In this document: piece after piece, positions 1 through 64,000 of the stretch
Numbering within the stretch: the stretch's first letter is position 1
Layout of the letters: each line of letters starts with the position of its first letter
Assembly (NCBI GenBank): GCA_035937905.1
Contig: DASZHK010000107.1
Location: forward strand, 536-64,535
DNA length: 64,000 bases
Source: Acidimicrobiales bacterium
Lineage (GTDB): Bacteria > Actinomycetota > Acidimicrobiia > Acidimicrobiales > RAAP-2
Direction: 5' to 3'
Program-made: the position numbers and the translations under genes
The notes under the pieces: generated by a model
Databases searched by the model: none
Told to the model about the DNA's origin: nothing
Seen by the model: only the letters and a program-made list of their open reading frames with translations

Positions 1-59
1 CTCTTGCGACTGCCTACAATCAATGCCAGCGAAGCACCAGGCTGTCGCGAGGAGGCACC

Positions 60-1529
60 GTGAGCGACGATGTAGCTGAGCGAATGGGCACCGGGTCTTC
101 CGGCGTCCTACGAATCGAAGAAAACGGCATCAACGTCATCGCCGAGAACGAGCGCAAGGGAACGCCCCGCGACCTCTTCTGGCCGTGGTTCGGCGCGAAC
201 GTTTCCGTCCTCGGCCTGGGCTACGGCTCCTACGTTTTGGGCTTTGGCATCTCTTTCGTCCAGGCCCTCGTGGTCGCCGTCATCGGCACCGTCTTGAGTT
301 TCTGGCTCTGTGGCGTCATCGCCACGGCGGGCAAGCGCGGCTCCGCGCCCACGATGGTTCTCTCTCGTGCGGCGTACGGCGTTCGCGGGAACCGACTTCC
401 TTCAGCCATCTCGTGGTTGCTCTGTGTCGGGTGGGAGACCGCTCTCACCGTCATCGCGGTCCTCGCGACCAACACCGTCTTCGTACGTCTCGGGTGGGGC
501 GGCGGCGACGGGCTGAAGGTGGTCGCGATGTTGATCATCGCGGCACTGATCATCGGCGGCGGCGTGATGGGTTTCGACCTCATCATGCGCATGCAGGTGA
601 TCATCACCGTCATCACCGGCATTCTCACCATCGTCTTCATCGCTCTCACGGTCAAGCACATCAGTTGGCACGTGGTGAGCCACGTGCACAGCGGATCGTT
701 CCAGTTGACCATCGGCGCGCTGGTGTTCGTCATGACGGGATTCGGTCTCGGCTGGGTCAACGTCGCGGCCGATTACTCGCGCTACCTCCCGCGTAGTGCT
801 TCGTCAAAGGGCGTGGTGTGGTGGACCACCTTTGGTGGTTCCGTCGCGCCGCTCGTCCTCATCGCCTTCGGTCTGCTCTTGGCGGGATCGTCGTCGTCAC
901 TCGCGACCGCCGTTGGGGCTGACCCCGTCGGCGCGCTCGCGACGTTGCTACCCACGTGGTTCCTCGTACCCTTCGTCATCGTGGCCATCCTCGGGCTCGT
1001 CGGCGGCGCCGTGTTGGACATCTACTCCTCGGGACTCGCGCTGCTGTCGGCGGGACTAAAGATTCCGCGCTACGCCGCGGCGGGTGTCGACGGCGTCATC
1101 ATGTTGATCGGCACCATCTATATCGTCTTTGGCAAGCAGAACTTCTTGAATCAGTTCGAAGGCTTCCTCATCACCGTGGGCGTCTTGATCGCCGCCTGGG
1201 CGGGTGTCTTCTTGGGTGATCTACTCATCCGCAAGAAGAACTACGTCGACGCCGACCTCTTCCAGTCGTCCGGACGTTACGGGGACCTGCGCGTCGTGCC
1301 GATCGCGGCGACGATCGTCTCGAGCGTTCTCGGCTGGGGACTCGTCACCAATAACTACGCCTCGTGGCTCACGTGGCAGGGCTACCTGCTGAAGCCCTTC
1401 GGTCTCGGTGGCAAGACCGGTCACTGGGCTTACGCCAACTTGGGCGTCATCGTGGCGCTGGTCTTCAGTTTCGTGCTGACGATCCTCTTCACTCGTACCG
1501 AGATCGTGCGCGAAGAGGCGCTCGCCTAA
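60..1529 (+). CDS. NCS1 family purine-cytosine permease (CodB-like)
   Basis: 489-aa, ~12 TM helices; N-terminal 'ERKGTPRDLFWPWFGANVS' and 'GWVNVAADYSRYLP' motifs typical of NCS1/CodB; GTG start. Confidence 0.85.
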   Translation: MSDDVAERMGTGSSGVLRIEENGINVIAENERKGTPRDLFWPWFGANVSVLGLGYGSYVLGFGISFVQALVVAVIGTVLSFWLCGVIATAGKRGSAPTMVLSRAAYGVRGNRLPSAISWLLCVGWETALTVIAVLATNTVFVRLGWGGGDGLKVVAMLIIAALIIGGGVMGFDLIMRMQVIITVITGILTIVFIALTVKHISWHVVSHVHSGSFQLTIGALVFVMTGFGLGWVNVAADYSRYLPRSASSKGVVWWTTFGGSVAPLVLIAFGLLLAGSSSSLATAVGADPVGALATLLPTWFLVPFVIVAILGLVGGAVLDIYSSGLALLSAGLKIPRYAAAGVDGVIMLIGTIYIVFGKQNFLNQFEGFLITVGVLIAAWAGVFLGDLLIRKKNYVDADLFQSSGRYGDLRVVPIAATIVSSVLGWGLVTNNYASWLTWQGYLLKPFGLGGKTGHWAYANLGVIVALVFSFVLTILFTRTEIVREEALA

Positions 1530-1564
1530 AGGTCGGATCTCCCACCCGTCGCGGTTGGCGGGCG

Positions 1565-1804
1565 CTAGGACTTCTTGGTTATCAGCTCGAAGCCCCACCA
1601 GAGGGCCCACGCGAGCGCGCCCGTCGTCACGACAGCGAGAGTGACGCCAAGAATTCGAGCGAAGGTAGGTCGACCGGTATCGCGGGCAGTCGAAAGCGCC
1701 GCGAGTCCAATAGAGAACACGACGACGACTCCGACGCCGGCGAGCACGGCGACGAGGACCACGTGACCAAGCAGCGACCAGTCAATGAGGGAAGTGGCGA
1801 TCAC
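1565..1804 (-). CDS. small 2-TM membrane protein downstream of Pit transporter
   Basis: 79 aa, two hydrophobic helices, co-oriented 24 bp after pit stop. Confidence 0.7.
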   Translation of the reverse strand: MIATSLIDWSLLGHVVLVAVLAGVGVVVVFSIGLAALSTARDTGRPTFARILGVTLAVVTTGALAWALWWGFELITKKS

Positions 1805-1828
1805 GGACTGTCGAGACGTCGAGGATAC

Positions 1829-2980
1829 TTAGGCCGCGACGACGGCAGAAGCGTCGAGAGGTGCGACTGGGTCGCCCCAGAGGTCGTTCACGTTCGTCGA
1901 GTTCACGGCGTGGCGACGTGATCGCTTCATCAAGAACGCCACGTACGCACCAGCCACGAGTGCCAAGACCACGACGCCGAACGTTCCGCCGATGAGATGG
2001 GCAACGTAGTAGGAGAAGGCGCCGAAGAGGCCCGCCGCCGGCAAGGTGATGACCCACGCCATGGCTACGTCAGCGGCCAGTCGCCAACGCACGGGCTGAT
2101 TGGGTGTCGCGGCACCGACGCCCACGATCGATCCGGTGGCGACGTGGGTCGTCGAGAGCGGTAGCCCCATGTGCGACGACGTCAAGATGACGGCCGACGA
2201 GGCGATCTGCGCGGCGAAACCCTGTTGAGGCGTCAAGTGCGTGAAGCCTTGACCCATGGTGCGAATAATGCGCCATCCCCCGAAGAACGTGCCCATCGCG
2301 ATCGCGACGGCGCAACAGACGACGACCCACGCGGGCGTCGAGGAGTTCGACGACAGCGTGCCGTTGGCGATGAGGGCCAAAGTCACGACGCCCATTGTCT
2401 TTTGCGCGTCGTTGGTGCCGTGCGCGATGGAGAGTAACGACGACGATCCGATCTGTCCTACGCGAAAACCCCACGTCGAGGTGTCTTGATCGACCTTTGC
2501 GGTGAGACGTCTCGCAAAGATGACGGCGACGCCGGCCGCGACAAGGGCGACCAAGGGCGCGAGGCCGGCAGGGATGATGACTTTGGAGATGAGACCGCCC
2601 CAGAGCACGGCGTGACCACCCGCGAGCACCAACATCGCACCAATGACCCCGCCGATCAACGCGTGGCTCGAACTCGAGGGAATTGCGAAGTACCACGTCG
2701 TCACGTTCCACGCAATGGCGCCAATGAGTCCCGCGAAGATGACGGGCAACGTCACGAGATTCTGCGCCACGAGCGCACTCGCGATGGTGGCGGCCACCTT
2801 GAGCGAGAGGAAGGCGCCAACGAGATTGAAGAGCGAGCTGAGCGCGACAGCCGTTCGGGGCTTCAAGGCGCCGGTCGCGATGGTCGGCGCCACCGCGTTG
2901 GCCGTGTCGTGGAAGCCATTAGTGAAGTCAAAGGCCAGCGCAACCGTGACGACGATGGCCAGTAAAAGCGTGTTGTGCAT
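1829..2980 (-). CDS. pit: inorganic phosphate transporter, PiT family
   Basis: Both PiT signatures: 'FTNGFHDTANA' and 'HGTNDAQKTMG'; 'LPLSTTH'. Confidence 0.93.
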   Translation of the reverse strand: MHNTLLLAIVVTVALAFDFTNGFHDTANAVAPTIATGALKPRTAVALSSLFNLVGAFLSLKVAATIASALVAQNLVTLPVIFAGLIGAIAWNVTTWYFAIPSSSSHALIGGVIGAMLVLAGGHAVLWGGLISKVIIPAGLAPLVALVAAGVAVIFARRLTAKVDQDTSTWGFRVGQIGSSSLLSIAHGTNDAQKTMGVVTLALIANGTLSSNSSTPAWVVVCCAVAIAMGTFFGGWRIIRTMGQGFTHLTPQQGFAAQIASSAVILTSSHMGLPLSTTHVATGSIVGVGAATPNQPVRWRLAADVAMAWVITLPAAGLFGAFSYYVAHLIGGTFGVVVLALVAGAYVAFLMKRSRRHAVNSTNVNDLWGDPVAPLDASAVVAA

Positions 2981-3208
2981 GCCTACGTACTACCAAAGGA
3001 ACTTTCGGCTGCAGCGGGAAATATGCCCAATGCGCACACATTTGTCACAGATTTAACCTTCGGATTACCCAGTTGGCGGTGACGTAAATTTCACCGTCGC
3101 TCGACGACGCGGCGTCGCCGATACCCTTTCGCGGCTGGCATCAGCCCTTCGCCAAAAGTTGGGGACTTCACGCTTCTAGACTGACGACGGGTCTGGTGAG
3201 GGAGTTTC

Positions 3209-4240
3209 ATGCGAATCGGTGTTCTAACTGCCGGAGGAGACGCGCCCGGACTCAACGCCGCCATTCGCGCCATCGGCGAAATGGCCCTGCGTGACGGGCA
3301 CGAGGTCATCGGCATCGCGAACGGCTGGGCCGGCCTCGTGGGGGAATTCCAAGGTAAATCGCTGACAGCGGACGAACTCCGCGGCGTCATTGGCCAAGGC
3401 GGTACGTTGCTCGGGACGGCCCGATTCAACCTCGACAAGCCCGCGGGCGGACGCGAATGCGTGCTCGGTGCCATCGAAGAGCACCTCGACACCCTCGTCG
3501 CCATCGGCGGCGACGGGACGCACCGCATCTCGAGCTGGCTCGCCGAACGCGACGCGCCCGTCGTCGGCGTTCCCAAGACGCTCGACAACGACTTGCCCGG
3601 TACCGACTACTGCATCGGCTTCGACACGGCCATCAGCATCGTCGCCGAGTCTCTCGACCGGCTTCACACGACGGCCGCCTCGCACCACCGCGTAATCGTC
3701 GTCGAGACGATGGGACGTTCGACCGGATGGGTGGCGGCACTCGGTGGTCTGGCCGGAGGGGCCGACATGATCGTCATCCCCGAGTTCCCCGTCACCATGG
3801 ATGAGATCGTCGAACACATCAACCGACGCCGAAGTGCCGGTCTCGTCTACTCCATCGTCGTCGTCGCCGAAGGCATCAACCTCACCATCCTCGGTGGCGT
3901 CGAGTCGGAAGAACTCTCCAATGAAGGGATCGGTGGTGTCCGACACGCCACGCGCGGCGTGGGGCACTTTGTCGCCGCGAAGATCGAAGAGCAGGGTGGT
4001 TTCGAAGTACGAACGACGGTCCTCGGTCACCTTCAACGTGGCGGAAGTCCTACCGCGCACGACCGTATCTTCGCCACGCGCGTTGGTGCCGCCGCCTACG
4101 ACGCCGTGATCGCCGGAAAGTTCGGCATGATTCCGGTCATTCGTGGCGACGACGTCGTGCTCGCGCCGCTGTCGACGGTCGCCGTGGGTCAACGAAAAGT
4201 ACCTCGCGAGATCTACGACCTCTGCGCGGTGTTTTTCTAG
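3209..4240 (+). CDS. pfkA: 6-phosphofructokinase
   Basis: 'GGDAPGLNA', 'IGGDGT', 'PKTLDND', 'ETMGR', 'LGHLQRGG' motifs. Confidence 0.95.
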   Translation: MRIGVLTAGGDAPGLNAAIRAIGEMALRDGHEVIGIANGWAGLVGEFQGKSLTADELRGVIGQGGTLLGTARFNLDKPAGGRECVLGAIEEHLDTLVAIGGDGTHRISSWLAERDAPVVGVPKTLDNDLPGTDYCIGFDTAISIVAESLDRLHTTAASHHRVIVVETMGRSTGWVAALGGLAGGADMIVIPEFPVTMDEIVEHINRRRSAGLVYSIVVVAEGINLTILGGVESEELSNEGIGGVRHATRGVGHFVAAKIEEQGGFEVRTTVLGHLQRGGSPTAHDRIFATRVGAAAYDAVIAGKFGMIPVIRGDDVVLAPLSTVAVGQRKVPREIYDLCAVFF

Positions 4241-4244
4241 AACG

Positions 4245-4613
4245 TCAGACGGAGACTCGACCGCGACGCCGACGAAGGTACGCGGCAGTCACGAACCGAA
4301 GACCGAGCATCAGAGCACCGAGAAAAGCCAGCGCCACGATGATGAAGGCGAATGCCGTCCCTTGACCAAAGAGAACGCGCAGGACCATACCTACGGCGAC
4401 CGTGCTCAACCAGACCGTGACGCCACCGCGCCGTGACGAACCGTCGACCCGTCGGAGCGTGAGGTACAGCCAGCCAAGCCCGAGCCCCACGGCGAAGGGC
4501 CAGGTCGTCGAGAGAAAACCCGACAGACGCAACCCGTGGTGGTGTGACGATCGACCGATGCCAACGAAAATCAAGACGACGAGGGCGTCGACGGCGATCC
4601 ATGCACGATTCAT
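4245..4613 (-). CDS. DUF3054 family membrane protein
   Basis: 'DALVVLIFVGIGRSSH...TTWPFAVGL..GW' pattern; start moved to ATG at 4613. Confidence 0.8.
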   Translation of the reverse strand: MNRAWIAVDALVVLIFVGIGRSSHHHGLRLSGFLSTTWPFAVGLGLGWLYLTLRRVDGSSRRGGVTVWLSTVAVGMVLRVLFGQGTAFAFIIVALAFLGALMLGLRFVTAAYLRRRRGRVSV

Positions 4614-4732
4614 ACGTGAAAACTCTATCGACTTAAACCACTCATGCCTTTTGAGCGATTGGAGCCGAATCGAAGAACGAAGAGGCACGTCTCGTTTTTG
4701 GGTCACGAGTGTCTTCTCTTTAGACTGGAGCG

Positions 4733-5221
4733 ATGCACTCGCTCATCAAGTTCGTCGGTCAGTATTTCGTTCTGCTGAGCGTAGTGATCATCGCTCTCTA
4801 CTGGCTTCGCGCGAAGACCAGCATCAAGATCTCGCTCGCCTGGCAACTGGTCGCCGGCGGCGTGCTCGCGCTGGTGCTATCCGTCATTGCATCAAGTCTC
4901 TTCTATGACACCCGACCCTTCGTCACGCACCACCTCACGCCCATCATCGCCCACGCGGCTGACAACGGCTTCCCCTCGGACCACGCCCTCTTCTCGTCGT
5001 TTCTCGCTTTCACGATGCTGCTCTACTCGAAGCGAACGGCGATCGTCCTCTTCGTCATCGCGCTTCTCGTCAGTTGGGCGCGCGTCGCCGCGCACATTCA
5101 CAATCCGATCGACATCGTCGGATCGTTCGTCATCGCTGGCGTCGCGGTGTTCGTCGTACGCGTCGCGACGAAGTGGTGGCGCGGGCGAAAGAAGACGACT
5201 ACCTGGCGTTCGGCGGCCTAA
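4733..5221 (+). CDS. PAP2 family phosphatase (undecaprenyl-diphosphatase BcrC-like)
   Basis: 'RPF', 'FPSDH', 'ARVAAHIHNPIDIVGS' PAP2 motifs; TAGACT 6 nt before ATG (leaderless). Confidence 0.85.
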   Translation: MHSLIKFVGQYFVLLSVVIIALYWLRAKTSIKISLAWQLVAGGVLALVLSVIASSLFYDTRPFVTHHLTPIIAHAADNGFPSDHALFSSFLAFTMLLYSKRTAIVLFVIALLVSWARVAAHIHNPIDIVGSFVIAGVAVFVVRVATKWWRGRKKTTTWRSAA

Positions 5222-5685
5222 GCGCCCTTTCTCAACGTCGCGTCCAGGTGTTCGAGAATCGTTGGCCACGAGTCATGGTGGCGTCGCGCCGACGTCGCGT
5301 CGTAGAAACCCTCGTGCTCGAGTCGAAGTAACGTGCCGCCTTCGATGGGAGTCAGTTCGACGCGCACGACCGTCTCGGCGCAGTCAGTACCGTTGCGGCC
5401 CGTCACCCAGGTCTGCTCTATCAGTCGACCTTCTTCGACGCGAAGAAATCTCCCGTAGTGCGCGTAGCGCTGGCCCTCGTGCACGACGTTGAACCAGTAC
5501 GGTTCGCCTGGCATCGCGCTCATCGCGATCTCACCAGTCGCAGCGAACCACCTGTCGAAGTGGATCGTCCACGCGTCAAAGATTTCCTGAACTGACGACA
5601 CCATTGCGCGTTCCACGATGAAGGAGTGACGACGGTCTGGTGATGAGGTGTCCGCGTTGACGTCGTCATCAATTTGTTCATCCAC
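5218..5685 (-). CDS. SRPBCC/AHSA1-like domain protein
   Basis: 'FIVERAM..SVQEIFDAWT', 'ETVVRVELTPIEGGTLLRLEHEGF' pattern. Confidence 0.8.
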   Translation of the reverse strand: MDEQIDDDVNADTSSPDRRHSFIVERAMVSSVQEIFDAWTIHFDRWFAATGEIAMSAMPGEPYWFNVVHEGQRYAHYGRFLRVEEGRLIEQTWVTGRNGTDCAETVVRVELTPIEGGTLLRLEHEGFYDATSARRHHDSWPTILEHLDATLRKGA

Positions 5686-5831
5686 TGTTTTGCACCTCCG
5701 CTCGCCACGCCTTCGCGCCGAGCGAAGCGTAACGCGGTGCGCTCAATCGGGCGGTGGTCACTATAGATTGAGCGAAGGCGTTCGTCACCACGTTCGCTTC
5801 ATTAGTGAGTTGCGAACGATATTGGAGGACC

Positions 5832-6548
5832 GTGGGCATTGAAGAGGGACCGGGTCCCATTGCGCTGGTGGGGTCGGGCGAATACCTTCCCCAAATGACC
5901 GAGTTGGAAGCAGGACTCATCGCCGGTCGTGCCCCGAGGTACGTGCAGTTGGCAACCGCTGCGGTCCAAGACGGACCGTCGGTTGTCAACCATTGGCACG
6001 AACTCGGTAAGGCGCAAGCCGAACGAATCGGCGTCGAAGCCGTCATCGTCCCCGTGAACGATCGCGCCGACGCGGACAACTCAGAGTTCGCCGACATGAT
6101 CGCGGGCGCGGGGTTGATCTACCTTTCGGGCGGGGACCCGAACTACTTGGCGGACACGCTGCGGGACACGAAGGTATGGCACGCCATCGAAGCGACGTGG
6201 CGTCAAGGCTCAGCACTCGCGGGGTGTAGTGCGGGTGCCATGGCGCTCGGCGCCTGGATACCCTCACTACGTCATCCGCGAAAAGGCAGTATCGCCGGAC
6301 TCGGCATTCTGGAACACCTGGGCGTCATTCCGCACTTCGACGCCTTCGCCGCACGAGTACCCGATCTCTTGACTCGATTCGTCCTCCCAGACGAATCGCA
6401 GATCTCCGTCTTTGGCATCGATGAAGAGACGGCTCTCGTGGGCGGTCCGAAGGAGTGGACGGTCCAGGGCCGTCAAAGTGTCTGGCGTCTCGGCTCTGGC
6501 GGCCGCGAGGAGTTTCCGGTCGGCGCCACCGTCTCCACGCGGGGGTAG
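5832..6548 (+). CDS. peptidase S51 / cyanophycinase-like protein
   Basis: 'IYLSGGDP', nucleophile elbow 'GCSAGAM', 'IPHFD', 'GIDEETA'; GTG at 5832 follows GGAGG. Confidence 0.8.
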   Translation: MGIEEGPGPIALVGSGEYLPQMTELEAGLIAGRAPRYVQLATAAVQDGPSVVNHWHELGKAQAERIGVEAVIVPVNDRADADNSEFADMIAGAGLIYLSGGDPNYLADTLRDTKVWHAIEATWRQGSALAGCSAGAMALGAWIPSLRHPRKGSIAGLGILEHLGVIPHFDAFAARVPDLLTRFVLPDESQISVFGIDEETALVGGPKEWTVQGRQSVWRLGSGGREEFPVGATVSTRG

Positions 6549-6594
6549 ATCGTCAAAACGTCGTGCACTGCGCGCCGAGTTGGCGGCGATGACG

Positions 6595-7800
6595 TTAGCG
6601 ACCGGCGACCCTGTCGAGGTGGTAGCGAATCTGGATCGACGCCGCCGCACCCTCGCCCACTGCGGACGCCAACTGCTTCGTCGAACCTCTGCGCACGTCG
6701 CCCGCGACGAACACGCCGGGTACGTTCGTTCGAAACTGCTCATCGCTCAAGATGAAACCCCGCTCGTCGAGTTCGAGCGCACCGCCAAGGAACGAGGTGT
6801 TCGGATCGAGGCCGATGAAGACGAACGCGCCAATTGCTTTATGGTGACGCCGCTCGCCGGCTACGCGATCTTCGAGTTCGACCGATTCAAGCTGGCCCGT
6901 GTCGCCGCTCTTGAAACTCACGACCTTGGTATTCGTGAGGACGCTCATTTTGGGGTGCGCGAGCACTTTGTCTTGAAGTAGGCGTCCGCCCGCCAGCTTG
7001 TCGGAGTACTCCACCACGGTGACGTGATCGGCGAACTGCGTGAGGAAGAGTCCTTCTTCTAATCCGCTGTTCCCGCCACCAATGACGACGACTTCCTCGG
7101 CGCCGCGATAAAACGGTCCGTCACACGTCGCACAGAAGTGGATACCAGCGCCAATAAGGTCGGCCTCACCGTCCGCGCCCGTGCGTCGATACATCGATCC
7201 CGTCGCGACGAGTACCGCTCGCGCCTCGTAGGCGTCACCCGTCGTCGTCGTCACGGTGACCCAGTCATTCTCCATGCTCACGTCGCTGACGGCAACCGCC
7301 TGAAGGATCTCGACGCCGTAGCGCTCGGCCTGACGTCGCATCCGGTCCGCGAGTTCGTGGCCCGCGACGCCGTCGGGAAAGCCGGGATAGTTGTCGAGGC
7401 GCTCGGTGATCCCGGCTTGGCCGCCAACGGCGGATTTCTCGATGATCAACACGCTCTGGTTCTCTCGTGCGGCGTAGATGGCGGCGGTAAGCCCGGTCGG
7501 TCCCCCGCCTATGACGATGACGTCGTACGTCGAAGACAGTGCGGAGCGATTGATGCCCAATTTCTCAGCGAGTTCGTCGTTACCCGGTTCGACGAGGTGC
7601 CAACCGTCCGGAAAGACGATGGTCGGAATGCTTCGACTGCCACCATTGATTCGTTCGACGAGTTCCGTGGCTTCCGGGTGTTGTTCGAGGTCAATCCAGT
7701 CGTAGGCGACGCGGTGTTGCCCCAAGAACTCCTTAGCTCGACGGCAGTCGGGGCACCAACTCGCGCCGATGACCGTGATCGTATCCTTCGCGAGTTCCAT
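6595..7800 (-). CDS. glutaredoxin/mycoredoxin-like domain fused to thioredoxin-disulfide reductase
   Basis: N-domain 'WCPDC...INGGSRSIPTIVFPDG'; C-part 'GGGPTGLTAA', 'CATCDG', 'GGGNSG', 'AGDVR'. Confidence 0.88.
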   Translation of the reverse strand: MELAKDTITVIGASWCPDCRRAKEFLGQHRVAYDWIDLEQHPEATELVERINGGSRSIPTIVFPDGWHLVEPGNDELAEKLGINRSALSSTYDVIVIGGGPTGLTAAIYAARENQSVLIIEKSAVGGQAGITERLDNYPGFPDGVAGHELADRMRRQAERYGVEILQAVAVSDVSMENDWVTVTTTTGDAYEARAVLVATGSMYRRTGADGEADLIGAGIHFCATCDGPFYRGAEEVVVIGGGNSGLEEGLFLTQFADHVTVVEYSDKLAGGRLLQDKVLAHPKMSVLTNTKVVSFKSGDTGQLESVELEDRVAGERRHHKAIGAFVFIGLDPNTSFLGGALELDERGFILSDEQFRTNVPGVFVAGDVRRGSTKQLASAVGEGAAASIQIRYHLDRVAGR

Positions 7801-8197
7801 TGAGCTCCTCGTAACGATAAAGCCACGCGCTTAGCCGGCTTGACTCGTCACTTTACCGTTCGCTGGTGCGCGAAGGCCACGGCGCCTTCGCCTCCGCCCT
7901 CGAGTGCCCGGTCGTAGCAGGGCGACGCTCGAAAGACGACACCGAGGCGGAGGAACGCTCGCGTCATGAACGGTCTCTCCACGGTCGTCAAACTCGCGGA
8001 ATCTCTGCGTGTAGTGACGACACCCGGCGTAGCGTCGGAGTTGTGCCGCTCGACACGAAACCACTTCAAACACCAACGTGCAATGGCGGTCGTCGAATGG
8101 ACTCCTCTCTCGCGATCGAGCGTGCTACGAGCGCTCCGTTCAAGTTGAAGGCCTTGGCTCACCGGCCGTGACGAATCATCGCCCCGCTGTTCGCGTC

Positions 8198-8761
8198 ATG
8201 TCTTCGATGAAGGAGAGAGTGGTCCGCGACGTGGCGCGAAGTCAGATCGCTTTCGCGTCCTTCATCGCGCTCTGCGTCGCGTTGCACCCCGGCGAAGTAC
8301 TGAAGCGCGACGAAGGTGGTCTTAGTAACTACGGCGTGCACCTCAAAACCGCTGTCGCGTACACGCTGGCCCTCGCTCTCGCGTCGGCGTTCGCGTATCG
8401 TGCGACACGGTCACTTCCGCGCGCACGTCGCGAGACTCGTCAATTCAAGGTCCTTTTGCTCATCTACAGCGGACTCACGCTGCTCACACTCCTCACTACG
8501 TACGGTTACACCCTCGATACTCCTCAGCGAGATCTCCACGTCGCCGTCGGAGTCGCCGTTACTCTTTTCGAGTGCGCGGCGACGCTGTGGATGTACCTCG
8601 TCGTGCGTGATCTCGTCCTCGTGGTCGTCGTAGGGTTCATCGGCTTTGTAGTAGCGGTGTTGACGTTCTTCGGCGTTTTGCACCTATTGTTCCTGACGCA
8701 GGTACTCATCGGCGGGTCCTTCGCTCTCCTCCTCGTGAGAACAAGTCGGGAGTTGGCCTGA
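8198..8761 (+). CDS. multi-pass membrane protein, possibly DUF998-like
   Basis: 5-6 hydrophobic helices, 'GLSNYGV', 'LHVAVG'; start uncertain. Confidence 0.6.
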   Translation: MSSMKERVVRDVARSQIAFASFIALCVALHPGEVLKRDEGGLSNYGVHLKTAVAYTLALALASAFAYRATRSLPRARRETRQFKVLLLIYSGLTLLTLLTTYGYTLDTPQRDLHVAVGVAVTLFECAATLWMYLVVRDLVLVVVVGFIGFVVAVLTFFGVLHLLFLTQVLIGGSFALLLVRTSRELA

Positions 8762-8817
8762 GGAAGATCGGCGAGAACGTCATCGACGCGTCGAGCGACG
8801 TCATCCTCCGATACTCG

Positions 8818-9177
8818 TCAGACGAAGGGACTCGGGCCGGGGGTGTCAGAGCTCGGACCTAATTTGGCACGTTCACGGAGCACCGCTTCGAAAGCGTCCG
8901 GATCGTCGGGCGTGACGAACGGTTTCACCACTTTGCCGTTGTCAATGATGAAACCAAACTTTTTCGCGGGGCGTCGTAGGTCTAAATTCAGCCAGTACCG
9001 AAAGGATCCTGTTCCCCAGATTCGAAGTTTTCCTCGCATCGCGCTGAGCGCGACCCGTCGGATGCCCTTCAGCGCCGAGTAGGGGACGTCCTTGGTACCG
9101 AAAGGAAAGTAGTAGCCGTGTATGCGGAACGACGTCGCGGTGCATTCGATCTTCGAATCCCGGTAACTCTCGCTCAC
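8818..9177 (-). CDS. hypothetical protein (PH-like small domain)
   Basis: 119 aa, natural composition, 'YYFPFGTK.VPY...RIWGTG..RYW.NLD..RP' pattern. Confidence 0.7.
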   Translation of the reverse strand: MSESYRDSKIECTATSFRIHGYYFPFGTKDVPYSALKGIRRVALSAMRGKLRIWGTGSFRYWLNLDLRRPAKKFGFIIDNGKVVKPFVTPDDPDAFEAVLRERAKLGPSSDTPGPSPFV

Positions 9178-9642
9178 GAACGAAGCCTAGAACTGGTCTT
9201 CACGACCTGGCTGAGAGGACGTCGTCAGCAGGAGAACTTCGGGAACGACACCGACGTGGCCGTGGCGAACTTCTTGGGTTTTGCGATCGCGATCGTCTCG
9301 CCCCACTTCGAGAACAGCACGTCGCATGATGCTTTCTGGCCACACACGACGCGTGCCGCAACGTCCATGCCCACGACGGTAAGGTCACGCTGTGGGACCA
9401 CTCCCGATATCTTTCGATTTCTCGAGATCCATGTGGTCGAGGCGAGACGTGCGTCGGCGACCACTCGCCGCCCGGGACTTCCGGTGAGCAAACGATCACA
9501 ACGGGTCGCGCACTACCACGAACTCGAGCGACTCTATTCGCGCCTCGAGTGTCACGAAATGTCGTGGCAAGATACCAGCAACGCCACTCGGCCGGGGCCA
9601 CCAGAAGTAACCGACCTAGAGGTCGAAGGAGGTCCGTCTCAC

Positions 9643-10542
9643 ATGGTGAAGAACGCCGAGGACGACGTGAGGTGTGAAATTGTCAAAGGTTTCACGCGCG
9701 ACATCCTTCGCGTTGCCGAGAAGAACATCAAGGTGGCGGACTTCACCGTGCGGAACAACAATCGAGAGGGTGTCCCCGATGACCCGGAGTCAACGCGCAG
9801 GATCCGACTGGCATTTCGCCGTATCCGCTACCAGTTGAAGACGATGTCCACCGTCGATAGTTCTCTCGGCGCGGAGTTCCTCATTGGACGACTACGCGAC
9901 GTCGGCAAGCCTTTCGGTCGACTTCGCGACGCAGAAATTCTTGAGTCGAGCGTTACTAAGGCGTTGGGCGACCGCGCCAACACCGCGCAAGGCCAACAAC
10001 TCTTGGACATTGCCGCGCACGCTCGCAGAGTCGAACAACAGACCACCGATCACCTTCTACACTCAAACGCGTATCAAGAGAATCTCACTGAGGTGAGCAA
10101 GTTTCGACGGTCCTTACCTTCTCGTCATTCGACACCCGAAACGTTGCGACCATTGGCGGAGCGCGCGATGCACGCCTCATGGCGCGAACTTCGCCGGTCG
10201 GCCCTCAAAGCGAAGCGACATCCCTCAGACGCCAATCTGCACGAGACACGAATAGCCGCCAAGCGAACCCTCTACGCCGCCCAAGCGCTTTCGGACGTCC
10301 TCGGTGCTTCGGCCAAGGAGTTCGTACGCTCCGTTGACGCAATGCAGAAATATCTGGGTAAGCAGCACGACCTCGCCATAGCGTCGAAGTGGTTCACACA
10401 AGTATCGAAGGACTACCCCGCCCTCCACGGTCTCGCTCGATCACTCGCTCGCGAAGAACGGCGACGTGCGGACCAACGATCAACGCGCTGGACGAAGTAC
10501 TGGAAGACGCTCGAGGCTCAAAAGGCCACGAGGAAGTGGTGA
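9643..10542 (+). CDS. CHAD domain protein (polyphosphate-binding)
   Basis: 'DPESTRRIRLAFRRIRYQL', 'GRLRDAEI', 'LHETRIAAKR..YA', 'LGKQHD'; AGGAGGT 9 nt before ATG 9643. Confidence 0.85.
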   Translation: MVKNAEDDVRCEIVKGFTRDILRVAEKNIKVADFTVRNNNREGVPDDPESTRRIRLAFRRIRYQLKTMSTVDSSLGAEFLIGRLRDVGKPFGRLRDAEILESSVTKALGDRANTAQGQQLLDIAAHARRVEQQTTDHLLHSNAYQENLTEVSKFRRSLPSRHSTPETLRPLAERAMHASWRELRRSALKAKRHPSDANLHETRIAAKRTLYAAQALSDVLGASAKEFVRSVDAMQKYLGKQHDLAIASKWFTQVSKDYPALHGLARSLAREERRRADQRSTRWTKYWKTLEAQKATRKW

Positions 10543-10575
10543 GGCTCGCGTATCGCAGCATCGACCCGACGCTGT

Positions 10576-11571
10576 CTAGATCTTGCCAATGATGGAGTCG
10601 CGATAGGCGTCGATGGTGGCGCCGGGTTGGTCGTGCATGAGATAGAGCGAGAACTGATCCACGCCAAGTTCACTCAACTCGCTGAGACGATCACGATGTT
10701 GCTCAATGGTCCCTAGTACGCAGAAGCGATCGATCACCTCGTCGGGTACGAACTCGGCGTCGGGGTTTCCCGTCTTGCCGTGGTGGCGGTAGTCGTAACC
10801 CTTACGTCCTTTGATGTACTCGGTGAGCGCAGGCGGAACGATGTTCGAGTCGTCGCCGTAGCGTCCGACGATGTCGGCGACGTGGTTGCCCACCATGCCA
10901 CCGAACCAGCGAACTTGATCGCGCTGGTGTGCGAGGTCGTTGCCCACGTACGCGGGAGCAGCGACGCACACCCGGTAGTCCTCGGTACTTCGACCGGACG
11001 CTTGGAGAGCCTCCTGCGCCGTTTCGATCGCCCACCGGACGACGAAGGGATCAGCGATCTGGAGGATCAGTCCGTCCGCTTTACTGCCCGCAAGTTCCAA
11101 CGCCTTCGGACCGTAGGCCGCCATCCAGACGTCAAGGTGGCCGTCCGCCACCCACGGCATCGAGACGGATCTCCCGTTGATGAGAGCCTCACGTCCCTCG
11201 ACGAGTTCTTTGATGACGGTCATGCACGACGAAAGTGTCGCGAGCGTGGCAGGCTTTCCGCCAGTCACGCGAAGTGCCGAGTCGCCGCGACCGATACCGC
11301 AGATCGTCCTCGGACCGAACATCTCGTTGAGCGTGGCGAAGAGAGACGCCGTCACGGTCCAGTCGCGCGTGATCGGGTTCGTCACCATTGGTCCCACGAT
11401 GATGTGATCGGTGGCGCCGAGTATCTGGGAGTAGATGACGAAGGGCTCCTGCCAGAGCACCACGGAGTCGAACGTCCAGAAGTGAGAGAACCCGGCGTCC
11501 TCGGCGCGCTTCGCGAGCTCGATGACGTCTTTCGCCGGTGCGTTCGTCTGCGCGACGAGACCGAAGTCCAT
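10576..11571 (-). CDS. F420-dependent LLM oxidoreductase, TIGR03842 (CPS_4043) family
   Basis: 'MDFGLVAQT', 'WTFDSVVLWQEPF', 'VTNPITRDWTVTAS', 'WFGGMVGNHVAD'; third gene after nitrilase and hydA. Confidence 0.88.
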   Translation of the reverse strand: MDFGLVAQTNAPAKDVIELAKRAEDAGFSHFWTFDSVVLWQEPFVIYSQILGATDHIIVGPMVTNPITRDWTVTASLFATLNEMFGPRTICGIGRGDSALRVTGGKPATLATLSSCMTVIKELVEGREALINGRSVSMPWVADGHLDVWMAAYGPKALELAGSKADGLILQIADPFVVRWAIETAQEALQASGRSTEDYRVCVAAPAYVGNDLAHQRDQVRWFGGMVGNHVADIVGRYGDDSNIVPPALTEYIKGRKGYDYRHHGKTGNPDAEFVPDEVIDRFCVLGTIEQHRDRLSELSELGVDQFSLYLMHDQPGATIDAYRDSIIGKI

Positions 11572-11635
11572 TACGCGCTCCGGCTGAGCACGATCGTCCC
11601 TACGCACTCACTATTCTGAGCAAACTTGAGCTCGT

Positions 11636-13039
11636 TCATCGGAGATAGCCGTTGAGTCCGCGGCGTAGGAACTGGCCGTAGCCCTTGCGCCCCACGTACT
11701 GATCGTTCTCAATCACGACGGTTCCTCGCGACAGCACGGTCTTCACCTGACCTTTCACCACCATTCCTTCGTACGCCGAGTAGTCGACGTTCATGTGGTG
11801 GGTCTCAACCGAGATCGTGTGCGTGGCGTTCGGGTCGTAGAGCACGATGTCCGCGTCCGATCCCGGCGCGATGAGTCCCTTCTTTGGAAAGAGACCGAAC
11901 ATCCTCGCCGGCGTCGTGGCCGTGACGTCCACCCAACGCGCGAGGGAGATCTCGCCAAGGGCGACGCCTTGGAAGATCAAGTCGACCCGATGCTCGATCC
12001 CAGGGATGCCGTTGGGGATCTTTGAGAAGTCGCCCAGCCCGAGTTCCTTTTGCTCTTTGAAGCAAAAGGGGCAGTGATCCGTTGAGACGATGCTGAGGTC
12101 GTCGGTGCGAAGACCTCTCCAGAGATCGGCGTGGTGGTGCTCGGGTCGAAGTGGTGGCGAGCAGACGTACTTCGCGCCTTCGAATCCCTCGCGCGCGAGG
12201 TCGGCGTCCGAGAGGAACAGGTACTGGGGACAGGTCTCGGCGAAGACACTCTGTCCACGGTCCCTCGCCTCGATCACTTCGTCGAGCGCTTCGGCGGCGG
12301 ACAGGTGAACGATGTAGAGCGGCGCGTGCGTGACGAGCGCCAGTTGAATAGCGCGGTGCGTGGCCTCACCTTCGAGCGCCACCGGCCGGGTCAAGCCGTG
12401 GAATCGAGGACTGCCCTCCCCCCTCGCGAGCGCTTGTGCGACAAGTACGTCGATGGCGATCCCGTTTTCCGCGTGCATCATGATGGTCGCACCGTTCGAG
12501 GAAGCCTGCTGCATGGCTTGGGTGATCTCGCCGTCGGTGGAGTAAAAGACACCGGGGTAGGCCATGAACAACTTGAAACTCGACAAACCTTCGTCGACGA
12601 CGAGGTCCATCTCCTTTAGCGACGCCTCGTTCACGTCGGACACGATCATGTGAAAGCCGTAGTCGACCGCGCAGTTACCTTCCGCCTTCGCGTGCCACGC
12701 GTCGAGTCCCTCTCGCAAACTCTTACCTTTGGACTGAATCGCGAAGTCGATGACCGAAGTAGTACCGCCGAAGGCCGCCGCGCGCGTGCCCGTCTCGAAC
12801 GTGTCCACTGAGTGGGTGCCTCCAAAGGGCATCTCGAGGTGGGTGTGACCGTCAATCGCGCCGGGGATCACGTACTGACCACTGGCGTCGATGATGCGGT
12901 CCGCGCCGACGCGCCAGAGTTCTGACGTCGTCGTGCCCGGCCCGGCGAGTCCAACAATGACGTCACCGTCGATGAACACGTCGGCCGCGAAGGGACCGCT
13001 CGCGTTGATGACGGTGCCGCCACTGATCAAAGTCTTCAT
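11636..13039 (-). CDS. hydA: dihydropyrimidinase
   Basis: 'PGAIDGHTH', carbamylated-Lys 'SSFKLFMAY', 'MMHAENG', 'VSTDHCPF', 'PNGIPGIE'. Confidence 0.95.
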   Translation of the reverse strand: MKTLISGGTVINASGPFAADVFIDGDVIVGLAGPGTTTSELWRVGADRIIDASGQYVIPGAIDGHTHLEMPFGGTHSVDTFETGTRAAAFGGTTSVIDFAIQSKGKSLREGLDAWHAKAEGNCAVDYGFHMIVSDVNEASLKEMDLVVDEGLSSFKLFMAYPGVFYSTDGEITQAMQQASSNGATIMMHAENGIAIDVLVAQALARGEGSPRFHGLTRPVALEGEATHRAIQLALVTHAPLYIVHLSAAEALDEVIEARDRGQSVFAETCPQYLFLSDADLAREGFEGAKYVCSPPLRPEHHHADLWRGLRTDDLSIVSTDHCPFCFKEQKELGLGDFSKIPNGIPGIEHRVDLIFQGVALGEISLARWVDVTATTPARMFGLFPKKGLIAPGSDADIVLYDPNATHTISVETHHMNVDYSAYEGMVVKGQVKTVLSRGTVVIENDQYVGRKGYGQFLRRGLNGYLR

Positions 13040-13074
13040 GGAACGTTTCTGCTTTCTTTGAGTAACGGCGAGGA

Positions 13075-13935
13075 CTAGGGAGCGACCAAGCTTCCGTAAC
13101 TGTCAGGTCGTCGGTCACGGTAGAAGGCCCAAGTGTGACGGACCTCTTTCAAGACGCCGAGATCGAGGTCGCGCACGATCACCTCGTCGTCGGTGTCCGA
13201 CGCAGCGTCGCCGACGAGTTGACCCCGGGGATCGACGAAGTACGAGGATCCATAGAAGCTGTTGTCGCCGAGCTCTTCGACGCCGACGCGGTTGATGGCC
13301 CCGACGAAGTACTCGTTGGCGACGGCGGCGGCCGGCTGCTCGAGATTCCAAAGGTAGGCGGAGAGCCCGCGACTCGTCGCCGAGGGGTTGAAGACGATCT
13401 TCGCGCCCGCAAGTCCGAGGGCGCGCCACCCTTCGGGAAAGTGCCGGTCGTAACAGATGTAGACGCCGATGGGGCCGACGGCCGTCTGAAAGATGGGATA
13501 ACCGAGGTTGCCCGGGCGAAAGTAGAACTTCTCCCAGAAACCCTTCACCTGGGGAATGTGGTGCTTGCGGTACTTGCCCAAGTACGTCCCGTCGGCGTCG
13601 ATGACGATCGCAGTGTTGTAGAAGACGCCCTCTTGTTCCACCTCGTAGATCGGCACGACGAGCACCATGTGGGTCTCTCGGGCCAACGCCTGCATCAACT
13701 CCGTCGTAGGTCCCGGGATCGACTCGGTGTAGGCAAAGTACGAGGGGTCTTGGACCTGGCAGAAGTAGGGACCGTAGAAGAGCTCTTGAAAGCAGAGGAC
13801 CTGCGCTCCCTGGTTGGCCGCTTTTCGAGCCAGCGCCACGTTGGCGGCGATCATCGATTCCTTGTCGCCGGTCCACTTCGTCTGGACGAGGGCGGCGCGA
13901 ACGATCTCGGTGGTGGTATCCGCTGGAGTAGTCAT
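13075..13935 (-). CDS. nitrilase-family beta-ureidopropionase (N-carbamoyl-beta-alanine amidohydrolase)
   Basis: E-K-C triad: 'FQELF', 'YRKHHIP', 'ICYDRHFPE'; start moved to ATG 13935. Confidence 0.9.
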   Translation of the reverse strand: MTTPADTTTEIVRAALVQTKWTGDKESMIAANVALARKAANQGAQVLCFQELFYGPYFCQVQDPSYFAYTESIPGPTTELMQALARETHMVLVVPIYEVEQEGVFYNTAIVIDADGTYLGKYRKHHIPQVKGFWEKFYFRPGNLGYPIFQTAVGPIGVYICYDRHFPEGWRALGLAGAKIVFNPSATSRGLSAYLWNLEQPAAAVANEYFVGAINRVGVEELGDNSFYGSSYFVDPRGQLVGDAASDTDDEVIVRDLDLGVLKEVRHTWAFYRDRRPDSYGSLVAP

Positions 13936-14079
13936 TCGCTTCACCTCGAAGTTCAGTACAACGCGGACATGCCGTACGAAAATCTCCTGAGTCAAAGGTA
14001 CTTTCGACCAGATTCGGATACTAGACCCGAACGTGCCTCGCTTCGTACCTTCGCCGTCGCCTGGACGTAGGGTCAATCT

Positions 14080-14520
14080 ATGAACGTGAAACGACACGGC
14101 ATCGATCTCGGGTTCAAGGTGATGAACACCACGCACCGAGCGGTCCTACTCCTGAGCGCCGGCCGTGTAGGGCGATCGATCAAGGGCAAGCCCATGGTCG
14201 AATTACTGACCATCGGGCGAAAATCTGGAATGGTTCGATCCACCATGTTGTTGGCGCCCGTCGTCGACGGTGCTCGCGTCATCCTCGTCGCGTCCAAAGG
14301 TGGCGACGACCGCGACCCCGACTGGTATCGCAATCTCCTGGCTCATCCGGACGTCGAACTGACCATGAACGGCGAGCAACGTCCGATGCGTGCGCGCCCG
14401 GCGACGCTTGAGGAAGAAGGACAACTGTGGCCCCGGGTCGTCGAGTCGTACAAGGGTTACGCGACTTACCGTGAACGTACTACTCGCGACATCCCGCTCG
14501 TTGTCTGTGAGCCGCGCTAG
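14080..14520 (+). CDS. F420H2-dependent deazaflavin nitroreductase (DDN family)
   Basis: 'LLTIGRKSG..R', 'VASKGG...PDWYRNL..HP', 'TRDIPLV'; TAGGGT 6 nt before ATG. Confidence 0.9.
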   Translation: MNVKRHGIDLGFKVMNTTHRAVLLLSAGRVGRSIKGKPMVELLTIGRKSGMVRSTMLLAPVVDGARVILVASKGGDDRDPDWYRNLLAHPDVELTMNGEQRPMRARPATLEEEGQLWPRVVESYKGYATYRERTTRDIPLVVCEPR

Positions 14521-14841
14521 GAGTGCAATCGCTGCGTCTCTTTTGTTGAGGCAGTCTTCCGCACACTGTGATGGATGGATGAATTCGGACACGAAGATTC
14601 ACTTTGCTCGATCGCCACTTCACTGACGTTCAATTGAATGACTACGCCAAGATCATTTCGCGGAGACCTTAGAAGTTCCAGCTAGTGGTGAGGAACGTTC
14701 TCTCCGCACAAAGTGCCGAGAGAACGTTGAACTACTTCTAAACAAATTCGAAACCATCTCTCAGCCATCCAACAGCGCCTTCACATCACTCTCACAAATG
14801 CGCTCTCTACTCTAAGAACTGTTCCTGTGAAGGGAGAACAT

Positions 14842-15585
14842 ATGAAGCACCTAACTACAAAATCCATGGCAGTGTTCACACTCGTCGCCGCCATGGGCAT
14901 CAGCATCCCAGCCGTTGCGTACGCGGGCTCACCGCCTTCGTCGGGAGCCAACTCAACGCCAGCCGATTCAAGCGCAAGCTTCCTCACAGCACAAAAGGCT
15001 CTCGAGCTTCAACTTGCTAATCGCGCCACACAACTTCAGCACCTCGTCACCGACGTCACCGCAGCGACGTCGCTCAACGCAAGTGCTTCGACGACGCTGC
15101 AAGCACGTCTGTTGACCGAGGAAGCAAGCATCAATTCGCTCGTCGCGAAGGTGCCAACGGACACGACCAGGGCTGAGCTCAACACGGACCGCAACGCGAT
15201 GCTCAAGGACAACCGCGTGTACGCCGTGATGTCTCCACAGGTGTTCGAAATGATCGAAGCATCGGTGGTGGCGAATCAGGTCGTGACGCTGCAGGGAAAT
15301 GAGGCGACACTCCAGTCGGAGGTCGCGTCCATCTTGGGTCTTCCGGGCTACAAGAACGCGCTTAACCACTACGACAATTACGTCGCTCGCCTTTCCAACT
15401 GGTCAACAAGGATCGTGAACATTGAGGCGATCGTGCTCGCCCAGACGCCGCAGGGTTACCCCGGTAACACCAAGTCGTTCGTCGCCGAGAATCACGCCAT
15501 CCTCGAAGCGAACATTGCCCTTTCATACGCTTCATACGACGCGAGCATCATTGGTCTCGCGACGGGCGGTTACACCGGCGCGTAG
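14842..15585 (+). CDS. secreted helical hypothetical protein
   Basis: Sec-type signal peptide, S/P-rich linker, amphipathic helices; AAGGGAG upstream of ATG 14842. Confidence 0.8.
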   Translation: MKHLTTKSMAVFTLVAAMGISIPAVAYAGSPPSSGANSTPADSSASFLTAQKALELQLANRATQLQHLVTDVTAATSLNASASTTLQARLLTEEASINSLVAKVPTDTTRAELNTDRNAMLKDNRVYAVMSPQVFEMIEASVVANQVVTLQGNEATLQSEVASILGLPGYKNALNHYDNYVARLSNWSTRIVNIEAIVLAQTPQGYPGNTKSFVAENHAILEANIALSYASYDASIIGLATGGYTGA

Positions 15586-15618
15586 GACGTGACGCTTGAA
15601 CTGAAACATTGAAATCCG

Positions 15619-15658
15619 AATATGGCGGTTGGTGGCATAGGTCATCAACCGCCATATT
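15619..15658. terminator. hairpin between convergent secreted-protein gene and tRNA-Arg
   Basis: AATATGGCGGTTG ... CAACCGCCATATT 13-bp perfect inverted repeat. Confidence 0.7.
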
Positions 15659-15720
15659 TGAATTCGCTTCAACCTTTGACATCGGCACACACAGACGACG
15701 TTCTTATAACTGAGGGAGAT

Positions 15721-15751
15721 GGCCTTGGCCCCACCTATTGGGGTCAAGGCC
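15721..15751 (-). terminator. hairpin immediately 3' of tRNA-Arg
   Basis: GGCCTTGGCCCCA-cctat-TGGGGTCAAGGCC, 13-bp stem with one mismatch/wobble. Confidence 0.65.
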
Positions 15752-15754
15752 AGT

Positions 15755-15829
15755 TGGTGCCCCCGGCAGGATTCGAACCTGCGCTCACGGTTTAGGAAAC
15801 CGATGCTCTATCCCCTGAGCTACGGGAGC
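15755..15829 (-). tRNA. tRNA-Arg(CCT)
   Basis: Cloverleaf GCTCCCG/CGGGGGC acceptor stem, anticodon loop TTCCTAA, TTCGAAT T-loop, encoded CCA. Confidence 0.97.
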
Positions 15830-16035
15830 TTCGCCCTTTTGTTCCATTCTTGCATGCGTGTGCAGACACCGATTAATTGCTGAAAGGACTGTGATGTCAG
15901 TTCTCGCAAGCTTGGGCCACTTGGCCCTGGGCGGACCGCGCGCCCGCAGCGAAGTGTCGAGGAGCGAACAACGCCCCTGTGACATACCCTCTCAGGCGTA
16001 ATCTCCTTACGTATTTCAAGAAATTCAGCCAATGA

Positions 16036-16356
16036 TCACTCTGGACCATCTTCAACTGATGGAGCCGAGTCGATGAGACTTAGAATTTCTTTAAGTGAAG
16101 ATTCAACTTCCTTATCGTCGGTCTGTGCCAAAATTTCTTGTCGATGATCAATACGTGATGCATTCACAGTCTCGATTTTCAGCCACCGCCAACGTAACCT
16201 AGCGACCCAGACGTGATCCGATACGTCATCCAGATTGTTGATCAAACTCTTCAGGTCAGAACTAAGTTCATCGAGAGGTATCTGCCCATATTCAAATTCA
16301 ACGATTGCCTTTCTCAATAAATCGAGAAGGAACTTCTGCCGTTCAACGTCTATCAA
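16036..16356 (-). CDS. hypothetical acidic helical protein, putative polymorphic-toxin immunity protein
   Basis: 106 aa; TTG start overlaps TGA of upstream toxin-like stub; AT-rich. Confidence 0.65.
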   Translation of the reverse strand: MIDVERQKFLLDLLRKAIVEFEYGQIPLDELSSDLKSLINNLDDVSDHVWVARLRWRWLKIETVNASRIDHRQEILAQTDDKEVESSLKEILSLIDSAPSVEDGPE

Positions 16357-16454
16357 TGTGGATTCAACGCTCCCCTTGAAACCGTAATGATTTTTCCGTC
16401 TTGTGAGACGACACTTATGTTGTTTTGGTCACTGTAATGAATGACCGGCGCTCT
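16353..16454 (-). pseudogene. start-less C-terminal fragment resembling a polymorphic toxin tip
   Basis: Manual translation RAPVIHYSDQNNISVVSQDGKIITVSRGALNPH*; bounded upstream by in-frame TAG at 16455-16457. Confidence 0.5.
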
Positions 16455-16500
16455 CTAGCGGTCAGCAGGTAAGACTAAGTCGCTGTACCATACTCCGAGC

Positions 16501-17046
16501 ATGCTTGATATCACTCACGGCGAATGGGTTGAGCTGCACTTGGGCGTTGTTGGCTCTCCATCGGGTAGCGGATTGGTCCTTCTTGACGGCGACGAGGACG
16601 AAACCCGCGTCGTATTCAGAGGGTACGCGCCTGACTTTGAATCAGACGATCGGCGTGAGGCGTTGGCCATCATCACGGCGAAAAGGTGTCTGCAAAGCGT
16701 CTTCGGCTATCCGAATGAGGAAGCCTATTGGCTTGACGAGCGCGGAAGTCTAGGAATCGGAATTTACGAACTCATAGGCTCGATGTGGGCCGAAAATGTT
16801 GCGATCTTCAATGACCGCACATATTGGCGTGACAAGCAGGAGCATCGGGATTTCTTGGCAAGCCACGGCATCTCCGAAATGGGACCTATTCACTCAAGTC
16901 AGCTGCGGCACTTCTTCATTGGATCAAAGGACTCCTCTGTTCAGTTGCTGGCCGAGGAGTTGCTGGTCGAAATCATCGATGGTAAGTCATTCGGTGAAGT
17001 CATCAGCGAAGCGGTTCATCGAATGCTGAATTCGACGTGCGACTAA
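16501..17046 (+). CDS. hypothetical protein ('FGYPNEE...LRHFF' family)
   Basis: 181 aa, CATACT 6 nt before ATG (leaderless), natural acidic composition. Confidence 0.7.
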   Translation: MLDITHGEWVELHLGVVGSPSGSGLVLLDGDEDETRVVFRGYAPDFESDDRREALAIITAKRCLQSVFGYPNEEAYWLDERGSLGIGIYELIGSMWAENVAIFNDRTYWRDKQEHRDFLASHGISEMGPIHSSQLRHFFIGSKDSSVQLLAEELLVEIIDGKSFGEVISEAVHRMLNSTCD

Positions 17047-17308
17047 TCAGTGAATCCCTATCGCTCCCGACCGCACGTATCTAAGGCGCCAGTGGAAGGT
17101 GGCAGACCTGGCATGTCGACTCTCCGACAGTAACCCGCACCCACTACAAAAGCCAGCACAACCTCAGCACAACATTTGTTGAGAACGGTGGCGAAGGGTG
17201 AAGTACAATTGACACTCTTGGCTTGCACCGAAGTAGCGCTTCATCAGCAGTTTTGGCTAAACAAACGGGATCGGGCATCGCCTCAATCAGGCTGCCAATA
17301 CAACTTTT

Positions 17309-17342
17309 GAAACCGATGCACTCTCCCCTGGGCTACGGGAGC
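17309..17342 (-). pseudogene. displaced 5' half of tRNA-Arg(CCT) (att-like remnant)
   Basis: GCTCCCGTAGCCCAGGGGAGAGTGCATCGGTTTC vs tRNA GCTCCCGTAGCTCAGGGGATAGAGCATCGGTTTC (3 mismatches); ends at tRNA position 34. Confidence 0.85.
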
Positions 17343-17584
17343 AGTCTCCATTATCTCAACCCTTTTGCGAGACGTGAAAATGGTTGTGAAGCAGTTCCAA
17401 GGTACAGGCGGATTCGTGAGTCGTCCTTTATTTCCAACAACAGGTGGACGCGTTGATGGCATTCGCATCAATTCGGTCAAATTCTGACGTCGTACCATCA
17501 TGGTGATTGCGAAAACCGAGTCAGTCGGGCCGAACCAGATCAGATCCGACGTCCCACGTGACGCAGCACGCGAAAAGGAGAACC

Positions 17585-18223
17585 ATGTTCGAACGATTCA
17601 CTGACCGATCCCGGCGAGTACTCGTACTCGCGCAAGAAGACGTACGTGAACTCAACCACGACTTCATCGGTACTGAACACGTGTTGCTCGGGCTGATCCG
17701 TGAAGGTGATGGAATCGCCGCAAAGACGCTCAGTGCCGCAGGTGTTAATTACGACGCGGTTCTCAAGAAGGTTGAGGAGCGGCTGACCCGCAGCTCCGAC
17801 CCATCGCCTGGTGCACCACCATTCACGGAGCGAGCGAAGAAAGTACTGGAGCTGTCGCTTCGTGAAGCCATGCAGCTTGGTCACAACTACATAGGCACGG
17901 AACACTTGCTGCTCGGACTCCTTCGAGAGGGAAGTGGAGTGGCGACCCAGATCCTCCGTGAGCTCGATGTCGAACTGACACATGTCCGTGAGAAGGTCAT
18001 CGAGATGATGTCGGGTCAAAGTGGGAGTGTGTCTAGCGGTTCACGGACATCGGGGCAATCTGATTTTCAAATTCTCTTCGGCGTCGTGCGCAGGACCGGT
18101 CAACAGTTGCGTCCCGACCTTGGTTCACCCGAGTTTTCCGAGCGAGCAGCGAAGATTGCCGATGCTCTCTTCAACCAACTCCGTAAGGACTGGATCGCAC
18201 CTGACGACCCCCTTGAACCGTAA
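17585..18223 (+). CDS. Clp N-terminal domain-only protein (ClpC2-like)
   Basis: 'MFERFTDRSRRVLVLAQE', two 'H.YIGTEH.LLGL'-type repeats, no AAA+ domain; AAAGGAG before ATG 17585. Confidence 0.88.
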   Translation: MFERFTDRSRRVLVLAQEDVRELNHDFIGTEHVLLGLIREGDGIAAKTLSAAGVNYDAVLKKVEERLTRSSDPSPGAPPFTERAKKVLELSLREAMQLGHNYIGTEHLLLGLLREGSGVATQILRELDVELTHVREKVIEMMSGQSGSVSSGSRTSGQSDFQILFGVVRRTGQQLRPDLGSPEFSERAAKIADALFNQLRKDWIAPDDPLEP

Positions 18224-18326
18224 CGCTGAGTGAAGCGGAATCCAATCCGCGCGAGACGAACCTCGAAATGAGATTTGGCACCACTGCGTTTTCTTGGTGG
18301 AACCCTTATGCGCGTAACGTCGCGAC

Positions 18327-19898
18327 GTGGCAGCAAACTCATCGTTGAACCGACGAACTTTCCTTAAACGGCTGCTCCAGGTGTCGGCCCTGTCGTCGAC
18401 CGCGTTAGCCACGTCGCCACAGGGCCCAGATGGTGGTTCGCTGGCTGCGAGAGTGGCGAAGTTGAAAAGCCTGTCTTCGTCCGGGTGGAGAGAACTTTCT
18501 TCTTCCTTACGAGGTTCGCTCGTCTTGCCATCATCGCCCGGCTACGCAACGAGAGCCCTGCTGTATAACTCGAGATTCGCCAACCTAAAACCGGCCGCGA
18601 TTGCCTACTGTCAAGGCTCGGATGACGTCGCCGCGTGCCTCGACTTCGTCGTAAAGCACGACCTTCCCTTCACGACGCGCTCGGGTGGCCATAGTTACGG
18701 CGGCTACTCCAGCTCTCCGGGTCTCGTCATCGACGTCAGTCGACTCGTGACCATTGACGTTGACGCACAAGCAAAAACGGCCAAGGTTGGCACCGGCGCG
18801 CGACTCATCGACGTCTACAACACGCTCGATCACCACGGGCTCGTCCTGCCAGGTGGCACCTGTCCCACGGTGGGCATCGCCGGCTCGACAATGGGCGGCG
18901 GTGTCGGTGTGTTGGCGCGAAAGTTCGGTCTTACCTGCGATCACCTCATCGGCTCTCGTCTCGTCACCGCCTCTGGTGACCATATTGTCGCCAACGCCGA
19001 TCACCACGCAGACCTCTTGTGGGCAGTGAAGGGAGGCGGCGGCGGAAACTTTGCCATCGCGACCTCGTTCGAGTTCGAGTTGGATCCGATGCCACCCACC
19101 ACGCTGTTCTCGTTGCAGTATCCCTGGAGCGAAGCGGCCGCCGTGCTCGAGGGATGGCAACAGTGGATCAATGCCCAACCCGATGAACTGTGGTCGACCT
19201 GCCAACTCTTCTCCCAAGGTACGGCCGGCTTCCTCGTTCAAGTAAACGGTGTCTTCTGTGGTCCTGAACGCGCTCTCGATACGCACCTGGCTTCGCTCCG
19301 GTCGCTGGTTGGCACTGCGTCGTCGACGTTCGTGGGCGCCGACGCTTACCTTGAGGCGATGAAGATCGAGGCCGGCTGTTCAAAGCTCACCGTCGTCGCG
19401 TGTCACCTCGCCGGTGACGGGCCTGGTGGACTTCTTGGCCACGAGGCCTACGCCGCAAAATCTTCCTACGTCACCACGCCGAACACTCGAGGTCGTACCA
19501 GTGAGTGGGTTCACGCCGTCGAAGTGCTGGCCGCCGAGGCCCCGTACGTGGGCGGGGGCCTGTCGTTTGACTCCTACGGCGGCGCCATAAACCGCGTCGC
19601 GAGGGACGCGACGGCCTTCGTGCACCGCGACAAACTCGCGGGCGTCCAGGCCGCGTACTCCTGGGGAACCCACTCATCGAGTGACGAGATCGCGGCGGGA
19701 GATCGTTGGCTTCGATGGTTGGGCAGTGAAGTCTTTGACGCGCGTGCCGGGGCCTATCAGAATTACATCGATCCGACACTCCGCAATTGGCAAGACGCCT
19801 ATTACGGAGCAAACTTTGACCGACTCATTCGCGTGAAGAACATCTATGACCCCGACAATCGATTCTCGTTCGCTCAGTCAATTCCTCTGCGTCGCTAA
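18327..19898 (+). CDS. Tat-exported FAD-binding oxidoreductase, berberine-bridge-enzyme-like
   Basis: 'NRRTFLK' Tat motif; 'RSGGHSY', 'GTCPTVG', C-terminal 'YQNYID...AYYGANF.RL..VK..YDPDNRF'. Confidence 0.88.
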   Translation: MAANSSLNRRTFLKRLLQVSALSSTALATSPQGPDGGSLAARVAKLKSLSSSGWRELSSSLRGSLVLPSSPGYATRALLYNSRFANLKPAAIAYCQGSDDVAACLDFVVKHDLPFTTRSGGHSYGGYSSSPGLVIDVSRLVTIDVDAQAKTAKVGTGARLIDVYNTLDHHGLVLPGGTCPTVGIAGSTMGGGVGVLARKFGLTCDHLIGSRLVTASGDHIVANADHHADLLWAVKGGGGGNFAIATSFEFELDPMPPTTLFSLQYPWSEAAAVLEGWQQWINAQPDELWSTCQLFSQGTAGFLVQVNGVFCGPERALDTHLASLRSLVGTASSTFVGADAYLEAMKIEAGCSKLTVVACHLAGDGPGGLLGHEAYAAKSSYVTTPNTRGRTSEWVHAVEVLAAEAPYVGGGLSFDSYGGAINRVARDATAFVHRDKLAGVQAAYSWGTHSSSDEIAAGDRWLRWLGSEVFDARAGAYQNYIDPTLRNWQDAYYGANFDRLIRVKNIYDPDNRFSFAQSIPLRR

Positions 19899-19936
19899 CA
19901 CGGATCAGACGACAGCGCACCTTCCCACGTTGGGGA

Positions 19937-20542
19937 TTAGGCGCGTGTGGGATCAAGTCGTCTAATCACGTCTCGCAACGTCGATACCAGATCGGCCGAA
20001 CTCGCCCGATGGTAAATCGGACCCGTGCCGTCACTCAGCAAGGAGTTAGCCATCGCCACGCCACGCGACGTCGGCAGGGGCGCTAACAGAGCGTCCACGA
20101 GAGTATGAATGAGTGCGTTCGCGTCGTTCACGCGGTCACGAAGGGGCGGAACACCGACCGCGCCACGTCCCGACGAATTGCGTGCTTCAACGAGCAGAGC
20201 GAGCCAGTTGTCGGCCAATTTTCTTCGTCGGGCCTTCGAGACGATGAGTTGAGCTCGCGCGGCGAGCAGCTCGCTCGTCTCGGGACCGCGACCGGCGGCG
20301 AGTTTGTTGTCGAGTGACGCACCAAGTACGCGGGCCCCTACCAAGACCCTGAGAGGAACATCCACGGCGCGAGGCGCCTGCGACACGATCGTCTCGACTC
20401 GCGGCCACGACTCTTCCGCGCCCGGGTTCACGAAGTGACCGCGGACCTCTCGGTTCTTCGTTCGGCGCTCGTGGCGACGTACTCTCGCCGCCTCGCGTCT
20501 CCGTCCACGGTTTGAAAACTTGAACCAATTATCGATGCGCAT
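19937..20542 (-). CDS. hypothetical protein
   Basis: 201 aa with SD (CAGGAG) before ATG; C-terminal 'GVAMANSLLSDGTGPIY' pattern seen in actinobacterial hypotheticals. Confidence 0.65.
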   Translation of the reverse strand: MRIDNWFKFSNRGRRREAARVRRHERRTKNREVRGHFVNPGAEESWPRVETIVSQAPRAVDVPLRVLVGARVLGASLDNKLAAGRGPETSELLAARAQLIVSKARRRKLADNWLALLVEARNSSGRGAVGVPPLRDRVNDANALIHTLVDALLAPLPTSRGVAMANSLLSDGTGPIYHRASSADLVSTLRDVIRRLDPTRA

Positions 20543-20778
20543 TCTTTACTCCTGGGGGAATCTGTTACTCACAATGCTTGCTTGCTCGTTTAAGAAAACT
20601 TCTAAAAAATCGTTCGAAACTCGTCATAATTTCTTAACGATGCGTTCGTCTTGACGCACGCAAGCATCCTTTCCATCGCGACCGCGTGATGCACGCCGCG
20701 ACGGAGCGGATCGATACTCGACTAAAAGTTCACTCGTGTGAAATTCGCGCTCTTCAGCACCAACGTGCAACGGCGGCG

Positions 20779-22239
20779 CTAGTGAACCAACTGCGGCTCG
20801 GCGACACGACGCTTTGACATGCGAGCGACGGTGAAGACCAGGCCGACCAAGGAGATCGCCGCAACCACGGTGATGGCCGTCGTCATACCGGGCAAGAGTT
20901 GCCCGTGACGCGCGGCGGTGGCGCCAGGCCCGATGATGGCGGTCGTCACCGCGAGGACGATCGCTCCGCCGACTTGGATGCTGGTGTTCACGAGGCCCGA
21001 GGCGAGGCCCTGTTCGTGATCCGCTATACCCGCGGTCGCTTGGGAGTTGATCGACGGAAAGCAGAGTGCGAAGCCGACGCCGAGGAGCACCATCGTGGGC
21101 AGCAAGAAGTTGACGTAGGGCATTCCGGGGTTGACGCGAAGAAAGAGGAGGTAGCCAACGAGGAACGCCGCCAATCCACCCGCGATGAGGTTCGTCGTTT
21201 CGAAGCGCTCGAGTATTGCCGCCATCTTGGTCGAGCTCGCGACGACGATCAAGCCCGTGGGCAAGAAGCCCATGGCCATGGCGAGAGGCGACCAGTGCAG
21301 TGAATCCTGGAGGTACAGCGTCGCCACGAACTGGAACGACATGTAGCCGCCGAACATCACGGCGCCAGCGAGGTTGGCGTGCACGAGCGACGCCGAGCGA
21401 AGGATGCCGAGACGAAGCAGTGGTCGTGGGTGACGTCGTTCGATGACCACGAAGGTGACCAGTAGTACAGCGGTTGCAACGAGTCCACCCAGTGTGCCGA
21501 CACTCATCCAACCACGTGCCGGAGCTTCCACCACGGTGAAGACGAGCAACATCAGTCCCGCGGTGCTCGTCAAGGCACCGAAGAGATCGAAGTGCCCAAG
21601 TGAGACGCGCTCTCTCGTCGCGCGAGGAATCACTCGAAGTCCTGCCGCGACCAAGGCCAACGCAACGGGCCCTGGGACCAGGAACGTTGCGCGCCAGCCC
21701 AGCTCGGTGAGCAGTCCCCCGAAGACAAGTCCGAGCGAGAAGCCGCTGGCCCCGCACACCGTGTAGATCGAGAGTGCGCGGTTGCGAGCGATCCCTTCGG
21801 AGAAGGTCGTCGTGATGATCGAAAGTCCGGCTGGAACGGTGAAGGCGGCCGACGCACCCTTGATGAAGCGCAGCGCGATCAACGCCGCGTCGTTGCTGAG
21901 AAAGGCACTCACGACCGACGCGACACCAAAAACGGTCACCGCGGTGAGGAAGACGGAGCGCCGCCCGAGGAGGTCGCTCGCGCGACCACCGAGCAAGAGA
22001 AGTCCCCCGTAGCCGAGGACGTAACCACTCACAATCCACTGCAACGCGCTGGCACTCAAGTGGAGGTTGCGACCGATGGACGGGAGGGCGACGCCGACCA
22101 TCGAGATGTCGAGGCCGTCCAGGAAGAGGGCTCCGCAGGTGACGACGAGGAGGATCCAGATTGCGGTGGTCCAGCGGGTGTCGCCGTCGACGGGCTTTGA
22201 GGGGGAAATTGGCATGACGAAAAGTATATGTGTATACAT
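20779..22239 (-). CDS. MFS transporter, DHA2 (EmrB/QacA-like)
   Basis: 14-TM pattern, 'LDISMVGVALPSI', 'GGRASDLLGRR'; alternative start ATG 22215. Confidence 0.9.
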   Translation of the reverse strand: MYTHILFVMPISPSKPVDGDTRWTTAIWILLVVTCGALFLDGLDISMVGVALPSIGRNLHLSASALQWIVSGYVLGYGGLLLLGGRASDLLGRRSVFLTAVTVFGVASVVSAFLSNDAALIALRFIKGASAAFTVPAGLSIITTTFSEGIARNRALSIYTVCGASGFSLGLVFGGLLTELGWRATFLVPGPVALALVAAGLRVIPRATRERVSLGHFDLFGALTSTAGLMLLVFTVVEAPARGWMSVGTLGGLVATAVLLVTFVVIERRHPRPLLRLGILRSASLVHANLAGAVMFGGYMSFQFVATLYLQDSLHWSPLAMAMGFLPTGLIVVASSTKMAAILERFETTNLIAGGLAAFLVGYLLFLRVNPGMPYVNFLLPTMVLLGVGFALCFPSINSQATAGIADHEQGLASGLVNTSIQVGGAIVLAVTTAIIGPGATAARHGQLLPGMTTAITVVAAISLVGLVFTVARMSKRRVAEPQLVH

Positions 22240-22263
22240 CTAATGTTTACGCATTTAATGCGT
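22236..22263. promoter_or_regulatory. tandem palindromic operator candidates between MFS and MarR genes
   Basis: ACAT-CTA-ATGT (22236-22246) and ACGCATT-T-AATGCGT (22249-22263). Confidence 0.55.
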
Positions 22264-22299
22264 GTGCGTGGAATTGGAATTACCTGATAATCTGATGCC

Positions 22300-22686
22300 G
22301 TGGCAAAAGCCCTGAACGAAGACCAGTTAGCAGCCGAGTGGCATGAGCTGATGGGTCGGTTCCGTCGCCTCTTGTGCAGTCTTGATCGCGAACTCGAAAA
22401 CAAGCACGGGATCACCGCCAGTGATTTCGAAGTGCTTCAACTCTTGGTCGAAGCCCCCAAGGGCAAGTTACGACTGCATGAATTGGGAGAACACGCCCAC
22501 CTCACCCAAAGCGCCCTCTCGCGCCTCGTCGCCAAACTCGAGGCGGACGGCCTGGTCGAGCGCTGTATGTGCGACGACGACCGACGCTCAGTCTTCGCAA
22601 CGATCACCGCGTCCGGTCGAAAGCGCTACGTGCAGGCTCGGCCCACACAGCGAGCGATACTTCGCACCGAGGCGCAGTCCGTCTGA
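22300..22686 (+). CDS. MarR family transcriptional regulator
   Basis: wHTH 'LTQSALSRLVAKLEADGLVER...DRRSVFATIT..G'; divergent from MFS. Confidence 0.9.
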   Translation: MAKALNEDQLAAEWHELMGRFRRLLCSLDRELENKHGITASDFEVLQLLVEAPKGKLRLHELGEHAHLTQSALSRLVAKLEADGLVERCMCDDDRRSVFATITASGRKRYVQARPTQRAILRTEAQSV

Positions 22687-22694
22687 CTCCACCA

Positions 22695-22713
22695 GACACT
22701 CCTCTCGAGTGTC
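22695..22713 (+). terminator. hairpin after MarR gene
   Basis: GACACTC-ctctc-GAGTGTC. Confidence 0.45.
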
Positions 22714-22934
22714 CGACCGATGTGGTGACGACGCAGGTGTGAGCGTGACGTGAACGTCATACCAAGTTTTGGTTACGTGATGGCGACGAGAGGCTCGCGC
22801 GAACTCCCTCAACATCGGCCCAACTTTTTTGAAGCTGCGCGCACGTGAAACTCGAGGGTCGTTAAACTTCGTTGTTCGCAAATTGCGCGTAACGCTTCTT
22901 GAAGCGACATCCCTCAGCCGAGAGGAAACCGATA

Positions 22935-24179
22935 ATGACCCCCTTTGAAGAGCTCGAATCGAATGTTCGTTACTACTGTCGCCAGTGGCCTGCCATCTTC
23001 TCAACGGCCCTCGGTTCGACGATCACCGCCGAGGACGGCACAGAGTATCTGGACTTTTTTGCGGGTGCGGGAGCTCTCTCGTACGGTCACAACAACCCGG
23101 TCCTTGTCGAGGTCGCCATTGAGCACCTGCGCGCCGGCAAGCTCCTTCACAGTCTCGACACCTACACGGTCGAGAAGCGCCGTTTCCTCGAAGCGATGCA
23201 GCAGCACGTTCTTCTCCCGCGCAAACTCGACATGGTCATCCAGACCGTCGGTCCTACCGGCGCCACGGCCGTCGAGGCCGCACTGCAACTAGCCCAGCGC
23301 GTCTCCGGCCGTCGCGGTGTCGTCGGATTCGACGGCAGTTATCACGGCATGACGTACAAGACGGCGTCGATCTCGGCGTCCATGGCGGGTAGAGCACTCA
23401 CGGCTCATCTCAAGGAGTTCGTGGCACTGCCTTACGTGCGCAACCTCACCGACGCGGATCTAGAGCTCCTCGAGCGAACACTTGACTCTACGGTTGACGG
23501 TGAGCGCGTCGGCGCGGTCATTATTGAGTCGACCCAAGGTGAGGGTGGCGCTCGCCCCTTCGATCCGTTATACCTGCGAGCCATCCGCGAGCGCTGCAGC
23601 GAGCGCGGCATTCTGGTCATCGCCGACGAGATCCAGGCGGGCGTCGGGCGCACCGGCGCGTTCTTCTCCTTCGAAGGATCGGGGCTTGACCCGGACATCG
23701 TGTGTGTCTCCAAGTCCATCAGCGGCCTCGGCCTTCCCATGGCGCTCAACCTCGTTCGCCGCGACCTTGACACGTGGTCACCGGGCGAGTTCTCGGGAAC
23801 GTTCCGCGGAACCAACCTGGCGTTCGCCACGTCGGCCACGATGCTCGAAACCTACTGGGCCGACTCGAATCTTGAAAAGAACACCGAGCGGCGCGGCCTT
23901 ACGGTTCGATCCGCGCTCGAAGAAATATCCGATCGCTTCAGCGGCGGCAACTTCGTGACGCGAGGCAATGGTCTCCTGTGCGGACTCGACGTCGGTGACA
24001 CGAAGTTGGCCGCGGACATCGCCGCAGCGGCCTTTGAGCGTCGCCTCATCGTCGAAACGTGCGGCGCGGGCGATACCACCGTCAAATTGTTACCGCCCAT
24101 CGTGATCGACGAGGACCAGTTGGCCGACGGTCTCGCGAGACTGAGCGACGCCGTCGCCAGCGCTTGCGCAGCACGTTGA
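22935..24179 (+). CDS. dat: diaminobutyrate--2-oxoglutarate transaminase (Dat/EctB family)
   Basis: 'ESNVRYYCR', 'DFFAGAGALSYGHN', 'DEIQAGVGRTG', PLP Lys 'SKSISG', 'GTFRG'. Confidence 0.88.
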   Translation: MTPFEELESNVRYYCRQWPAIFSTALGSTITAEDGTEYLDFFAGAGALSYGHNNPVLVEVAIEHLRAGKLLHSLDTYTVEKRRFLEAMQQHVLLPRKLDMVIQTVGPTGATAVEAALQLAQRVSGRRGVVGFDGSYHGMTYKTASISASMAGRALTAHLKEFVALPYVRNLTDADLELLERTLDSTVDGERVGAVIIESTQGEGGARPFDPLYLRAIRERCSERGILVIADEIQAGVGRTGAFFSFEGSGLDPDIVCVSKSISGLGLPMALNLVRRDLDTWSPGEFSGTFRGTNLAFATSATMLETYWADSNLEKNTERRGLTVRSALEEISDRFSGGNFVTRGNGLLCGLDVGDTKLAADIAAAAFERRLIVETCGAGDTTVKLLPPIVIDEDQLADGLARLSDAVASACAAR

Positions 24180-25621
24180 ACCACGCCGATGACTGGCAAG
24201 ACGTCGTCGTAACGTTCGATAGCGAGGGACTGGAAACGCTCGCCAGTGCCGCGGCGGCGGCAATCGAGAGCCTTCGTCGTCCAGCGTCAGGCCCGAGGTC
24301 CAACGCGACGCCGTCGGAACTTCACGACCTTGTCGAGACCCTCGACGTATGTCCCGACGACGGCGTCGATCTGAACACGGTCCTCGCCGAAATGGGATCC
24401 ATTGTCTGGTCCCACGGCGTCGTGGTGAGTGACCCGGCGACTGTCGCGCATCTCCACCCTCCGACGTTGGTGCCCGCCGTCGTCGCGGAACTCGCTATCG
24501 CGGCCACCAATCAGTCAATGGATTCCTGGGACCAGTCCCCGGCCGCGACGGAAGTCGAACTTCACCTCATGCGATGGCTCGCCACCGTGATGGGTCTGCC
24601 CGACAGCGGTTCGGGCGTCATGACGTCGGGGGGAACCGCGTCAAACGTCCTCGCGATGACGCTCGCGCGATCGTGGGCAGCGAAGACCCTGGGCGTTAAC
24701 GTCCTGAAGGCCGGACTCCCCCAAGAAGCCGCGCAGTGGCGGATCGTCTGTTCTGACCAGGCCCACTTCTCGGTGCAGCGAGCCGCCGCCCAACTCGGAC
24801 TCGGTCGCGACGCGGTGACCACCGTCGAGACCTCGCCGTCGGGGGCAATGGACGTGCGCGCGCTCGATCGCGCGCTCGACGAGATGACCAATTCGGGACT
24901 TCGGCCCATCGCGCTCGTGGGCACCGCTGGTACGACGGACTTGGGCGCTGTCGATCCACTTCGCGAACTAGCCGAGCGTGCGCGTCGTCACGACGTGTGG
25001 TTCCACGTTGACGCCGCAGTGGCGGGCGCCTTCATGCTCTCTCATCGGCTCGCTCCGGCGTTGTCGGGAATTGAACTCGCCGACTCGGTGACCATTGACT
25101 TTCACAAACTCTGGTGGCAGCCCTTCAACGCCAGTGCCCTCGTCGTGCGCGACGTCGAGCGTTTCGACCTCTTGCGTGTCACGTCCGACTACCTCGACCG
25201 CGGCGACGAACTCGAGGGTGTCGTGAATCTCGTCGGACGCTCACTCGACACGTCGCGTCGATTCGACGCGGCGAAAGTGGTCACGACGCTTCGAACGCTC
25301 GGTCGACGAACGATGGCGGAGATGCTCGAACACCTGGTCGAGCTCAGCCGCTACGCGGGTTCAAGGATCGAATCCCACCCGCAACTCGAACTCGTCGCGT
25401 CACCGGTCTCGGTGACGTGTGTCTTCAGTTCGCGTGACGCCAGCGATGACGACCTGCGACACGTCCAACAGCGGCTCCTCGTTCGAGGAGAGATGGTCCT
25501 CGGTCGAACAAGGATCAAGGATCGCGCGGCACTGAAGTTCACGTTCATGAATCCCATGACGACGACCGACGACGTCGATCGGCTCGTTGACCTCGTGGCA
25601 CGCGAACTCGGCGCGCTCTAG
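24176..25621 (+). CDS. ddc: PLP-dependent group II decarboxylase (L-2,4-diaminobutyrate decarboxylase-like)
   Basis: 'AHLHPP', 'SGGTASN', 'HFSVQRAA', 'HVDAA', PLP Lys 'DFHK'; TTG start overlaps dat stop (TTGA). Confidence 0.85.
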   Translation: MNHADDWQDVVVTFDSEGLETLASAAAAAIESLRRPASGPRSNATPSELHDLVETLDVCPDDGVDLNTVLAEMGSIVWSHGVVVSDPATVAHLHPPTLVPAVVAELAIAATNQSMDSWDQSPAATEVELHLMRWLATVMGLPDSGSGVMTSGGTASNVLAMTLARSWAAKTLGVNVLKAGLPQEAAQWRIVCSDQAHFSVQRAAAQLGLGRDAVTTVETSPSGAMDVRALDRALDEMTNSGLRPIALVGTAGTTDLGAVDPLRELAERARRHDVWFHVDAAVAGAFMLSHRLAPALSGIELADSVTIDFHKLWWQPFNASALVVRDVERFDLLRVTSDYLDRGDELEGVVNLVGRSLDTSRRFDAAKVVTTLRTLGRRTMAEMLEHLVELSRYAGSRIESHPQLELVASPVSVTCVFSSRDASDDDLRHVQQRLLVRGEMVLGRTRIKDRAALKFTFMNPMTTTDDVDRLVDLVARELGAL

Positions 25622-25664
25622 GGCGCTCGGACCAAACGCCCCTCGTCATTAACCTGTCAGTCGC

Positions 25665-27374
25665 GTGCCAATTCTCATCGACCTTCAAAAAGTAAAACTC
25701 CAGGGATCTGACCGAAGCCTTTTGGACAACCTCGACTTGACGGTCTCCACCGGCGACCGCATCGGCGTCGTGGGCATCAACGGCGTCGGAAAGACGACGT
25801 TGCTCAAGATCATCGCCGGCACGTTGCAACCAGACTCTGGCGACATCCGCCGCGGTCGAGGTATCCACGTTGGCTTCCTCGAACAGATCCCTTCGCTGCC
25901 CGTCGGCACCGTTCGCGACACGTTGGGATCCGGTTGGCAAGTCGACGCCGCGCTGGACCGCTTAGGGATGCTAAGTAGCGCCGACGTCGACACGACCCAG
26001 CTCTCGGGCGGCCAACTCAAACGAGTGGCGCTGGCTCGCGTCTTCGCAGAACCGAACGACGTGCTCATCCTGGACGAACCAACGAACCATTTGGACTTGA
26101 GTGCTATTCAGTGGCTCGAGCAGCAGATCATGAACTTTCGAGGCGCCGTCATCCTGGTCAGCCACGATCGTTTCCTCCTCGATCAGGTCACCACTCGCAT
26201 GGTCGAGATCGACCGTGGCAAGACCTACGTGCACGCCGGTGGCTATTCGCGACTACTAGAGACCCAGGCCGAACGTGAAGAGCAGGCCGCCTCCGCCGAG
26301 CAAGTTCGTCGCAACCTCGCCAAGACCGAACTCGCGTGGCTTCGCCGGGGCGTGAAGGCGCGCTCCACCAAACCTCAAGCTCGTATCGACGCGGCGACGC
26401 GGCTCTTGGCCCTGCGACCCGACGCCGCGGCGCGCGCGGGCACGCTCGACCTCAGCGTGGTGACGCCACGACTCGGCACCATGGTCCTCAAAGCGCACCA
26501 CGTCTCCTTCTCCTACGACGGCGAGCGCCAGGTACTGCACGACGTCGACCTCGACTTAGGTCCCGGTGACCGCGTGGGGATCGTTGGACCCAACGGATCG
26601 GGCAAGTCAACGTTCGTCAATCTCCTCGCGCAGCGAGTGGAGCCGACGAGCGGAACCGTGAAGCGCGGCCCCACGGTCGTCACGGCGTATCTCGATCAAG
26701 AAGGGGGTGAGTTCGACTTGGAAAAGACCGTCCAAGAACTCGTCGCCGGACCCCAGGGCGTACCGGGATCCCTCGACGACGTCGCCCTCATGAAGCGCTT
26801 CTGGTTCACCGGGGCGCTGCCCACGACCAAAGCCAAAGACCTCTCCGGAGGTGAGCGGCGGCGACTTCAGTTATTGCTCGCGCTGTCGATCCATCCCAAC
26901 GTGCTCTTCCTGGACGAACCGACCAACGACCTTGACCTCGAAACGATTCGACTCATCGAGGAGTTCCTCAGTCAGTGGCCCGGCACGCTCATCGTGGTCT
27001 CACACGACCGAACGTTTCTCAGTCGTACAACCGATCGACTGCTGGAAGTGCACGCTGACGGCACCATCGCGGACGTCCCCGGAGGCATCGACGCGTGGAT
27101 CGCTCGTGCGACGGGCGTAACCGTATCGTCCACGTCAAGCGACGAGCCCGACGGTGCAACGAGTGCGTCTACTTCGTCGGACGTTCCCACCGGCCGTCAA
27201 ATCCGTGACGCCGAGAAAGAGATGTCGCGGCTCGAACGACGCCGCAAGACGATCACCGACAAGATCCTCGCGTCGCACGACCATACGGAGCAGACCCGAC
27301 TCGGCACCGAGTTGGCTGACGTGCAAAAAGCGCTCGGCCACGCCGAGGAGTACTGGTTGACGCTCGTCAACTAA
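25665..27374 (+). CDS. ABC-F family ATP-binding protein (Uup-like)
   Basis: Two ABC cassettes (GINGVGKT, GPNGSGKS, LSGG, DEPTN), no TM, C-terminal coiled coil. Confidence 0.92.
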   Translation: MPILIDLQKVKLQGSDRSLLDNLDLTVSTGDRIGVVGINGVGKTTLLKIIAGTLQPDSGDIRRGRGIHVGFLEQIPSLPVGTVRDTLGSGWQVDAALDRLGMLSSADVDTTQLSGGQLKRVALARVFAEPNDVLILDEPTNHLDLSAIQWLEQQIMNFRGAVILVSHDRFLLDQVTTRMVEIDRGKTYVHAGGYSRLLETQAEREEQAASAEQVRRNLAKTELAWLRRGVKARSTKPQARIDAATRLLALRPDAAARAGTLDLSVVTPRLGTMVLKAHHVSFSYDGERQVLHDVDLDLGPGDRVGIVGPNGSGKSTFVNLLAQRVEPTSGTVKRGPTVVTAYLDQEGGEFDLEKTVQELVAGPQGVPGSLDDVALMKRFWFTGALPTTKAKDLSGGERRRLQLLLALSIHPNVLFLDEPTNDLDLETIRLIEEFLSQWPGTLIVVSHDRTFLSRTTDRLLEVHADGTIADVPGGIDAWIARATGVTVSSTSSDEPDGATSASTSSDVPTGRQIRDAEKEMSRLERRRKTITDKILASHDHTEQTRLGTELADVQKALGHAEEYWLTLVN

Positions 27375-27484
27375 GACCGCGGTCGCCGCGCCAACGCGCG
27401 CCGGAGTCAGATCGCGCCTTCTCGCGTCGCGCGCACGCTCGTCGGAGAGTTTGCGCAACACGTTGCGGTAGCCTGGATTCCTCT

Positions 27485-28564
27485 ATGGGGCTCGCCATCG
27501 GTATCGTCGGTCTACCGAACGTTGGAAAATCAACGCTTTTCAACGCGCTCACGAAGAACAACGTGCTGGCGGCCAACTATCCCTTTGCGACCATCGAGCC
27601 CAACGTCGGCGTCGTCGCGGTGCCCGACGAGCGATTGAACGTCCTCGCGTCGATGTTCCACTCCGAGAAGATCATCTCGGCGGTCGTCAATTTCGTCGAC
27701 ATCGCGGGCATCGTGCGCGGGGCGTCAACGGGTGAAGGGCTGGGCAACCAGTTCCTCGCGGCCATTCGAGAGTCCGACGCCATCTGTGAGGTCGTTCGCG
27801 TCTTCGAAGACGACGACGTCATCCACGTTGACGGACGAATCGATCCCGCGAGCGACGTCGCGACCATCGAGACGGAGCTGATTCTCGCCGATCTCCAGAC
27901 CGTCGAGCGCGCCGCCGCGAAATTGGAACGAGGGGCCAAGAAGGGCGGCGACGACGCGCTCCGATTGGCCGAATACAAAAAGGCCCAGGCGGCACTCAAT
28001 GACGGTCACGTCATCTCACAGATCGGCAAGGAACTCGACCGGTCGTTGCTGTTCGACCTTCACCTCTTGACGGACAAGCCCTTCATCTACGTCTTCAACG
28101 TCGACGAAGAGACCCTCGGCGATCAAGCGCGCCAGGATGAACTGAAGGCGTCCGTCGCGCCCTCGCTCAGCGTCGTTCTCTGCGCCAAGGTCGAGGCCGA
28201 ACTCTCCGAACTTGATGACACCGAAGCACTTGAACTGTTGCAGTCCTATGGTCAGGAGGAGTCGGGACTCGCCCAACTCTCGCGCGTCGGCTTCTCCACC
28301 CTCGGTCTGCAGACGTTTCTGACGGCCGGTCCGAAGGAAGCGCGAGCCTGGACGATCCGTTCCGGTGAAACGGCGCCCGAAGCGGCCGGTGAGATCCACA
28401 CCGACTTTCAAAAGCACTTCATCAAAGCCGAAGTCGTGTCGTACGAGGACCTCATCGCGGCCGGATCCATGGCAGCCGTGAAAGCCGCGGGCAAAGCACG
28501 GGTCGAGGGCAAGGAGTACGTCATGCGCGACGGGGACGTCGTTGAGTTCCGCGTGGGCGTGTAA
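27485..28564 (+). CDS. ychF: redox-regulated ATPase YchF
   Basis: '[12 protein letters not shown]', '[10 protein letters not shown]', 'DIAG', TGS domain 'GEIHTDF'. Confidence 0.97.
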
Positions 28565-28633
28565 GCGTTACAATTGCCCTAGGCGAGTACGACAGAGGTC
28601 GGCGCCTGGAAACTTCGAACTCCTAGGAGAACC

Positions 28634-30079
28634 ATGACCTCTGACGCCATCCAATTCAAAGTCGCCGACCTCTCACTCGCTGAGTTCGGTCGCGCGGAAA
28701 TCATCTTGGCCGAGCACGAAATGCCCGGTCTCATGGCCATGCGCGCCGAGTTCGGTGACACGAAGCCCCTCAAGGGATCACGCATCGCGGGATCCCTGCA
28801 CATGACGATCCAAACGGCCGTCCTCATCGAGACACTCGTCGCACTCGGCGCCGACGTTCGCTGGGTGAGTTGCAACATCTTCTCGACCCAAGATCACGCC
28901 GCGGCGGCGATCGTCGTCGGACCCACGGGGACCGTCGACGACCCCAAGGGTGTGCCGGTCTTCGCGTGGAAGGGCGAATCGCTCGAAGAGTACTGGTGGT
29001 GCACCGAACAACTTCTTCGCTGGCCCGGTTTCGACGGACCAACGATGATCCTCGACGACGGCGGCGACGCGACACTTCTCGTCCACAAGGGGCTCGAGTT
29101 CGAACGCGCGGGTTTCGTCCCCGCGCCGGAGTCGGCCGAGACCGAAGAGTACGGCGTCATCTTGCAGCTGCTCCACACCATCATCTCAAGTGGCGAGAAG
29201 ATCTTCGAGCCGATGGCCGCGGGCATCATTGGCGTCTCCGAAGAGACCACTACGGGCGTGCACCGTCTCTACGAGATGGAGCGCGACGGGGTCCTCCTCT
29301 TTCCCGCAATCAACGTCAACGACGCGGTGACCAAGTCCAAGTTTGACAACAAGTACGGCGTTCGCCACTCCCTCATCGACGGCATCAACCGCGCCACCGA
29401 CGTATTGATCGGCGGCAAGGTAGCCGTTGTGTGTGGCTACGGCGACGTGGGTAAGGGCTCGGCGGAGTCCTTCCGTGGTCAGGGTGCACGCGTCATCGTC
29501 ACCGAGATCGACCCGATCTGCGCGCTGCAGGCGGCCATGGACGGATTCCAAGTCACGACGCTCGAAGAGGCGTTGCCGCACGCGGACTTCGTCATCACCG
29601 CGACCGGCAACCGCGACATCGTCACCGTCGAGCACGTGCAGATGATGAAGCACCTCGCGGTCCTCGGCAACATCGGACACTTCGACAACGAGATCGACAT
29701 CGCCGGACTGACCAACCTGCCCGGCGTAACCCGAGAGACTATCAAGCCCCAAGTCGACAAGTGGACGTTGCCGAGCGGTCGAGCGATCATCGTGCTCTCC
29801 GAGGGCCGACTTCTCAACCTCGGCAACGCGACCGGTCACCCGAGCTTCGTGATGAGCAACTCCTTCACCGACCAGACCATGGCGCAGATCGAACTCTTCG
29901 TCAACCAGGAGAACTACGAGAACAAGGTCTACGTCTTGCCGAAGCATCTCGACGAGAAGGTCGCGCGTCTACACCTTGACGCGCTCGGCGTGAAGTTGAC
30001 GACGCTTTCCAAGCAACAGGCTGACTACATCGGCGTGGCCGTGGAAGGTCCGTACAAGCCGGATACGTACCGCTACTAA
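28634..30079 (+). CDS. ahcY: adenosylhomocysteinase
   Basis: '[10 protein letters not shown]', '[12 protein letters not shown]', 'SEETTTGV', '[11 protein letters not shown]', '[10 protein letters not shown]'. Confidence 0.98.
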
Positions 30080-30230
30080 CCACGCGGCCGAGCGAAACCG
30101 TTTCAAACTTCAACCCGCGTCAACCTGTCGGAACGATGAAAGTTGAGTATTACCATTAACTTTGTAGGATACGGAAAGCATTAACTTAACGACGTGACAG
30201 GGTGTCGCGGCAGAGATGGAGGAGACCGAA

Positions 30231-31529
30231 ATGGCTGAATGGGGATTTGAAACGCGTCAAATACACGCAGGCACCACCGCGGATCCAACAACCGGCGCGC
30301 GGGCCATTCCGATCTATCAGACCACGAGCTACGTCTTTCGCGACACGGCCCACGCGGCGGCCCTCTTCGGTCTCTCCGAACTCGGCAATATCTACACCCG
30401 GATCATGAACCCCACGCAGAGCGCCTTCGAGGATCGGATGGCGTCGCTCGAAGGTGGCGTCGCCGCCCTCGCGGTCTCGTCGGGATCGTCGGCGGAGACG
30501 ATCGCGCTGTTGAACCTCGCCGAGAACGGCGGCCACATCGTGTCGTCGGCGTCACTCTACGGTGGGACGTACAACCTCTTTCACTACACCCTGCCCAAGC
30601 TCGGTATCGAGACGACGTTCGTGGAGAACCCCGACGACTTGGCGGAGTGGGCCAGCGCGATTCGCCCAAACACCAAGGCGTTCTACGCGGAGACGCTCGG
30701 TAACCCCAAGGGCGACGTCCTCAACTTCGAAGGTGTCGCGAAAGTCGCGCACGACAACAAGATCCCCCTCGTCATCGACAACACCCTCGCGACGCCCTTT
30801 CTCTGTCGTCCCATCGAGCACGGCGCGGACGTCGTCGTGCACTCCGCCACCAAGTTCATCGGAGGACACGGTACGTCGATTGGCGGCGTGATCGTCGACA
30901 GCGGGAAGTTCGACTACGAAGGAAGCGGCCGATTCCCGGGCTTCACCGAGCCCGACCAGAGCTACCACGGACTCGTCTTCGGCGACCTCCCCGAACCCCT
31001 GTTCTCAGCGCGCTTCGTCTTGAAGGCGCGTCTGCAGTACCTGCGCGATATCGGCGCCGCGATCGCCCCGCTCAACTCGTTCCTCTTCTTGCAGGGACTC
31101 GAGACCTTGAGCCTGCGTATGGAGCGACACGTGTCCAACGCCACCACGGTCGCCAAGTGGCTCGAAGCTCGCGAGGACGTCTCGTGGGTGAACTTCCCCG
31201 GGCTCGAGTCGAGCCCCTGGCACGCGCTGCAGGTGCGCTACCTCCCGAAGGGCGCCGGCGCGGTACTGGCCTTTGGCATCGAGGGAGGCGCCGACGCGGG
31301 ACGCACCTTCATCGAAAGCCTCGAGCTCTTCAGCCACTTGGCGAACGTCGGTGACGCGAAGAGTTTGGCCATTCACCCGGCGTCCACGACGCACTCACAG
31401 TTGACCGAGGCCGAGCAACTCACGACGGGCGTGAGCGCTGACCTCGTGCGCCTCTCCATCGGCATCGAGTCGATCGAGGACATCTTGGCCGACCTCGAGA
31501 ACGCGTTTCGCGCGGTCAAGAAGGGATGA
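30231..31529 (+). CDS. metY: O-acetylhomoserine aminocarboxypropyltransferase (sulfhydrylase)
   Basis: 'PIYQTTSY', 'YTRIMNPT', PLP Lys '[11 protein letters not shown]', '[11 protein letters not shown]'. Confidence 0.95.
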
Positions 31530-32656
31530 CCACGTCAAGGCCCGGGTATTGGCGACCAGGTGACGACCCCGGCGAGCGCGAGTTCGCCACCTTTCGCGGA
31601 GAGCACGACTCGGGCTTCACCTTCGAAGGTGGTGGCCACCTCGCCGAGGTGACCGTCGCCTACGAAACGTGGGGAACGCTCAACGCCGAACGCTCCAACG
31701 CCGTGCTGGTGCTGCACGCGCTCAGCGCCGACGCACACGCCGTGGGCGACGTTGGTCCGGGCCACCCCGCGCCCGGCTGGTGGAACGGCCTCATCGGGCC
31801 CGGACTCGCTCTCGACACGAACGAGTTCTTCGTCGTCTGTTCCAACGTGCTCGGTGGCGCGCAAGGGACGACCGGTCCCTCGTCGCTCGACGAGAACGGA
31901 CGACCCTACGGCTCACGATTCCCCGTCATCACCGTGCGCGACCAAGTGACGATTGAAGTGGCCCTCGCGGACCACTTGGACGTCGCGGCCTGGCACGCCG
32001 TCGTGGGTGGCTCGATGGGCGGGATGCGCGTGCTCGAGTGGGCTGTGGGCTATCCGAGCAGGGTGCGGCGCGCCGTCGTGCTGGCCGTCGGTGCCGCGTC
32101 GAGCGCCGATCAGATCGCTCAGAGTTCCTTCCAGGTTCGAGCTATCCGGGCTGACCCGCACTTCCTCGGCGGCGACTACTACGAAAGTGGCGCGACGCCC
32201 GACGAGGGCATGGCGATCGCCCGCGGTCTTGGCCACATCACCTATCGATCATCGAGTGAGTTCGACGCGCGTTTCGGCCGGGCGAGCCAGGGCGAGACCG
32301 ATCCCCTTCACGGCGGCCTCTACGCCATCGAGTCGTACCTCGCCTATCAAGGTGAAAAACTCGTCCGACGTTTCGACGCCAATAGTTACGTCGTACTGAG
32401 CGAAGCGATGAATCACCACGACGTCGGTCGGGGTCGTGGTGGCGTCGCGGCAGCCCTCGGTGCGATAGAGAGCCAGGTCACGGTGATCGGTATCGACTCG
32501 GATCGTCTCTACCCCTTGAGACTCCAAGAGGAGATCGTGCGTCTCACGCCCACCGCTCAACCGCTCTTCGTCATCACCTCAGCGGTCGGTCACGACGGGT
32601 TCTTGCTCGAAGTCGACCAAATCGGAAAGATCATCCACGCCGCGCTGCACGAGTAG
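31526..32656 (+). CDS. metX: homoserine O-acetyltransferase
   Basis: 'HALSADAH', 'GGSMGGM', 'FDANSY', 'GHDGFLLE'; ATGA overlap with metY. Confidence 0.95.
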   Translation: MTTSRPGYWRPGDDPGEREFATFRGEHDSGFTFEGGGHLAEVTVAYETWGTLNAERSNAVLVLHALSADAHAVGDVGPGHPAPGWWNGLIGPGLALDTNEFFVVCSNVLGGAQGTTGPSSLDENGRPYGSRFPVITVRDQVTIEVALADHLDVAAWHAVVGGSMGGMRVLEWAVGYPSRVRRAVVLAVGAASSADQIAQSSFQVRAIRADPHFLGGDYYESGATPDEGMAIARGLGHITYRSSSEFDARFGRASQGETDPLHGGLYAIESYLAYQGEKLVRRFDANSYVVLSEAMNHHDVGRGRGGVAAALGAIESQVTVIGIDSDRLYPLRLQEEIVRLTPTAQPLFVITSAVGHDGFLLEVDQIGKIIHAALHE

Positions 32657-32677
32657 CGACGCAGCGACTGCCGTTCG

Positions 32678-33538
32678 TCAGCGGTAACCGGCAAAGATGT
32701 CGTTCGATAGCCCAGAAACGGCCATCGGATTCGTCACGCGCACGAACCACTCGGTGCGCATTGCCTCTTTGAATTGCTCGCGACCCATCTTCATCCAGAA
32801 GGATTCGGCGATCTGCGAGTGGTGCGCGGCCAACGCGTCGAACTTGGCGTCGTTCGCCGAGCTCACGTCGACGGCCACGTCGACGAGTTCGTCGGGCGTG
32901 CCCATCTGCACTCGATCCTCTTCGCTCTCTTCGGGCTCGGGGGGGCGCACGATGCCCTTGGCTTCGTCCGCGGCTCGCTTCTCGCGCTCCTCTTGCTCCC
33001 ACCGCGCACCCATGATCGCCATGACCGAGTTCGGGATCGCGTTGAAGTACAGCGTCGGCTCGTAGTCGAGCAGTTCAAGGGCCGCCATCGTGACGCGATG
33101 GGCTTGGATGTGGTCGGGATGACCGTAGAAGCCGTAGGCGTTGTAGGTCATGACGACCTGGGGGCGCTCCTCGAGCAAGACCTCGGCGAGTCGCTTCGCG
33201 GCCTCGTCGACGGGCGTCGCCCAGAAGGATTCGGGGTCGTCGTTCTGGGGCCAGCCCTTCATCCCCGAGTCCCGGTAGCCCAAGCGCACCAGTCGGTCGA
33301 TGCCGAGGATCTTCACGGCGTTGTCGAGTTCGACGGCGCGGACCTTCGCCACTTCGTCGCCGTCGTGGTGATCGGCGTCGGGCTTCGCGCCGTCGAGCGC
33401 GTCACCGCACTCGCCGTTGGTGCACGTCACGAGCACCGTGCGCACGCCCTGGTCAGCGAGCAGGCGAAAAAGTCCGCCCGTCGAGCTCGCCTCGTCGTCG
33501 GGGTGAGCGTGCACCGCCAAGAAAGTAAGTCCCATCAC
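32678..33538 (-). CDS. PIG-L family deacetylase (MshB/Mca-like)
   Basis: 'AHPDDE', 'GYRDSGM', 'GFYGHPDH'. Confidence 0.9.
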   Translation of the reverse strand: MMGLTFLAVHAHPDDEASSTGGLFRLLADQGVRTVLVTCTNGECGDALDGAKPDADHHDGDEVAKVRAVELDNAVKILGIDRLVRLGYRDSGMKGWPQNDDPESFWATPVDEAAKRLAEVLLEERPQVVMTYNAYGFYGHPDHIQAHRVTMAALELLDYEPTLYFNAIPNSVMAIMGARWEQEEREKRAADEAKGIVRPPEPEESEEDRVQMGTPDELVDVAVDVSSANDAKFDALAAHHSQIAESFWMKMGREQFKEAMRTEWFVRVTNPMAVSGLSNDIFAGYR

Positions 33539-34350
33539 AGTCCTCCAAAGAGATCGGCACCGTCGCCCGTCGCCGCGTGGCGACTCCAGGCGCGCTGGTA
33601 GTACTCAGTACCAAAGAGCAGTGTAAAGAGTTCTTCGTTCATTCGAACGAGGTCTCCGTTGTCGACTTGTGAGGCGTGCGCCGCCATGGCCTCTTGCTTC
33701 AGTTTCGCGTACGCGCTCACGTCCATCGTCGTCGCCACGAGTTCGTCCGGGATATTCGTTCCGGCGTCGAGCACCCACGCGGGCATGGAGAGATCGAGTT
33801 CCTTCGCGCCCGCGACGAACCTCGTGATGACGCCTCGAGGCACCACGGGGTAGTACAGGCGTTCGACGCTCGAGGAGAAATCGAGGGCGCGACGGGTCAC
33901 CACGTTGGCCTGCACGTGATCGGGGTGACCATAGAAACCGTTTTCGTCGTAGGTAACGACGACGGCTGCTCGTTCTTGGTCGACGATCGTGGCGATCGTC
34001 GCGGCGACCGCGTCGACGTCGACGTTGATGAAAGCGTTCGGGTGGTCGTTCTCCGCCCAGCCCTTCATACCCGAGTCCTCGAAGCCGAGGGTGACGACGC
34101 GAGCGATGCCGAGCAACGAAGCAGCGCGTTGCAGTTCACCGGCACGGACGATCTTCGTCCTCAGGGAATCGTGGTGCGCTTCGTTGCCCGGTCGTCCGGC
34201 GGGGTCGATGCCCAACTGACCGTAGGTGCAGGTGATCAAGACCACGCGGTGGCCGAGGGCCGCGTAGTGCGCGACTGCTCCGGCACCAAAAAACGCCTCA
34301 TCGTCGGGGTGCGCGTGCACGCAGACGAGCGTGGGGAGAGAACTCATCAC
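33535..34350 (-). CDS. PIG-L family deacetylase (MshB/Mca-like), paralog
   Basis: 'AHPDDE', 'GFEDSGM', 'GFYGHPDH'; overlaps next gene start. Confidence 0.9.
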   Translation of the reverse strand: MMSSLPTLVCVHAHPDDEAFFGAGAVAHYAALGHRVVLITCTYGQLGIDPAGRPGNEAHHDSLRTKIVRAGELQRAASLLGIARVVTLGFEDSGMKGWAENDHPNAFINVDVDAVAATIATIVDQERAAVVVTYDENGFYGHPDHVQANVVTRRALDFSSSVERLYYPVVPRGVITRFVAGAKELDLSMPAWVLDAGTNIPDELVATTMDVSAYAKLKQEAMAAHASQVDNGDLVRMNEELFTLLFGTEYYQRAWSRHAATGDGADLFGGL

Positions 34351-34417
34351 ATGAGACTATGAGATGGCTGTCACGTCACAGCACGAACTTCGTCGTCGCT
34401 GCGAAGGACACCGAGCC

Positions 34418-36049
34418 TCACTTGTGAAGTCCCAACTGAAGTCCCTTCACGATCAGCATGATGACCGCGACGACGAGGTAACCACGAAGGAGGTACATCC
34501 CGAAGAGTCGACCCCGCGACCACTTCGGTCGACTCAGAAGGCTGATCGACGGCATACGCCACGACGAGCGACTGCGCATGAGGTCCGGCGACATCGCCAC
34601 GCGACGCGAACGAGTTCGATAGAGCACGACGCCACTGACGACGTAGGCGACGAGCAGCGTGACGCCCAACGTGACCGCGAGGGTCCGGACGTTGATCGAG
34701 GTGAAGAGCGTCGTGATCATGAGGACCAGCGACATCATGAGCAGGATCGAGACGATGATGCTCGCGACGACGTTGAGCCACAGCTTGTTGATCCAGGGTC
34801 CGAGAACCTCTTTGTCGTTGCAAAGAAGTAGCAGAAAGACGGTGGCACTGGGCAGGAGCACGCCCGCCAGCGCCTGCACGCTCGTCGTGATGAGCCCGAG
34901 AGGCGCGTGAGGAATGATGACGATGCCCGCGGCCCCGATCACCATGGCCGAGAAGACGCTGTAGAAGAACTTGGCGTCGCGCCAACTGCGGTGCAAGGAG
35001 TGCTTGGCCCCGAACATGTCACCGAACGCGTAGGAGGTCGCGAGTGTCACCGAGGCGGCGCCGATGATCGACGCGTTCAAGAGGATGATCGCGAACAGTG
35101 TCCCGGCGGCCGTGCCCACGTACTTCTTCAAGCCGTTGGAGACCGCCCCCGCGTTCACGAAGTGTCCGGCTAGCGGCGTCTTGCCGAACGCGATGGCGAC
35201 GACCGCCATCAAAACCGCCGCGGCGAAGACCGTGACAATCGATCCAAGCACGGTGTCGAGGCGTTCGTAGTTGATCCACCGTGGCGTGATGCGCTTGTCG
35301 ACGATGTTCGACTGCTGAAAGAAGAGCTGCCACGGCGCCACGGTGGTACCCACGATGGCCATGATCAACAGGACGGACGTGGAGTTGAAACCACCTTTGA
35401 CCCCGGGCGTCACGAGACCATGAAGGAACGGTTGGATCGTTGGGTGACGAAAGACGGCGAGAGGGATGACGAGGAAGTTCGCGAAGATGAACACGAACAT
35501 GAATCGTTCCCACCGTCGGAAACTTCCGGACGCGGTCATCAAGATGAGTCCCAGCGCCGCGAGGGGCACCGAGATGTACTCACTGACGCCGAAGTAGCCG
35601 AGGGCCAGACTGACGCCGATGAACTCCGTGGCGATCGTGAGGAAGTTGAGTACGAAGAGGTCCCCCACCGAGAAGGCGCCCCAGAACTTCCCGAACCGTT
35701 CGTTGATCAGTCGGGCGTGACCGACACCCGTCACGGCACCCAGTCGGACCACCATCTCCTGATTGACGACCAGGACCGGGATCAGGAGCGGGAGCGTCCA
35801 GAGAAGCGTCAGACCGAAGTTCTGACCGGCCTGCGCGTACGTAGCGACGCCACCGGCGTCGTTGTCGCCCACCATGACGATGAGACCCGGTCCCATGATG
35901 GCGAGCATCGTGAGGAGGCGCGCTTTCAACGACGTGCGAGCGCCCACGTCGTGTTGACCAATGGTGCCAAAGGCTCCTTGGATGTCACCGACGTGTGCCT
36001 GGTCCAGCACCGCGGAGGCGGGATCGAGGTGGGGGTTCTTCTCAGCCAT
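34418..36049 (-). CDS. NRAMP-related divalent metal (probably Mg2+) transporter
   Basis: 'GDNDAGG' in place of DPGN, 'GTTVAPWQLFF'; start moved to ATG 36049. Confidence 0.85.
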   Translation of the reverse strand: MAEKNPHLDPASAVLDQAHVGDIQGAFGTIGQHDVGARTSLKARLLTMLAIMGPGLIVMVGDNDAGGVATYAQAGQNFGLTLLWTLPLLIPVLVVNQEMVVRLGAVTGVGHARLINERFGKFWGAFSVGDLFVLNFLTIATEFIGVSLALGYFGVSEYISVPLAALGLILMTASGSFRRWERFMFVFIFANFLVIPLAVFRHPTIQPFLHGLVTPGVKGGFNSTSVLLIMAIVGTTVAPWQLFFQQSNIVDKRITPRWINYERLDTVLGSIVTVFAAAVLMAVVAIAFGKTPLAGHFVNAGAVSNGLKKYVGTAAGTLFAIILLNASIIGAASVTLATSYAFGDMFGAKHSLHRSWRDAKFFYSVFSAMVIGAAGIVIIPHAPLGLITTSVQALAGVLLPSATVFLLLLCNDKEVLGPWINKLWLNVVASIIVSILLMMSLVLMITTLFTSINVRTLAVTLGVTLLVAYVVSGVVLYRTRSRRVAMSPDLMRSRSSWRMPSISLLSRPKWSRGRLFGMYLLRGYLVVAVIMLIVKGLQLGLHK

Positions 36050-36059
36050 GACGACGCCC

Positions 36060-36272
36060 CTAGCGGCCCCTCGCGCAACCATCGAAACGCGCACGAACGG
36101 CACTCGACGATCGGCGACAAGCCCACGCGGACGAAACGAGCGTCGCGTCGCTCACGTTGAACGCGGGCGACGTCGAGCGCGGCGGCGACGTCGAGAGTTG
36201 AGCGACGACGTGGCGCGTCTCGTTGGTCAACACGCGGTTGATTGGCGTTACTTTCGACTTGTTACGCTGCAC
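36060..36272 (-). CDS. small ORF (70 aa) preceding the NRAMP-like gene
   Basis: AAGGAGGT 6 nt before GTG; stop 10 nt before transporter ATG. Confidence 0.55.
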   Translation of the reverse strand: MQRNKSKVTPINRVLTNETRHVVAQLSTSPPRSTSPAFNVSDATLVSSAWACRRSSSAVRARFDGCARGR

Positions 36273-36428
36273 GCTCCACCTCCTTTCGTCTCGATGTGGT
36301 CGTTAAGCGAAACAACCACGCGGAGGCTAAAGGGGGCTAAGCGCTCTCCTCTAGGTACGGGCGAAGTTGTGTCGGTACGTCTGAAGCCTCACGGCTGGCA
36401 CTAGGGGGTTTCAGAGAGACCCCCTTAG
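36273..36428 (-). promoter_or_regulatory. structured leader, candidate metal-responsive riboswitch
   Basis: Several stems, GTGA tetraloop, anti-SD CCTCC and competing GAGGCT; see findings. Confidence 0.45.
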
Positions 36429-36454
36429 AACGTGACCTTGGTTGGCGCGGCTCA

Positions 36455-37714
36455 TTACTCCTCCACCGCGCCCATGCCGAACTCGGCGCGCCAGCCCTGG
36501 GGCAAGAGCTCCTCGAGTAGGTCATCCACTGTCACCACGCCGATCATCTTGGCGTGCTCGCTGTCGAGCACCGGCAACACGGTCAAGTTGAAGTCACTCA
36601 TTTTTCTTGAGACTTGGTGCAGGTCCCACTGCGGATGCACGTGGGCCATGTGCGTCTTCGCGACGCTGAGGGCCAACTCGTTGGGTCGCGCACGAACGAG
36701 TGGCGCGATGGAGGCGGCGCCGATGGGTTGACCGCTGTCGTCAAGAACGAAGACCGCCTGCAGTGATTCCGCAGGAACGCTCGAGGTTCGAATGGCGTCG
36801 AGCGCGTCGGCGACGGTCGCGGTCGCGGGAACGGAGACGAAGTCAGGGTTCATCATGCCGCCCGCCGTGTCCGCGTTGTACGAGAGAAGCTGGCGAACTT
36901 TGGTCTGTTGCATGGTCGGCAAGAGTTCGAGAATCGGCAGACGGCGCTCTTGATCGATCTCCGTGATGAGGTCCGCCGCGTTGTCCGGCTCCATTCGCGA
37001 CAAGAGTCGCGCGGCCTCGGCGTCGCTGCGCGACTCCAAGAACTCCAACTGGTGGGTCGTGTCGAGCTCTTCGAAGACGTCGGCCTCGAGCTCGCGGTCG
37101 AGTCCCACGGCCTCGATGATCTCCTCGCCCTCTTCGTGACTCGCCTGTTCGACGAGGTCGGCGATCTGGGCGGGGTGGAGCTTCGCGAGTTTGCGATACG
37201 GGATGCGAAGTCGCGCAGTCGGGACGTGCGAGACGAAGGGCTCAATAGAGGCGAAGTCCACGATGGCGTCGGTCTGCACGTGCGAACCGATCTTGTGACC
37301 GAGGACTCGACGAAGGAACGACCGCCGACCCGGGTCCACGCCGACGACTTCCCAGCGACCGTCGATCTCCGCGATCTCGATCTCGTTGGCGATGATGATG
37401 CGCCCACGCACCAAGTTGATGAGGTGGCGCGCGAGGAGGTCCTCGGCCAGCAAGAGCTCGCCCGGTCGACGCTCGAAACGACGAAGGTCGACCCTTCGCC
37501 CCTCGAAGGTCATGCGACCCTGAGCGAGACCACCGATCTTCTTTATCGAAACGAAGAGGTTGCGCCCTTCAATGCGAATGACGGCGCCCACGATGGGCGG
37601 GTGCGGATCGTCGCCGAGGCGCGCGACCAGGTCTTGGACGCGTCCGATTCTGTCACCGTCGGAGTCGAAGATCGGACGGCGCAGAAAAGTAGAGAGGTGC
37701 AGAATTTCGGTCAT
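36455..37714 (-). CDS. soluble PRC-barrel + MgtE N-domain + CBS-pair protein
   Basis: 'KLAKLHPAQIADLVE', 'DTAGGMMNPDF', 'IGVVTVDDLLE'; no MgtE TM domain. Confidence 0.88.
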   Translation of the reverse strand: MTEILHLSTFLRRPIFDSDGDRIGRVQDLVARLGDDPHPPIVGAVIRIEGRNLFVSIKKIGGLAQGRMTFEGRRVDLRRFERRPGELLLAEDLLARHLINLVRGRIIIANEIEIAEIDGRWEVVGVDPGRRSFLRRVLGHKIGSHVQTDAIVDFASIEPFVSHVPTARLRIPYRKLAKLHPAQIADLVEQASHEEGEEIIEAVGLDRELEADVFEELDTTHQLEFLESRSDAEAARLLSRMEPDNAADLITEIDQERRLPILELLPTMQQTKVRQLLSYNADTAGGMMNPDFVSVPATATVADALDAIRTSSVPAESLQAVFVLDDSGQPIGAASIAPLVRARPNELALSVAKTHMAHVHPQWDLHQVSRKMSDFNLTVLPVLDSEHAKMIGVVTVDDLLEELLPQGWRAEFGMGAVEE

Positions 37715-37806
37715 AGAAAGCCGTTAGAACGCCCTAAGGCTACCTCTTCGAAAGAAGCGTCTCCAGCGTCAATCGGTGAACGTCACGCGAACGAAGCGCG
37801 AAGAAT

Positions 37807-38835
37807 TCAGTGATTCGAAGGGACGAATCGCGCGAGCACGTCGCCGACGAAATCGACGTCGCCGTCGCTCACCCCCGCGTGGGTGACGAAGCGCGCGCGT
37901 TTCGGCGCGACCGTCCCGCCGTCGACGCCGAGGTTCGACAACTCTTCGACGATCTGACGCGCCTGGGGGTGATTGAACGACACGATGTTGGTGCGACACG
38001 TCGTCGGGTCGTAGTTCGACTCGGGAAACGCGGCGGCGAAGAGATCGGCGAGTCGGCGCGCCCTCGCGTGGTCTTCGCTCAGTCGCTCGACCATGGTGTC
38101 GAGGGCGACGAGGCCCGCGGCGGCCAAGAAGCCAGCTTGGCGCATCGCCCCACCGAGGCGCTTGCGCTCGACGCGTGCCTGTGCCATCACCGACGCAGGT
38201 CCCGCGAGCAACGAACCCACAGGGGCGCAGAGCCCCTTCGACAGACACGTCATGACGGTCGTCGCGGGCGCCGAGTACGCCGCAGCACTCGTGCCCGTCG
38301 CGACGACCGCGTTGAAGAGTCGCGCGCCGTCGAGGTGCAGTGATCGCTCACCAATCGCGCCGGCGAGTTGGCGAAGGTCTTCGACGTCCCAGGGCGTTCC
38401 GCCCGAGAGCATGTGCGTGTTCTCGACGGTGACCATCGACACGTGCGGCTGGTGGTCACCTTCGGCGTCGATGAGTTCGAGCACGTCGGCGAGTTCGAGC
38501 GAGCCGTTCGTATCGTCCACGGTCGCGAACTGCACGGACGAATTGCGTGCCGCGGCGCCCATCTCGAAGCTCACGAGATGTTGGGAGCGCCCGGCGACGA
38601 TCACGTCGCCGGGGTGGGCCAGCACGCGCAAGGCAATCTGATTGGCCATGACGCCCGACACGACGAAGACGGCGGCTTCCTTATCGACGAGTTCGGCGAA
38701 CCGCTGTTCGAGTTCGTTGATCGTCGGGTCTTCGCTGTAGCCGTCGTCACCTACGACGGCGTTCGCCATCGCCTCACGCATCGCGGGCGTCGGTTGGGTC
38801 ACCGTGTCACTGCGTAAGTCCACTCGTCGAGTCAT
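37807..38835 (-). CDS. ltaE: low-specificity L-threonine aldolase
   Basis: 'DLRSDTVT', 'SGVMANQ', 'HLDGARLFNA', 'CLSKGLCAPVG'. Confidence 0.93.
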   Translation of the reverse strand: MTRRVDLRSDTVTQPTPAMREAMANAVVGDDGYSEDPTINELEQRFAELVDKEAAVFVVSGVMANQIALRVLAHPGDVIVAGRSQHLVSFEMGAAARNSSVQFATVDDTNGSLELADVLELIDAEGDHQPHVSMVTVENTHMLSGGTPWDVEDLRQLAGAIGERSLHLDGARLFNAVVATGTSAAAYSAPATTVMTCLSKGLCAPVGSLLAGPASVMAQARVERKRLGGAMRQAGFLAAAGLVALDTMVERLSEDHARARRLADLFAAAFPESNYDPTTCRTNIVSFNHPQARQIVEELSNLGVDGGTVAPKRARFVTHAGVSDGDVDFVGDVLARFVPSNH

Positions 38836-38867
38836 AGAGAAAGGCTACCGGCTCATAAACTGCGCCT

Positions 38868-39281
38868 ATGAGCGACAACGTGTTCGACAGACTTCCACAG
38901 CGCCCCAACGTGAACGATCAACTCGGCGTCGAAGTCGTCAGCGTCACGCCGGACAAAGTCGTCCTTCGCGTCGAGGTGGGACCGAAGGTTCACCAGCCCT
39001 ACGGCATCTTGCACGGCGGCGTGTCGGCGCTACTGGCCGAAGGCGCCGCGTCGATCGGTGGCGCCGTCAGCGTCGGACCCGATCAGATCGTGGTGGGTAC
39101 TGAACTCAACTGTTCGCACCTGCGCGCGATGAGTTCGGGCATGCTCACGGCGACCGCGACACCGTTTCGTAAGGGTCGCAGCGTGCACGTGTGGGGTATC
39201 GAGCTGCGCGACGACGACGATCGATTGATATGCGTCGCGCGCTGCACTTTGCAGGTATTACCGGCACCTTCGTCCAGCTAG
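38868..39281 (+). CDS. PaaI/MenI-like hotdog thioesterase
   Basis: 'HQPYGILHGGVSALLAE', 'GTELNCSHLR'; TAAACT 6 nt before ATG. Confidence 0.88.
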   Translation: MSDNVFDRLPQRPNVNDQLGVEVVSVTPDKVVLRVEVGPKVHQPYGILHGGVSALLAEGAASIGGAVSVGPDQIVVGTELNCSHLRAMSSGMLTATATPFRKGRSVHVWGIELRDDDDRLICVARCTLQVLPAPSSS

Positions 39282-39330
39282 ACCCACCCCCTAGACTGGG
39301 CGGATGACTGGCCAACGAAAGGGCTGAGAC

Positions 39331-40254
39331 ATGGGTGCTCGTTTTATTGGTTGGGGTACTGCCGTACCCGACCGAATCGTCACCAACGACGAACTTTCCT
39401 TGACGCTCGACACCAACGACGCGTGGATTCAAGAGCGAACGGGTATCAAAGAGCGTCGCATCGGCGGCACGGCGAAGAGTCTCGGCGTCCTCGCCGGCAA
39501 TCGTGCCCTTGAAGACGCTGGCGTCGAACCCGAGAACATCGACTTCTTGATCCTCGCCACCACCACGCCTGACCGCATCGCGCCGGCGACGGCGGTATTG
39601 ATCGCCCACGAGATGGGACTGAGCTGTCCGGCCATGGACTTGAACGCGGCCTGCAGTGGCTTCATGTACGCCGTTCGAACCGCGTACGGTCTGCTCGAGA
39701 CCGGTAACAAGCGCGTCCTCGTGATCGGTTCAGAGAACCTGTCGCGCTGGGTCGACTGGAGTGATCGCAACATGGCGGTCCTGCTCGCCGACGGCGCAGG
39801 CGCCACGGTGCTCGAGTACGACCCCACGGAAAACGACCTGCTGTCGTTCTCCCTTGGCGCCGAAGGTGCCGACGCCGACCTGCTCACCTGTGAACACGAA
39901 GGCTTCTTTCAAATGGACGGTGCCGAGGTCTTTCGCCGCGCCGTGCGCGTCGTGGTCGATTCGGCCGAAAAGGCGATGGCCATGGCGGGCATCACGTCGG
40001 ACGATCTCAGTCTCGTCATCCCCCACCAGGCCAATATCCGTATCATCCAGGCGGCTTGTCAACGCCTCAACGTCGAGATGGACCGGGCCGTCGTCGTTCT
40101 CGACCGTTACGGCAACACGTCGAGCGCCTCAATCCCTCTCGCGTTCTACGACGCGCGCGAGAACGACCGCGTCCACAAGGGCGACTACGCCCTTCTCACC
40201 GGCTTTGGCGCCGGCATGACCTGGGCTTCGGCCGTCGTTCGGTGGTCGAAATGA
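39331..40254 (+). CDS. fabH: 3-oxoacyl-ACP synthase III
   Basis: 'AACSGF' (Cys), 'PHQANIRI' (His), 'GNTSSASIP' (Asn), 'GFGAGMTW'. Confidence 0.95.
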   Translation: MGARFIGWGTAVPDRIVTNDELSLTLDTNDAWIQERTGIKERRIGGTAKSLGVLAGNRALEDAGVEPENIDFLILATTTPDRIAPATAVLIAHEMGLSCPAMDLNAACSGFMYAVRTAYGLLETGNKRVLVIGSENLSRWVDWSDRNMAVLLADGAGATVLEYDPTENDLLSFSLGAEGADADLLTCEHEGFFQMDGAEVFRRAVRVVVDSAEKAMAMAGITSDDLSLVIPHQANIRIIQAACQRLNVEMDRAVVVLDRYGNTSSASIPLAFYDARENDRVHKGDYALLTGFGAGMTWASAVVRWSK

Positions 40255-41093
40255 GCGGGCCGTCTCTCGTCATCTTGGCGGCCGGTCGCGCGCGTCGCTA
40301 CGGCGGCGTGAAGCAACTCGCGCCTGTCGGACTGCACGGCGAAGGTGTCATTGACCTCATCGCCTCGGACGCGTACGCCGCGGGCTTCGACGACATCGTG
40401 ATCGTGATCAACCCTGACACCGGCCCCGAGATTCAAGAGCACGTCGCGACGAACTGGCCCAAGGGTCGGCGGGTGTCGTTCACGTACCAAACGGAACTTC
40501 GCGGCACGGTGAGCGCCGTGCTCGCGGCCGAGGAAACGCTCGACCTCACGCAACCCTTTGGAGTCTCCAACGCTGACGACCTCTACGGGCGCGAATCATT
40601 TCTCCACTTGGGTGAACACCTCACCACGAGTACAAACAACTGCCTCGTGGGTTTCGAGCTTGAGCGGGCCCTCGTGGGCGAGCTACCCGTGTCTCGGGGA
40701 ACGTGCATCGTCGTGAACGGCCATCTGACCGAGATCGTGGAGCGTCGAAACGTGTCCGCGACGTTGGACGGCTACTTCGCTGATGACGGTCTCGAGCCAG
40801 CGATCTTGCATCCTCAAACAACGGTGTCGATGAACCTCTGGGGCTTTCAGCCGGGCATCCTTCCGCTCATGCACCAAGCTCTCGAACAGCACGACTTCGA
40901 GGACGAGAAGGAGATTCAACTCTCGACCTTCGTCGGACAGATTCTCCACCGCACGCCACTTCGCTTTGACGTGATGACTACGAAGTCGCGCTGCATCGGA
41001 GTGACCCACGCTGACGACCTGCCCATCGCGCAGATGCTCGTTCGCGAGGAGATCGAAGCCGGTGAGCGTCCCGAATTCGCCTTCGTCAATTAG
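40251..41093 (+). CDS. NTP transferase domain nucleotidyltransferase
   Basis: 'LAAGRARRYGGVKQL', 'NADDLYG', 'SMNLWGF'; ATGA overlap with fabH. Confidence 0.82.
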   Translation: MSGPSLVILAAGRARRYGGVKQLAPVGLHGEGVIDLIASDAYAAGFDDIVIVINPDTGPEIQEHVATNWPKGRRVSFTYQTELRGTVSAVLAAEETLDLTQPFGVSNADDLYGRESFLHLGEHLTTSTNNCLVGFELERALVGELPVSRGTCIVVNGHLTEIVERRNVSATLDGYFADDGLEPAILHPQTTVSMNLWGFQPGILPLMHQALEQHDFEDEKEIQLSTFVGQILHRTPLRFDVMTTKSRCIGVTHADDLPIAQMLVREEIEAGERPEFAFVN

Positions 41094-41332
41094 CGAGATC
41101 GATAACTTCAGAATCCGCTGTCGCCACGACGTTCAGTTCTCGAATCGTTAAGGTCCGTTCGCCGCGAATTTGGCGGAAATCCCGAAGACTGATCGCCCGC
41201 AGACCCGGAGGATTCATCTGGAGCCGCGAAGAACGCCGTCAGGTGACCTGAGACGGCACTTCAAGGTTGAAGCCATACGCGTTCGTTTGACGCTGGTTCG
41301 CTGAAGCCAATCAAAGAGATTCGAATTTGAAG

Positions 41333-42352
41333 TCAAGAAGTTAAAGGTGCCTTCCGTGCAGCAACCGCAAGGTAGAGGGGGTTTCCTGTCCGTTCCCATG
41401 ATCGATGCGCCGTGTAAACGAGCTTCGAGACGTGTTCGTCATCGCTGAACGCGGCAGCCGCCCTTACATCTTTGGGGTCACTTTCATTTGAATCTACGAA
41501 TTGGTCGAGTCTGTCCGGCGACCATAGTGGTGGAGCACCAATTGACAGGTATGCGGCGACAAGAGCCTGAAAGGCAAAACGGCTCACGAGTACGTCGTCT
41601 TCGATCCAGGGACGTATCGAAAAGATTGCGGCCAGGCCGGTCACTCCGTGAAGCGCCGTGAAATCGTTGCTCGAGGCATAAACCTGAAGTGCCGCTTCAG
41701 CCAATCTCGTTTCGGTGTCATCAACAATTTCGAGTGACGAGACGACTCCACTGAAGAGTTCGTTTTTTGCGATGATGCGTATCTCTTCGTCAATAGTTTT
41801 CTTTGGCGGAGGCTCGGGCCAGTCCGATGACTTCGACAAGTCGGCCAACACTTCTAACGGATCTTGTGTCGTGACTTGTCCGGGCACCAGCGGACCAAGT
41901 GGGCTCCCCACTTCGGCGAGGTAGGCCAAGCCAGCCGCAATTCGTGAAGGCGACGAAACCTCAATAGCGTAGGAGAGCCGGATAACGCCATGGAACGCCG
42001 CACCTCCAACACCTGGAAGGAGCGCGGGCAGATGTGTTCGCAACGCTTCATCTGGACCCACCTCGTCCATCAATCGTACGAAGTAGCTTCTGAGATCGGC
42101 GGCTGCACCACTCTGGCCAATCGCCGACCGCCACGACTTTTCGTCGAGTCGGTTTTCTGATTCATGAATGGGAGCTAGGCGCGTAGAGTACGCAGCTGCG
42201 AATCGAATGAGTTCTTCGGGATCCGCGCCGAGACGCTCCTTCGCCACCAACGCCATTGGAAGGTGATTCGTCAGTCCACTAACTGTTGTTGGTTCGCCTC
42301 CGAGCTCTTCATCAAGCAGCTCTTGCAAAATTGAGCTTGGGCTTTGACCCAC
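41333..42352 (-). CDS. questin oxidase-like (DUF4243) protein
   Basis: 'LTNHLPMAL', 'AFHGVIRL.YA', 'DFTALHGVTG', 'DEHVSKL'. Confidence 0.8.
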   Translation of the reverse strand: MGQSPSSILQELLDEELGGEPTTVSGLTNHLPMALVAKERLGADPEELIRFAAAYSTRLAPIHESENRLDEKSWRSAIGQSGAAADLRSYFVRLMDEVGPDEALRTHLPALLPGVGGAAFHGVIRLSYAIEVSSPSRIAAGLAYLAEVGSPLGPLVPGQVTTQDPLEVLADLSKSSDWPEPPPKKTIDEEIRIIAKNELFSGVVSSLEIVDDTETRLAEAALQVYASSNDFTALHGVTGLAAIFSIRPWIEDDVLVSRFAFQALVAAYLSIGAPPLWSPDRLDQFVDSNESDPKDVRAAAAFSDDEHVSKLVYTAHRSWERTGNPLYLAVAARKAPLTS

Positions 42353-42527
42353 GATGATGACGCTACCGCCGCGGACCTAGGGCATGTCGCTACGACGAAA
42401 CCGGCAATCGCTCCGTACCTTCACAACTCACAACGGTTGCGAAATACTCAGCTTCAGCGGTCGGTTCGCGCGTTCGCGATTGTCGGCAACTTTCTATGAA
42501 AGAGATGTAGACATTCGTTCGTAGCAC

Positions 42528-45500
42528 TCAGCGCCAGTCACGCGATGGTGCCACCGATCCCAGCATGAGCGGCTCAACGTACTCGGCCGACAGCGTGACG
42601 ACACCCTGACCGCGTTCGAGCGAACCTCGAATCACCAACGCCGGCTTGTGACTCGCCACGCTGCCCCACCGGGCCCACGCGCCCTTGGAGAAGATCACGT
42701 TCACGTGACCGGTCTCGTCTTCGAGGTTGACGAAGACCGCGCCGTTCGCCGTCTCGGGTTGTTGACGGTGCGTCACGACGCCGGCCACGATGACGCGATT
42801 ACTCTCCACCGCGAAGAGGGCACTCGCGCGCGTGACCCCACGTTCGTTGAGCGCCGGGCGCACGAGTTCCATGGCCGTCGCTTCGGTCGTGAGGCCCATC
42901 GACCAGAGATCATCGGCGACACGCTCCATCTCACTCACCGTCGGCAGCGGCGGGGCCACGAGTCCCGTCACCACACCGGGCAGTCGGTCGGGTAACGACT
43001 GCGCCGCGGCGCCCGCCGACCAGGTCAGCGCGCGTCGGCTCGCGCCGAAGCTGTCGAGAGCGCCCGCGGCGGCGAGCGCTTCGAGGTGGTGCTGTTGGAG
43101 ACCGGCGCGACGAACGAGGTCGGTGCTGCTCTGCCACGGGGCGCCCGCGACCACCCGTTCCGCGAGTTCGGTCCCGATCGATCGAACGTCACCGAGACCG
43201 AGACGCACGAGGGGGTTCTCCCGGTCCCCTTCTAACGTGGCGCCCACGCCCGAAGCGTTCACGTCGGGGCGCACCACGAGAACGCCGTGGCGTTGGGCGT
43301 CGGCGACGAGACTCTGCGTCGACCAAAATCCCATGGGCTGAGCGTTCAGCAACGAGATGAGAAACGCGGCCGGGTAGTGAACCTTGATCCACGCCGAGCA
43401 GTAGACGAGGTGGGCGAAAGAGACCGAGTGCGACTCGGGGAAACCGAAGTTCGCGAAGGCCGCCAAGGCGTCGAAGAGTTGATCGGCCGCGGCCCCGCTG
43501 ATGCCGTTCTCCTGCATACCGGCGTAGAAGCGACTCTTCAGTTTCAACATGCGAAGCTCGGAGCGCTTGGCGGCCATGGCTTGGCGAAGTTCGTCGGCCT
43601 CGGCCGGTGAGAAGCCCGCCACGGCGACGGCCATCTCCATCAGTTGCTCTTGAAAGAGCGGCACGCCGAGCGTGCGGTGAAGGATCGGCTCGAGTCGAGG
43701 GTGCAGGTACGTCACGGGCTCGTCACCGCGGCGACGGCGGATGTAGGGGTTCACCGCGTGTCCTTGGATGGGACCGGGACGAATGAGGGCCACCTCGATG
43801 ACGAGGTCGTAGAAGCAACGCGGCTGCACACGCGGCAGCGTCGCCATCTGCGCGCGCGACTCCACCTGGAAGACGCCCACGGTGTCCGCCTCGCAGAGTA
43901 GGTCGTAGACCGCGTCGTCTTGGGGCAGCGTCGCGAGATCGAGCGCGACCCCGTGAAAGGCCTCGACGGCGTCGACCGCACGGTGCAACGCTTCGAGCAT
44001 CCCGAGTCCGAGGAGATCGAACTTCACGAGACCGATCGCCGCGCAGTCGTCCTTATCCCACTGCAGCACGCTGCGTCCGGGCATGCGCCCCCACTCGACG
44101 GGACAGACCTCGAGGACCGGTCGGTCGCAGAGCACCATGCCCGCGGAGTGGATGCCGAGGTGACGCGGCCGATCCAGGAGTTCACCGGCCATCGTGAGGA
44201 GAAGCTCGGGCACCTCGGCGTCGGTGGCGCTCATGGTCGCTCGGTTCACGTGGTCACGGAAGAAGTTGGCCTCCTCCTCGCTGTGGCCGAGCGCCCTCGC
44301 CACGTCGCGCAACGCCGAACGCGACCGGTAGGTGATCACGGCCGCCACTTGGGCGGCGTGGTGCCGTCCGTAGCGCGTAAAGACGTACTGGATCACCTCT
44401 TCGCGCCGACCCGACTCGATGTCGACGTCGATGTCGGGTGGGCCGTCGCGCGCCGGCGAGAGGAAGCGCTCGAAGAACAAGTTGAGCGCGACGGCGTCGG
44501 CGTTGGTGATGCCGAGCGAGTAACACACCGCCGAGTTCGCGGCCGAGCCTCGCCCCTGACAGTAGATGTTGTTGGTCCGACAGAACTCGGTGATGTCCCA
44601 GACGGTGAGAAAGTAGCCGGCGAACCCGAGGGTCTTGATGACGCCGAGTTCGTGATCGATCTGACGCCACGCGCCCTCGACGCGTTCGGCGTCACGCGAC
44701 CCGTAGCGACGCGTGGCACCGACCGCGACGATCTCTTCGAGGTAGCTCTGCTCGTCGTGCCCTTCGGGGGTTACGAACGCGGGCAGGTTCGGCGCCACGA
44801 GACGGAGGTCGAAGGCCAGCTCACTCACGAGTTCTCCGGCGCGGTCGACGACCCCGGGCCAACGCGCGAAACGACGACGTTGCTCGGCGTCACTTCGAAG
44901 GTGCGCGGACGGTGACGCACTGAGCCAACCCTCCATCTCTTCGAGGCTCTTGCGGGCACGAATCGCCGAGAGCACGTTGGCCCGCGGGAAGTCGCGTGGC
45001 GTGGCGTAGTGCACGTTGTTCGTCGCGACGAGCGCGACGTCGGCGTGCACCGCGAGTTCGGCCAGGACGTCGTTGCGCGCGACGTCGTCGGGCGCGCCGT
45101 GGTCCCAGATCTCGACAGCCACGTTCTCACGACCGAATCGTTCGATGAGTCGCGCCAGAGCGCGCTGCGCGGCGCGCGGACCTTCGTCCAGTAACGCGCG
45201 CGTCAGTGGTCCCTTGCGACACCCCGTCAACACCAGCCACTCGTGCGCCGCGTCCGCGACGTCGTCAAGCGTGAAACGCGGCGCCCCCTTCTCACCGCGT
45301 TCGAGGTGCGCGAGCGCGAGCATCCGCGACAGACGCGCGTAGCCCGCGGGTGAGCGGGCCAACAACACGAGGTGCTCTCCCGAGGGGTCCGACACGCCCA
45401 CGCGATCGTCGCGGCCGTCGAGCGTGACCTCACTGCCAAAGACGCTCGCGAGTCCGAGCGCGCGCGCCGCTTCGGCGAAGCGCACCACGCCGTAGAGGCC

Positions 45501-45629
45501 GTCGTGATCGCATAGGGCGAGGCCCGACAGACCGAGACGGCTCGCTTCGACGACCAGCTCTTCGGGGTCGCTCGCGCCGTCTAAGAAGCTAAAGCCCGAG
45601 TGTGCGTGCAGTTCTCCGTAGGTCGCCAT
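42528..45629 (-). CDS. dnaE2: error-prone DNA polymerase DnaE2
   Basis: PHP 'ELHAHSGFSFLDGAS', 'PPDIDVD', 'QVESRAQM', 'GFPESHS', OB 'NLEDETG'. Confidence 0.96.
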   Translation of the reverse strand: MATYGELHAHSGFSFLDGASDPEELVVEASRLGLSGLALCDHDGLYGVVRFAEAARALGLASVFGSEVTLDGRDDRVGVSDPSGEHLVLLARSPAGYARLSRMLALAHLERGEKGAPRFTLDDVADAAHEWLVLTGCRKGPLTRALLDEGPRAAQRALARLIERFGRENVAVEIWDHGAPDDVARNDVLAELAVHADVALVATNNVHYATPRDFPRANVLSAIRARKSLEEMEGWLSASPSAHLRSDAEQRRRFARWPGVVDRAGELVSELAFDLRLVAPNLPAFVTPEGHDEQSYLEEIVAVGATRRYGSRDAERVEGAWRQIDHELGVIKTLGFAGYFLTVWDITEFCRTNNIYCQGRGSAANSAVCYSLGITNADAVALNLFFERFLSPARDGPPDIDVDIESGRREEVIQYVFTRYGRHHAAQVAAVITYRSRSALRDVARALGHSEEEANFFRDHVNRATMSATDAEVPELLLTMAGELLDRPRHLGIHSAGMVLCDRPVLEVCPVEWGRMPGRSVLQWDKDDCAAIGLVKFDLLGLGMLEALHRAVDAVEAFHGVALDLATLPQDDAVYDLLCEADTVGVFQVESRAQMATLPRVQPRCFYDLVIEVALIRPGPIQGHAVNPYIRRRRGDEPVTYLHPRLEPILHRTLGVPLFQEQLMEMAVAVAGFSPAEADELRQAMAAKRSELRMLKLKSRFYAGMQENGISGAAADQLFDALAAFANFGFPESHSVSFAHLVYCSAWIKVHYPAAFLISLLNAQPMGFWSTQSLVADAQRHGVLVVRPDVNASGVGATLEGDRENPLVRLGLGDVRSIGTELAERVVAGAPWQSSTDLVRRAGLQQHHLEALAAAGALDSFGASRRALTWSAGAAAQSLPDRLPGVVTGLVAPPLPTVSEMERVADDLWSMGLTTEATAMELVRPALNERGVTRASALFAVESNRVIVAGVVTHRQQPETANGAVFVNLEDETGHVNVIFSKGAWARWGSVASHKPALVIRGSLERGQGVVTLSAEYVEPLMLGSVAPSRDWR

Positions 45630-46708
45630 CAGTCATAGATTCCAACGAGCCACCACCGACTCGACTCCGCCACTACCAACAGCGCCTCGCCACTCGCGAG
45701 CACCATCTGCAGATGCGCGCGGCGGCGATGACGTGACCACCAACGCTCCACCAGTGGCCAGGGTCCCGCGTGCCAGATGATCTCGCGACGAAGGGGCGAG
45801 GAGAAGATCGCGGCCGTGGGCTCCGCGCTCAGGGTGCCGCGCGTACTCAACACCACGGGACGATTCGCCGCGTCGCGCAGTTGGAGCGGCACCGGATGGG
45901 CCAACGTGGTCGCCGGCGAGGGTGCCGCGAGCTGTCCGGGCCACGGCGCGAGGTCCCGGACGTTCGTCGTCGGCGAGCCCCAGGGCACGAGCGTGGCTCG
46001 GTCCTCGGGTCCACGTCCCCCGCGCAACGCGGCCACCACGATGCCTTCCGCTCCGAGACGTCGACGCACCCGATGCGCGGCGGCGTCGGCTCGATCGTCC
46101 CCTGCCCCGCGCTGACCGAAGAAACCTTGTTGCTCTTCGAAGAGATCCTCCTCACCGCGCAACTGCGCGAGACGCCGCGCGAGACGCAGGTCGCGCTGAC
46201 CTTCCATCTCGGAGAGTTCGCCACGCGCCACCCGATGCAACGCGAGCGCGTGCTTGTTGAAACGCTCCGCCACGCGCGCGTGATCGAGATCGGCGAAGGC
46301 ACCCAGCGTGTGCAGTCCCAACCGCTGACACGTGGTCGCGAGGTCCTTACGTCCCAGCACGTCGAGGGGTTGCGCGCGACGAAACACGTCACTCGAGCCG
46401 CGCGGCACGATGAGTTCGCGATGCGCCGCGAGCTCCGCGCAGAACAGCCCTTCGGCGACGCCGAGCTTGGGCTCGGTGTCCACGACGTCGAGCACGCTCT
46501 GGCGCACCGCACGAAGAACGGCGTCGTCGCCACCGAAGAATCGACTCGGTCCGCGCAACGGCAACACGTAGAGACCGAGGCGCACTACCTCGGTGAAAGG
46601 ACAGAGCACGCTCAACGCGTCGAGCAACACGATCGTGTCGCGCAACGTCGAACCGTCGGGCTGTTCGAGCGAGAGCGACTCCACCCAGATGGCGAGGAGT
46701 TGCTCCAT
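45629..46708 (-). CDS. imuB: ImuB, Y-family polymerase-like adaptor (compact)
   Basis: Between imuA and dnaE2 with TGATG overlaps; 'GPSRFFGGD', 'LGLHTLGAFA', C-terminal 'WHAGPWPLVERWW'. Confidence 0.85.
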   Translation of the reverse strand: MEQLLAIWVESLSLEQPDGSTLRDTIVLLDALSVLCPFTEVVRLGLYVLPLRGPSRFFGGDDAVLRAVRQSVLDVVDTEPKLGVAEGLFCAELAAHRELIVPRGSSDVFRRAQPLDVLGRKDLATTCQRLGLHTLGAFADLDHARVAERFNKHALALHRVARGELSEMEGQRDLRLARRLAQLRGEEDLFEEQQGFFGQRGAGDDRADAAAHRVRRRLGAEGIVVAALRGGRGPEDRATLVPWGSPTTNVRDLAPWPGQLAAPSPATTLAHPVPLQLRDAANRPVVLSTRGTLSAEPTAAIFSSPLRREIIWHAGPWPLVERWWSRHRRRAHLQMVLASGEALLVVAESSRWWLVGIYD

Positions 46709-47367
46709 CAGCTCGCCTCGGCGCGGCCGCGCCGATTCGGCACCACCACCACGTGCTCGCCACCGCGGATCGCTTCGCCGCGGCCGCTCACGCGCACGGT
46801 GAGGTACCGCGCGTCGAGTCGTGAGGAGGCGACCCACTCGGCTTGGGTCACGCGAAAGGAGAGATCGGCCGGCAGCGGCCAGGGAGCGCGTGGCTCACTG
46901 AGCGCGATCAACACGGTGCCGCGCTCACGAACCCGGTCCATCAAGCGACGCGCGGTGCCGTGACCGGCGCGTGAGGGTGGTCGCACGAGCACGAGGTCGA
47001 CGCCGTCGAGAAGGTCGGCCGCGGACTCGGCCCACGCCCCTCTCGGTCGCGGGACGAAGAGCACCCGCCGTAGGTCGACGCCGAGTTCGACCATCGCCAC
47101 GACACCGGGGTCGTCCACGCCCACGACCGCCGCCCAGTGACCTTGCGTGCTCGCCTCACTCAAGAGACTGAGGGCAAGACTTAGACCCCCTAGGCCGACC
47201 GGTGCTTCGACCACCACCGTCGAACCACGACGCAACGCGGCGTCGGGCACGAGCGCGCGCCACGGATCACCGAGGGGCACGGTGCGGCTCTTCGCGAGTG
47301 AAACGGGCCGCACGGCGGCGAGGAGCTCTGGGGAGAGGGGAGGTCGAGGTGGTGAAAAAGCGAACAT
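46708..47367 (-). CDS. imuA: ImuA/RecA-like mutasome accessory protein
   Basis: 'LRRGSTV', 'GHWAAVVG', 'GVDLRRV', 'LLDGVDLV'; start ATG 47367 inside SOS box. Confidence 0.82.
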   Translation of the reverse strand: MFAFSPPRPPLSPELLAAVRPVSLAKSRTVPLGDPWRALVPDAALRRGSTVVVEAPVGLGGLSLALSLLSEASTQGHWAAVVGVDDPGVVAMVELGVDLRRVLFVPRPRGAWAESAADLLDGVDLVLVRPPSRAGHGTARRLMDRVRERGTVLIALSEPRAPWPLPADLSFRVTQAEWVASSRLDARYLTVRVSGRGEAIRGGEHVVVVPNRRGRAEAS

Positions 47368-47374
47368 ATGTTCG
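47361..47374. promoter_or_regulatory. LexA (SOS) box, actinobacterial type
   Basis: CGAACATATGTTCG perfect palindrome matching CGAAC-N4-GTTCG. Confidence 0.9.
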
Positions 47375-47434
47375 TAAGAGTAGTCACTCCTCGTTACACG
47401 CGCCAACGCCAGTAAAACACGACAAACTGGAGAG

Positions 47435-48139
47435 ATGTGTGGTCGTATCGCCCTCTTCACCCCGCCTGCTCGCCTGGCTCGGTTCCTTGACGCGGCCCTC
47501 GCCGCGGGCCTCGATCCCGAAGGGCACCCCAGCTGGAACGTGGGACCCCAACGTCGTCTCTTTGGCGTGAGTGAACACGACGGCGCGCGCGTGCTCGATC
47601 GCTACCGCTGGGGACTCGTGCCGAGTTGGGCGAAGGATCCCAAGATCGGCAACAAACTCTTCAACGCGCGCGGTGAGACCGTCGCCGAGAAACCCTCGTT
47701 TCGAAGCGCCTTCGCGAAACGTCCCTGCGTGATTCCCGTCGACGGGTTTTACGAGTGGGACCATCGCCCCGGACGCAATCGCCAACCGAACTTCTTCACG
47801 CGCACCGATGACGATCCCCTCCTCCTCGCCGGTCTCTACGAACGTTGGCACAATCCCGACGACGAAGGCGCGGAGCCCGTGGCGACGTGCACCATCATCA
47901 CCACGACGCCGAACGTCGACATGGACGAGATCCACGACCGTATGCCAGTCGTACTCAGTACCGACGACGTCGAGACGTGGTTGAACGTCGCCGACTACGG
48001 ACCCGACGAGCGCTTGCAACTACTTCGTCCCGCTCCCAAGGGAACGCTCACCCACTACGGCGTGGGAACGGCGGTGGGATCGGTGAAGAACGACGGACCC
48101 GAGCTCACGGAACCCGTGGAGCCACAATCGTTGTTCTAA
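47435..48139 (+). CDS. yedK: SRAP / YedK-HMCES abasic-site-protecting protein
   Basis: N-terminal 'MCGR', 'GFYEW', 'IHDRMP'. Confidence 0.93.
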   Translation: MCGRIALFTPPARLARFLDAALAAGLDPEGHPSWNVGPQRRLFGVSEHDGARVLDRYRWGLVPSWAKDPKIGNKLFNARGETVAEKPSFRSAFAKRPCVIPVDGFYEWDHRPGRNRQPNFFTRTDDDPLLLAGLYERWHNPDDEGAEPVATCTIITTTPNVDMDEIHDRMPVVLSTDDVETWLNVADYGPDERLQLLRPAPKGTLTHYGVGTAVGSVKNDGPELTEPVEPQSLF

Positions 48140-48175
48140 CCCGTGTCACGCGAGCGGTGCTGCCATCCATTTGAA

Positions 48176-48496
48176 TTACTTCTTGCCCGCCATGAACTTC
48201 AGCGCTTCGGCGACGTGACTCGTGCAAGACACGAGGTCCGTGGGACGAAGGATGACCCACTCCCTCATCGGTCGACCCTTTCCGGCGTCGAACGGCCAGC
48301 CCGTACCATCGGCGATCAGTTGCGCGACGCGCTCTTGGGGAAGTTTGGCGATGAGTTCGTCTCTGCGAGTGAACGCGAAGTACTTCTCGCCGGTCTTCAG
48401 CCCCTCTGAGTGAAAAATCTTTCCCACGCGGACTCTCTCGTCGGTGGCGATGAGATGCTCTGCCACCGTGTCGAAGAGTTCCTTTACCGATGCCAC
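48176..48496 (-). CDS. TfoX/YjbR-like small protein
   Basis: 'GKIFHSEGLK...FAF...LIAKLP..RV..LI..G.G.PFD.GKGRPMREW'. Confidence 0.7.
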   Translation of the reverse strand: MASVKELFDTVAEHLIATDERVRVGKIFHSEGLKTGEKYFAFTRRDELIAKLPQERVAQLIADGTGWPFDAGKGRPMREWVILRPTDLVSCTSHVAEALKFMAGKK

Positions 48497-48506
48497 GTCG
48501 TTGACT

Positions 48507-48926
48507 TTACGTCGGGGATACGAGCGAGCGAAACGCGGCGGAGTCGAAGATCACGCGACCAGAGACGATTTCGTCGTTTCGAATGACGTGCCATTCGCTC
48601 ATGACGATCGATCCGGTGCCATTCGGTGTCTCGAAGTCAACGTCGTAGATGGACGACACGTTGTCGGCGTCAGTCCACTGACGAAGGAGGCGGTGGCCGC
48701 GCACGATTGGCCGAAGTCCCTGCGCTCCCTCGAAGAACAGCGCCTTGCTCTCGACTTGGAGAAACGGTCCAGCGAAGACGAAGTCGTCCGACACGACGGT
48801 TTTCGCCTCCTCGAAATCACCCGAATAGAACGAGGTCAGATACGCGTTAACGACGTCGAGTGCTCTACTCGCATTCGACTCTCTCGAGGCGTAGTCCACT
48901 TCGGTGGTGTCGGGGTTGGCAACCAT
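48507..48926 (-). CDS. SnoaL-like / NTF2 family protein
   Basis: 'VVNAYLTSFYSGDFE...VSDDFVFAGP'; divergent from HxlR regulator. Confidence 0.8.
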   Translation of the reverse strand: MVANPDTTEVDYASRESNASRALDVVNAYLTSFYSGDFEEAKTVVSDDFVFAGPFLQVESKALFFEGAQGLRPIVRGHRLLRQWTDADNVSSIYDVDFETPNGTGSIVMSEWHVIRNDEIVSGRVIFDSAAFRSLVSPT

Positions 48927-48969
48927 TGCTGTTCTCCTCTATCTGCTCCACGGAGTAGTTCAGTGGAGT

Positions 48970-48986
48970 ACTTGCATGATGCAAGT
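48970..48986. promoter_or_regulatory. probable HxlR operator
   Basis: ACTTGCA-TGA-TGCAAGT perfect 7-3-7 inverted repeat between divergent SnoaL and HxlR genes. Confidence 0.65.
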
Positions 48987-49038
48987 GATTTATCGTAGCC
49001 TGCAGCCATGACGCGTGTCCAACTACCGGGTCTCTGAG

Positions 49039-49488
49039 ATGTTGGGGCGAACCTACGCGTCAGAGAACTGCTCGGCCGCACGCGCACTCGAAATCGTGGG
49101 CGAGCGATGGAGTTTGCTGATCATCCGCGACGCCTTCTTTCGAGGAAGGACTCGATTCTCGGAATTCGAGCACAGTCTCCACGTCGCACCGAACATCTTG
49201 GCGTCGCGACTGGAGCTTTTCGTCGCCGAAGGACTCATGGAGAAACGTCGTTACTCCGAAGGTTCCGAACTCTACGAGTACGTCCTCACGGAAAAGGGAC
49301 GAGAGCTCGGCGTCGTCATCATTGCGTTGACCGCGTGGGGCGATCGCTGGGAAGCTCCTCACGGCCCGCCGATCGAATTCAAACACCACCAGTGCGACGG
49401 TTCCGTCGGGATCAATGTTCTTTGCGATCGCTGCGGATCGAGTGTTTCGCTCAGCGACGTCCGAGCCGATCCTGGCCCCGGGCGCTGA
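49039..49488 (+). CDS. HxlR family winged-helix regulator
   Basis: 'NCSAARALEIVGERWSLLIIR', 'YEYVLTEKG', C-terminal 'H.QCDG...CDRCG'. Confidence 0.9.
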   Translation: MLGRTYASENCSAARALEIVGERWSLLIIRDAFFRGRTRFSEFEHSLHVAPNILASRLELFVAEGLMEKRRYSEGSELYEYVLTEKGRELGVVIIALTAWGDRWEAPHGPPIEFKHHQCDGSVGINVLCDRCGSSVSLSDVRADPGPGR

Positions 49489-49585
49489 CACCGCGCACGA
49501 TCACCGTTCTCGCTTCGAACGCACGTCGCACGCTTGAGTGGCCGGAATAATTGCGGTTGCGTACCGCCCTCACGTACCCTTGACT

Positions 49586-49927
49586 ATGGACTTTGACCGC
49601 TTCAGCGTCGTGTTGTTGATTCTGCGAGAGGACGCGCCTGCGCTGGGTGAGGTTGAAGCTGCGGCGTTGCAAGACGCTCACATGGCGCATCTGGCGGACC
49701 TCCATGAAGCCGGTCACCTTCTCGCGGCCGGCCCGCTCATCGACGGTCACTTTCGAGGGCTTTCCATTCTCAACGTTTCGCCCGAGGTCGCCCTTGAGTT
49801 AAAACAAGCCGACCCCGCGGTGCGAGCAGGCAAGTACGACATCAAAGTTCTTCCCTGGTTGGTGCCCGGGGGCGCCGTTCACTTCACGCCAACGCACTTC
49901 CCTCGCTCCATGGCCGAGGTCGAGTAG
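49586..49927 (+). CDS. YciI family protein
   Basis: 'HMAHL', 'GHLLAAGP', 'DPAVRAG'. Confidence 0.82.
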   Translation: MDFDRFSVVLLILREDAPALGEVEAAALQDAHMAHLADLHEAGHLLAAGPLIDGHFRGLSILNVSPEVALELKQADPAVRAGKYDIKVLPWLVPGGAVHFTPTHFPRSMAEVE

Positions 49928-50035
49928 CTCGTCGCGGAGGAATGGCGCTCGTCGTATCGCGTTTCGCCGCGCGGCGCCGCTTTCTGGCACCGGTAAACAA
50001 TTGAGTGCAACCGGGACCGCCGGTACGCTGAATCG

Positions 50036-50566
50036 ATGGCGTTACGACTGCGTCCTTACCGTCACGACGACGAGTCCTCGGCGCTCAACGCGCACGAAGT
50101 GATACTCACCGAGGACTTTCACTTCCTCCTTGGATGGAACGCTCTCATGTCGTGGTCGGATTTTCTACGAGCTCTCGACGACCAGCGCCGCGGCGTGAAC
50201 CTTACCGAGAATCAAGTGCGCGCGGTGCAGCTCGTCGCTGAAATGGATGGCGAACTCGTTGGCAGGGTCTCGATACGATTCGAACTCAACGATTTCTTGG
50301 CGACGACGGGAGGACACATTGGCTACGCCGTCGTGCCCGCGCACCGAAGCAAGGGTTACGCGAAGGAGATGTTGCGCCAGGCCCTCGTCGTGATTCGCGC
50401 GGAGGGAGTCGACCGCGTTCTCGTGACGTGTCTTGACGGCAACGCCGGATCGCGAAGGGTCATCGAGAGTTGCGGGGGCACGTACGAGTCGAGCGTGCCG
50501 TTAGAAGAAGGTCAAACGCTTTGCCAAGACAACGGACAAGAAGTTCGCCGGTACTGGTTCGAGTAG
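50036..50566 (+). CDS. GNAT family acetyltransferase
   Basis: 'GRVSIRFELN', 'GHIGYAV.P..R.KGYA', 'N.GS.RVIE.CGG'; TACGCT 6 nt before ATG. Confidence 0.88.
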   Translation: MALRLRPYRHDDESSALNAHEVILTEDFHFLLGWNALMSWSDFLRALDDQRRGVNLTENQVRAVQLVAEMDGELVGRVSIRFELNDFLATTGGHIGYAVVPAHRSKGYAKEMLRQALVVIRAEGVDRVLVTCLDGNAGSRRVIESCGGTYESSVPLEEGQTLCQDNGQEVRRYWFE

Positions 50567-50613
50567 CGCGGCTGACGTCATCGACAGAAACAGAAATAGT
50601 CCCCGGACGGCCG

Positions 50614-50862
50614 AAAACCCCGAGTGACCAGTGAGCCGAAACTCACCCGCCCCTCGGGGTTTCCGAGGCACGCCAACTATGTTCCGTGTCGGACAGAACA
50701 TCTTTGACGGCAGGCACTTCACGTCATTTGCCAGTTTCGAACAGTGGACCGAACTCCACTGCCCGCCAGAAGGATTCCGATCCTCTTGCGAGGCCCCTCA
50801 TCCCCCTACTTCCCTCTCCCCTTGCGGTTCGAAGAATCGTTGGCAGGTGCTACGTGAACTAC
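50614..50862 (-). ncRNA. candidate stand-alone structured RNA (~250 nt), family not recognised
   Basis: Closing helix, GCAA/UUCG-capped hairpins, promoter TTGGTA-N17-CAGAGT, terminal stem + UUUU; between convergent genes. Confidence 0.65.
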
Positions 50863-51080
50863 GAGAGTTACTCTGCCAGAGATTTTTGCCGTTACCAAGG
50901 CCGAAGGGGGAAATCACAAACTTATGCCCAGAATTGATTCACTTATGCACCAATTTCGACCTTATGTACAGAGATACCAACCACTTAGTCGCATCTTTTG
51001 CACAGGAGTTACCTTCGTCGCGACCATTTTTTCGAAGCGTTTGCGCTGCTCCCCGAGTCGAAACGATGCCTCGAAGAAAA

Positions 51081-52142
51081 CTACGAGAATGTAGTTTGTT
51101 CGAGCCATCGTCCGTGCGCGTGGCACCAGCCCCAATGGGCGGGCGCTGACCCCGGATTCGCCATCACGATCTGCGACGCACCGCGATGGTGGGCCTCGTC
51201 GTCGACGCTCACGCCGGGCCACGTCACCATCGCTGACTCCATCGAGATCCACGCGACGTTCCCTTCACGACAACGTCGCGACATTTCGTTGAAGTACGCG
51301 AGCTGTTCGTCGGGAGTGAAGTAAAACGCCACCCACGTGTTCACGACGATCGTCATCGCGTTCGCGTCACCTTCGTCAAATGCATCGTCGAGTCTTTCGA
51401 GTGCGGTTCCAGTAAGTTCCGTCACGCTCGGCCACGACGGACGCGCCGCCACGATCGCGTCGAGACGTTCGTGACGTCGACGTTCCTCGGGCCAGAGGCA
51501 GGCCTTAAGCCACAGGCGATCTTCTTCATTGCTGAGATCGAGAGGATGGGGATCAATGCCGACGCGCGATTTTACGCTGGGCATCTTTCTCGTTCGATCG
51601 ATCGACGTCAAGTCGTCGCAGATCAACGTCAACGCGTTGCCGTCGTCTTTTGTCCGAACCGGAAACTGGTCGAAGCAGAGGTTGATACCCGCCGACGTCC
51701 CCACTTCAATGAGATTGACCTCCTCGAAGGTTTGACCCACGAGTTCAGCGACGAGGACTTGCAAGATGGCGCTTCGACCTGGTTCATTGGTCTGCGTCGA
51801 TCGCCACAGTTCACTTCGAACGAGCTCTGGCGTGTCATGTACAACGCCGAGTACAGAAAGCGCCGCGGCTTCCATGTCTTCGATATGACCGAGGCGCGCC
51901 CTGTCGTAGATCGGACCGAGGACGGGGTGACCGCGAAGACCCGCGAGTTGCAATGCCGCGAGGATCAGCATTGGATTGCGCTGTTCCAACCGTACGGACG
52001 CGAGGAGTTCGAGCGCGAGCGTGTCGCGCTCGAGTTCGTGCAACAACGCCGTGTAGAAGGGCAAGCGTTCGTAGTCCTCGGGCGCGAGAGCGAAGTGATA
52101 GCGCTTTCGCGCGTCGTCAAGATCCTGGGTAGTAATGGACGT
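51081..52142 (-). CDS. DUF2332 family protein
   Basis: 'TQTNEPGRS', 'EVGTSAGINL..D', 'GIDPHPLD', 'WLKACLWPE...R.ERL'; frame open to 52151, likely start ACG 52142 (ORF track uses TTG 52064). Confidence 0.8.
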   Translation of the reverse strand, partial: TSITTQDLDDARKRYHFALAPEDYERLPFYTALLHELERDTLALELLASVRLEQRNPMLILAALQLAGLRGHPVLGPIYDRARLGHIEDMEAAALSVLGVVHDTPELVRSELWRSTQTNEPGRSAILQVLVAELVGQTFEEVNLIEVGTSAGINLCFDQFPVRTKDDGNALTLICDDLTSIDRTRKMPSVKSRVGIDPHPLDLSNEEDRLWLKACLWPEERRRHERLDAIVAARPSWPSVTELTGTALERLDDAFDEGDANAMTIVVNTWVAFYFTPDEQLAYFNEMSRRCREGNVAWISMESAMVTWPGVSVDDEAHHRGASQIVMANPGSAPAHWGWCHAHGRWLEQTTFS

Positions 52143-52232
52143 GGCCCAATCCTAGAGTCACGCAATAGATAATGGGCGCGAGACCTCCCACGTAGCGCCG
52201 TGAAAAACTTGGCACCTACGTACGGTCAAGTC

Positions 52233-52910
52233 TTAGGACCGAACGAGCGCCTTCGGGAGCGAAACGCTCATCAAATTGGTGAAGACTACGATATTTGATT
52301 CGTAGTGTCCCGTCGCGTGATCGAACGTCCCACCACACGTGACGAGCTGGAGCGAGCGCGTACCGTGCGATCCATAGACCAGTCGATCGGGAAACGATGA
52401 CTTGGAGTACTGGACGACTTTCGTGACGGAAAAGTTCGTCACCGTTCCGTTCTGTAGAACCACGCTCACCCGGGCGCCAGCCTTTAGCGACTTCAGATCG
52501 AAGAAGACGCCGGGACCCTGCGTTGAGTCGACGTGACCGAGGATGACGGCGGAGCCGATCTGTCCAGGCGGCGGTCCGTCTTTATACCAACCGACGACGC
52601 GAGTGTTGGTGGGTACCATGACTTGGTGATCCGGCTGTAAGCCGAGTGTGCCGACCTGGGTATTGACGCCGATCGAGCGAATGGTGATTCTGACTGGACG
52701 CGATCTGGCGACGACGGAAATCTTCGTCGTCGAGTTCGACGTGGACGTTACGTGAGCCAGCACGGCCGCCTTGGGATCGGTCCTGGGCAACGTCGCGGCG
52801 AGCGAGTACGCGCCCACGCCGAAGGCGAGTGCCGCAATGCTCCACCACACCCACGCTCGACGTTGGCGCCCGCTCCGAACCCTCACGTCCTGCGCGCGAT
52901 CATCGGGCAA
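52233..52910 (-). CDS. class F sortase
   Basis: N-terminal TM; 'VGWY..GP.PGQ.GSAVILGHVD', 'LVTCGG.FD...GHY.SN'. Confidence 0.9.
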   Translation of the reverse strand: MPDDRAQDVRVRSGRQRRAWVWWSIAALAFGVGAYSLAATLPRTDPKAAVLAHVTSTSNSTTKISVVARSRPVRITIRSIGVNTQVGTLGLQPDHQVMVPTNTRVVGWYKDGPPPGQIGSAVILGHVDSTQGPGVFFDLKSLKAGARVSVVLQNGTVTNFSVTKVVQYSKSSFPDRLVYGSHGTRSLQLVTCGGTFDHATGHYESNIVVFTNLMSVSLPKALVRS

Positions 52911-52913
52911 CCG

Positions 52914-53978
52914 CTACTGGTGACGTCGACGAGAACGCACGGCGACTGACGTTGCCGCGACTCCGACACCGAGAGCGCCGAGGCCAATGAGGCCGAGGGG
53001 CGTCGAACTCGATCGCGCTGTGCCACCCTCACCGGTCTTCGGGGCGCCGACCGGAATGATGGTCGGGCTCGCGGGGAGCGTCGTAGTCGTACGACGCTTC
53101 GCCGGTGCCTTCGTCCCTGTCGTGACGGGCTTCGTTGTTGTAGTTGTGGGCGTCGTGGTCGTCGTCGTCGCGGCGGCCGCGGCACACGTCGGGACGTTCA
53201 CCGTGTTGTTGTTAAGGGTGACCGCACCAGTTTGCGCTAGCAACCGACCTTGCACACTGGCGCCGTTGTTCAAGGTGACCGACGTTTGCGCAAGGATCGT
53301 GCCGACGAATGACGTCGTCGTTCCGAGTGTCGCCGAGCTCCCCACTTGCCAGAAGACATTGCACGCCTGAGCGCCGCCAATCAAGACGACCGAACTGCCC
53401 GACGCCGTGGTCAACGTGGATCCAGCTTGAAAGATGAAGACCGCGTTGGCGTCGCCACCGCCGTTAAGCGTCAAGGTCCCATTGAGGGCCAGACCACTCG
53501 CCGACTGGTAGACGCCCGGCACCAACGTCGTACCGCCCAGCGTTCCCGCAGCCACCGTTGAGAACGGAGTCTCACCCGCGGCGATCAGGTAGGCGGCGGT
53601 TGAAGAGGACTGAGCCGCGAGCGAGGACGCGTCCGCGGCGCCCGTCGTGCCATGAACGAGTCCGGGCGGAAAACCAGTGATGGAGGTGCCGGGAGAAAGT
53701 CCTACGTTGCCAGTGATCACCGAAGAACCGGTGTTCGTCACCGTCGAGCCCGCAAGAACCGCGAACGGCGTGGCGTTACCGAGATTGATCGGCGTCGCCG
53801 CGGCCATGGCGACCTCACCGGAGAACGCCATCAACGTGACGAGACTGAGCAGACCCGTGGCGACGATGCCGAGAGTGAAACGAACGCCGGATCGATGAAC
53901 TGGGCGGCGCGAACCACGAAACTTGTAAAAGTTTTTCCATGAAGAAGTGGTACGAATTATTGCGGGGTCAGATGACAT
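52914..53978 (-). CDS. ice-binding-like (DUF3494) protein with C-terminal sorting signal
   Basis: 'NLGNATPFAVLAGSTVTNTG', 'PGVY', 'AVFIFQ', 'GAQACNVFWQVGSSATLG', Thr-rich linker, 'PVGAPKTGEGG'+TM+RRR; start uncertain. Confidence 0.9.
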   Translation of the reverse strand: MSSDPAIIRTTSSWKNFYKFRGSRRPVHRSGVRFTLGIVATGLLSLVTLMAFSGEVAMAAATPINLGNATPFAVLAGSTVTNTGSSVITGNVGLSPGTSITGFPPGLVHGTTGAADASSLAAQSSSTAAYLIAAGETPFSTVAAGTLGGTTLVPGVYQSASGLALNGTLTLNGGGDANAVFIFQAGSTLTTASGSSVVLIGGAQACNVFWQVGSSATLGTTTSFVGTILAQTSVTLNNGASVQGRLLAQTGAVTLNNNTVNVPTCAAAAATTTTTTPTTTTTKPVTTGTKAPAKRRTTTTLPASPTIIPVGAPKTGEGGTARSSSTPLGLIGLGALGVGVAATSVAVRSRRRHQ

Positions 53979-54304
53979 ACGACACACAGCTCTCACAACC
54001 GAATTAAGTTCAGAGTCAACGAGTCTGAAAATCGGTTTCTGATTAGTAATTATACAGCCAAGTAAGATTTCATTCAGATGACAATTCTTTTTTGAGCGCC
54101 GACCATCATCGAATCCCGACGCCCTCTCAGTACTAAGACTGGAGTTTTCGGCGCTTCTCGCGAATGGGACCAAAACCCTCGACAACGAATTTTCTCTTTG
54201 AGACGAGGAGTAATGATGTTTTTCTCATTTCTTTCCCAACGTCTCCACAACGATTGCCGACACCATCCGAACTGGAGTTATTGGACCGCTCCGCTCGTAA
54301 CCAA

Positions 54305-54763
54305 TCAGACCTCGTCTGAACTCTTCTCTGCGCCGCGAGGCGTGCTCGACCCGTGCTCATCGATCGTGACGTCTTCAGCGTTCGACGTGCGGCGTTGGCG
54401 ACGGAGATTCACTCTGAGTTGGACCACTCGGCCTACACCCACCGCAACGACGACGACCGCGCCGGCCAAGGCTGCGGCGAGCAACGCCACGGCGATGGGT
54501 ATGCGTCCCGAAACGGAGAAGAAGTCGATACGCACGTTACGTGTGTTCTGCGCGATGAAATCGATAAGTGCGACGCCAAACAGCACGGCGACGACGACCC
54601 CCGCCCACGCAGTCGACGTCCTTGTGTGCCGATAGCGCTCTGCCCTTTTCTCAGAACGGTTTCCTCGTCGCTTGGATTGAGAGTTGTTCCGACTCGCGTC
54701 AACGGACGTCTTCGAAGAAATTCCGTCTGTCGCCTCAAGCTCGTCACCGCCGGATCCGTTCAC
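54305..54763 (-). CDS. LapA-like (DUF1049) membrane protein
   Basis: 'ALIDFIAQNTRNVRIDFF...PIAVALLAAALAG'. Confidence 0.8.
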   Translation of the reverse strand: MNGSGGDELEATDGISSKTSVDASRNNSQSKRRGNRSEKRAERYRHTRTSTAWAGVVVAVLFGVALIDFIAQNTRNVRIDFFSVSGRIPIAVALLAAALAGAVVVVAVGVGRVVQLRVNLRRQRRTSNAEDVTIDEHGSSTPRGAEKSSDEV

Positions 54764-54953
54764 GTCAATTCCGTTCTACCCGTAAGACAGTTCGCCACTC
54801 GAGAGACTCGGCGTCAGCCGGTGAGATCCGAGTATCCGATCGAGCCAGTAGAGCTTGCAAACAGTCTCCTCACCGCTCGGACCGCCGGCGCGCGTCGGTC
54901 CTCACGAGCGATCGTAGTTCGTACTCACCCGTTCGGTCCCGAAGGGCCCGCTC

Positions 54954-56741
54954 TTACTGCGAAAGGGTCTCGATGGTGACTCTTTGCACAGCGTCTCTCG
55001 TCTCCAAGGTCACGTGCACGTGGACTTTGGCCCGGGTCGACAGGAACTTCTGTACGACGTGCACCCTTGTGAGCGCGAGCGCGGCGTCCCTAGAGGCGTA
55101 GCCAATGAGTCGAAGGGAAGCGCCGTTCACCAGTTTCCTCGCGAGCACACTCAACGAGTGCTGCGACGCGGAACTGAGCGCCGTGCCAGTGGAAGTAAAG
55201 CTCAACACGACAGCCGCGGGCCGTGCCGGCAGTGCGAAGTCCACCGCCGTCGCCGCGGATGACGCCGCCGCGTACGTTGAGTCGGCCGCCTTGGTGGCCG
55301 TCACGATACAGGTCCCGGCGCTCGTCGCCTTCACGGAGGTACCCGAGATCACGCAACCCGTCGCCGTGCCGTTCGTGACCGCGTACGTCACCGCGCCAGT
55401 TCCCGAACCGCCGCTCGTCGTTAAGGTCAACGACGTGCCAAAGCCGGCATTCGTGCTCGTGAGGCTGAACGTCGCTTGCGTCGCCAACGTAAAGGTCACC
55501 GTCATGGCCAACGAGTTCGTTGAAGAATAGTGGGTGTCGCCAGCCTTCGTGGCGGTGACCATGCAGGTCCCCGGCGACGTGGCGTTCAAGACGCCCGACG
55601 TGACGGAGCAGCCCGCGGTGCCAGCCGACGTCACGCTGTAGGTGATGGCACCCGCGCCCGATCCACCACTCGTCGTCAGAGGAAGTCCAGTGCCCAACAC
55701 GCCCGTCGTACTGGTCACGACGAGCGGGGCCTGACTCGAAAGCGTCAGCACGACCGCGTAGGGGTAAGCCGCACTGGTCTGGGTCAAGTAGTTGGTATCG
55801 CCCGAATAGATCGCGTTCAGATCGACCGTCGACGTCGGGAGCGCCGTCGTCACGCACGTGGCCGTGGTTATGGAGATGGCCTGGGTCGCGCACGCACCGA
55901 TCGCGTTATACGTCGCTCCGTCAGTTGAGTACTGAAACGCGACGGTGCCCGTCGCACCCGCACTGACCGTGGCCGTCAAGGTCACCGACGTACCGGGAGC
56001 GACGGGCGTTACCGGATTTGCACCGAGCGAAACGGTCGCCGCGGCCTTCGCGAAGGTCACGGTCGTCGTCACCGGCGCTGACGAGACGTAGTGGGCGTCA
56101 GCTGCCTGATTGACGGTAACGGTGCACGTGCCGGCACTGGTGGCGTTCAAGACACCCGACGTGATGGAGCAGCCAGCGGTGCCGGCTGTCGCCACGGAGT
56201 ACGTGACGGCTCCCGCACCGCCACCGCCGGACGAGGCCAACGAAAGACCCGATCCGTACGTGCCACTCGTGCTCGTAAGCGTGAGAGGACTCGCCGTGGT
56301 GAAACTAAGAGGCGTGCCGTACGTCACGGCAGCGTTGGAGTCAGTAGTGATGAGGTTGTAGTAATAGGTCGTGCCCGCAGAGAGGCCACTGAGTGCCCCG
56401 GTTTCTGCTTGTGTCGTCGTGAGGGGCGCGGTGAAGGGATTTCCTGTGGCGAGTATCGATCCGGCCGAGCACGTTACGACACTGCTTTGCGTTATCGAAT
56501 AACAAAAGCCAATCGAGGTTGCGGTGGCGCTCGAGTCGGTCGTAATCGAACCGTTCACGTTGGCCGTGACTGTCGTGATCAGCGAAGCGACACCCGTGGT
56601 GTTCACAACGGTGGCCGACGCCGCAACGAGTCCTACGGTGCTTGTTATCAGCAGTGAGCCGGCGAGAACGGCAACGGCCATTGAGAGCCGACGAAAAACG
56701 GAGCTACGCCTTTTCAAACTTCTCGATGCTTCGTTCAACAC
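54954..56741 (-). CDS. secreted S/T/A/G-rich repeat protein with FN3-like, Ig-like and degenerate OmpA-like domains
   Basis: Signal peptide; 'LSGLSAGTTYYY'; three 'TY.V...GC.....ATS.GTC.VT.TK' repeats; 'AIYSGDTNY'; C-terminal 'F.S.G..LS...L..LA..L...L.L.GYA'. Confidence 0.82.
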   Translation of the reverse strand: MLNEASRSLKRRSSVFRRLSMAVAVLAGSLLITSTVGLVAASATVVNTTGVASLITTVTANVNGSITTDSSATATSIGFCYSITQSSVVTCSAGSILATGNPFTAPLTTTQAETGALSGLSAGTTYYYNLITTDSNAAVTYGTPLSFTTASPLTLTSTSGTYGSGLSLASSGGGGAGAVTYSVATAGTAGCSITSGVLNATSAGTCTVTVNQAADAHYVSSAPVTTTVTFAKAAATVSLGANPVTPVAPGTSVTLTATVSAGATGTVAFQYSTDGATYNAIGACATQAISITTATCVTTALPTSTVDLNAIYSGDTNYLTQTSAAYPYAVVLTLSSQAPLVVTSTTGVLGTGLPLTTSGGSGAGAITYSVTSAGTAGCSVTSGVLNATSPGTCMVTATKAGDTHYSSTNSLAMTVTFTLATQATFSLTSTNAGFGTSLTLTTSGGSGTGAVTYAVTNGTATGCVISGTSVKATSAGTCIVTATKAADSTYAAASSAATAVDFALPARPAAVVLSFTSTGTALSSASQHSLSVLARKLVNGASLRLIGYASRDAALALTRVHVVQKFLSTRAKVHVHVTLETRDAVQRVTIETLSQ

Positions 56742-57358
56742 GTTGCCTCCTCGGCGCTTGCGATTCGATTGCGTCCATGCGCGGTGACACGTTCAGTCAA
56801 AACTTCTGAATTAGATGTCGAAGCGAAATCGTCGAACCGCCTCCAAGTTATTCATTGAGCTCAAGTCGTTGGTAGTCACGAACGAAGTTATGTGCAACTT
56901 TTGTGAAAGTGAATTGATTAGTGCGAAGAAGACAAACTTCTTGTCGACAACGGATCGTTTTTGACGAGTCAATCCCGTATCAATTGTTGAGAGTCGCAGC
57001 GACGAATATCGCCGACGCGAGTGAATCCACTTCGTCGCGAAGAAGAGATGAAACGCATTTAGTGTCCGCGATTTCTCGCCGGTGCAAACCCACGCAACTT
57101 CTACGCGACCGCTCGACGACTGAGATCAGTTTGGAGGAATGCTGCGGAATTCACACGTGCTCGCACGTTCACCGTGGATGAAGCGTGGCGACGAGAATTC
57201 TCACCACGTCGATTACACATCTGCGCTCTGGCCGACTACATCACGTGAGGTCTTTTGCCACACACCACCGCCCTCCGGCACAACCTCGGCCATAAATCGC
57301 GTGGTCAAATGGGTCCAGGGCCTCGTGCTTCATGCACGGTTCTTCTTCTGCTCCAGAG

Positions 57359-57431
57359 TGGAGGTGATGGGATTCGAACCCACTGCCTCTACATTGCGAA
57401 CGTAGCGCTCTACCAATTGAGCTACACCCCC
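57359..57431 (-). tRNA. tRNA-Ala(CGC)
   Basis: Cloverleaf GGGGGTG/CACCTCC with G3:U70, anticodon loop TTCGCAA; CCA not encoded. Confidence 0.96.
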
Positions 57432-57446
57432 GAAGAGGTGACTAGT

Positions 57447-58223
57447 TTAGCCCAACGCCCGGCGACGCTGGGGCTGGCGATCCCAGCTTTGCGCAGCCTC
57501 CGGTTCATAAAACTCTGACTCGAACTCGTCTTCGTACTGCGCGGAGTAACCGTCACGCTCACGGCCGTACAGGGGTTCGATAGTGGCGAGTTGACGACGC
57601 TGAGGTACCCGAATGGGAAGCGACGAGTCGTTCAAGTAGCCCTGACTGACGGAGTAGAACGCCAACGCGACGTACACGACAACGGCGATCATCGACAGCG
57701 CCGCGACGTCGAAGAGCAACGTGTTGCCGGTGACGAACGCGAGCAGCGTCAACACGACCGCGGCGAGCACCAGACGTGTGAACATCATGCGACGTTGTGA
57801 CTTCATCGAGCGACGCCGTATTGGCGCTTCGTACGTGGGCGACGCGACGATCTCGTCGGGTCGTGACGAGTACGCCTTCGCGTACCGGTTCGTCACGGAC
57901 GAGATCGGTCGCACCGAGTCGTCATACTCGTAGTCGTCACTCCACTCGTCCCACGAAGATCGTGATTCGAGTGTGCCAAAGGTGTCGTCAGCGTGAACAA
58001 CGGTCAGACGTGGCTTGCGTTCTGAGAATTGGGCGCTGGCAGCGGGCTCGTCGGGCTGGTCGAGACGGTGCGCCGGCGCGACCGAGTAGTCCTGTCGGCT
58101 GAGGACCTCGTGTTCGGCGTGAAAGGACAGGATGGACTTTTCAGTACCACCGTCACGGAGTCGACGAACTGCGATGGGTGCCAATAGCGCGACCCAGAAG
58201 AGGGCCAGAACTATTAGCAGCAT
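57447..58223 (-). CDS. membrane protein, GlpR/SepX-like
   Basis: N-terminal TM, charged linker, 'RRR..F..L' then two TMs; position just upstream of tRNA-Ala(CGC) as in other actinobacteria. Confidence 0.6.
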   Translation of the reverse strand: MLLIVLALFWVALLAPIAVRRLRDGGTEKSILSFHAEHEVLSRQDYSVAPAHRLDQPDEPAASAQFSERKPRLTVVHADDTFGTLESRSSWDEWSDDYEYDDSVRPISSVTNRYAKAYSSRPDEIVASPTYEAPIRRRSMKSQRRMMFTRLVLAAVVLTLLAFVTGNTLLFDVAALSMIAVVVYVALAFYSVSQGYLNDSSLPIRVPQRRQLATIEPLYGRERDGYSAQYEDEFESEFYEPEAAQSWDRQPQRRRALG

Positions 58224-58298
58224 TCGGCTTGCTCCAGGTGGCGTCGCGGTGACATTGCCACAAATTTACTGTCGCTACTGGTTATTTAGGTGGATGCG

Positions 58299-58982
58299 TC
58301 AGGCTTCGTGGAGCCCGCACTCCTCCTTGTCAAGTCCGACCCATCGACCCGAGCGTCGATCGCCGGGGACCTGAGGCTTGAGTGTCATCGCGGCGCAACC
58401 GATTGACGCGTAACCCTGCGCCCAGAGAGGGTGTTCGGGAAGGTCGTGACTCCTGAGGTAGTACGCGACGTCGTCGTCACCCCACGTCGCCAACGGGTTC
58501 ACTTTGACGAGCCCGAATTTCTCATCCCACATCAGGGTTTTCATCAACGCCCGCGACGGCGCGTCCACGCGCTTGACCGACGTGATCCACGCCGCGCGAC
58601 CCTGCAGCGCGCGACCCAGCGGCTCGACCTTTCGCAGTTCGCAGCAGTTCGCAGTTCCGCACGGTGACGCGGCGGCGTCGGGGCCGGGCTCGGTGCGCGT
58701 CACGTTGAGCGACCACTCGTTCGTCATTCGATCGGCGAAGTCGCGTGTCTCTTGAAAATGTCCACCCGTGTCGAGGAAAATTATCTCCGTCGACGGCCGA
58801 AGCTCGTGCACCATGTGCAAGAGCGCCACGTCCTCGAACGAACAGGCCATCGCGACATCGTCGTCGAAGCGATCGAAGGTCCACTTGAGAATCTCGAGTG
58901 GTGTCGCACGCTCGAAACGCTCGTCGACCACCTCGAGTTCGATTACGAGGTCGGAAGTCGGTGTCATCAGGGCCATTCTCAC
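58299..58982 (-). CDS. cysH: phosphoadenylyl-sulfate / APS reductase
   Basis: 'FLDTGGHF.ET', 'CCELRKVEPL', 'KVNPL..W', 'GYASIGC', 'ECGLH'. Confidence 0.92.
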   Translation of the reverse strand: MRMALMTPTSDLVIELEVVDERFERATPLEILKWTFDRFDDDVAMACSFEDVALLHMVHELRPSTEIIFLDTGGHFQETRDFADRMTNEWSLNVTRTEPGPDAAASPCGTANCCELRKVEPLGRALQGRAAWITSVKRVDAPSRALMKTLMWDEKFGLVKVNPLATWGDDDVAYYLRSHDLPEHPLWAQGYASIGCAAMTLKPQVPGDRRSGRWVGLDKEECGLHEA

Positions 58983-58997
58983 GGAAGTCTTAGATTG

Positions 58998-59014
58998 TCT
59001 AGTGCATTACTAGA
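58998..59014. promoter_or_regulatory. palindromic operator candidate between divergent cysH and cysD
   Basis: TCTAGT-GCATT-ACTAGA overlapping TAGAAT/TACAAT -10-like hexamers. Confidence 0.45.
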
Positions 59015-59035
59015 ATACAATTACTCCACGGAAAC

Positions 59036-59956
59036 ATGACCACGATCTTGCACACCCCCCACGCCACCGACCATCTTGACGTTCTTGAGTCGCACGCCCT
59101 CTTTATTCTCCGAGAGGTCGTCGCCGAGTGCGAACGGCCGGTTCTGCTCTTTTCTGGCGGCAAGGACTCCGCTGTGTTGCTGCACTTAGCAGCGAAGGCC
59201 TTCGCACCTCAGCAATTGCCCTTCCCCGTGCTGCACATCGACACCGGCCAGAACTTCGATGAGGTGCTCGACTTTCGCGACCGTGCCGTCGAAGCGGCGG
59301 GCGCGCGGCTCATTGTCGCCAAAGTCCAAGACACCATCGACCAAGGAAAAGTGGCTGATCCCGGTCTCCTCGGCTCGCGCAACCGTCTTCAGACCGTGAC
59401 GCTCCTCGACGCGATCAACGACAACAAGTTCGACGCGGCGTTCGGCGGTGCTCGACGTGACGAGGACAAGGCTCGCGCCAAGGAGCGCATCCTCAGTTTC
59501 CGCGACGCCTTCGGGCAATGGGATCCGCGCCAGCAGCGCCCCGAACTCTGGCAGCTCTATCAGGGCAAGGTCAACCCTGGCGAACACGTGCGCGCCTTTC
59601 CCCTGTCGGACTGGACCGAACTCGACGTCTGGCAGTACATCGGACGTGAAGAGATGGACCTGCCCTCGATCTACTACGCGCATGAGCGCGACGTGATAGC
59701 TCGCGACGGCATGTGGCTCGCGGTCGGTGCGTTCGTGGAACCCCAGCCACACGAAGAGGTCGTTCGAAAGACGGTGCGCTTTCGCACCGTCGGTGACGCC
59801 AACTGCACGGGCGCGGTGATCTCTGACGCCCGCACTCTCGACGCCATCATCGCCGAAGTCGCGATCGCGAACGTGTCCGAACGTGGTGCGACGCGCGGCG
59901 ACGACAAGTTCTCCGAGACCGCCATGGAAGACCGCAAACGCGAGGGCTACTTCTAG
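59036..59956 (+). CDS. cysD: sulfate adenylyltransferase subunit 2
   Basis: 'LFSGGKDS', 'GGARRDEDKARAKER', 'RFRTVGD', 'MEDRKREGYF'. Confidence 0.97.
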   Translation: MTTILHTPHATDHLDVLESHALFILREVVAECERPVLLFSGGKDSAVLLHLAAKAFAPQQLPFPVLHIDTGQNFDEVLDFRDRAVEAAGARLIVAKVQDTIDQGKVADPGLLGSRNRLQTVTLLDAINDNKFDAAFGGARRDEDKARAKERILSFRDAFGQWDPRQQRPELWQLYQGKVNPGEHVRAFPLSDWTELDVWQYIGREEMDLPSIYYAHERDVIARDGMWLAVGAFVEPQPHEEVVRKTVRFRTVGDANCTGAVISDARTLDAIIAEVAIANVSERGATRGDDKFSETAMEDRKREGYF

Positions 59957-61213
59957 ATGGACGTCGCGACCAAGGACCTTCTTCGCCTCGCGACGATTGG
60001 ATCAGTCGACGACGGCAAGTCGACGTTGATCGGTCGATTGCTCGTCGACACGCGCCAACTCTTCGACGACCAACTCGACGCGGTCGCCGCCGCGTCGGAG
60101 AAGCGCGGCATCGGCGACCTCGACCTGAGCTTCGTCACCGACGGACTTCGCGCAGAACGTGAGCAGGGCATCACCATCGACGTCGCGTACCGCTACGCGA
60201 CCACTCCTACACGAAAGTTCATCATCGCGGACTGTCCCGGGCACGTCACGTACACGAGGAATATGGCGACCGGGGCTTCAACCGCCGATCTCGCGCTCGT
60301 CGTCCTCGACGTCGCGTCGGGATTGAAGGAGCAGACGCGTCGCCATCTCTGCATCGCGGCGCTCCTCGGTGTTCGCTCGATCATCGTCGCGGTGAACAAG
60401 ATGGACGCTGTGGACTGGTCCGAACTGGTCTTCCAGCGCGTCGTCGATCAGATCGCCACCGTGTCACGCGAGTTGGGTTTCTCCACCTCGTTGACGATCC
60501 CCGTGTCGGCCCTGCTGGGCGACAACGTCGTCGAGCCGTCGGTCAACACGCCGTGGTACGAGGGACCTACGGTCCTCGAAGCACTGGAGTCGTCCGAGGC
60601 CGGATCGTGGGAGGCCGCGCAAGGCGCGCGTCTCCCCGTCCAGTGGGTGCTCCGCCAAAACGGCGGCGGGCGCACGTACGCCGGCATGGTGAGTGGCGAG
60701 GCCTTTCACGTCGGGGACGCCGTGACGCTCTTGCCAGCGGGAGTACAGACCACGATCAAGGCCATCAACTTTGGCGGCGTGTCTCGACTCGAGGCAACGG
60801 TGGGTCTCGCAGCCGATCTCGACCTCGCCGACGAGACTGACGCCGGACGCGGTGACCTCATCGCCACCGCTCCACTACCTACCGTGACGAAGGAGTTCGA
60901 GGCAACCATTTGCTGGTTCGGCGAGCAACCCTTTGGTGTCGGTGGTCAACGCCTTCGGTTAAAACACACCACGAAATCCACTCCGGTGCGTGTTCAAGCC
61001 ATCAAGGGACTCATCGACATCGAGTCACTTAAGATCGTGGACGCCACGTCCATCACCACGAATCAGATTGGGCTTGCGACGCTGGTCACTGCGGACGCCC
61101 TCGTCGTTGACGACTACCGCGAGGATCGAGTGACGGGTAGTTTCGTGCTGATCGACGAAGTCACCAACGCCACCGTCGCGGCGGGTATGGTCGGGCACGC
61201 CACCTTTCTCTAG
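59957..61213 (+). CDS. cysN: sulfate adenylyltransferase subunit 1 (no CysC fusion)
   Basis: 'GSVDDGKSTLIGRLL', 'EREQGITIDVAYRY', 'NKMD', 'GSFVLID'. Confidence 0.96.
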   Translation: MDVATKDLLRLATIGSVDDGKSTLIGRLLVDTRQLFDDQLDAVAAASEKRGIGDLDLSFVTDGLRAEREQGITIDVAYRYATTPTRKFIIADCPGHVTYTRNMATGASTADLALVVLDVASGLKEQTRRHLCIAALLGVRSIIVAVNKMDAVDWSELVFQRVVDQIATVSRELGFSTSLTIPVSALLGDNVVEPSVNTPWYEGPTVLEALESSEAGSWEAAQGARLPVQWVLRQNGGGRTYAGMVSGEAFHVGDAVTLLPAGVQTTIKAINFGGVSRLEATVGLAADLDLADETDAGRGDLIATAPLPTVTKEFEATICWFGEQPFGVGGQRLRLKHTTKSTPVRVQAIKGLIDIESLKIVDATSITTNQIGLATLVTADALVVDDYREDRVTGSFVLIDEVTNATVAAGMVGHATFL

Positions 61214-61640
61214 GCAACGTCACCGTCGCGATGCCGTTGCCCCGTGGGCGAGAGGTCGTCTCCAACGATTACTCAGAGGTGCCATGATCGAGACCCGGGC
61301 GGGCCACTAGGGATTTTGGAAGTATTTTGCTTATGAAATTCAATGATTGGCCCAAGCTGACTACAACCAAACACGCTCGTTTGACGTCGCCGTAACGCCC
61401 ATGGGACTCATTTCGAGCCTCGGATTTATCGTCCCACGCAAAGCGTTGCGTCAGTCGATCTACGAAGCGAACGCGTGTCTCACGTCAGCGAACGGGTCCC
61501 AAGTCCTGCGAGAAGATTGACGAGGCGATTTGTAGATGTTCCGATTTAATGGCCGAGTGCCACGCCAAAATGCAAAAGCTCAAGTTAAACCCGAAGCCGA
61601 TACACGGAACGCGAACCAAGTCGAGAGTTTGAACACAAGC

Positions 61641-63683
61641 TCATTGGTCGTTGTTTGCAACATCTGACACCTGCGGTATCGCAGCGTCATTGGCCGTCGG
61701 AGCGAGCAAGATTACGCGGTCTCCCAGCCTCAGTTCAATGTCACTGCGGGGAGAAACGATCTCTCTCCCTTCAATGACGGCGACCACGAAGCAACCCGGC
61801 GGCCACGGGACCTCTCCAACGGAGCGACCCAACTGGGGGGATTCGGGACCGACGGTGATCTCGATAACGTCGTAACCGTCCAACGGACTGGGCGGTTCGT
61901 GGATGTGTGACTCGGGGTCGCCGGCGGCGAGATCCGACGCCAGTGCGCCCTCCTCGGCTTCACGCGTCGACGCGATGAGGCTCTGAGCAACGGCTCGTCT
62001 GACGTCGCGGCGAGACACCCAGCCCGTGAGATGACGACGGTCGGGCGAAAGGACCGGTAGTCCGTCAGGCCCGTAAAGTTCGAGTTGCCGGAGGGCCTGC
62101 TCGAGGTTCTCGTCGGACATGAGGGTCTGTGGTCGACGGGTGACGGTGACCGGACCCACCAGTGCTTCCCACTCCGCGTGGTTCGTCACGTCAGATGGGT
62201 TCGGCGCTAGCGCGTACTGCACCAGTTCGGCGTGCTCGTGAGGGAAAGGTTGCATGACGTCGCCAACGGTGAGTACCTGAAGCACGCTCGTCGTTTTGGG
62301 CCGCTCGATGTCGATGCCACGGCGTAGCAACTTCGTGGTGTAGATACTGCCGTAGGAGAGCCTCTTCGACACAACGGCCGCGATGCCAGCGGCCAGCATG
62401 ACCGGAAGCATCAGGGTGAAGTTGCCGGTCATCTCCACCACGCTGCCGATCGCCGTGAGTGGAGACTGGGTGGCGCCGGCAAAAACTCCACCCATGCCAA
62501 CCACGGCGTAAATGGCCGGCGGACCAACGACCGATCCGAACAAGTGGTGAACCGTCACTCCGTAGGCCATACCCCCTGCCGCCCCGATGAACAGCGACGG
62601 GGCGAACACCCCGCCCGAGCCACCGATGGAGAGGGTGAGGCTTGAGGCCACGATCTTGCCCACCATGAGAATGACGATCAACCACAGGACGTCGTGACCA
62701 GCGATGATCTTGTCCATCACCGGATAGCCCACACCGTACATCTGGGGCAGGGCGAGTAGGAGCACCCCGAGCGCTACGCCGCCAACCGCCGGACGAGCCC
62801 ACTCAGGACGACCCTTCCAGATCCTGTCGGCAACATCCTCGAAGCCGTATAGAAAGCTCTTGAACCCCACGCCGACGAGTCCGGCCAGGAGCCCAAGCAC
62901 ACCGATCAGCAGGTACGCCGGGTCATGGACGATCGAAAGATCGTGCGGAAGCTGCGAAAAGAAAGGCGCCGAGCCGAAGAAGGCGCGACTCACGAGGTCT
63001 GCGCTGACGGCGGAGAGAATGGTGGCGAATAGGGCGTCGAGCGAGAGTTCACGCAGAACGATCTCGAGAGCGAACAAGACGCCCGTGAGCGGGGCGTTGA
63101 AGGTGGCAGCGATGCCGCCGGCCGCTCCGCAGGCCACGATGATGCGCAGTCGGGACTTGGACATCTTCACGAGTTGACCAAGGGACGAGGCAAAGGCCGC
63201 ACCGACCTGGACGATGGGACCTTCGCGACCTACCGAACCACCGGCACTGATGCAGATCGCCGAGGCCAGAGCCTTCACGACGCTCACTTGGGGACGGATC
63301 CTCCCCCCGTTGTCAGCTACGGCCAGCATCACCTCGGGCACTCCATGACCACGCGCCTCGGGAGCGAATCGCTGAATCAGCGGACCGTAGAGTAGGCCAC
63401 CAACGACCGGAATCAGAAGAAAGAATCCGACCCCCAGCCAAGGCAGGTGCAGGCTGGCGACGCGGCCTTGTTGACCAAACTGTTCACGACCAGTGGCCAA
63501 CCACGTAAAGGCAAATATCAGCCACCGGAACGCGACGGCTCCAAAGCCCGCTCCCACTCCGACGACCAGGGCCATGACCACCAGCCCGAGTCGTGAACCT
63601 CGCAGCCACGTCGGCACGACCTCGAGCGCTGAGAATCTCATCTCCCGATCGGGCCACAGGAACCGCGACGAATGCGTGCTCAC
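61641..63683 (-). CDS. ClC family chloride channel/antiporter with CBS and TrkA-C domains
   Basis: 'GHGVPE', 'GREGP', 'GGVFAP', 'IYTTKL'; CBS segments; C-terminal 'V.....GR.IV.P..D..L..GD'. Confidence 0.92.
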   Translation of the reverse strand: MSTHSSRFLWPDREMRFSALEVVPTWLRGSRLGLVVMALVVGVGAGFGAVAFRWLIFAFTWLATGREQFGQQGRVASLHLPWLGVGFFLLIPVVGGLLYGPLIQRFAPEARGHGVPEVMLAVADNGGRIRPQVSVVKALASAICISAGGSVGREGPIVQVGAAFASSLGQLVKMSKSRLRIIVACGAAGGIAATFNAPLTGVLFALEIVLRELSLDALFATILSAVSADLVSRAFFGSAPFFSQLPHDLSIVHDPAYLLIGVLGLLAGLVGVGFKSFLYGFEDVADRIWKGRPEWARPAVGGVALGVLLLALPQMYGVGYPVMDKIIAGHDVLWLIVILMVGKIVASSLTLSIGGSGGVFAPSLFIGAAGGMAYGVTVHHLFGSVVGPPAIYAVVGMGGVFAGATQSPLTAIGSVVEMTGNFTLMLPVMLAAGIAAVVSKRLSYGSIYTTKLLRRGIDIERPKTTSVLQVLTVGDVMQPFPHEHAELVQYALAPNPSDVTNHAEWEALVGPVTVTRRPQTLMSDENLEQALRQLELYGPDGLPVLSPDRRHLTGWVSRRDVRRAVAQSLIASTREAEEGALASDLAAGDPESHIHEPPSPLDGYDVIEITVGPESPQLGRSVGEVPWPPGCFVVAVIEGREIVSPRSDIELRLGDRVILLAPTANDAAIPQVSDVANNDQ

Positions 63684-64000
63684 AACTCCCAGCTACGTTG
63701 CCAGCCGTCCTCGGGGACCTCACCAGCGGCGTCGCCGAAGGCTGCGAAGGCCCGCACCAGCGCCTCGTGCTCGGCCGGATCCACCGATTTGAGGATGCGC
63801 CCGATCTCGCGGCGCCGCTTATTAGTGACGCGGTCGACCAGGCGACGGCCCGAGGCGCTCAAGTCCAACAACACCGCGCGTCGATCGACGACGTCGCGCC
63901 GGCGAGTGATGAGGCGCTTGCGCACGAGACGATCACACATGCGCGTCGCGGTCGACGGGTCGACACCGAGAGCCTGGGCCAGATCGGCGGGTCGATGCGG
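63680..64000 (-). CDS. MarR family regulator (5' end outside window)
   Basis: 'ADLAQALGVDPSTATRMCDRLVRKRLI.R.....DRR'; GTGA overlap with ClC start. Confidence 0.88.
   Translation of the reverse strand, partial: PHRPADLAQALGVDPSTATRMCDRLVRKRLITRRRDVVDRRAVLLDLSASGRRLVDRVTNKRRREIGRILKSVDPAEHEALVRAFAAFGDAAGEVPEDGWQRSWEL

Follow-up and report, generated by a model that had tools for sequence, protein, structure and literature searches.

Integration into tRNA genes has reportedly been divided by Williams, in 2002, into sublocation classes that include the classical anticodon loop. The pSAM2-type AICEs are one point of comparison for the locus described here, and for two of them, AICESav3728 and AICESav3708, tandem accretion has been described at an Arg-tRNA gene. 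A second is replacement of the 5' end of a tRNA gene, which is rare but documented. Krupovic et al. (2019, PMC6563490) call this 5' mode "considerably less frequent" than 3' recombination, and the Islander pipeline permits a 5' fragment upstream of a tRNA gene. Elements of this kind replace the 5' portion of the tRNA gene and must therefore bring a promoter, and the displaced piece is a 5' fragment upstream of the gene.

Here, we describe a further case in a 64,000-nucleotide stretch of a genome assigned to an Acidimicrobiales bacterium (the whole of this stretch is referred to as the window). The locus resembles the known 5'-replacing elements in both of these respects, but the host belongs to an uncultured Acidimicrobiaceae genus, two integrase families that show no BLASTP similarity to each other both act in this mode at one tRNA, and what the window holds appears to be a layered relic without an integrase. 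As in pSAM2-type AICEs, a tyrosine integrase occurs together with a pSAM2-type RepSA (Pfam RepSA, E=3e-110) in the elements of two relatives, G020 and G058, which likewise have a tRNA gene as their integration site. Unlike AICEs, the G020 element has no FtsK/TraB-like transfer gene among its scanned ORFs, and the window has no integrase, RepSA or FtsK/TraB-like transfer gene and carries a duplicated 5' half and a single 3' half. The comparison with classical anticodon-loop integration is similarly divided. As in the classical case, the end of the shared block falls within the anticodon stem-loop, which is symmetric, and relatives of IntC and IntA (in G057 and G026) use the same loop in the usual way. 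Here, however, the arrangement is mirrored, with the integrase on the 5' side and the 5' half duplicated. We interpret the locus as a multi-layer relic of mirror-image tyrosine-integrase integrations into tRNA-Arg(CCT), a reading to which we assign a probability of about 0.8.

The intact tRNA-Arg(CCT) gene lies at 15755-15829 on the minus strand, where it was identified by ARAGORN and the Rfam tRNA model (64.9 bits). It is the sole gene with a CCT anticodon among the 44 tRNAs of the whole assembly. The only other Rfam matches, to microRNAs on a hairpin, were judged spurious. When positions 1-34 of the tRNA were used as a query, allowing no more than three mismatches, exactly two copies were recovered, at 15796-15829 and 17309-17342 of the minus strand; none of 100 shuffles contained a copy, and none is expected by chance. 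The initial annotation had placed a 34-nt copy 1.48 kb upstream of the intact gene and in the same orientation, with three mismatches and a broken D-stem, and all of this holds. The substitutions in this orphan half are T12C, T20G and A23T, and the D-stem pair formed by positions 12 and 23 becomes C.T. By contrast, the reported stop of homology at the first base of the anticodon is a result of decay: when the copies are aligned without gaps, CT at positions 35-36 is changed to AA, positions 37-38 (within 17305-17308) still match, and in well-preserved relatives the repeat extends to tRNA position about 38-42. The anticodon stem-loop, in which the shared block (1 to 38-42 in relatives) comes to its end, is a recognised crossover sublocation. 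The two-copy arrangement is not an assembly artefact, because an independent JGI metagenome contig with 99.9% identity over 10000-21359 contains both copies. The window holds no remnant of another 3' half of this tRNA. The target gene is regenerated intact and at full length, and the orphan half is probably a dead attachment-site relic.

The initial annotation had proposed an element that recombined at the anticodon loop, brought in a new 5' half and promoter and then lost its integrase. Relatives support this proposal, and larger integrase-bearing elements at this tRNA are indeed found among them. Same-contig, same-strand repeats of the 5' half at tRNA-Arg(CCT) occur in at least 12 genomes of the same genus. 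In the one-contig genome G020, a direct repeat of the 5' half brackets a 10.6-kb element whose tyrosine integrase starts 49 nt from tRNA position 1 and points away from it. Two tyrosine-integrase families, IntA (accompanied by a pSAM2-type RepSA) and IntC, with no BLASTP similarity detectable between them, occupy this position in the genus, next to the 5' end of the restored tRNA and pointing away from it. IntA homologues sit beside the tRNA 5' end in 10 of 12 cases; the integrase starts 48-70 nt from tRNA position 1 and is directed away in 9 of the 12 genomes, and one further copy, truncated, lies at 360 nt. For IntC, four of the seven homologues in the genus are beside the tRNA 5' end, with start sites 148-388 nt away. 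Cousins in the classical orientation use the same tRNA loop: in G057 the tRNA is followed downstream by an integrase with 39% identity to IntC, and the displaced 3' half begins at the loop, and in G026 an integrase 33% identical to IntA is likewise arranged. In every island with both ends readable the arm types are matched, IntA with a TCCGAAGA arm and IntC with an arm of the type found in the window.

The nearest relative of the window by downstream genes, G010, carries an array that reads, outward from the tRNA, as an IntC island, an orphan half with an IntA vestige, a second island and a half bearing the upstream region conserved in the genus. The intact and displaced halves of G010 differ in their acceptor-stem variants (GCCCTCG and GCTCCCG), and therefore the 5' half was truly swapped. 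The acceptor-stem G.U pair is at 3-70 or 5-68, depending on the 5' half in place. A possible reversed layer order in G059 was disregarded, since an NN scaffold gap directly adjoins the orphan half in that genome.

The 24 nt that adjoin the intact gene in the window (15830-15853, minus strand, GCAAGAATGGAACAAAAGGGCGAA) align with the proximal arm of IntA-type elements. This stub is probably the present promoter region of the tRNA, and it contains TGcAAGAAT, an extended -10-like motif, 16 nt ahead of tRNA position 1. The tRNA plus these 24 nt has 91-96% identity to the IntA-side junctions of G020, G135, G063 and G116. Homology to the element stops at about 27 nt upstream of the tRNA, and no integrase lies beyond. 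The tRNA-Arg(CCT) of the window is a chimera, with a 5' half and promoter of mobile-element type. Its 3' half is presumably the resident copy and has no origin marker in the genome.

Both flanks of the orphan half can likewise be related to element arms. Directly 3' of it, the 226 nt at 17083-17308 (minus strand) correspond to the distal (P') arm of an IntC-type element. The IntC-arm hallmark GTTGTGCTGAGGTTGTGCT, a motif also found in IntC proximal arms, is present at 17154-17172, and over 260 nt the window's arm is 80% identical to G010:C45:34586-34845, where the IntC-bearing island next to the middle orphan half of G010 has its distal end. On the other side, 17343-17487 (assigned to neither strand) would be a decayed IntA-type proximal arm, an assignment that is weak at the DNA level. 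Compared with canonical IntA arms the flank reached z of about 3.6, which is not above the best shuffle, and none of the profiles built from the 60 nt upstream of each arm type scored it. The link to IntA appeared only with longer arms, with a homologue of the flank in G194 (z=12) and with a peptide test. In the latter, a vestigial integrase start of 35 codons (ATG at 17380, plus strand, beginning MVVKQFQGTGGFVSRP) ranked third among about 128,000 six-frame positions scored with an IntA N-terminus matrix. Its ATG is 37 nt from the orphan half, which equals the usual 49 nt minus a 12-nt alignment gap. The G194 homologue, the peptide rank and the spacing point to an IntA-type arm. With this arm upstream and an IntC-type distal arm downstream, the orphan half appears to be element-derived and not the original chromosomal half with a native or Clp-N-side promoter, which refines the initial annotation.

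An extended -10 had also been ascribed to the orphan half. The motif exists, as TTCACG-17-GATAAT with TG on the minus strand (17378-17350), but one match compared to 1.6 expected from shuffles is not significant alone, and the motif sits in the decayed element arm with its 12-nt deletion. The present neighbour of the scar is a Clp_N-domain gene of 212 aa (17585-18223, plus strand; Pfam Clp_N, E=1.5e-32), which is also near tRNA-Arg(CCT) in G006 and G146 but not in most relatives. This gene is outside the attachment site, and the integrase formerly at its place is now gone.

Between the two copies, G+C is 42-53% compared to about 58-64% in the flanks, in agreement with the AT-richness initially noted. 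The claim that this DNA holds only orphan genes stands for one of its ORFs and fails for the other. ORF106 (16036-16356, minus strand, 42% G+C locally) is an AT-rich ORFan, island cargo of unknown function: it had no match in Pfam, NCBIfam or PHROG, and its only database relative is its own 99% copy on a sister-strain contig. A toxin stub ahead of ORF106 was read in translation only and is backed by no homologue; we do not retain it. ORF181 (16501-17046), from a conserved hypothetical protein family, also gave nothing in Pfam, NCBIfam or PHROGs; it has 26 homologues, the best 77-84% identical, including some in unrelated variable regions of other metagenome genomes. The 643-nt cassette around it (16476-17118, plus strand) has 81% identity to copies adjoining Fic and HicB genes elsewhere. 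The repeats neither enclose nor adjoin an integrase; only the 35-codon vestige at 17380-17487 remains. No integrase, excisionase or replication gene, RepSA included, is left in the window, so element activity is not demonstrable there. As the integrase is absent from the window but present in relatives, the window holds a relic and not a working member of these elements.

Alleles that look unoccupied are present in the genus. In G045, G059, G099, G078, G098 and G094, the intact tRNA follows directly on a conserved upstream region, and the same region is found on the far displaced half in G020, G010 and G007. This genus-conserved region is probably native. It may not always be chromosomal, because it is duplicated in G107 and G094. 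The upstream flank of the orphan half in the window does not match it, and the upstream region of the empty-looking alleles differs from the Clp-N side. An allele in which the Clp-N promoter is joined to the intact tRNA, as envisaged in the initial annotation, was not found when the genus was searched with 17040-17585; this search returned only the orphan half of G194 with its homologous flank. Starting from the upstream flank of G020, we found no two genomes, one occupied and one empty, that agree in both flanks. A gene of that flank sits on a separate contig (C189) in the window's genome, and synteny upstream of the tRNA is poorly conserved among relatives. An allele without the 1.48 kb was not found in this or close species, and the sister-strain contig has the same arrangement. 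The window's genome lacks a conserved 113-aa gene that in four genomes lies next to the presumed native promoter.

From the observed repeat, arm homologies, integrase positions in relatives and empty-looking alleles, the following model can be drawn. The attP of an element would contain its own promoter together with a copy of roughly the first 42 tRNA positions. Strand exchange in the anticodon stem-loop of the chromosomal gene would place the promoter and 5' half of the element in front of the resident 3' half, producing a working gene beside the integrase, and would move the former 5' half and its promoter to the far end of the element. Repeated insertions would generate tandem arrays, and deletions would erode them. 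In the window, at least two and probably three integrations would have been followed by deletions. An IntA-type element would have provided the present orphan half, leaving its arm and integrase start at 17343-17487. An IntC-type element would then have pushed that half away, leaving its distal arm at 17083-17308, and a further IntA-type junction (15830-15853) would now drive the tRNA. Finally, all integrases would have been deleted, leaving 1.25 kb with two cargo ORFs. We infer this order of events, the promoter in use and the relic's loss of the ability to recombine.

The most economical alternative is a single event, the picture in the initial annotation, in which a lone element pushed aside the native 5' half with its promoter and then decayed to 1.48 kb. 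There are only two half copies in the genome, and single-island relatives exist (for example, G020 and G007). However, the ends of the island belong to different element types, with an IntA-type promoter at the tRNA end and an IntC-type distal arm at the orphan end. In addition, the upstream flank of the orphan half is unlike the genus-conserved upstream region, and the integrase-start vestige lies in that flank at the expected place and register. We therefore consider a single event improbable. A history with two layers, in which tandem IntA- and IntC-type elements recombined into one mosaic island and a third integration was unneeded, is unlikely but deserves somewhat more weight. The elements all share an identical core of 34-42 nt and tandem arrays are common, which makes exchange between neighbouring attachment sites plausible, and no decayed IntC-type 5' half was found inside the window's island. 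Yet deletion of the middle half explains these data equally well, and a mosaic sits poorly with the matched arm types of every island that can be read at both ends.

Proximity on the same strand is what a local tandem duplication of the tRNA would produce, with one copy decaying and foreign DNA inserting between the two. No remnant of another 3' half is seen, however, and in many relatives integrase elements are bracketed by this same half-gene repeat. The orphan half is also flanked on either side by sequence homologous to the arms of integrase-bearing elements in other genomes, and these arm homologies refute a duplication for practical purposes. It is also very improbable that the orphan half has been kept for a function, for example as a promoter-driven, tRNA-half-like small RNA or as an antisense RNA against ORF181. 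The half does have a promoter-like site, complete with extended -10, 7 nt upstream, and the arrangement is stable in two independent samples, but the promoter match is at chance level within a decayed arm that has lost 12 nt, the D-stem is broken, the anticodon is mutated, and the orphan halves of relatives are integration by-products. Layered mirror-image integration is our preferred reading.

In 5'-end replacement the element must provide the promoter of the host tRNA and, here, also part of the mature sequence. A single-copy tRNA would consequently stay dependent on mobile DNA after the death of the element, as in the window. The genus offers a natural series for studying flips in integrase target orientation and host takeover of element promoters, with empty-looking sites, intact elements of two families, classical-orientation cousins, tandem arrays and eroded relics. 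More tentatively, and at slightly less than even odds in our estimation, the IntA and IntC lineages may both have members in either orientation at the tRNA-Arg(CCT) anticodon loop, with orientation reversed at least twice, and in many species the sole tRNA-Arg(CCT) may be a chimera on an element promoter, with arrays of orphan halves recording the order of invasion. Orphan 5' halves that lie upstream of a tRNA are also of use in annotation, as markers of island boundaries that can escape 3'-fragment-centred methods. Elsewhere in the window's genome, no IntA relative exceeded 35% identity and IntC had no match at E<=1e-3. This genome has one other element with an integrase and RepSA, on contig C23.

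The tRNA-Arg(CCT) gene of the window, the only one in the genome, lies on the minus strand at 15755-15829 (ARAGORN; Rfam concurs at 64.9 bits). A search for tRNA positions 1-34 allowing up to 3 mismatches gave two minus-strand matches, one being the gene's own 5' half and the other an orphan half at 17309-17342, and 0 matches in 100 shuffles. The orphan half differs from the intact gene by T12C, T20G, and A23T and, because mismatched positions 12 and 23 are a D-stem pair, this stem is broken. The same-strand, 34-nt copy with 3 mismatches and a broken D-stem reported in the initial annotation was thus confirmed, as was the AT-richer character of the intervening DNA (G+C of 42-53% versus about 60% in the surroundings). 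The claim that homology stops at the first anticodon base held in part: positions 35-36 are AA rather than CT, but 37-38 are retained, and in relatives the block extends to about 38-42. An independent JGI metagenome contig, 99.9% identical across 10000-21359, has both copies, excluding an assembly artefact. A promoter proposed upstream of the orphan half, TTCACG-17-GATAAT with TG at 17378-17350, was recovered by a scan, but its single match is no more than shuffles yield. Between a 252-aa gene and the tRNA 3' end is a long, near-perfect hairpin (15601-15672; ATATGGCGGTTG...CAACCGCCATAT) that may be a bidirectional terminator; Rfam gave only spurious microRNA matches on both strands.

Among 194 species genomes of the window's genus, at least 12 have same-contig, same-strand repeats of the 5' half (G000, G007, G010, G020, G058, G094, G107, G116, G117, G135, G194, and G200). 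Only in G059 was an additional 3' half of this tRNA seen on the same contig; that of G057 lies on a different one. In G020, a one-contig genome, the 5'-half copies flank 10.6 kb that includes a 384-aa tyrosine integrase (IntA), starting 49 nt from tRNA position 1 and directed away from the tRNA, an adjoining pSAM2-type RepSA (Pfam E=3e-110), and copper and thiol-disulfide cargo. IntA homologues (E<=1e-80) are present in 12 genomes; in 9, the start codon lies 48-70 nt from tRNA position 1 with the gene directed away from the tRNA, and one more, truncated, is 360 nt from the tRNA. A 460-aa integrase without BLASTP similarity to IntA, IntC, occupies the equivalent place, 148-388 nt from the tRNA, in 4 of 7 IntC-bearing genomes. 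Larger integrase-bearing elements at this tRNA, as anticipated in the initial annotation, are thus found in relatives.

The G020 cargo (L013:7169-14310) comprises VKOR, AhpC/thioredoxin-like, PCuAC, CtaG, an M48 peptidase with a BlaI-like repressor, SCO1, DsbD, and a RhuM/Fic protein. In the 49-nt spacer between IntA and the tRNA (L013:3923-3971), a TAGGGT hexamer lies 6 nt before the integrase ATG, a placement consistent with a leaderless integrase mRNA arranged back-to-back with the promoter of the tRNA, and competition between these two promoters is possible. The 14-kb G194 island, from orphan half to tRNA, has adjacent tyrosine-recombinase-like ORFs (L088:5167-6933), neither IntA nor IntC, with a SAM-like N-terminal domain match. 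In G007 and G117, the 5'-half repeats enclose 2-kb mini-islands that lack an integrase (L015:3269-4483; L022:5445-6656). Their sole gene encodes a HipA-like kinase toxin (HipA N-terminal domain, E=3e-20), and the mini-islands may either move with help in trans or persist as addiction-maintained relics.

The sequences directly upstream of the 5'-half copies sort into types. A native-looking type, ending ...CGCGCGGAGCTTCGCGCGGAAGTCCC, joins the intact tRNA in G045, G059, G099, G078, G098, and G094 and the farthest displaced half in G020, G010, and G007, and is presumed to be the native promoter region. In 4 genomes (G045, G098, G099, and G007) it adjoins a conserved 113-aa gene directed away from the tRNA and absent from the window's own genome; from its sequence, we guess that the product could be winged-helix-like. 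This presumed native type occurs duplicated in G107 and G094, and in G045, G059, and G098 it is built of 2-3 tandem CGCGCGGAGCTTC-like units (L025:3152-3225, L026:3068-3140, and L038:3309-3380). The IntA type ends ...AAGATTGGAGCAAAGGGTCGAA and includes the integrase start, and the IntC type contains GTTGTGCTGAGGTTGTGCT. The distal arm, directly after the displaced half, is also specific to element type, with ...CTAATCCGAAGA... in IntA islands and ...CTAAATCGTTCTGGCACCC... in the IntC island of G010. Comparison of the arms indicates that the shared block starts at tRNA position 1 and ends at about 38-42, within the anticodon stem-loop. The intact gene of G010 starts GCCCTCG and both displaced halves start GCTCCCG, which shows that the 5' half was genuinely exchanged and places the crossover 3' of position 5. 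The 5' strand of the acceptor stem varies with source (GCTCCCG, GCCCTCG, or GCCCCCG; L014 on contig C45 of G010, L016 in G006, and window 15823-15829) and the 3' strand is constantly CGGGGGC, so a 5'-half swap shifts or removes a U·G wobble (3-70 versus 5-68) in the mature tRNA.

In our model, attP would comprise a promoter followed by tRNA positions 1 to about 42 and then a distal arm. Strand exchange between attP and the chromosomal gene, catalysed by the tyrosine integrase, would take place within the anticodon stem-loop. On the integrase side, this would yield a working gene with the element's promoter and 5' half; at the far end, the 5' half formerly in place would remain, still attached to its own earlier promoter. 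Since every new arrival would repeat the exchange, the newest element should adjoin the gene. The repeats, integrase positions, and arm homologies in relatives support the mirror-image integration originally proposed for the window. G010, the closest relative by downstream genes, still shows in full the kind of stack that is eroded in the window: outward from the tRNA, an intact IntC island, an orphan half with an IntA pseudogene start, a second island, and a half with the presumed native promoter.

Directly upstream of the window's tRNA is an IntA-type promoter stub (15830-15853); across the tRNA and these 24 nt, identity to the junctions of G020, G135, G063, and G116 is 91-96%. Homology to IntA arms ends at about -27, with no integrase beyond. 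A TGcAAGAAT motif lies 16 nt before tRNA position 1, with a matching hexamer equally distant in other IntA-type arms, and this element-derived stub now appears to drive the genome's sole tRNA-Arg(CCT). Next to the orphan half, 17083-17308 is an IntC-type distal arm, 80% identical to that of the G010 IntC island (E about 1e-62) and containing the IntC motif at 17154-17172. On its other side, 17343-17487 aligns with IntA-type arms as a decayed copy, and a homologue flanks the G194 orphan half (75% identity, z=12). An ORF from ATG 17380 starts MVVKQFQGTGGFVSRP, with conserved residues in register with the IntA N-terminus MATRRSYGTGSLVERP, and ranks 3 of about 128,000 six-frame window positions against an IntA N-terminus matrix. 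This ATG is 37 nt from the orphan half, matching the usual 49 nt once a 12-nt alignment gap is subtracted.

With an IntA-type upstream flank and an IntC-type distal arm, the orphan half is not the chromosome's original. We infer that it was delivered by an IntA-like element and later displaced by an IntC-like element. A hybrid island formed by recombination of neighbouring elements would also account for the mixed arm types and would make a third integration unnecessary, but we consider this unlikely. Under successive integration, all recombinase genes would since have been deleted from the window, which itself lacks the integrase of a tRNA-targeting island. The locus is a relic, and presumably an inert one that no longer recombines. 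The proposal that an element supplied a new 5' half and promoter and lost its integrase is therefore supported, but the scar has more than one layer, and the orphan half, too, came from an element. Neither this species nor a closely similar one yielded an allele without 15830-17342; synteny upstream of the tRNA is variable, and the G020 flank gene sits on contig C189 in this genome.

The initial annotation placed only orphan genes between the copies. ORF106 (minus strand, within 15854-17082) is an ORFan, but the ORF181 cassette (16476-17118) has 81% identical copies in unrelated variable regions. These copies, on other metagenome contigs (L083:4811-6546 and L084:1919-3654), adjoin Fic and HicB-like genes and lie directly past a ribosomal-protein, SecY, Adk, and Map cluster, suggesting that ORF181 is a small mobile or defence-associated gene.

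Integration that replaces the 5' part of a tRNA is a known but rare kind. Recombination with this part is "considerably less frequent" (PMC6563490), the bacterial precedent is Zhao & Williams 2002 (as cited in PMC6563490), and the Islander rules admit a 5' fragment upstream of a tRNA (PMC4383910). What the genus adds is that two integrase families without detectable BLASTP similarity share this mirrored mode at one tRNA, and the main value of the window's relic is that it points to this genus-wide system. Cousins of both families integrate classically at the same anticodon loop: an integrase of G057 (39% identity to IntC) is located downstream of the tRNA, and the displaced 3' half there begins at TTTTCCTAA; a G026 integrase, 33% identical to IntA, is likewise accompanied by 3'-half repeats. 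The intact relatives resemble pSAM2-type AICEs in pairing an integrase with RepSA, but their attachment site is at the opposite end of the tRNA; for this reason, and because no transfer gene was found among the scanned ORFs of the G020 element, we do not class them as AICEs. Finally, a second integrase and RepSA pair lies outside the window on contig C23 of the same genome (525-2988). Its RepSA is 52% identical to that of G020 and its integrase 34% identical to IntA, suggesting another pSAM2-like element at a different site.

Follow-up and report, generated by a model that had tools for sequence, protein, structure and literature searches.

A toxin-gene remnant and an intact gene for a probable neutraliser of an uncatalogued family in an islet at tRNA-Arg(CCT) of an Acidimicrobiales genome

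Layout of the locus and of the tRNA-Arg(CCT) islet

We analysed a stretch of 64,000 nucleotides from an Acidimicrobiales bacterium (contig DASZHK010000107.1), called the window here at its full length. The features that concern us, numbered from the first base of the window, are the following:

15755–15829, minus strand: complete tRNA-Arg(CCT) gene, present once in the assembly and lying 206 nt 3' of the 106-aa gene on the same strand
16036–16356, minus strand: intact gene for a 106-aa acidic protein of a predicted four-helix-bundle immunity (neutraliser) family, with the conserved residues of that family
16353–16356, minus strand: TTGA overlap between the toxin stop TGA and the immunity start TTG, an NTGA geometry kept in relatives
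16353–16454, minus strand: 3' stub of a toxin gene, 33 sense codons plus TGA, recognised by a profile match and BLASTP
16370–16377, minus strand: putative Shine-Dalgarno-like sequence AAGGGGAG inside the stub, read from the sequence
16455–16475, no strand: breakpoint interval between the TAG that closes the stub and the first base homologous to the cassette, marked by a step in GC
16476–17118, plus strand: 643-bp cassette with a 181-aa ORF (16501–17046), delimited by DNA homology to copies elsewhere
17309–17342, minus strand: displaced tRNA 5' half, a 34-nt direct repeat of 15796–15829 with 91% identity
17350–17378, minus strand: putative sigma-70-like promoter match, the only one in 15700–17500, just upstream of the displaced tRNA half

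A preliminary description of this DNA had reported a minus-strand frame without a start codon whose TGA overlaps the TTG of a 106-aa acidic gene, and this is what we found. The frame opens after a TAG at 16457–16455, runs for 33 sense codons to the TGA at 16355–16353 and contains no ATG, GTG or TTG from which a gene of that length could start, which is why it was missing from the ORF listing. The 106-aa ORF begins with the TTG at 16356–16354, and the sequence TTGA is common to the stop of the stub and the start of the ORF. Its product is indeed acidic, with a pI of 4.57 and 23 Asp and Glu against 13 Lys and Arg. The distance from AAGGGGAG to the TTG start is 13 nt, longer than the optimal spacing. 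Both stub and gene are unusually poor in GC (44.9% and 43.3%, respectively) when compared with the 61.4% of the window. The predicted RNA structure at the stub/start region showed nothing special (z = −1.15), and searches of Pfam, NCBIfam and PADLOC returned no match for either the stub or the 106-aa protein.

The 34-nt direct repeats bound an islet of ~1.5 kb with foreign GC. Its flanks are held in common with 20 relatives of the genus that were searched by DNA, and its core is absent from all 20. A genome of the same genus (G780; locus L038, G780:C45:29800-38200) carries two tandem islands at tRNA-Arg(CCT) with additional copies of the tRNA 5' half between them; the first island encodes a tyrosine integrase and a TPR protein, and the second an SBF-type transporter. 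At the same tRNA of another genome, G776 (L039), the site is nearly empty. From the integrase-bearing island in G780 and the near-empty site in G776 we conclude that tRNA-Arg(CCT) is a recurrent 'mirror-image' integration hotspot in this genus, and that the islet, with no integrase left within the window, is probably an integrase-less remnant at this hotspot. The preliminary description had placed an orphan immunity cassette in a tRNA island; the 34-nt repeat, the strain-specific islet and the occupied site in G780 agree with that placement. Apart from the tRNA, the search for RNA families in the region gave no hit. A 14-bp hairpin lies 3' of the complete tRNA (15720–15752), and the promoter match is ~1.5 kb away from the complete tRNA.

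The start-less frame, the toxin tips and the breakpoint

By BLASTP, the stub aligned with the C-terminus of a toxin encoded upstream of a homologue of the immunity gene (L010; 47% identity over 30 aa, E 3e-6, in register to the end) and with the tip of a same-order relative (L028; 54% identity over 28 aa without gaps, E 3e-10). We also built a tip HMM from eight intact tips, leaving the stub out, and ran it with all filters off on the six-frame segments of at least 20 aa from the entire 2.37-Mb genome (n = 59,200). The sole significant match in the genome was the stub (E 6.5e-6), whose residues 4–31 (16362–16445) align to positions 54–82 of the 83-position profile. The match runs in register up to the stop, and both the syntenic position and the four-base overlap agree with those of the tips. 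At their ends the intact tips have the motif '..F/Y-Y-D/S-..-N-N-I/V-S-V-V-..-G-.-I/V-V/I-T-V-S/T-.-G-....stop'.

Over the 30 shared columns the stub is 43–53% identical to the intact tips, and the intact tip of the same-order relative is 40–53% identical to the mycobacterial ones. Since the stub lies in the same range of identity as intact tips do among themselves, it shows no extra decay. A 33-codon open frame is meaningless on its own, and it is the homology that lifts the stub above chance. On these comparisons, the start-less minus-strand frame 16353–16454 is the 3' end of a toxin gene, as the preliminary description had supposed when it called it a toxin C-terminal stub and proposed similarity to toxin tips as the check.

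The best Pfam hit of every intact tip was DUF4258 (PF14076), with 16–22 bits and E-values from 2e-4 to 1e-2 that do not reach the gathering score of 25 bits. When compared by hhalign, the tip profile matched with a probability of 96% a Gemmatimonas toxin (L027) that is itself a DUF4258 match from end to end and has a gene for an MqsA-like antitoxin next to it. The helix 'F-S-G-H-A-L-D-E-M' is common to the intact tips and to this DUF4258/MqsA-type toxin of a toxin-antitoxin (TA) pair. The AlphaFold2 model of an intact tip (pLDDT 83.9) consists of a short strand, a helix that starts from an invariant His, a second helix and four strands. This order of elements, pre-alpha, alpha and beta1–beta4, is the one described for colicin-like BECR RNases in a preprint (10.64898/2026.08.28.747851), which places DUF4258, equivalent to Ntox49, in the colicin-like BECR group and states that the characterised toxins of this group mostly cleave tRNAs, and often a single isoacceptor. 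The intact tips have His22 and Arg42 without exception; the conserved residues given for Ntox49 are 'H, [KR]' (PMC3482391). Elsewhere DUF4258 toxins are presented as typical type II TA toxins, and the family itself as uncharacterised (Gerdes 2025, PMC11980606).

We regard the tips as DUF4258/Ntox49-like, their Pfam matches being below threshold but consistent, and by analogy with the colicin-like group the lost toxin was presumably an RNase. The preliminary description had likened a few residues of the stub to the last strands of small Rhs/colicin-E5-like RNase tips; given the placement of DUF4258/Ntox49-like tips in the colicin-like BECR branch, the resemblance is right at the level of the superfamily. 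Neither a PDB sequence search with the tip profile nor a tblastn search of the tip against phage records returned a relative.

On the model of the intact tip, the stub accounts for the last two strands, beta3 and beta4, and for part of beta2. It starts past the region of His22 and Arg42 and so has neither residue. The helix of the catalytic His is absent from it, and the stub is therefore unable to encode an active enzyme. No full-length toxin was found elsewhere in the 94%-complete genome with a protein search, the tip HMM or a PF14076 search.

Upstream of the stub lies the 643-bp cassette. Copies of it are present at unrelated places in related genomes with a DNA identity of 77–81%, and their homology to the window spans exactly 16476–17118; in some genomes the copy sits beside RHH-Fic, HicB and Phd genes. 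The GC content of the cassette is 53.5%, and the composition steps from ~44% to ~54% at the breakpoint. The start of the cassette homology at 16476 together with this step places the break in 16455–16475. A small, unrelated mobile cassette that is oriented divergently has thus taken the place of the toxin gene body. The breakpoint is mapped to no more than 21 bases, and it shows that the antidote gene outlived the replacement of its toxin by the cassette. We detected no repeats flanking the cassette. Its 181-aa protein had no match in Pfam, NCBIfam or PADLOC and no similarity to the neighbours of the family in immunity arrays.

The 106-aa family and its genomic company

A word-index search with the 106-aa protein returned only the query, and an exhaustive phmmer search was needed to reveal its family. 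Among 1.84 billion representatives, 51 proteins were found at E ≤ 1e-3, nearly all of them 85–125 aa long. The members align from end to end; W50, W58, E62 and A66 are nearly invariant among them, and all four are present in the protein of the window. The homologue P0047 begins at the residue equivalent to the start in the window, which supports the TTG as start codon of the 106-aa ORF. The AlphaFold2 model built from 24 family members is a four-helix bundle (pLDDT 90.5), a plain one with no helix-turn-helix or other DNA-binding domain, and Foldseek with the model of the 106-aa protein returned generic helical bundles only (best E 0.19). No Pfam or NCBIfam model matches the immunity domain of the family members. 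Judging from the alignment and the model, the 106-aa ORF belongs to a real, uncatalogued family of ~100-aa proteins with a predicted four-helix-bundle fold.

The nearest homologues of the window's protein are P0028–P0036 (34–50% identity), while its identity to the mycobacterial members is 23–29%. The family is rare and sporadic: it was present in 3 of 400 other sampled genomes of the phylum and in 2 of 400 genomes of the class, and a single one of 201 genomes from another actinobacterial family had it. A profile search of 13 genomes of the same genus found it in none, and the search for related loci in the metagenome_contigs set with alignment A5 gave no relative.

Membership in the colicin D immunity family (PF09204, Colicin_immun) was considered for these proteins and rejected. 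None of the 75 family members (51 + 24) matches it, not even the two with that name in UniRef; against a PF09204 member, hhalign gave a probability of 0.4%; ImmD is not among the top Foldseek matches; and generic helical bundles were all that the PDB profile search and Foldseek produced.

We counted linkage over the 13 distinct loci that were reached via the immunity protein, leaving out P0028–P0036. An intact tip lies directly upstream with an NTGA overlap in six of them and a frameshifted tip in one, and the remaining six are toxin-less. Of these toxin-less loci, four have further immunity or toxin genes beside them, for instance Barstar genes or an Rhs array. The homologues of the 106-aa gene are thus linked to toxins, which the preliminary description had named as the neighbourhood to look for, and the coupled layout of toxin tip and immunity gene that it had recognised in the window is kept in the intact pairs of relatives. 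The overlap is TTGA in L015, L016, L020, L022 and L024, ATGA in L010, L025 and L028, and GTGA in L042.

The mycobacterial loci carry the tip on a PPE protein. In Mycobacterium gastri, M. persicum and several metagenomic contigs the family gene lies directly 3' of a PPE gene (583–696 aa) with an overlap of 4 bases, and the PPE gene is preceded by a ~100-aa gene in the usual position of a PE gene. A search with the C-terminal tip of the PPE protein found M. innocens, M. angelicum, M. ahvazicum and M. simiae, with the family gene adjoining the tip in each, and the immunity gene is adjacent in all five mycobacterial loci reached via the tip. PE-PPE(tip)-immunity operons with the 4-nt overlap are present in M. 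gastri, M. innocens, M. angelicum, M. ahvazicum and metagenomic contigs. The PPE-borne tip of M. persicum (L009:4754-5001) and that of M. simiae (L026:65-312) are frameshifted at about the same place, where the profile match splits at positions 41–50, and the immunity gene is intact in both; this looks like repeated inactivation of the toxin with the antidote kept.

Other members have different company. In G625, a relative of the same order, an intact tip and a family gene with an ATGA overlap lie beside an XRE regulator, a DnaG-type primase and a tyrosine integrase, neighbours that mark the pair as cargo of an integrative element. In L010 the family gene follows an intact tip and has a Colicin_immun gene just downstream. 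Toxin-less family genes stand next to Barstar genes in L012, L017 and L018; in L029 the family gene is alone, and in L013 it is toxin-less and fused to a second domain. Fusion proteins of 226–259 aa (L013:1114-1884 on the minus strand, P0037, P0056 and P0057) join an N-terminal immunity domain to a second, unrelated domain, which in one of them matches DUF6678, and they resemble poly-immunity proteins.

By analogy, this distribution is the pattern of a polymorphic-toxin immunity family in the sense of Zhang et al. (2012, PMC3482391), who describe toxin cassettes and polyimmunity loci. An immunity gene directly 3' of the tip and on the same strand is found in the window and in nine loci of relatives. 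A tip on a carrier for secretion or delivery is found in the mycobacteria, where the carrier is the PPE protein, and not in the window, where the carrier is gone. Polyimmunity loci (L010, L012, L017, L018 and L040) and fusions (L013, P0037, P0056 and P0057) occur as well.

Origin of the relic and fate of the orphan gene

We interpret the locus as very probably the relic of a two-gene toxin/neutraliser module that arrived at tRNA-Arg(CCT) as cargo of an integrative element. The toxin would have been a small C-terminal tip of ~75–83 aa of the DUF4258/Ntox49-like, colicin-type BECR RNase kind, and the neutraliser a ~100-aa acidic four-helix bundle that would bind and block it. In intact modules the NTGA overlap would couple the translation of both genes. 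Here, the 643-bp cassette has replaced everything upstream of the last 30–33 codons of the toxin; with the conserved-His helix and the start codon removed, no toxin can be made. The neutraliser gene, intact and now an orphan, could serve only as a stand-alone antidote if it is expressed, and its targets might be tips of the same kind coming from neighbours or carried by a re-invading element, in which case it would act in anti-addiction. We infer both the neutralisation by binding and the present-day expression of the 106-aa gene, and we consider the latter doubtful on the evidence of the sequence.

Orphan or 'displaced' C-terminal tips with immunity genes are reported for Rhs and CdiA loci (Poole et al. 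2011). Like these orphan modules, the locus has a start-less 3' toxin fragment followed by an intact immunity gene, it is sporadic and strain-specific, and its family occurs in mixed immunity arrays and as fused poly-immunity proteins. Unlike them, it retains a tip of only ~30 codons, too short for a usable cassette; its genome has no Rhs, CdiA, WXG or PPE carrier; and the remnant sits in an integrase-less islet at a tRNA, not after a full toxin locus. Among the type VII-secreted polymorphic toxins, listed as 'T7SS (WXG, PPE)' in the tables of Zhang et al. (2012, PMC3482391), PPE/WXG100 toxins provide the nearest characterisable relatives of the pair, namely the PE-PPE(tip)-immunity operons of the Mycobacterium gastri/kansasii and simiae groups with the same overlap, but no WXG100 or EccB genes were found in the genome of the window. 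With respect to other DUF4258/Ntox49 toxins the difference is in the partner, a predicted four-helix bundle instead of Imm22 or an MqsA-like antitoxin.

The deployment of the module is a question apart from the identity of its genes. An addiction-type, toxin-antitoxin-like origin, with a stand-alone intracellular toxin of 83–89 aa and an antidote that stabilise an integrative element, would make the orphan a left-over antitoxin; it competes with a secreted toxin for the deployment only and not for the identity of the genes, and we give it a substantial chance that falls somewhat short of even. In the same-order relative (L028) there are stops just upstream of the tip and possible starts of its own at GTG 128 and ATG 146, and the 5.3-kb contig of the tip also encodes an XRE regulator, a primase and an integrase; as this contig starts 127 nt before the tip, a displaced orphan cassette would look the same there as a stand-alone gene. 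The genome of the window, at a completeness of 94%, yielded no WXG100, EccB or PPE-type carrier, and DUF4258 toxins are typically type II TA toxins (PMC11980606), of which L027 is an example. Against an addiction pair speak the neutraliser, which has no DNA-binding domain, and the presence of the same family behind PPE carriers and in Barstar, Colicin_immun and Rhs arrays, which is the signature of secreted polymorphic toxins. For this lineage in particular we consider an addiction-type pair about as likely as a secreted toxin with its immunity protein, because the genome has no WXG100, EccB or DUF4258 genes and because the tip of the closest taxon is carrier-less on an element with integrase and primase.

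Chromosomal orphan antitoxins reportedly can work as anti-addiction modules (Saavedra De Bast et al. 2008). The locus is like them in that a neutraliser is kept without its toxin, and by analogy it could protect against a related incoming element that bears the toxin.

Whatever the deployment, the 106-aa gene might be a silent relic that is intact only because the truncation is recent, neither expressed nor useful, and we take this to be a real prospect of slightly less than equal weight to its opposite. The promoter search gave no match between the cassette and the 106-aa gene; the start is a TTG, the Shine-Dalgarno-like site is 13 nt off and the upstream translation on which coupling would depend is gone. 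The decay of the stub does not exceed that of an intact orthologue, in keeping with a recent event, and the gene is strain-specific, absent from the genus relatives that were searched. On the other hand, all family-invariant residues are kept and the model is confident (pLDDT 90.5), and an intact immunity gene with its toxin lost or broken is a recurrent finding, as in M. persicum and M. simiae. In addition, the gene lies 206 nt upstream of the sole tRNA-Arg(CCT) on the same strand, and this position upstream of an indispensable tRNA makes transcription through it plausible.

Co-transcription with tRNA-Arg(CCT) is possible since the 106-aa gene has the same orientation and is enclosed by the tRNA gene and the displaced tRNA promoter, and the promoter match at 17378–17350 might, by conjecture from its sequence, be a source of read-through across the islet. 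The full opposite of silence, in which the orphan neutraliser is transcribed together with the indispensable tRNA-Arg(CCT) and is a standing antidote to colicin-like RNase tips, nevertheless seems unlikely to us. In that case the 106-aa family would be a new, uncatalogued immunity family that extends over free-living actinobacteria, mycobacterial PPE/type VII loci and chlamydial Rhs arrays.

The preliminary description had also speculated that, if the toxin were an anticodon nuclease, its location inside a tRNA anticodon loop would be meaningful. Colicin D is a tRNA-Arg anticodon nuclease with a four-helix-bundle immunity protein, ImmD (Graille et al. 2004, as cited in the preprint). The relic is like that system in combining a colicin-type BECR toxin with a small acidic helical-bundle neutraliser encoded just downstream, and unlike it in that no relation of sequence, profile or Foldseek match to the 106-aa family was detected. 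That the lost toxin was a tRNA-Arg anticodon nuclease of this kind, functionally tied to the anticodon-loop site, is very improbable, even though the characterised colicin-like BECR toxins mostly cut tRNAs (10.64898/2026.08.28.747851) and UniRef labels two mycobacterial family members 'Colicin D immunity protein domain-containing'. None of Pfam, hhalign, the PDB profile search and Foldseek reproduced that label; the same tRNA takes unrelated, integrase-bearing cargo in a genus relative; and over 71 nt the complete tRNA matches that of relatives lacking the module with 100% identity. The integration hotspot explains the location of the islet at the tRNA as the target of an integrase in the genus, and no anticodon nuclease is needed for it.

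The weakest alternative, that the stub is an open stretch of non-coding spacer and the 106-aa ORF spurious, draws on the lack of a start in the stub and of a Pfam, NCBIfam or PADLOC match for the protein, and has next to no chance in view of the genome-wide profile match (E 6.5e-6), the in-register end, the syntenic position and the shared overlap of the stub and of the 51 representatives and confident fold of the 106-aa family.

The relic itself, read as a toxin/neutraliser module that lost its toxin, is an ordinary product of toxin/immunity turnover. On this reading, a family with no Pfam or NCBIfam model is paired with a DUF4258/Ntox49-like tip that is PPE-borne in several Mycobacterium species, and the pairing offers a testable toxin-immunity pair for a predicted RNase family.

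We made three further observations on loci of the family. The chlamydial member (L040; E 2.8e-27 to the family profile) lies in an Rhs array on plasmid pPNK of Candidatus Protochlamydia naegleriophila (12979-19263), with two Rhs core proteins and small downstream genes, among them a duplicated 161-aa gene that is likely an immunity gene. L011:1554-3864 encodes a 364-aa protein, made up of a Gly-rich linker and a C-terminal domain, then a 125-aa protein and lastly a family member, all without Pfam hits; the arrangement resembles a different toxin and its putative immunity gene, to which an orphan immunity gene has been added. In M. angelicum (L024:5371-5638), a second immunity gene, broken into two frames, lies ~2 kb downstream of the intact pair.

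Follow-up and report, generated by a model that had tools for sequence, protein, structure and literature searches.

Three small open reading frames and two Shine-Dalgarno-hiding hairpins suggest a translational relay between an MgtE-like gene and an NRMT-type transporter gene in uncultured Acidimicrobiales

On the minus strand of the window analysed here, a 64,000-nt stretch of contig DASZHK010000107.1 from an Acidimicrobiales bacterium, a 405-base spacer leads from a magnesium-sensor-like MgtE_N/CBS gene to the gene of a magnesium-type NRAMP transporter. This spacer is best read as an intercistronic translational relay and not as a ligand-binding riboswitch, an interpretation to which we assign a probability of about 0.55. 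Comparison with 35 distinct relatives revealed three conserved reading frames, mini-ORF1, ORF X and uORF2, which tile the spacer; the frames, their junctions and the hairpins associated with them are supported by sequence comparison and by predicted folds. From this arrangement we infer that the three frames are translated, that ORF X starts at a CUG, that each step depends on the preceding one and that Mg2+ is the signal. An earlier note on this DNA had proposed a metal riboswitch combined with a leader ORF; several of its elements are retained below, and the spacer is probably not a riboswitch.

The upstream gene (36455..37714, minus strand) encodes a soluble protein of 419 aa, an 'MgtE-like fragment' without pore domain, in which Pfam recognizes MgtE_N (1.8e-19) and CBS (1.1e-15) and finds no match to the MgtE membrane domain. 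The downstream gene (34418..36049, minus strand; Pfam Nramp, 1.2e-72) encodes an NRMT-type transporter of 543 aa. The NRMT clade is defined by DxxG and TxxA(/T), which replace DxxN and AxxM, together with a His-to-Trp change (PMC8806188). The window transporter carries DxxG (DAGG) in helix 1 and TxxA (TTVA) in helix 6, and it reads P-W where classical NRAMPs read P-H. Its nearest solved relative is EleNRMT (7QIA, 3.6e-62), as compared with about 1e-13 for the MntH structures. The locus also has the operon layout described by Shin et al. 2014, i.e., a co-oriented adjoining gene with the cytoplasmic domains of MgtE and without the pore, and tblastn matches place the CBS gene, a long spacer and the NRAMP gene in this order in 94 of 100 loci. 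In the same study, an outgroup relative from A. capsulatum with an adjacent MgtE-like fragment was found to move Mn2+ (PMC4072509). Because this Mn2+-transporting relative also has an MgtE-like partner, Mg2+ stays the presumed substrate of the window transporter. The leader of the second NRAMP gave no match in 25 relatives.

The comparison covered 35 distinct related spacers from approximately eight lineages of uncultured Acidimicrobiales. All compared sequences are mutually related members of a single GTDB genus of uncultured bacteria, hence the counts given here overstate independence. Palsa, bog or fen isolate labels are attached to several of the related metagenome-assembled genomes. Among same-genus genomes, identity is 71 to 90% over the first ~190 nt of the spacer and the remainder is unconserved. 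In 19 genus sequences, the helices are paired in 90% of cases, versus 34 to 55% with slid partners, and seven pairs are changed on both sides. The cis-regulatory leader that the earlier note had placed before the NRAMP-type transporter gene is supported as a conserved element. RNAalifold, applied to 34 leaders, recovered the hairpin P1 and no other helix, since MAFFT cannot align the divergent lineages; a genus-only alignment and per-lineage folds were therefore used. No further copy of the motif was found in its own genome, and among 401 genomes of the order it occurs in the same genus only, apart from one doubtful match.

The first frame, mini-ORF1 (36411..36455, minus strand), has 14 codons (MSRANQGHVLRGSL). 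Its ATG shares the final A of the CBS stop codon and the final codons of the CBS gene, GAG GAG, form its Shine-Dalgarno (SD) sequence, while its UGA (36413-36411) lies within the loop of P1. An ATG or GTG located -5 to +8 nt from the CBS stop opens this frame to the loop UGA in all 35 distinct relatives, as opposed to 0/35 and 2/35 for the remaining two frames. The CBS stop and the loop UGA are 37, 38, 40, 41, 42, 44, 47 or 56 nt apart; the start codon shifts accordingly and the frame is kept. The encoded peptide is basic, and its conserved codons GTT CTA AGG GGG each represent 3 to 12% of the usage of their own amino acid in this genome.

Hairpin P1 (36404..36428, minus strand) is formed by the pairing of GGGGG (36424-36420) with CCCCC (36408-36404), flanked by CTA and TAG (36428-36401). 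Its 5′ arm is the SD-like UAAGGGGG (36427-36420), its CCCCC arm consists of two proline codons of ORF X, and its loop contains the CUGA in which the ORF X start overlaps the mini-ORF1 stop. An alignment of 34 sequences shows P1 to be invariant or almost invariant. Its middle pair is G-C in 28 of them, A-U in four (GGAGG/CCUCC, two lineages) and G-U in two, and is never broken; the evidence for co-change is thin, because changes in the 3′ arm are synonymous Pro codons. P1 is present in the minimum free energy (MFE) fold of all five leaders that were folded, although it comprises only 5 G-C pairs and the stability of the segment is ordinary compared with shuffles (z -1.9 to +1.4). It is a single-copy element in its own genome.

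ORF X (36337..36414, minus strand) comprises the CUG (36414-36412) and 24 further codons (LKPPSASREASDVPTQLRPYLEESA), and ends at a UAG (36339-36337); relative to mini-ORF1 it is read in the -1 frame. Bacteria rarely start at a CUG, which is a weak start codon. Here the CUG is invariant, with the SD-like UAAGGGGG located 5 nt upstream. No relative has an ATG, GTG or TTG at its position, and such codons are absent in frame upstream of ORF X from most sequences. The frame is open over 21 to 28 codons (mostly 25) in 35/35 sequences. Its stop is aligned in nearly all of them and alternates between TAG, TAA and TGA, even among near-identical relatives (TAG in L032, TAA in L034, TGA in L036 and L037). 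ORF X reads L/M-K-P-P-S-T, the peptide being unconserved beyond K-P-P-S-T, and its second Pro codon is found with all four letters at the third base. Since GC-rich DNA often leaves a frame open for 25 codons (~0.5, a rough estimate from stop-codon frequency), the case for ORF X rests on its in-phase, variable stop. Other routes into this frame were considered. The absence of the G-run from GGAGG variants makes a -1 slip on it improbable, and a +1 slip at AGG-AGG ends up in another frame. Ribosomes entering from the CBS frame are excluded, the relative frame being different in L007, L019 and L050, and the upstream ATG at 36525 is not conserved as a start.

A long hairpin predicted in the MFE folds (36278..36337, minus strand) would sequester the SD of uORF2. 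Its 5′ strand opens with the G that ends the ORF X stop codon (GCC.CCUUU, 36337-36329), its middle helix pairs GCCUC (36327-36323) with GAGAC (36292-36288), its tip is a 9-bp stem between GTGGTTGTT (36319-36311) and AACGACCAC (36304-36296), and its 3′ strand is AAAGGAGGU (36286-36278), the SD of uORF2. In the window (z = -2.5; 3/200 shuffles as stable), this SD is predicted to pair with CCCCCUUU, immediately past the ORF X stop codon. In 12 of 14 lineage representatives, the SD bases likewise belong to the 3′ strand of a single long hairpin, whose start lies 0 to 5 nt past the ORF X stop. The exceptions are L018, whose hairpin stops short of the SD, and L020, which leaves the GGAGG core free (z +0.2). 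The z score ranges from -1.4 to -8.4 in 12/14 lineages, at most 3/200 shuffles are as stable in 10/14, and the hairpins of different lineages are built from different sequences. In the middle helix, 4 of the 5 pairs are changed on both sides in the 19 genus sequences. In predicted ensembles, removal of the 12 nt that follow the ORF X stop raises the unpaired probability of the SD from 0.28 to 0.65, and its pairing with the 20 nt after the stop is 0.67, versus 0.40 when that stretch is shuffled, with the higher value in 30 of 35 sequences.

The earlier note had also placed the SD under the control of a helix across the 9-bp stem, and this part of its model agrees with the predicted folds. The partner it had named is a different one. 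It had assigned the anti-SD role to the CCTCC of AGCCTCC (36328-36322), but the pairing of CCTCC with GGAGG shows no double-sided changes and does not exceed shuffles, the CUC of this element pairs with GAGAC in the window MFE, and relatives read TCTCC, TTTCG, TTTCC or others at its place. The anti-anti-SD pairing, in which GAGGCT would capture AGCCTC, fares no better: it is paired in 63% of cells, which is below shuffles. All the elements that the note had listed (the stems, the hairpin, AGCCTCC, the SD, the GTG and the 70-codon ORF) were nonetheless located where it had placed them.

The last frame, uORF2 (36060..36272, minus strand), has 70 codons, from a GTG (36272-36270) preceded by the SD AAGGAGGT (36285-36278) to a TAG (36062-36060) that ends 10 nt upstream of the NRAMP ATG at 36049. 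Comparison of 23 loci from approximately eight lineages gave lengths of 24 to 74 codons, with seven different values. In 23/23 uORF-bearing loci the stop is nevertheless found -8 to +11 nt from the NRAMP start, and in four lineages the two overlap as TGATG. The idea of the earlier note that control could be relayed through the 70-aa ORF is thus favored by sequence comparison. The peptide has no Pfam match and only its first ~10 residues are conserved. In same-genus relatives, the SD and GTG of uORF2 directly start a different NRAMP (55% identical), and in the clade of the window the first ~10 codons of uORF2 resemble the N-terminus of this other NRAMP type, a likeness that points to a history of recombination.

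Between P1 and the SD hairpin, the folds of the various lineages do not surpass shuffles (mean z ~0), and the fold of the whole spacer is uninformative (z = -1.0). This stretch contains P2 (36385..36396, minus strand; AGCC-GTGA-GGCT), a hairpin located within ORF X that had been described as a GNRA hairpin. It is present in the window and its GCC/GGC stem is kept in the genus alignment, where two pairs are altered on both sides, but the loop reads GTGA, GTAT, GCGA, CAAC, TGCG or others in relatives and GNRA is therefore not conserved. As a universal hairpin P2 fails outside the genus, its significance being limited to the genus level. Beyond the genus core, the stretch retains the frame and its stop but neither the sequence nor the helices. 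Nucleotide conservation exceeds the needs of the peptide in the blocks GUUCUAAGGGGG...CUGAAACCCCC.AGUAC and, within the genus, also in CGACACAACUUCGC.

As the earlier note had judged by eye, the leader lies outside the M-box, yybP-ykoY and NiCo families: the Rfam scan gave no match at gathering score and no metal riboswitch at E<=10. For the M-box (RF00380), the window yields no match at the gathering score (44 bits), the spacer none at E<=10 and the whole genome none. This negative result is credible because the same search recovers M-boxes of 109 to 130 bits upstream of the orthologous transporter in five loci (L094, L096, L070, L069 and L083), and in L094 and L096 the M-box lies inside the same CBS-to-NRAMP spacer. 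Neither yybP-ykoY, NiCo, Mg_sensor nor the rest of Rfam 15 gave a relevant match over 35950-36600 at E<=10; the only two hits, mir-2147 and Mcr7, are sub-threshold chance matches within uORF2. A scan of the coding strand found no intrinsic terminator.

In the proposed relay, ribosomes that end the CBS gene, or that bind its terminal GGAGGAG, would translate mini-ORF1. A ribosome positioned at the mini-ORF1 UGA in the loop would melt P1, which would free the SD-like UAAGGGGG and the overlapping CUG, and ORF X (~25 codons) could then be translated up to its stop, which directly adjoins the foot of the long hairpin on the 5′ side. Because the ribosome terminating on ORF X would cover the anti-SD, uORF2 could initiate, and its stop at the NRAMP start would hand ribosomes to the transporter gene. 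The amount of NRMT transporter made per transcript of the sensor-like gene would thus be set by the relay. Its input is most likely Mg2+, which could act by altering how stable both SD-hiding hairpins are or, alternatively, via the behavior of ribosomes on the rare-codon mini-ORF1 and on the Pro-Pro start of ORF X. The earlier note had proposed Mg2+ or another metal as the signal; Mg2+ is a reasonable guess given the NRMT signature and the M-boxes of orthologous loci, which support Mg2+ control without proving it. More tentatively, and with the odds rather against it, the relay may be a ribosome-based magnesium sensor that took the place of an M-box at this intercistronic position. Both SD-hiding hairpins would then be loosened at low Mg2+, or ribosome dwell on mini-ORF1 and CUG-K-P-P would be altered, and through the three-step cascade a small change would be amplified until the NRMT importer is switched on or off.

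The same spacer could be viewed as a new Mg2+-binding riboswitch, in which the conserved 190 nt would be an aptamer toggling an anti-SD/SD helix and the small ORFs would be incidental. Such a riboswitch would account for a conserved leader with an SD-sequestering helix before a Mg-type transporter gene, for the occupation of the M-box place of orthologous loci, and for the blocks whose conservation goes beyond peptide needs. We consider it unlikely. No sign of a ligand-binding aptamer was found: Rfam gives no match even at E<=10, the P1-to-SD-hairpin stretch and the whole spacer fold no better than expected, and what is kept outside the genus core is a frame with its stop. The conserved core overlaps the two small ORFs that the earlier note had missed, and the anti-anti-SD pairing on which its switch relied is unconserved. 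Known riboswitch classes are typically distributed more widely, whereas this element is single-copy, at one locus of one genus. The nucleotide conservation in excess of the peptides, together with the scarcity of stop codons in GC-rich DNA and the ordinary thermodynamics of the P1 segment, could also be taken to mean that the frames are open by chance and that the conserved blocks are a site of protein binding or RNA processing (e.g., for the CBS protein or an RNase). This would have to explain why the start codon of mini-ORF1 follows the frame shifts in 35/35 sequences, why the ORF X stop holds its position across three stop codons, and why the uORF2 stop stays at the NRAMP start although the ORF takes seven different lengths; by rough estimate, each of these patterns has a chance of a few percent per lineage, making the explanation highly improbable.

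If the frames are translated, they may still sense nothing. Under constitutive coupling, a low transporter-to-sensor ratio would simply be fixed, and uORF2 would partly be a scar of gene replacement, as would be suggested by its resemblance to the N-terminus of the other NRAMP type, which in genus relatives starts from the same SD and GTG. The unconserved peptides fit this explanation, to which we give a minor yet appreciable share of credence. However, three steps and two SD-hiding hairpins are kept across approximately eight lineages, and this arrangement is more elaborate than simple coupling needs, because stop/start overlaps of the TGATG type alone would suffice. In addition, a regulated M-box occupies the same position in orthologous operons, and the key junction carries rare codons and an invariant Pro-Pro. 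The small ORFs could also act on transcription in the manner of mgtL and corL, ribosome occupancy deciding on Rho-dependent or hairpin termination before the transporter gene. According to a passage of PMC4072509, this is how leader ORFs act before the Mg2+ transporter genes of enterobacteria, and the 213-nt uORF2 region, whose peptide is unconserved, might conceivably let Rho enter if left untranslated. Against this stand the lack of an intrinsic terminator in the coding-strand scan and the nature of the conserved structures, which hide SDs and form no terminator/antiterminator pairs. Moreover, genus relatives start the transporter directly from the SD and GTG, leaving no room for a downstream attenuator, and we regard a transcriptional mechanism as very unlikely.

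Returning to the translational relay, the closest known mechanism is that of mgtQ in Salmonella, an 8-codon ORF between mgtC and mgtB whose translation releases the sequestered mgtB ribosome binding site (RBS) (Choi et al. 2021, PMC8092293). In both cases, small ORFs occupy the spacer between two cistrons, the second of which encodes a transporter of Mg2+ (presumably so in the window), and a downstream RBS is locked in a stem-loop, which here is predicted to begin at the ORF X stop. There is, however, no sequence relation, and three ORFs follow in series instead of one, with ORF X having a CUG start inside its own SD-hiding hairpin. In mgtQ, Asp2 and Glu5 destabilize the ribosome, whereas the spacer peptides are basic or contain Pro-Pro; the acidic residues on which mgtQ and MgtL depend are absent from ORF X and mini-ORF1. 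The transporter is an NRMT instead of a P-type ATPase, and the phylum differs as well. Hence the spacer at most resembles mgtQ in its predicted outline and is not a member of that system.

A similar mixture of likeness and difference applies to the other systems. The M-box (RF00380), found before nrmT genes (PMC4072509), shares with the spacer its position directly upstream of an NRMT gene and, presumably, the task of limiting the transporter when Mg2+ is plentiful. The spacer nevertheless has no aptamer-like fold; the M-box acts on termination via ion-induced compaction of the RNA, while the spacer relay would be driven by ribosomes and act on translation. Proline-containing leader ORFs also precede the Mg2+ transporter genes controlled by MgtL (the mgtA leader), mgtP, mgtM and corL, and a passage of PMC4072509 describes the progress of the ribosome on the enterobacterial leader ORFs as deciding downstream expression. 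Unlike these 5′ leaders, which control transcription elongation, the spacer is intercistronic and hides SDs; its peptides are dissimilar to MgtL, and Mg_sensor is absent from the Rfam matches at E<=10. Finally, the gene pair itself, a soluble MgtE_N/CBS protein and a DxxG/TxxA NRAMP, is that of the operons of Shin et al. 2014 and of EleNRMT. Shin et al. 2014 (PMC4072509) and Ramanadane et al. 2022 (PMC8806188) dealt with the proteins and with M-box control, and a relay of small ORFs between both genes is described in neither.

Control of Mg2+ transporters by small ORFs has been detailed only for enterobacteria (mgtL, mgtP/M, mgtQ and corL), and riboswitch control is known from the M-box. Here, within a single bacterial order, the spacer of orthologous two-gene operons contains an M-box in some cases and the putative small-ORF relay in others, a natural swap which makes the choice between an RNA sensor and a ribosome sensor directly testable. 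If true, the relay would exemplify the serial unmasking of RBSs along three ORFs, and ORF X would be a case of a conserved CUG start overlapping a stop codon. Should the relay prove to be a sensor, it would be the first multi-ORF relay of its kind and would imply regulated CUG initiation via termination-reinitiation in Actinomycetota. For annotation, it is worth noting that gene callers miss mini-ORFs that can tile long, apparently 'empty' spacers in GC-rich metagenome-assembled genomes. The relay would also bear on the balance between the uncharacterized MgtE-like partner and the NRMT transporter.

On the minus strand, a spacer of 405 nts separates a gene (36455-37714) encoding a soluble protein of 419 aa, with MgtE_N and CBS domains and devoid of the pore domain, from a downstream NRAMP gene (34418-36049). 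Helix 1 of the NRAMP carries DAGG and helix 6 TTVA-P-W, corresponding to the DxxG/TxxA signature by which the Mg2+-type NRMT clade is defined (PMC8806188). Among solved structures, EleNRMT (7QIA, 3.6e-62) is the best relative, with Mn2+ transporters reaching only ~1e-13. Shin et al. (2014) described an "MgtE-like fragment" gene paired with nrmT and M-box riboswitches before such operons, with the caution that an A. capsulatum outgroup relative having an MgtE-like partner transports Mn2+ (PMC4072509). Among tblastn matches in uncultured Acidimicrobiales, the order CBS gene, spacer, NRAMP gene is the same in 94 of 100 loci, with spacers of 98-547 nts. In the 92 nts upstream of the MgtE_N/CBS gene (37715-37806), no clear Shine-Dalgarno (SD) sequence precedes the ATG, and a simple scan found no consensus promoter.

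The earlier note proposed a riboswitch belonging to no known family, and Rfam agrees on the latter point: two tRNAs are the sole matches in the whole window at the gathering score, and a search of the spacer at E<=10 returned only two sub-threshold chance matches. Upstream of orthologous NRAMP genes at other loci (L094:2563-2739, L096:2557-2727, L070:2528-2710, L083:2572-2736 and L069:1-174), the Mg2+ riboswitch M-box (RF00380) scores 109-130 bits, and the NRAMPs behind it are 69-74% identical to that of the window. At L094 and L096 the M-box is an intercistronic riboswitch, lying in the equivalent spacer between the MgtE_N/CBS and NRAMP genes. No M-box was found in the source genome of the window.

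All the elements listed in that note can be read on the minus strand where it placed them: the GGGGG/CCCCC hairpin P1 (36424-36420 with 36408-36404), the hairpin P2, AGCC-GTGA-GGCT (36396-36385), AGCCTCC (36328-36322), a 9-bp stem (GTGGTTGTT, 36319-36311, with AACGACCAC, 36304-36296) and the SD AAGGAGGT (36285-36278) preceding the GTG at 36272. This GTG opens a 70-codon ORF (uORF2, 36272-36060), with 10 nts between its end and the NRAMP ATG at 36049. In same-genus genomes, only the first ~190 nts of the spacer are conserved (71-90% identity). The hairpin motif has one copy in the source genome and, across 401 sampled genomes from the order, is confined to its GTDB genus, barring one doubtful match; the relatives are all MAGs of this one genus. 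Across 19 genus sequences, pairing reaches 90% for the helices P1, P2, P3b, the 9-bp stem and an extension of 5 bp (GYYUC/GARAC), against 34-55% in slid controls; seven pairs show changes at both positions, the extension accounting for four. When all lineages are compared, P1 has G-C at its middle pair in 28 sequences, A-U in four and G-U in two, and this pair is broken in none. All folding results are predictions; P1 is in the minimum free energy structure of 5/5 leaders folded, and the segment is not unusually stable.

The spacer is tiled by three small ORFs, which were compared in 38 loci (35 distinct, from ~8 lineages). Mini-ORF1 (36455-36411) starts with an ATG or GTG at -5 to +8 nts from the CBS stop in 35/35 sequences, its SD being the terminal GGAGGAG of the CBS gene, and in 35/35 its frame ends at the UGA of the loop CUGAAA; the two other frames are opened in this way in 0/35 and 2/35. 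Eight different distances separate the CBS stop from the UGA, and they cover each of the three phases, with the start codon shifting to match. Its invariant 3′ codons GTT CTA AGG GGG each account for 3-12% of the usage of their amino acid in the source genome, and these rare codons (36411-36431) overlap the SD-like UAAGGGGG. This motif, replaced by UAAGGAGG in some relatives, is found 5 nts ahead of the invariant CUG starting ORF X (36414-36337), whose UG also belongs to the mini-ORF1 stop (CUGA). A canonical in-frame start upstream of ORF X is absent in most sequences. In 35/35 sequences, the ORF X frame stays open over 21-28 codons and reads L/M-K-P-P-S-T followed by unconserved residues. 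Its second Pro codon shows all four letters at the wobble base, and its stop is aligned while alternating between TAG, TAA and TGA, even among near-identical relatives. Minority codons are also present in ORF X (AAA and AGT).

In 56 more distant Acidimicrobiales loci (among L027-L100), the P1 motif is absent and other mini-ORFs begin at the CBS stop; in about half of these loci, the ORF has 15-22 codons and is of the M-T-V-F-R-R-R-R-P-A... type. In ~8 distant loci, a 22-48-codon ORF runs from an ATG or a nearby upstream start into (M)-E-P-P-H/D-T, similar to K-P-P-S-T in ORF X. The source genome encodes a second NRAMP outside the window (G000:C125, L102:850-960), with the helix-1 motif DAGA and an AT-richer upstream region. 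Its leader contains TTGACT-N17-TATAAT, an SD (GAGGAGGTGA) and a 17-codon ORF, MRNDPPSIWRAPSLTNS, in which D-P-P-S is present; none of 25 relatives has a match to this leader. Located 5 kb away is a third NRAMP (L104).

For 14 lineage representatives, the module that begins at the ORF X stop and extends to the GTG was folded. In 12/14, a single long hairpin starts 0-5 nts after the stop and includes SD bases in its 3′ strand; the exceptions are L018, where the hairpin ends before the SD, and L020, where it spares the GGAGG core (z = +0.2). Twelve modules have z of -1.4 to -8.4, and for ten, at most 3/200 shuffles are as stable, while the sequences of the long hairpin differ widely among lineages. 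In the predicted fold of the window, G-CC.CCUUU right after the ORF X stop pairs with AAAGG.GGU, and CUC of the CCTCC in the earlier note pairs with GAG of GAGAC. For the full leader, the predicted unpaired probability of the SD is 0.19; for the local module it is 0.28, rising to 0.65 upon removal of the 12 nts after the stop, which mimics a terminating ribosome. Pairing of the SD with the 20 nts after the stop is 0.67, compared to 0.40 when this stretch is shuffled, and is higher in 30/35 sequences.

The conserved SD and GTG open a short ORF ending at the NRAMP start in the window and seven other lineages. uORF2 varies from 24 to 74 codons and its peptide is unconserved, while its stop lies -8 to +11 nts from the NRAMP start in every uORF-bearing locus, with a TGATG overlap in four lineages. 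In many genus relatives (L003-L020), the same SD and GTG serve as the direct start of another NRAMP of NRMT type, ~55% identical to that of the window. The first ~8 residues of this other NRAMP (VQREHSKE...) resemble the start of uORF2 (aligned to 36272-36240), suggesting that a gene replacement took place with fusion to the start of uORF2. At 36030-36062, a P1-like layout is seen, in which GGGG downstream of the uORF2 UAG has the potential to pair with CCCC of NRAMP codons 6-7, enclosing the ATG; since this fold does not exceed shuffles in stability (z = +1.2), it may be due to chance.

Comparison and folding support the small ORFs, their junctions and the hairpins. Inferred are translation of the ORFs, initiation at CUG, dependence of each step on the previous one and the role of Mg2+ as input. 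In the proposed relay, ribosomes that leave the CBS gene would translate mini-ORF1 and, upon reaching its stop in the P1 loop, would open P1 and expose the SD and CUG of ORF X. Termination of ORF X against the base of the long hairpin would then uncover the SD of uORF2, which would hand ribosomes to the NRMT start.

An alternative to this relay is a new RNA sensor, close to the switch put forward in the earlier note. The proposed CCTCC:GGAGG pairing is paired in 83% of cells, only via G-U, has no both-side change and equals shuffles; the anti-anti-SD, paired in 63% of cells, falls below shuffles. Because these pairings do not exceed shuffles, the GNRA loop is not conserved and the fold of the ORF X interior is no better than that of shuffles, the leader does not appear to contain an aptamer. 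Further alternatives are that the ORFs form a constitutive coupling or a scar of recombination, that the control is by transcriptional attenuation, or that the frames are open by chance.

The nearest known mechanism to the relay is that of Salmonella mgtQ, an intercistronic ORF whose translation releases the sequestered RBS of mgtB (PMC8092293). In contrast to mgtQ, the spacer element has neither its sequence nor its acidic residues, and is therefore placed outside the mgtQ family. The present leader is intercistronic and three-tiered.

Follow-up and report, generated by a model that had tools for sequence, protein, structure and literature searches.

A predicted structured RNA family preceded by DnaA-box-like sites in uncultured Acidimicrobiales

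Introduction

To our knowledge, large bacterial RNAs with an elaborate fold are seldom discovered, and the ones solved to date proved to do fundamental jobs. Ms1 of mycobacteria and Streptomyces, 6S RNA, and CoRP of Corynebacterium are stable RNAs that bind RNA polymerase. 6S RNA consists of a closing stem formed by its paired ends, a large central bubble and a terminal stem; it binds the sigma-70-type holoenzyme and serves as a template for pRNA. Ms1 binds the RNA polymerase core. It has been proposed that each species has one abundant polymerase-associated RNA, which need not be 6S or Ms1, and that new types are still to be found (PMC11077062). Ms1 genes show synteny with genes for a HAD-IB hydrolase/phosphoserine phosphatase and an oxidoreductase (PMC9130861), and they lie near the origin of replication, toward which they are transcribed in 84% of cases (PMC4191392).

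Two other RNAs are relevant to the locus described here. raiA is an orphan RNA that has a complex branched fold with many invariant nucleotides, occurs in single copy next to varied neighbours, and is not cis-regulatory (PMC10861870). CcnA of Caulobacter crescentus is described as a cell-cycle-regulated noncoding RNA that modulates the master regulators CtrA and GcrA (PMC8959179).

In this study, we analysed a window of 64,000 nucleotides from an Acidimicrobiales bacterium (GenBank assembly GCA_035937905.1, contig DASZHK010000107.1), to which the coordinates below refer. A first-pass annotation, made from the sequence of this window, had proposed a highly structured RNA gene with its own promoter and terminator, and had suggested that the product is an abundant trans-acting RNA, which either recalls 6S and Ms1 RNAs by its size or represents a new class. 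The promoter, helix, GNRA/UUCG hairpin and terminator elements that it quoted are all present where it had placed them, and their coordinates are given with each element below.

Results

A stand-alone gene between convergent neighbours

On the minus strand, where all features described here lie unless another strand is given, positions ~50863-50611 hold the gene for a folded noncoding RNA of about 250 nt, which occurs once in the genome, where the covariance model also gives a single match. The predicted transcript (50611..50863, both ends inferred) would begin at C50863/G50862, 7-8 nt past the -10 element, and would end within or right after a U run at 50614-50617. Conservation among relatives begins just upstream, at the extended -10, and stops near this predicted 3′ end.

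The RNA lies downstream of a DUF2332 gene on the same strand (51081-52064, minus), and about 45 nt separate its final hairpin from the stop of a GNAT gene (50036-50566, plus), so that the flanking genes converge rather than diverge. The downstream gene is convergent in most relatives as well, and the neighbours differ between lineages. For example, only about 16 of 80 group-A loci have DUF2332 next to them on the upstream side, and in the others this place is taken by genes for an EamA transporter, GH43, SDR or a glycosyltransferase, several of them on the opposite strand. The full set of neighbours seen comprises DUF2332, GNAT, SRAP, EamA, GH43, SDR, NTP-transferase and luciferase-like genes. 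Clustering of the neighbouring ORFs, with a GC3 filter against the shadow ORFs of high-GC DNA, found no conserved protein partner by synteny. These varied neighbours and the mostly convergent downstream gene agree with the earlier view that the gene stands alone and has a promoter and a 3′ hairpin of its own. A riboswitch or 5′ leader does not fit, because the gene that follows the RNA lies on the opposite strand, both here and in the majority of relatives. An origin in a mobile element, phage or plasmid was also rejected, given the single copy and the lack of any match in phage and plasmid collections.

A three-part fold supported by covariation

The minus strand folds with an energy of -125.4 kcal/mol (z = -6.47), and none of 200 shuffled sequences did as well, which bears out the claim of a highly structured RNA; the plus strand of the same locus gives z = -2.76. 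We examined covariation in an alignment, A1, of 42 homologues chosen by BLAST/nhmmer. Over 91 pairs, 89.5% of positions are paired, compared with 81.6% in shuffled controls and 38-45% in slid controls. Double changes occur at 51 of the 91 pairs among these 42 homologues of the genus, against 35.2 +/- 2.6 in shuffles, and none of 500 shuffles equalled the observed number. In a sister lineage, 28 of 85 pairs show compensatory changes with the domain plan unchanged, and homologues in two lineages thus carry such changes. The substitutions in helices are compensatory and follow no codon-position pattern.

The fold predicted from these data is well supported. It comprises a multi-hairpin domain on the 5′ side, a 3′ domain whose UGUCCGACACG loop is invariant, and a terminal hairpin that is likewise conserved. 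The partner strand of the 5′ end lies about 130-150 nt further along the RNA, and this end is not paired with the 3′ end. Within the 5′ domain (50714..50862), the P1/P2 helix joins GUAGUUCACGUAGCACCUGCCA (50841-50862) to UGGCAAAUGACGUGAAGUGC (50714-50733) and closes three hairpins; it is 88.7% paired and has double changes at eight pairs. P3 (50811-50836) carries a GCAA tip and six pairs with double changes, P4 (50767-50808) a CCUC-GCAA-GAGG tip and 6+3 such pairs, and P5 (50738-50765) a GUUCGG loop and ten. The best-conserved piece of this domain is the purine-flanked GCAA hairpin GAGGGGCCUCGCAAGAGGAUCGGA (50776..50799), across which A1 columns 70-92 are near-invariant. By eye, a GCAA hairpin between purine runs is also recognizable in other families of the order, as GGAGGCGCAAGCCGAAGG (L182, L184 and L189).

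The 3′ domain (50668..50711) is formed by P6 (GCCGUCA with UGGCGUGC; helix 7), which is 95.5% paired, around hairpin P7 (GAUGUUCUG...CGGAACAU; helix 8), which is 89.5% paired with double changes at six pairs. The P7 loop region, UGUCCGACACG (50685-50695), shows no variation among the 42 A1 homologues; it also served as the anchor of our pattern scan, and its constancy in the scan matches is therefore by construction. The RNA finishes with a 24-bp hairpin (50611..50666) that is 97.3% paired and has eight pairs with double changes. Its arms, CCCCGAG (50653-50659) and CUCGGGG (50618-50624), enclose a G.A mismatch, GGC/GUC and the tip GUGAG-UUUCG-CUCAC, and UUUU (50614-50617) comes directly after it; in other lineages the U tract is absent. 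This hairpin is the sole part of the RNA that BLAST recognizes in other genera, and the covariance model also recognizes it throughout the order. It probably serves as a terminator and, in addition, as a conserved functional module.

Several helices had been proposed before homologues were compared. The hairpins CC-GCAA-GG, CCTC-GCAA-GAGG, CAGTGGA-GTTCGG-TCCACTG and ATGTTC/GAACAT and the terminal hairpin are all backed by covariation in the 42 homologues. Other pairings were borne out less well. A long-range closing helix between GCACCTGCCAAC (50839-50850) and GTTGGCGTGC (50668-50677) is 77% paired, whereas the competing P1/P2 and P6 reach 89% and 95.5%, and it is not the best-supported arrangement; one of its pairs covaries (UA in 19, CG in 15), and the helix might conceivably form in an alternative conformer. 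The pairing TTCGAAC/GTTCGAA is not complementary in L010, the one relative inspected, and TGACG/CGTCA clashes with P1, which has compensatory changes.

Promoter

Transcription appears to start from a sigma-A-type promoter with an extended -10, TGG-CAGAGT, and a weak -35, an assignment that is well supported by sequence conservation. The putative -10 (TG-G-CAGAGT, 50870..50878, with CAGAGT at 50870-50875 and TG at 50877-50878) conforms to TGnCAnnGT in 60 of 64 distinct group-A loci, and in these close homologues its end is always exactly 7 nt before GTAG. Other lineages have CAnnGT/CAnnnT after TTGACC-N17-18. The -35-like hexamer TTGGTA (50893-50898), 17 nt upstream of the -10, matches in position the TTGACC/TTGCAC/TTGACA of other lineages and varies within the genus. 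Hence, the -10 with TG of the originally proposed promoter is upheld, but TTGGTA is not a conserved -35 within the genus. A simple promoter scan did not call this promoter, because CAGAGT agrees with TATAAT at only 3 of 6 positions.

An upstream array of DnaA-box-like sites

In nearly all members, phased DnaA-box-like 9-mers that share one orientation lie upstream of the promoter. Closest to the promoter in this array is a TGATTTC box (50910..50916), about 12 nt upstream of the -35, which is kept family-wide and takes the form GGATTTCGCG in other lineages. Site 3, TGGGCATAA (50922..50930; CTGGGCAAAAG in relatives), is conserved in position in the genus and differs from the relaxed DnaA consensus, TGTGNAWAA, at one nucleotide and from TGTGGANAA at two. 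Site 2, GGTGCATAA (50943..50951; GGTGGATAA in relatives), is 21 nt from site 3, and in relatives 49 matches have a site with at most one mismatch, in one orientation, at about -90 when counted from the -10 end. Site 1, TGTGCAAAA (50996-51004; TGTGGAAAA in relatives), has the position, about -140 from the -10 end, at which a site is found in 55 matches. It is followed by a conserved block, GATGCGACTAAGTGGTTGGTAT (50973..51004 together with the site), which is unique in the genome.

At least one DnaA-like 9-mer is found upstream in 129 of 138 distinct loci, and across these 138 loci several 9-mers near TTATCCACA/TTGTCCACA cluster by the promoter above background. The density of TTNTCCACA-type 9-mers with at most one mismatch is 0.96 and 0.52 per 100 nt in two upstream bins and about 0.03 in the flanks. 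The sites occupy fixed positions and have the same orientation in 115/117 and 62/63 cases. Arrays are visible in other families of the order and include exact TTGTCCACA and TGTGGAGAA. The boxes of the window itself (TGTGCAAAA, GGTGCATAA and TGGGCATAA) are degenerate, with only one within one mismatch of TTNTCCACA, and the strict DnaA consensus does not single out the RNA locus within its own genome. A search with a motif taken from the locus itself also gave a box cluster, but this result is circular and was not counted as evidence. The first-pass annotation made no mention of this conserved array. Our literature search found no description of noncoding RNAs driven by DnaA boxes in Actinobacteria.

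Distribution and chromosomal position

A covariance model built from the 3′ part of the RNA finds it in 139 of 151 genomes and 34 of 36 genera of the family, which consists of uncultured Acidimicrobiales from soil, peat and freshwater. With the same model it is present in 31 of 151 genomes of the order, and 150 genomes from the rest of the phylum gave one match, both marginal and partial. Two pattern-scan matches in Rhodococcus, which seemed to link the RNA to Ms1-bearing genera, were rejected as chance; both lie in the coding strand of an apparent ABC-transporter ATPase gene, which was read by eye rather than by family search in a stretch with no Rfam match.

In four genomes the RNA and dnaA share a strand, at a distance of 340-480 kb. 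In a complete relative (G209), GC skew places the origin at dnaA, with the RNA about 385 kb away and co-directional with replication. We could thus discard the idea that the RNA locus is itself oriC, since dnaA is this distant, the GC skew of the complete relative switches at dnaA, and the flanking genes are convergent.

Comparison with known RNA families

No Rfam 15 family matches at the gathering score in the whole window, and at E <= 10 the locus gives only a chance-level match of DUF3800-IV to the terminal hairpin. A divergent housekeeping RNA is ruled out, because the genome carries SRP RNA, RNase P, tmRNA and raiA at other places. The genome's own raiA is at C139:5117-5359 (147.6 bits), and the raiA model (RF03072) does not match the RNA locus even at E <= 10. 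The 6S model (RF00013) has no match in the window (gathering score or E <= 10), in the genome, or in 151 genomes of the order, although this non-detection is weak because the model finds only 4-5 of 14 control genomes. We did not find the RNA described in a literature search. Given the lack of an Rfam match and the compensatory changes in homologues, the earlier suggestion of a new class stands.

Discussion

We are highly confident that a separate gene lies here, and that it encodes a stable and highly folded RNA of about 250 nt from a family absent from Rfam 15. Transcription starts at a sigma-A-type promoter and ends at the long conserved hairpin and U run, and the product has a three-part fold. 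The explanation that we prefer for the whole, with slightly better than even confidence, is a noncoding RNA gene that is controlled by the upstream array and acts in trans, with RNA polymerase as its favoured partner. A protein bound to the phased, same-orientation 9-mers (about -60 to -150) would set the output of the gene. The RNA itself would, somewhat more likely than not, act in trans as a protein-binding RNA. RNA polymerase, bound in the manner of Ms1, 6S and CoRP, is the single partner that we favour, tentatively and with more doubt than conviction, because no 6S is detectable in the lineage and every species has been proposed to have a single abundant RNA that binds polymerase. If the array is bound by DnaA, its occupancy would link how much polymerase is free to the state of replication. 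The raiA RNA, a second orphan RNA in the same genome, could equally fill any vacant role.

A substantial minority possibility is that the partner is something other than RNA polymerase and that the RNA is a scaffold, an RNP component or a catalyst, with a standing comparable to that of raiA, OLE or ROOL. The UGUCCGACACG loop and the terminal hairpin with its G.A mismatch would then bind another protein or RNA. Consistent with this are the fold, which has several branched domains with GNRA hairpins and invariant loops and differs from the 6S rod, the near-universal single-copy presence in the family, and the lack of a conserved neighbouring gene. The lack of a conserved adjacent protein gene also counts against it, no candidate partner can be named, and it is set apart from a polymerase-binding RNA by the shape of the fold alone.

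The identity of the array-bound protein must be considered separately. We lean modestly toward DnaA, on the basis of the sequence and placement of the boxes. Alternatively, though this is less likely, the array might be bound by another protein that recognizes direct repeats, such as a response regulator of the OmpR family (MtrA), with the RNA in its regulon. For tandem response-regulator sites, direct repeats spaced by 11 or 21-22 bp are the usual layout, and the sister-lineage array indeed consists of TGGGGAnnA repeats in one orientation at these spacings. Furthermore, boxes beside dnaA in the same genomes are mostly of the TGTGGA type, from which TGGGGAnnA differs at two positions, and the window has the single near-consensus box noted above. 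However, many members and other families carry exact or one-mismatch DnaA boxes (TGTGGAAAA, GGTGGATAA, TGTGGACAA, TTGTCCACA and TGTGGAGAA) at the same array positions. Canonical and TGGGGA-type boxes are mixed in a single array (L048), and one TGGGGACAA lies inside the box cluster beside dnaA. The spacing can also be read differently, as oriC of E. coli has arrays of weak DnaA sites in the same orientation at 11-bp spacing, which the repeats also resemble.

It is very unlikely that the locus is primarily a DNA element, in which a box cluster titrates or recharges DnaA, like datA/DARS or the Bacillus clusters, and transcription mainly modulates DnaA occupancy. A box-like cluster with fixed phasing and orientation does occur outside oriC, far from dnaA and the origin located by GC skew. 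Nevertheless, the invariant loops and the compensatory changes, which affect nearly all helices, point to strong structural selection, for which a transcript made only in passing would have no need, and the RNA body is more conserved than the boxes. More improbable still is a cis element of a neighbour, whether the DUF2332 3′ UTR or terminator, a bidirectional terminator shared with GNAT, or a leader or riboswitch: the position downstream of same-strand DUF2332 and close to the GNAT stop would allow it, but it is contradicted by synteny, given the different upstream genes, several of them on the opposite strand, and the convergent downstream gene in most loci, and the RNA has a conserved promoter of its own. 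A small protein is scarcely credible, since the open frames in the mechanical ORF list (for example 50501-50722 on the minus strand, and 50631-51149 and 50686-50937 on the plus strand) are offset by the 42 homologues, among which every frame is interrupted and lengths take all residues mod 3, and by substitutions that are compensatory in helices and not codon-patterned.

Returning to an array-controlled, trans-acting RNA, its near-universal single-copy presence in an uncultured family, and its recognizability across the order, give the finding its weight. In a clade without detectable 6S, the RNA becomes a concrete candidate for the proposal of one polymerase-binding RNA per species. If DnaA binds the array, there would be a link between the replication cycle and a structured RNA. 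We know of no description in bacteria of replication initiation being coupled to global expression through a DnaA-driven structured RNA. One could speculate, though we consider it distinctly improbable, that large structured RNAs with DnaA-driven promoters form a cross-phylum class, that this RNA represents the class in Acidimicrobiales, and that, by binding RNA polymerase or some other core machine, it would couple replication initiation to global expression. The alignments and covariance model provide a usable definition of the RNA family.

Among described systems, the RNA resembles Ms1, 6S and CoRP in being a stand-alone, structured, single-copy and lineage-wide RNA, in the 250-350 nt range, with a sigma-A-type promoter and a terminator, and its clade shares with their setting the lack of a detectable 6S. 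It is unlike the 6S rod with its bubble, having a domain closed by pairing of about nt 1-22 with nt 130-150, then the 3′ domain and the terminal hairpin. In contrast to Ms1, its fold is branched and without a central bubble, its locus lacks synteny with HAD-IB hydrolase or oxidoreductase genes, and it is not beside the origin, from which it is transcribed away. The likeness to 6S and Ms1 drawn at first pass therefore holds for size and the undetected 6S, but not for the rod-with-bubble fold, Ms1 synteny or a near-origin position.

With raiA, OLE, ROOL and GOLLD the RNA shares a branched fold, invariant nucleotides, a single copy, varied neighbourhoods and a role that is not cis-regulatory; it differs from raiA as a separate family, confined to one order where raiA spans two phyla, and in its upstream DnaA-box-like array. 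Its promoter would, as for CcnA, be wired to a master regulator of the cell cycle or replication, although it has no sequence or structural relation to CcnA, and no targets can be proposed here. The array itself recalls datA/DARS of E. coli, the DnaA-box clusters of Bacillus subtilis and DnaA-regulated promoters, where phased 9-mers in one orientation likewise lie outside the origin and upstream of a promoter. Many of the boxes, which are putative DnaA sites, are degenerate (TGGGGAnnA), unlike known DnaA-box clusters. Moreover, in contrast to datA/DARS and the B. subtilis clusters, the gene that follows the array is that of a structured noncoding RNA, and the array has been conserved together with this RNA across the order.

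Conservation and genomic setting of the RNA gene

The predicted RNA of about 250 nt lies on the minus strand between a DUF2332 gene (51081-52064, minus strand) and a GNAT acetyltransferase gene (50036-50566, plus strand), and all sequence elements quoted in the first-pass annotation are found at its coordinates within this gap. Taken together, the evidence supports well a separately promoted, structurally constrained, single-copy and lineage-wide non-coding RNA gene. The minimum free energy of the minus-strand RNA is -125.4 kcal/mol (z = -6.47 versus dinucleotide shuffles, with 0 of 200 shuffles equally stable), and the plus strand of the same region reaches a z of only -2.76 by the same measure. 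By BLASTN the gene is single copy in the window's genome. Of two samples of same-genus genomes, 20 of 24 in one and 22 of 26 in the other carry it once, at identities from 96% down to about 70%. Similarity begins at the extended -10 in close relatives and stops in all relatives at the U run past the terminal hairpin. No reading frame is open throughout the homologues, whose lengths cover all values modulo 3, and the region is thus non-coding.

Most loci have a convergent gene downstream, and the neighbors differ among subgroups, which excludes a leader or UTR element and bears out the original proposal of a stand-alone gene. Loci of the window's subgroup are flanked by DUF2332, GNAT, SRAP and EamA genes, those of another subgroup by GH43, SDR, NTP-transferase and luciferase-like monooxygenase genes, and those of a third by a glycosyltransferase gene. 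Members of the window's genus mostly carry the RNA gene in linkage with an SRAP (YedK-like) gene beside imuA-imuB-dnaE2 (42528-48139 in the window; also loci L008-L012 and L015 of relatives). SRAP is the immediately convergent neighbor in many relatives; in the window, the two are separated by inserted HxlR, SnoaL, YCII and GNAT genes, and the linkage is not kept in other subgroups. A replication origin at this locus is ruled out, because in four genomes a distance of 340-480 kb separates it from dnaA, which is on the same strand, and the GC skew of one complete relative switches at dnaA; in that relative the RNA gene is co-directional with replication and sits about 385 kb along the replichore. 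The gene was not found in plasmid and phage collections.

No Rfam 15 family matches at the gathering score, a comparison that the first-pass annotation had proposed, and the sole match at E ≤ 10 is a chance-level DUF3800-IV hit on the terminal hairpin. SRP RNA, RNase P RNA, tmRNA and the raiA motif RNA are each located elsewhere in the genome. The last of these (RF03072; contig C139:5117-5359, outside the window, 147.6 bits, E 1e-38) means that this genome carries at least two large orphan structured RNAs.

Secondary structure

A profile search of fetched loci yielded 42 full-length homologues, aligned over 273 columns at 76% mean column identity. RNAalifold predicts 64 pairs from this alignment, with compensatory changes in 37. 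A fuller model of 91 pairs was taken from the window's own minimum free energy structure, a single-sequence source that biases it toward paired cells; 89.5% of its cells hold standard pairs, compared with 81.6% in column shuffles and 38-45% when partners are slid by 1-3 columns. Both sides have changed in 51 of the 91 pairs (35.2 ± 2.6 in column shuffles; 28-40 when slid), so that the covariation anticipated at first reading is present among the homologues, and the covariation score is 0.301 (0.168 and 0.076-0.110, respectively). None of 500 column shuffles attains the observed value for any of these three measures.

The 5′ domain is closed by helix P1/P2 (50841-50862 with 50714-50733, minus strand), which encloses three hairpins, two with GCAA tips and one with a GUUCGG loop. 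In the 3′ domain, P6 surrounds hairpin P7, whose loop UGUCCGACACG (50685-50695, minus strand) is invariant. The terminal hairpin (50611-50666, minus strand) has 24 bp and a conserved G·A mismatch flanked by CCCCGAG/CUCGGGG. Three pairings named in the first-pass annotation are less well supported than others. The long-range closing helix that joins GCACCUGCCAAC to GUUGGCGUGC reaches 77% pairing, against 89% and 95.5% for competing helices, although one of its pairs covaries; TTCGAAC/GTTCGAA is non-complementary in the single relative read (L010); and TGACG/CGTCA is incompatible with P1. GGCGUGC (50668-50674) is a possible partner of either of two near-repeats, GCACCUGCC (50842-50850, minus strand) and GUGCCUGCC (50709-50717, minus strand), with some covariation in both pairings. 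Two strands can therefore compete for one partner, which makes an alternative conformer possible but not favored; these pairings could reflect such a switch or an effect of shared ancestry.

Outside the window's genus, in sister subgroups (loci L062-L176), the best-conserved part of the RNA is the terminal hairpin, CCCCGAG-GAGC...GGUUA-CUCGGGG. There it is followed by UUGCGUCG in place of a U run, and hence may not be a canonical intrinsic terminator in these subgroups.

Promoter and upstream array

The gene was originally described as having its own promoter and terminator, and a conserved TGnCAnnGT -10 and 3′ hairpin agree with this, but simple consensus scans call neither. The -10 element CAGAGT matches TATAAT at 3 of 6 positions, and the hairpin was presumably missed because its long, interrupted stem falls outside the scan rules; the case for both elements is accordingly made from conservation. 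Among 64 distinct close homologues, 60 have a TGnCAnnGT whose end lies exactly 7 nt ahead of a conserved GTAGTYYRCG, and this fixed distance points to a start at C50863/G50862. Both ends of the RNA are predicted from sequence.

A conserved module of about 140 nt, unmentioned in the earlier annotation, lies upstream of the promoter. On the minus strand it includes three DnaA-box-like 9-mers: site 1, TGTGCAAAA (50996-51004), followed by a conserved block and then about 20 variable nt; site 2, GGTGCATAA (50943-50951); and site 3, TGGGCATAA (50922-50930), 21 nt from site 2. TGATTTC (50910-50916, minus strand) lies between site 3 and the -35 position. The counterparts of the three sites in relatives, TGTGGAAAA, GGTGGATAA and TGGGCAAAA, differ from the DnaA box TGTGGAnAA by 0-2 mismatches. 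Between sites 1 and 2 this genome has a fourth box-like 9-mer, TGTACATAA (50962-50970, minus strand), which is peculiar to it and has no conserved counterpart in relatives.

When both strands of 138 distinct loci were scanned with the a-priori consensus TTNTCCACA, allowing at most one mismatch, box density per 100 nt was 0.96 in one of the two bins upstream of the RNA and 0.52 in the other, and about 0.03 in the flanks and in the window's whole genome. At least one box occurs in 129 of the 138 loci, which are mutually related, so that such counts are not independent events. Measured from the -10 end, boxes lie at constant distances, about -140 and -90 in the window's subgroup and about -70 in the others, and orientation is single in 115/117 and 62/63. 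The subgroup with RNAs of about 350 nt has 4-6 TGGGGAnnA sites spaced 11 or 21-22 bp apart, the last being CTGGATTTCGCG, which adjoins TTGACC; other families of the order carry exact TTGTCCACA and TGTGGAGAA in either orientation. The array pattern is present in every subgroup examined.

Several further features touch on this region. In the closest relatives the interval between TGATTTC and the -10 contains an inverted repeat with covarying arms, GATTTCCCCC...GGGGGAAATC, across the -35 position; its counterpart in the window is GATTTC...AAAATC (50881-50916, minus strand), and the corresponding box of the ~350-nt subgroup is a near-palindrome, GATTTCGCGAAT. A second factor may use this region as its operator. 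In two relatives the RNA gene is duplicated in tandem, with copies 490-600 nt apart (L034:899-1156 and 1500-1757; L039:~1000-1072 and 1332-1564), with the box module present at each L034 copy. Elsewhere in the window's genome (contig C27:4870-5300, outside the window), box types similar to those upstream of the RNA (TGGGCAAAA, CTGGATTTTGG and a TTATCCCCA box) precede a strong TATAAT, a long leader and a putative Rpf-like gene, so called from its translated sequence alone.

Distribution of the RNA family

A scan for TGTCCGACAYG...CCCCGAG...CTCGGGG, with one genome per species, found at least 119 loci. Among the matches listed, nearly all are metagenome-assembled genomes of soil, peat and lake origin labelled Acidimicrobiales, Acidimicrobiaceae or actinobacterium. 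Two matches in Rhodococcus are attributed to chance, the stretch reading by eye as ABC-ATPase coding sequence, and one further match has no RNA-like context. By 5′ sequence the matches form at least four subgroups of 250-350 nt, sharing the promoter design, a 5′ domain with 3-6 GNRA-capped hairpins and purine-rich linkers, the invariant-loop hairpin and the terminal hairpin. For the ~350-nt subgroup, 46 aligned sequences yield 85 consensus pairs on the same three-part plan, with compensatory changes in 28.

A covariance model of the 3′ 103 positions, whose E-values are rough, matches 139 of 151 genomes sampled from the window's family (80 of 86 high-quality genomes; 34 of 36 genera). It matches 31 of 151 genomes sampled over more than 80 families of the order, at 37-52 bits, and 1 of 150 from the rest of the phylum, marginally and partially; absence refers to the genomes searched. 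Matching genomes mostly contain the RNA once, and a few contain it twice. The order-level matches are homologous RNAs rather than look-alike terminators: on inspection by eye they retain the terminal hairpin, a GCAA hairpin set between stretches of purines and, behind TTGACN, a -10 of the form CAnnGT/CAnnnT.

Proposed role and comparison with known RNAs

We infer that this is a stable RNA that binds protein and works in trans, and that its synthesis would be tuned by a protein on the upstream array; the abundance and partners ascribed to it are likewise putative. DnaA is, by a modest margin of belief, our expected array-binding protein. We go no further because the window has a single box within one mismatch of the strict consensus, because TGTGGA-type boxes predominate beside dnaA in the sister lineage (the ~350-nt subgroup), where one TGGGGACAA also occurs, and because an OmpR-family response regulator would also fit an array of phased direct repeats. 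That the box cluster serves mainly as a DNA element is less likely, given that selection acts on the RNA fold.

RNA polymerase is the single partner we would favor, at a confidence that leaves it rather unlikely. In its favor, 6S RNA (RF00013) is undetected in the window's genome and in all 151 sampled Acidimicrobiales genomes, and from studies of Ms1 and CoRP it has been proposed that every species possesses a single abundant RNA associated with polymerase, perhaps of unrecognised type (PMC11077062). The argument from 6S is weakened by the insensitivity of that model, which matches only 4-5 of 14 control genomes. Comparison with the known polymerase-binding RNAs also counts against this partner: Ms1 and 6S RNA form a rod with a central bubble (PMC4191392), whereas this RNA folds otherwise, and neither the synteny of Ms1 (PMC9130861) nor its location near the origin is shared by the gene described here. 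It is comparably likely that the partner is something other than polymerase, in which case this RNA would have the same status as raiA and OLE.
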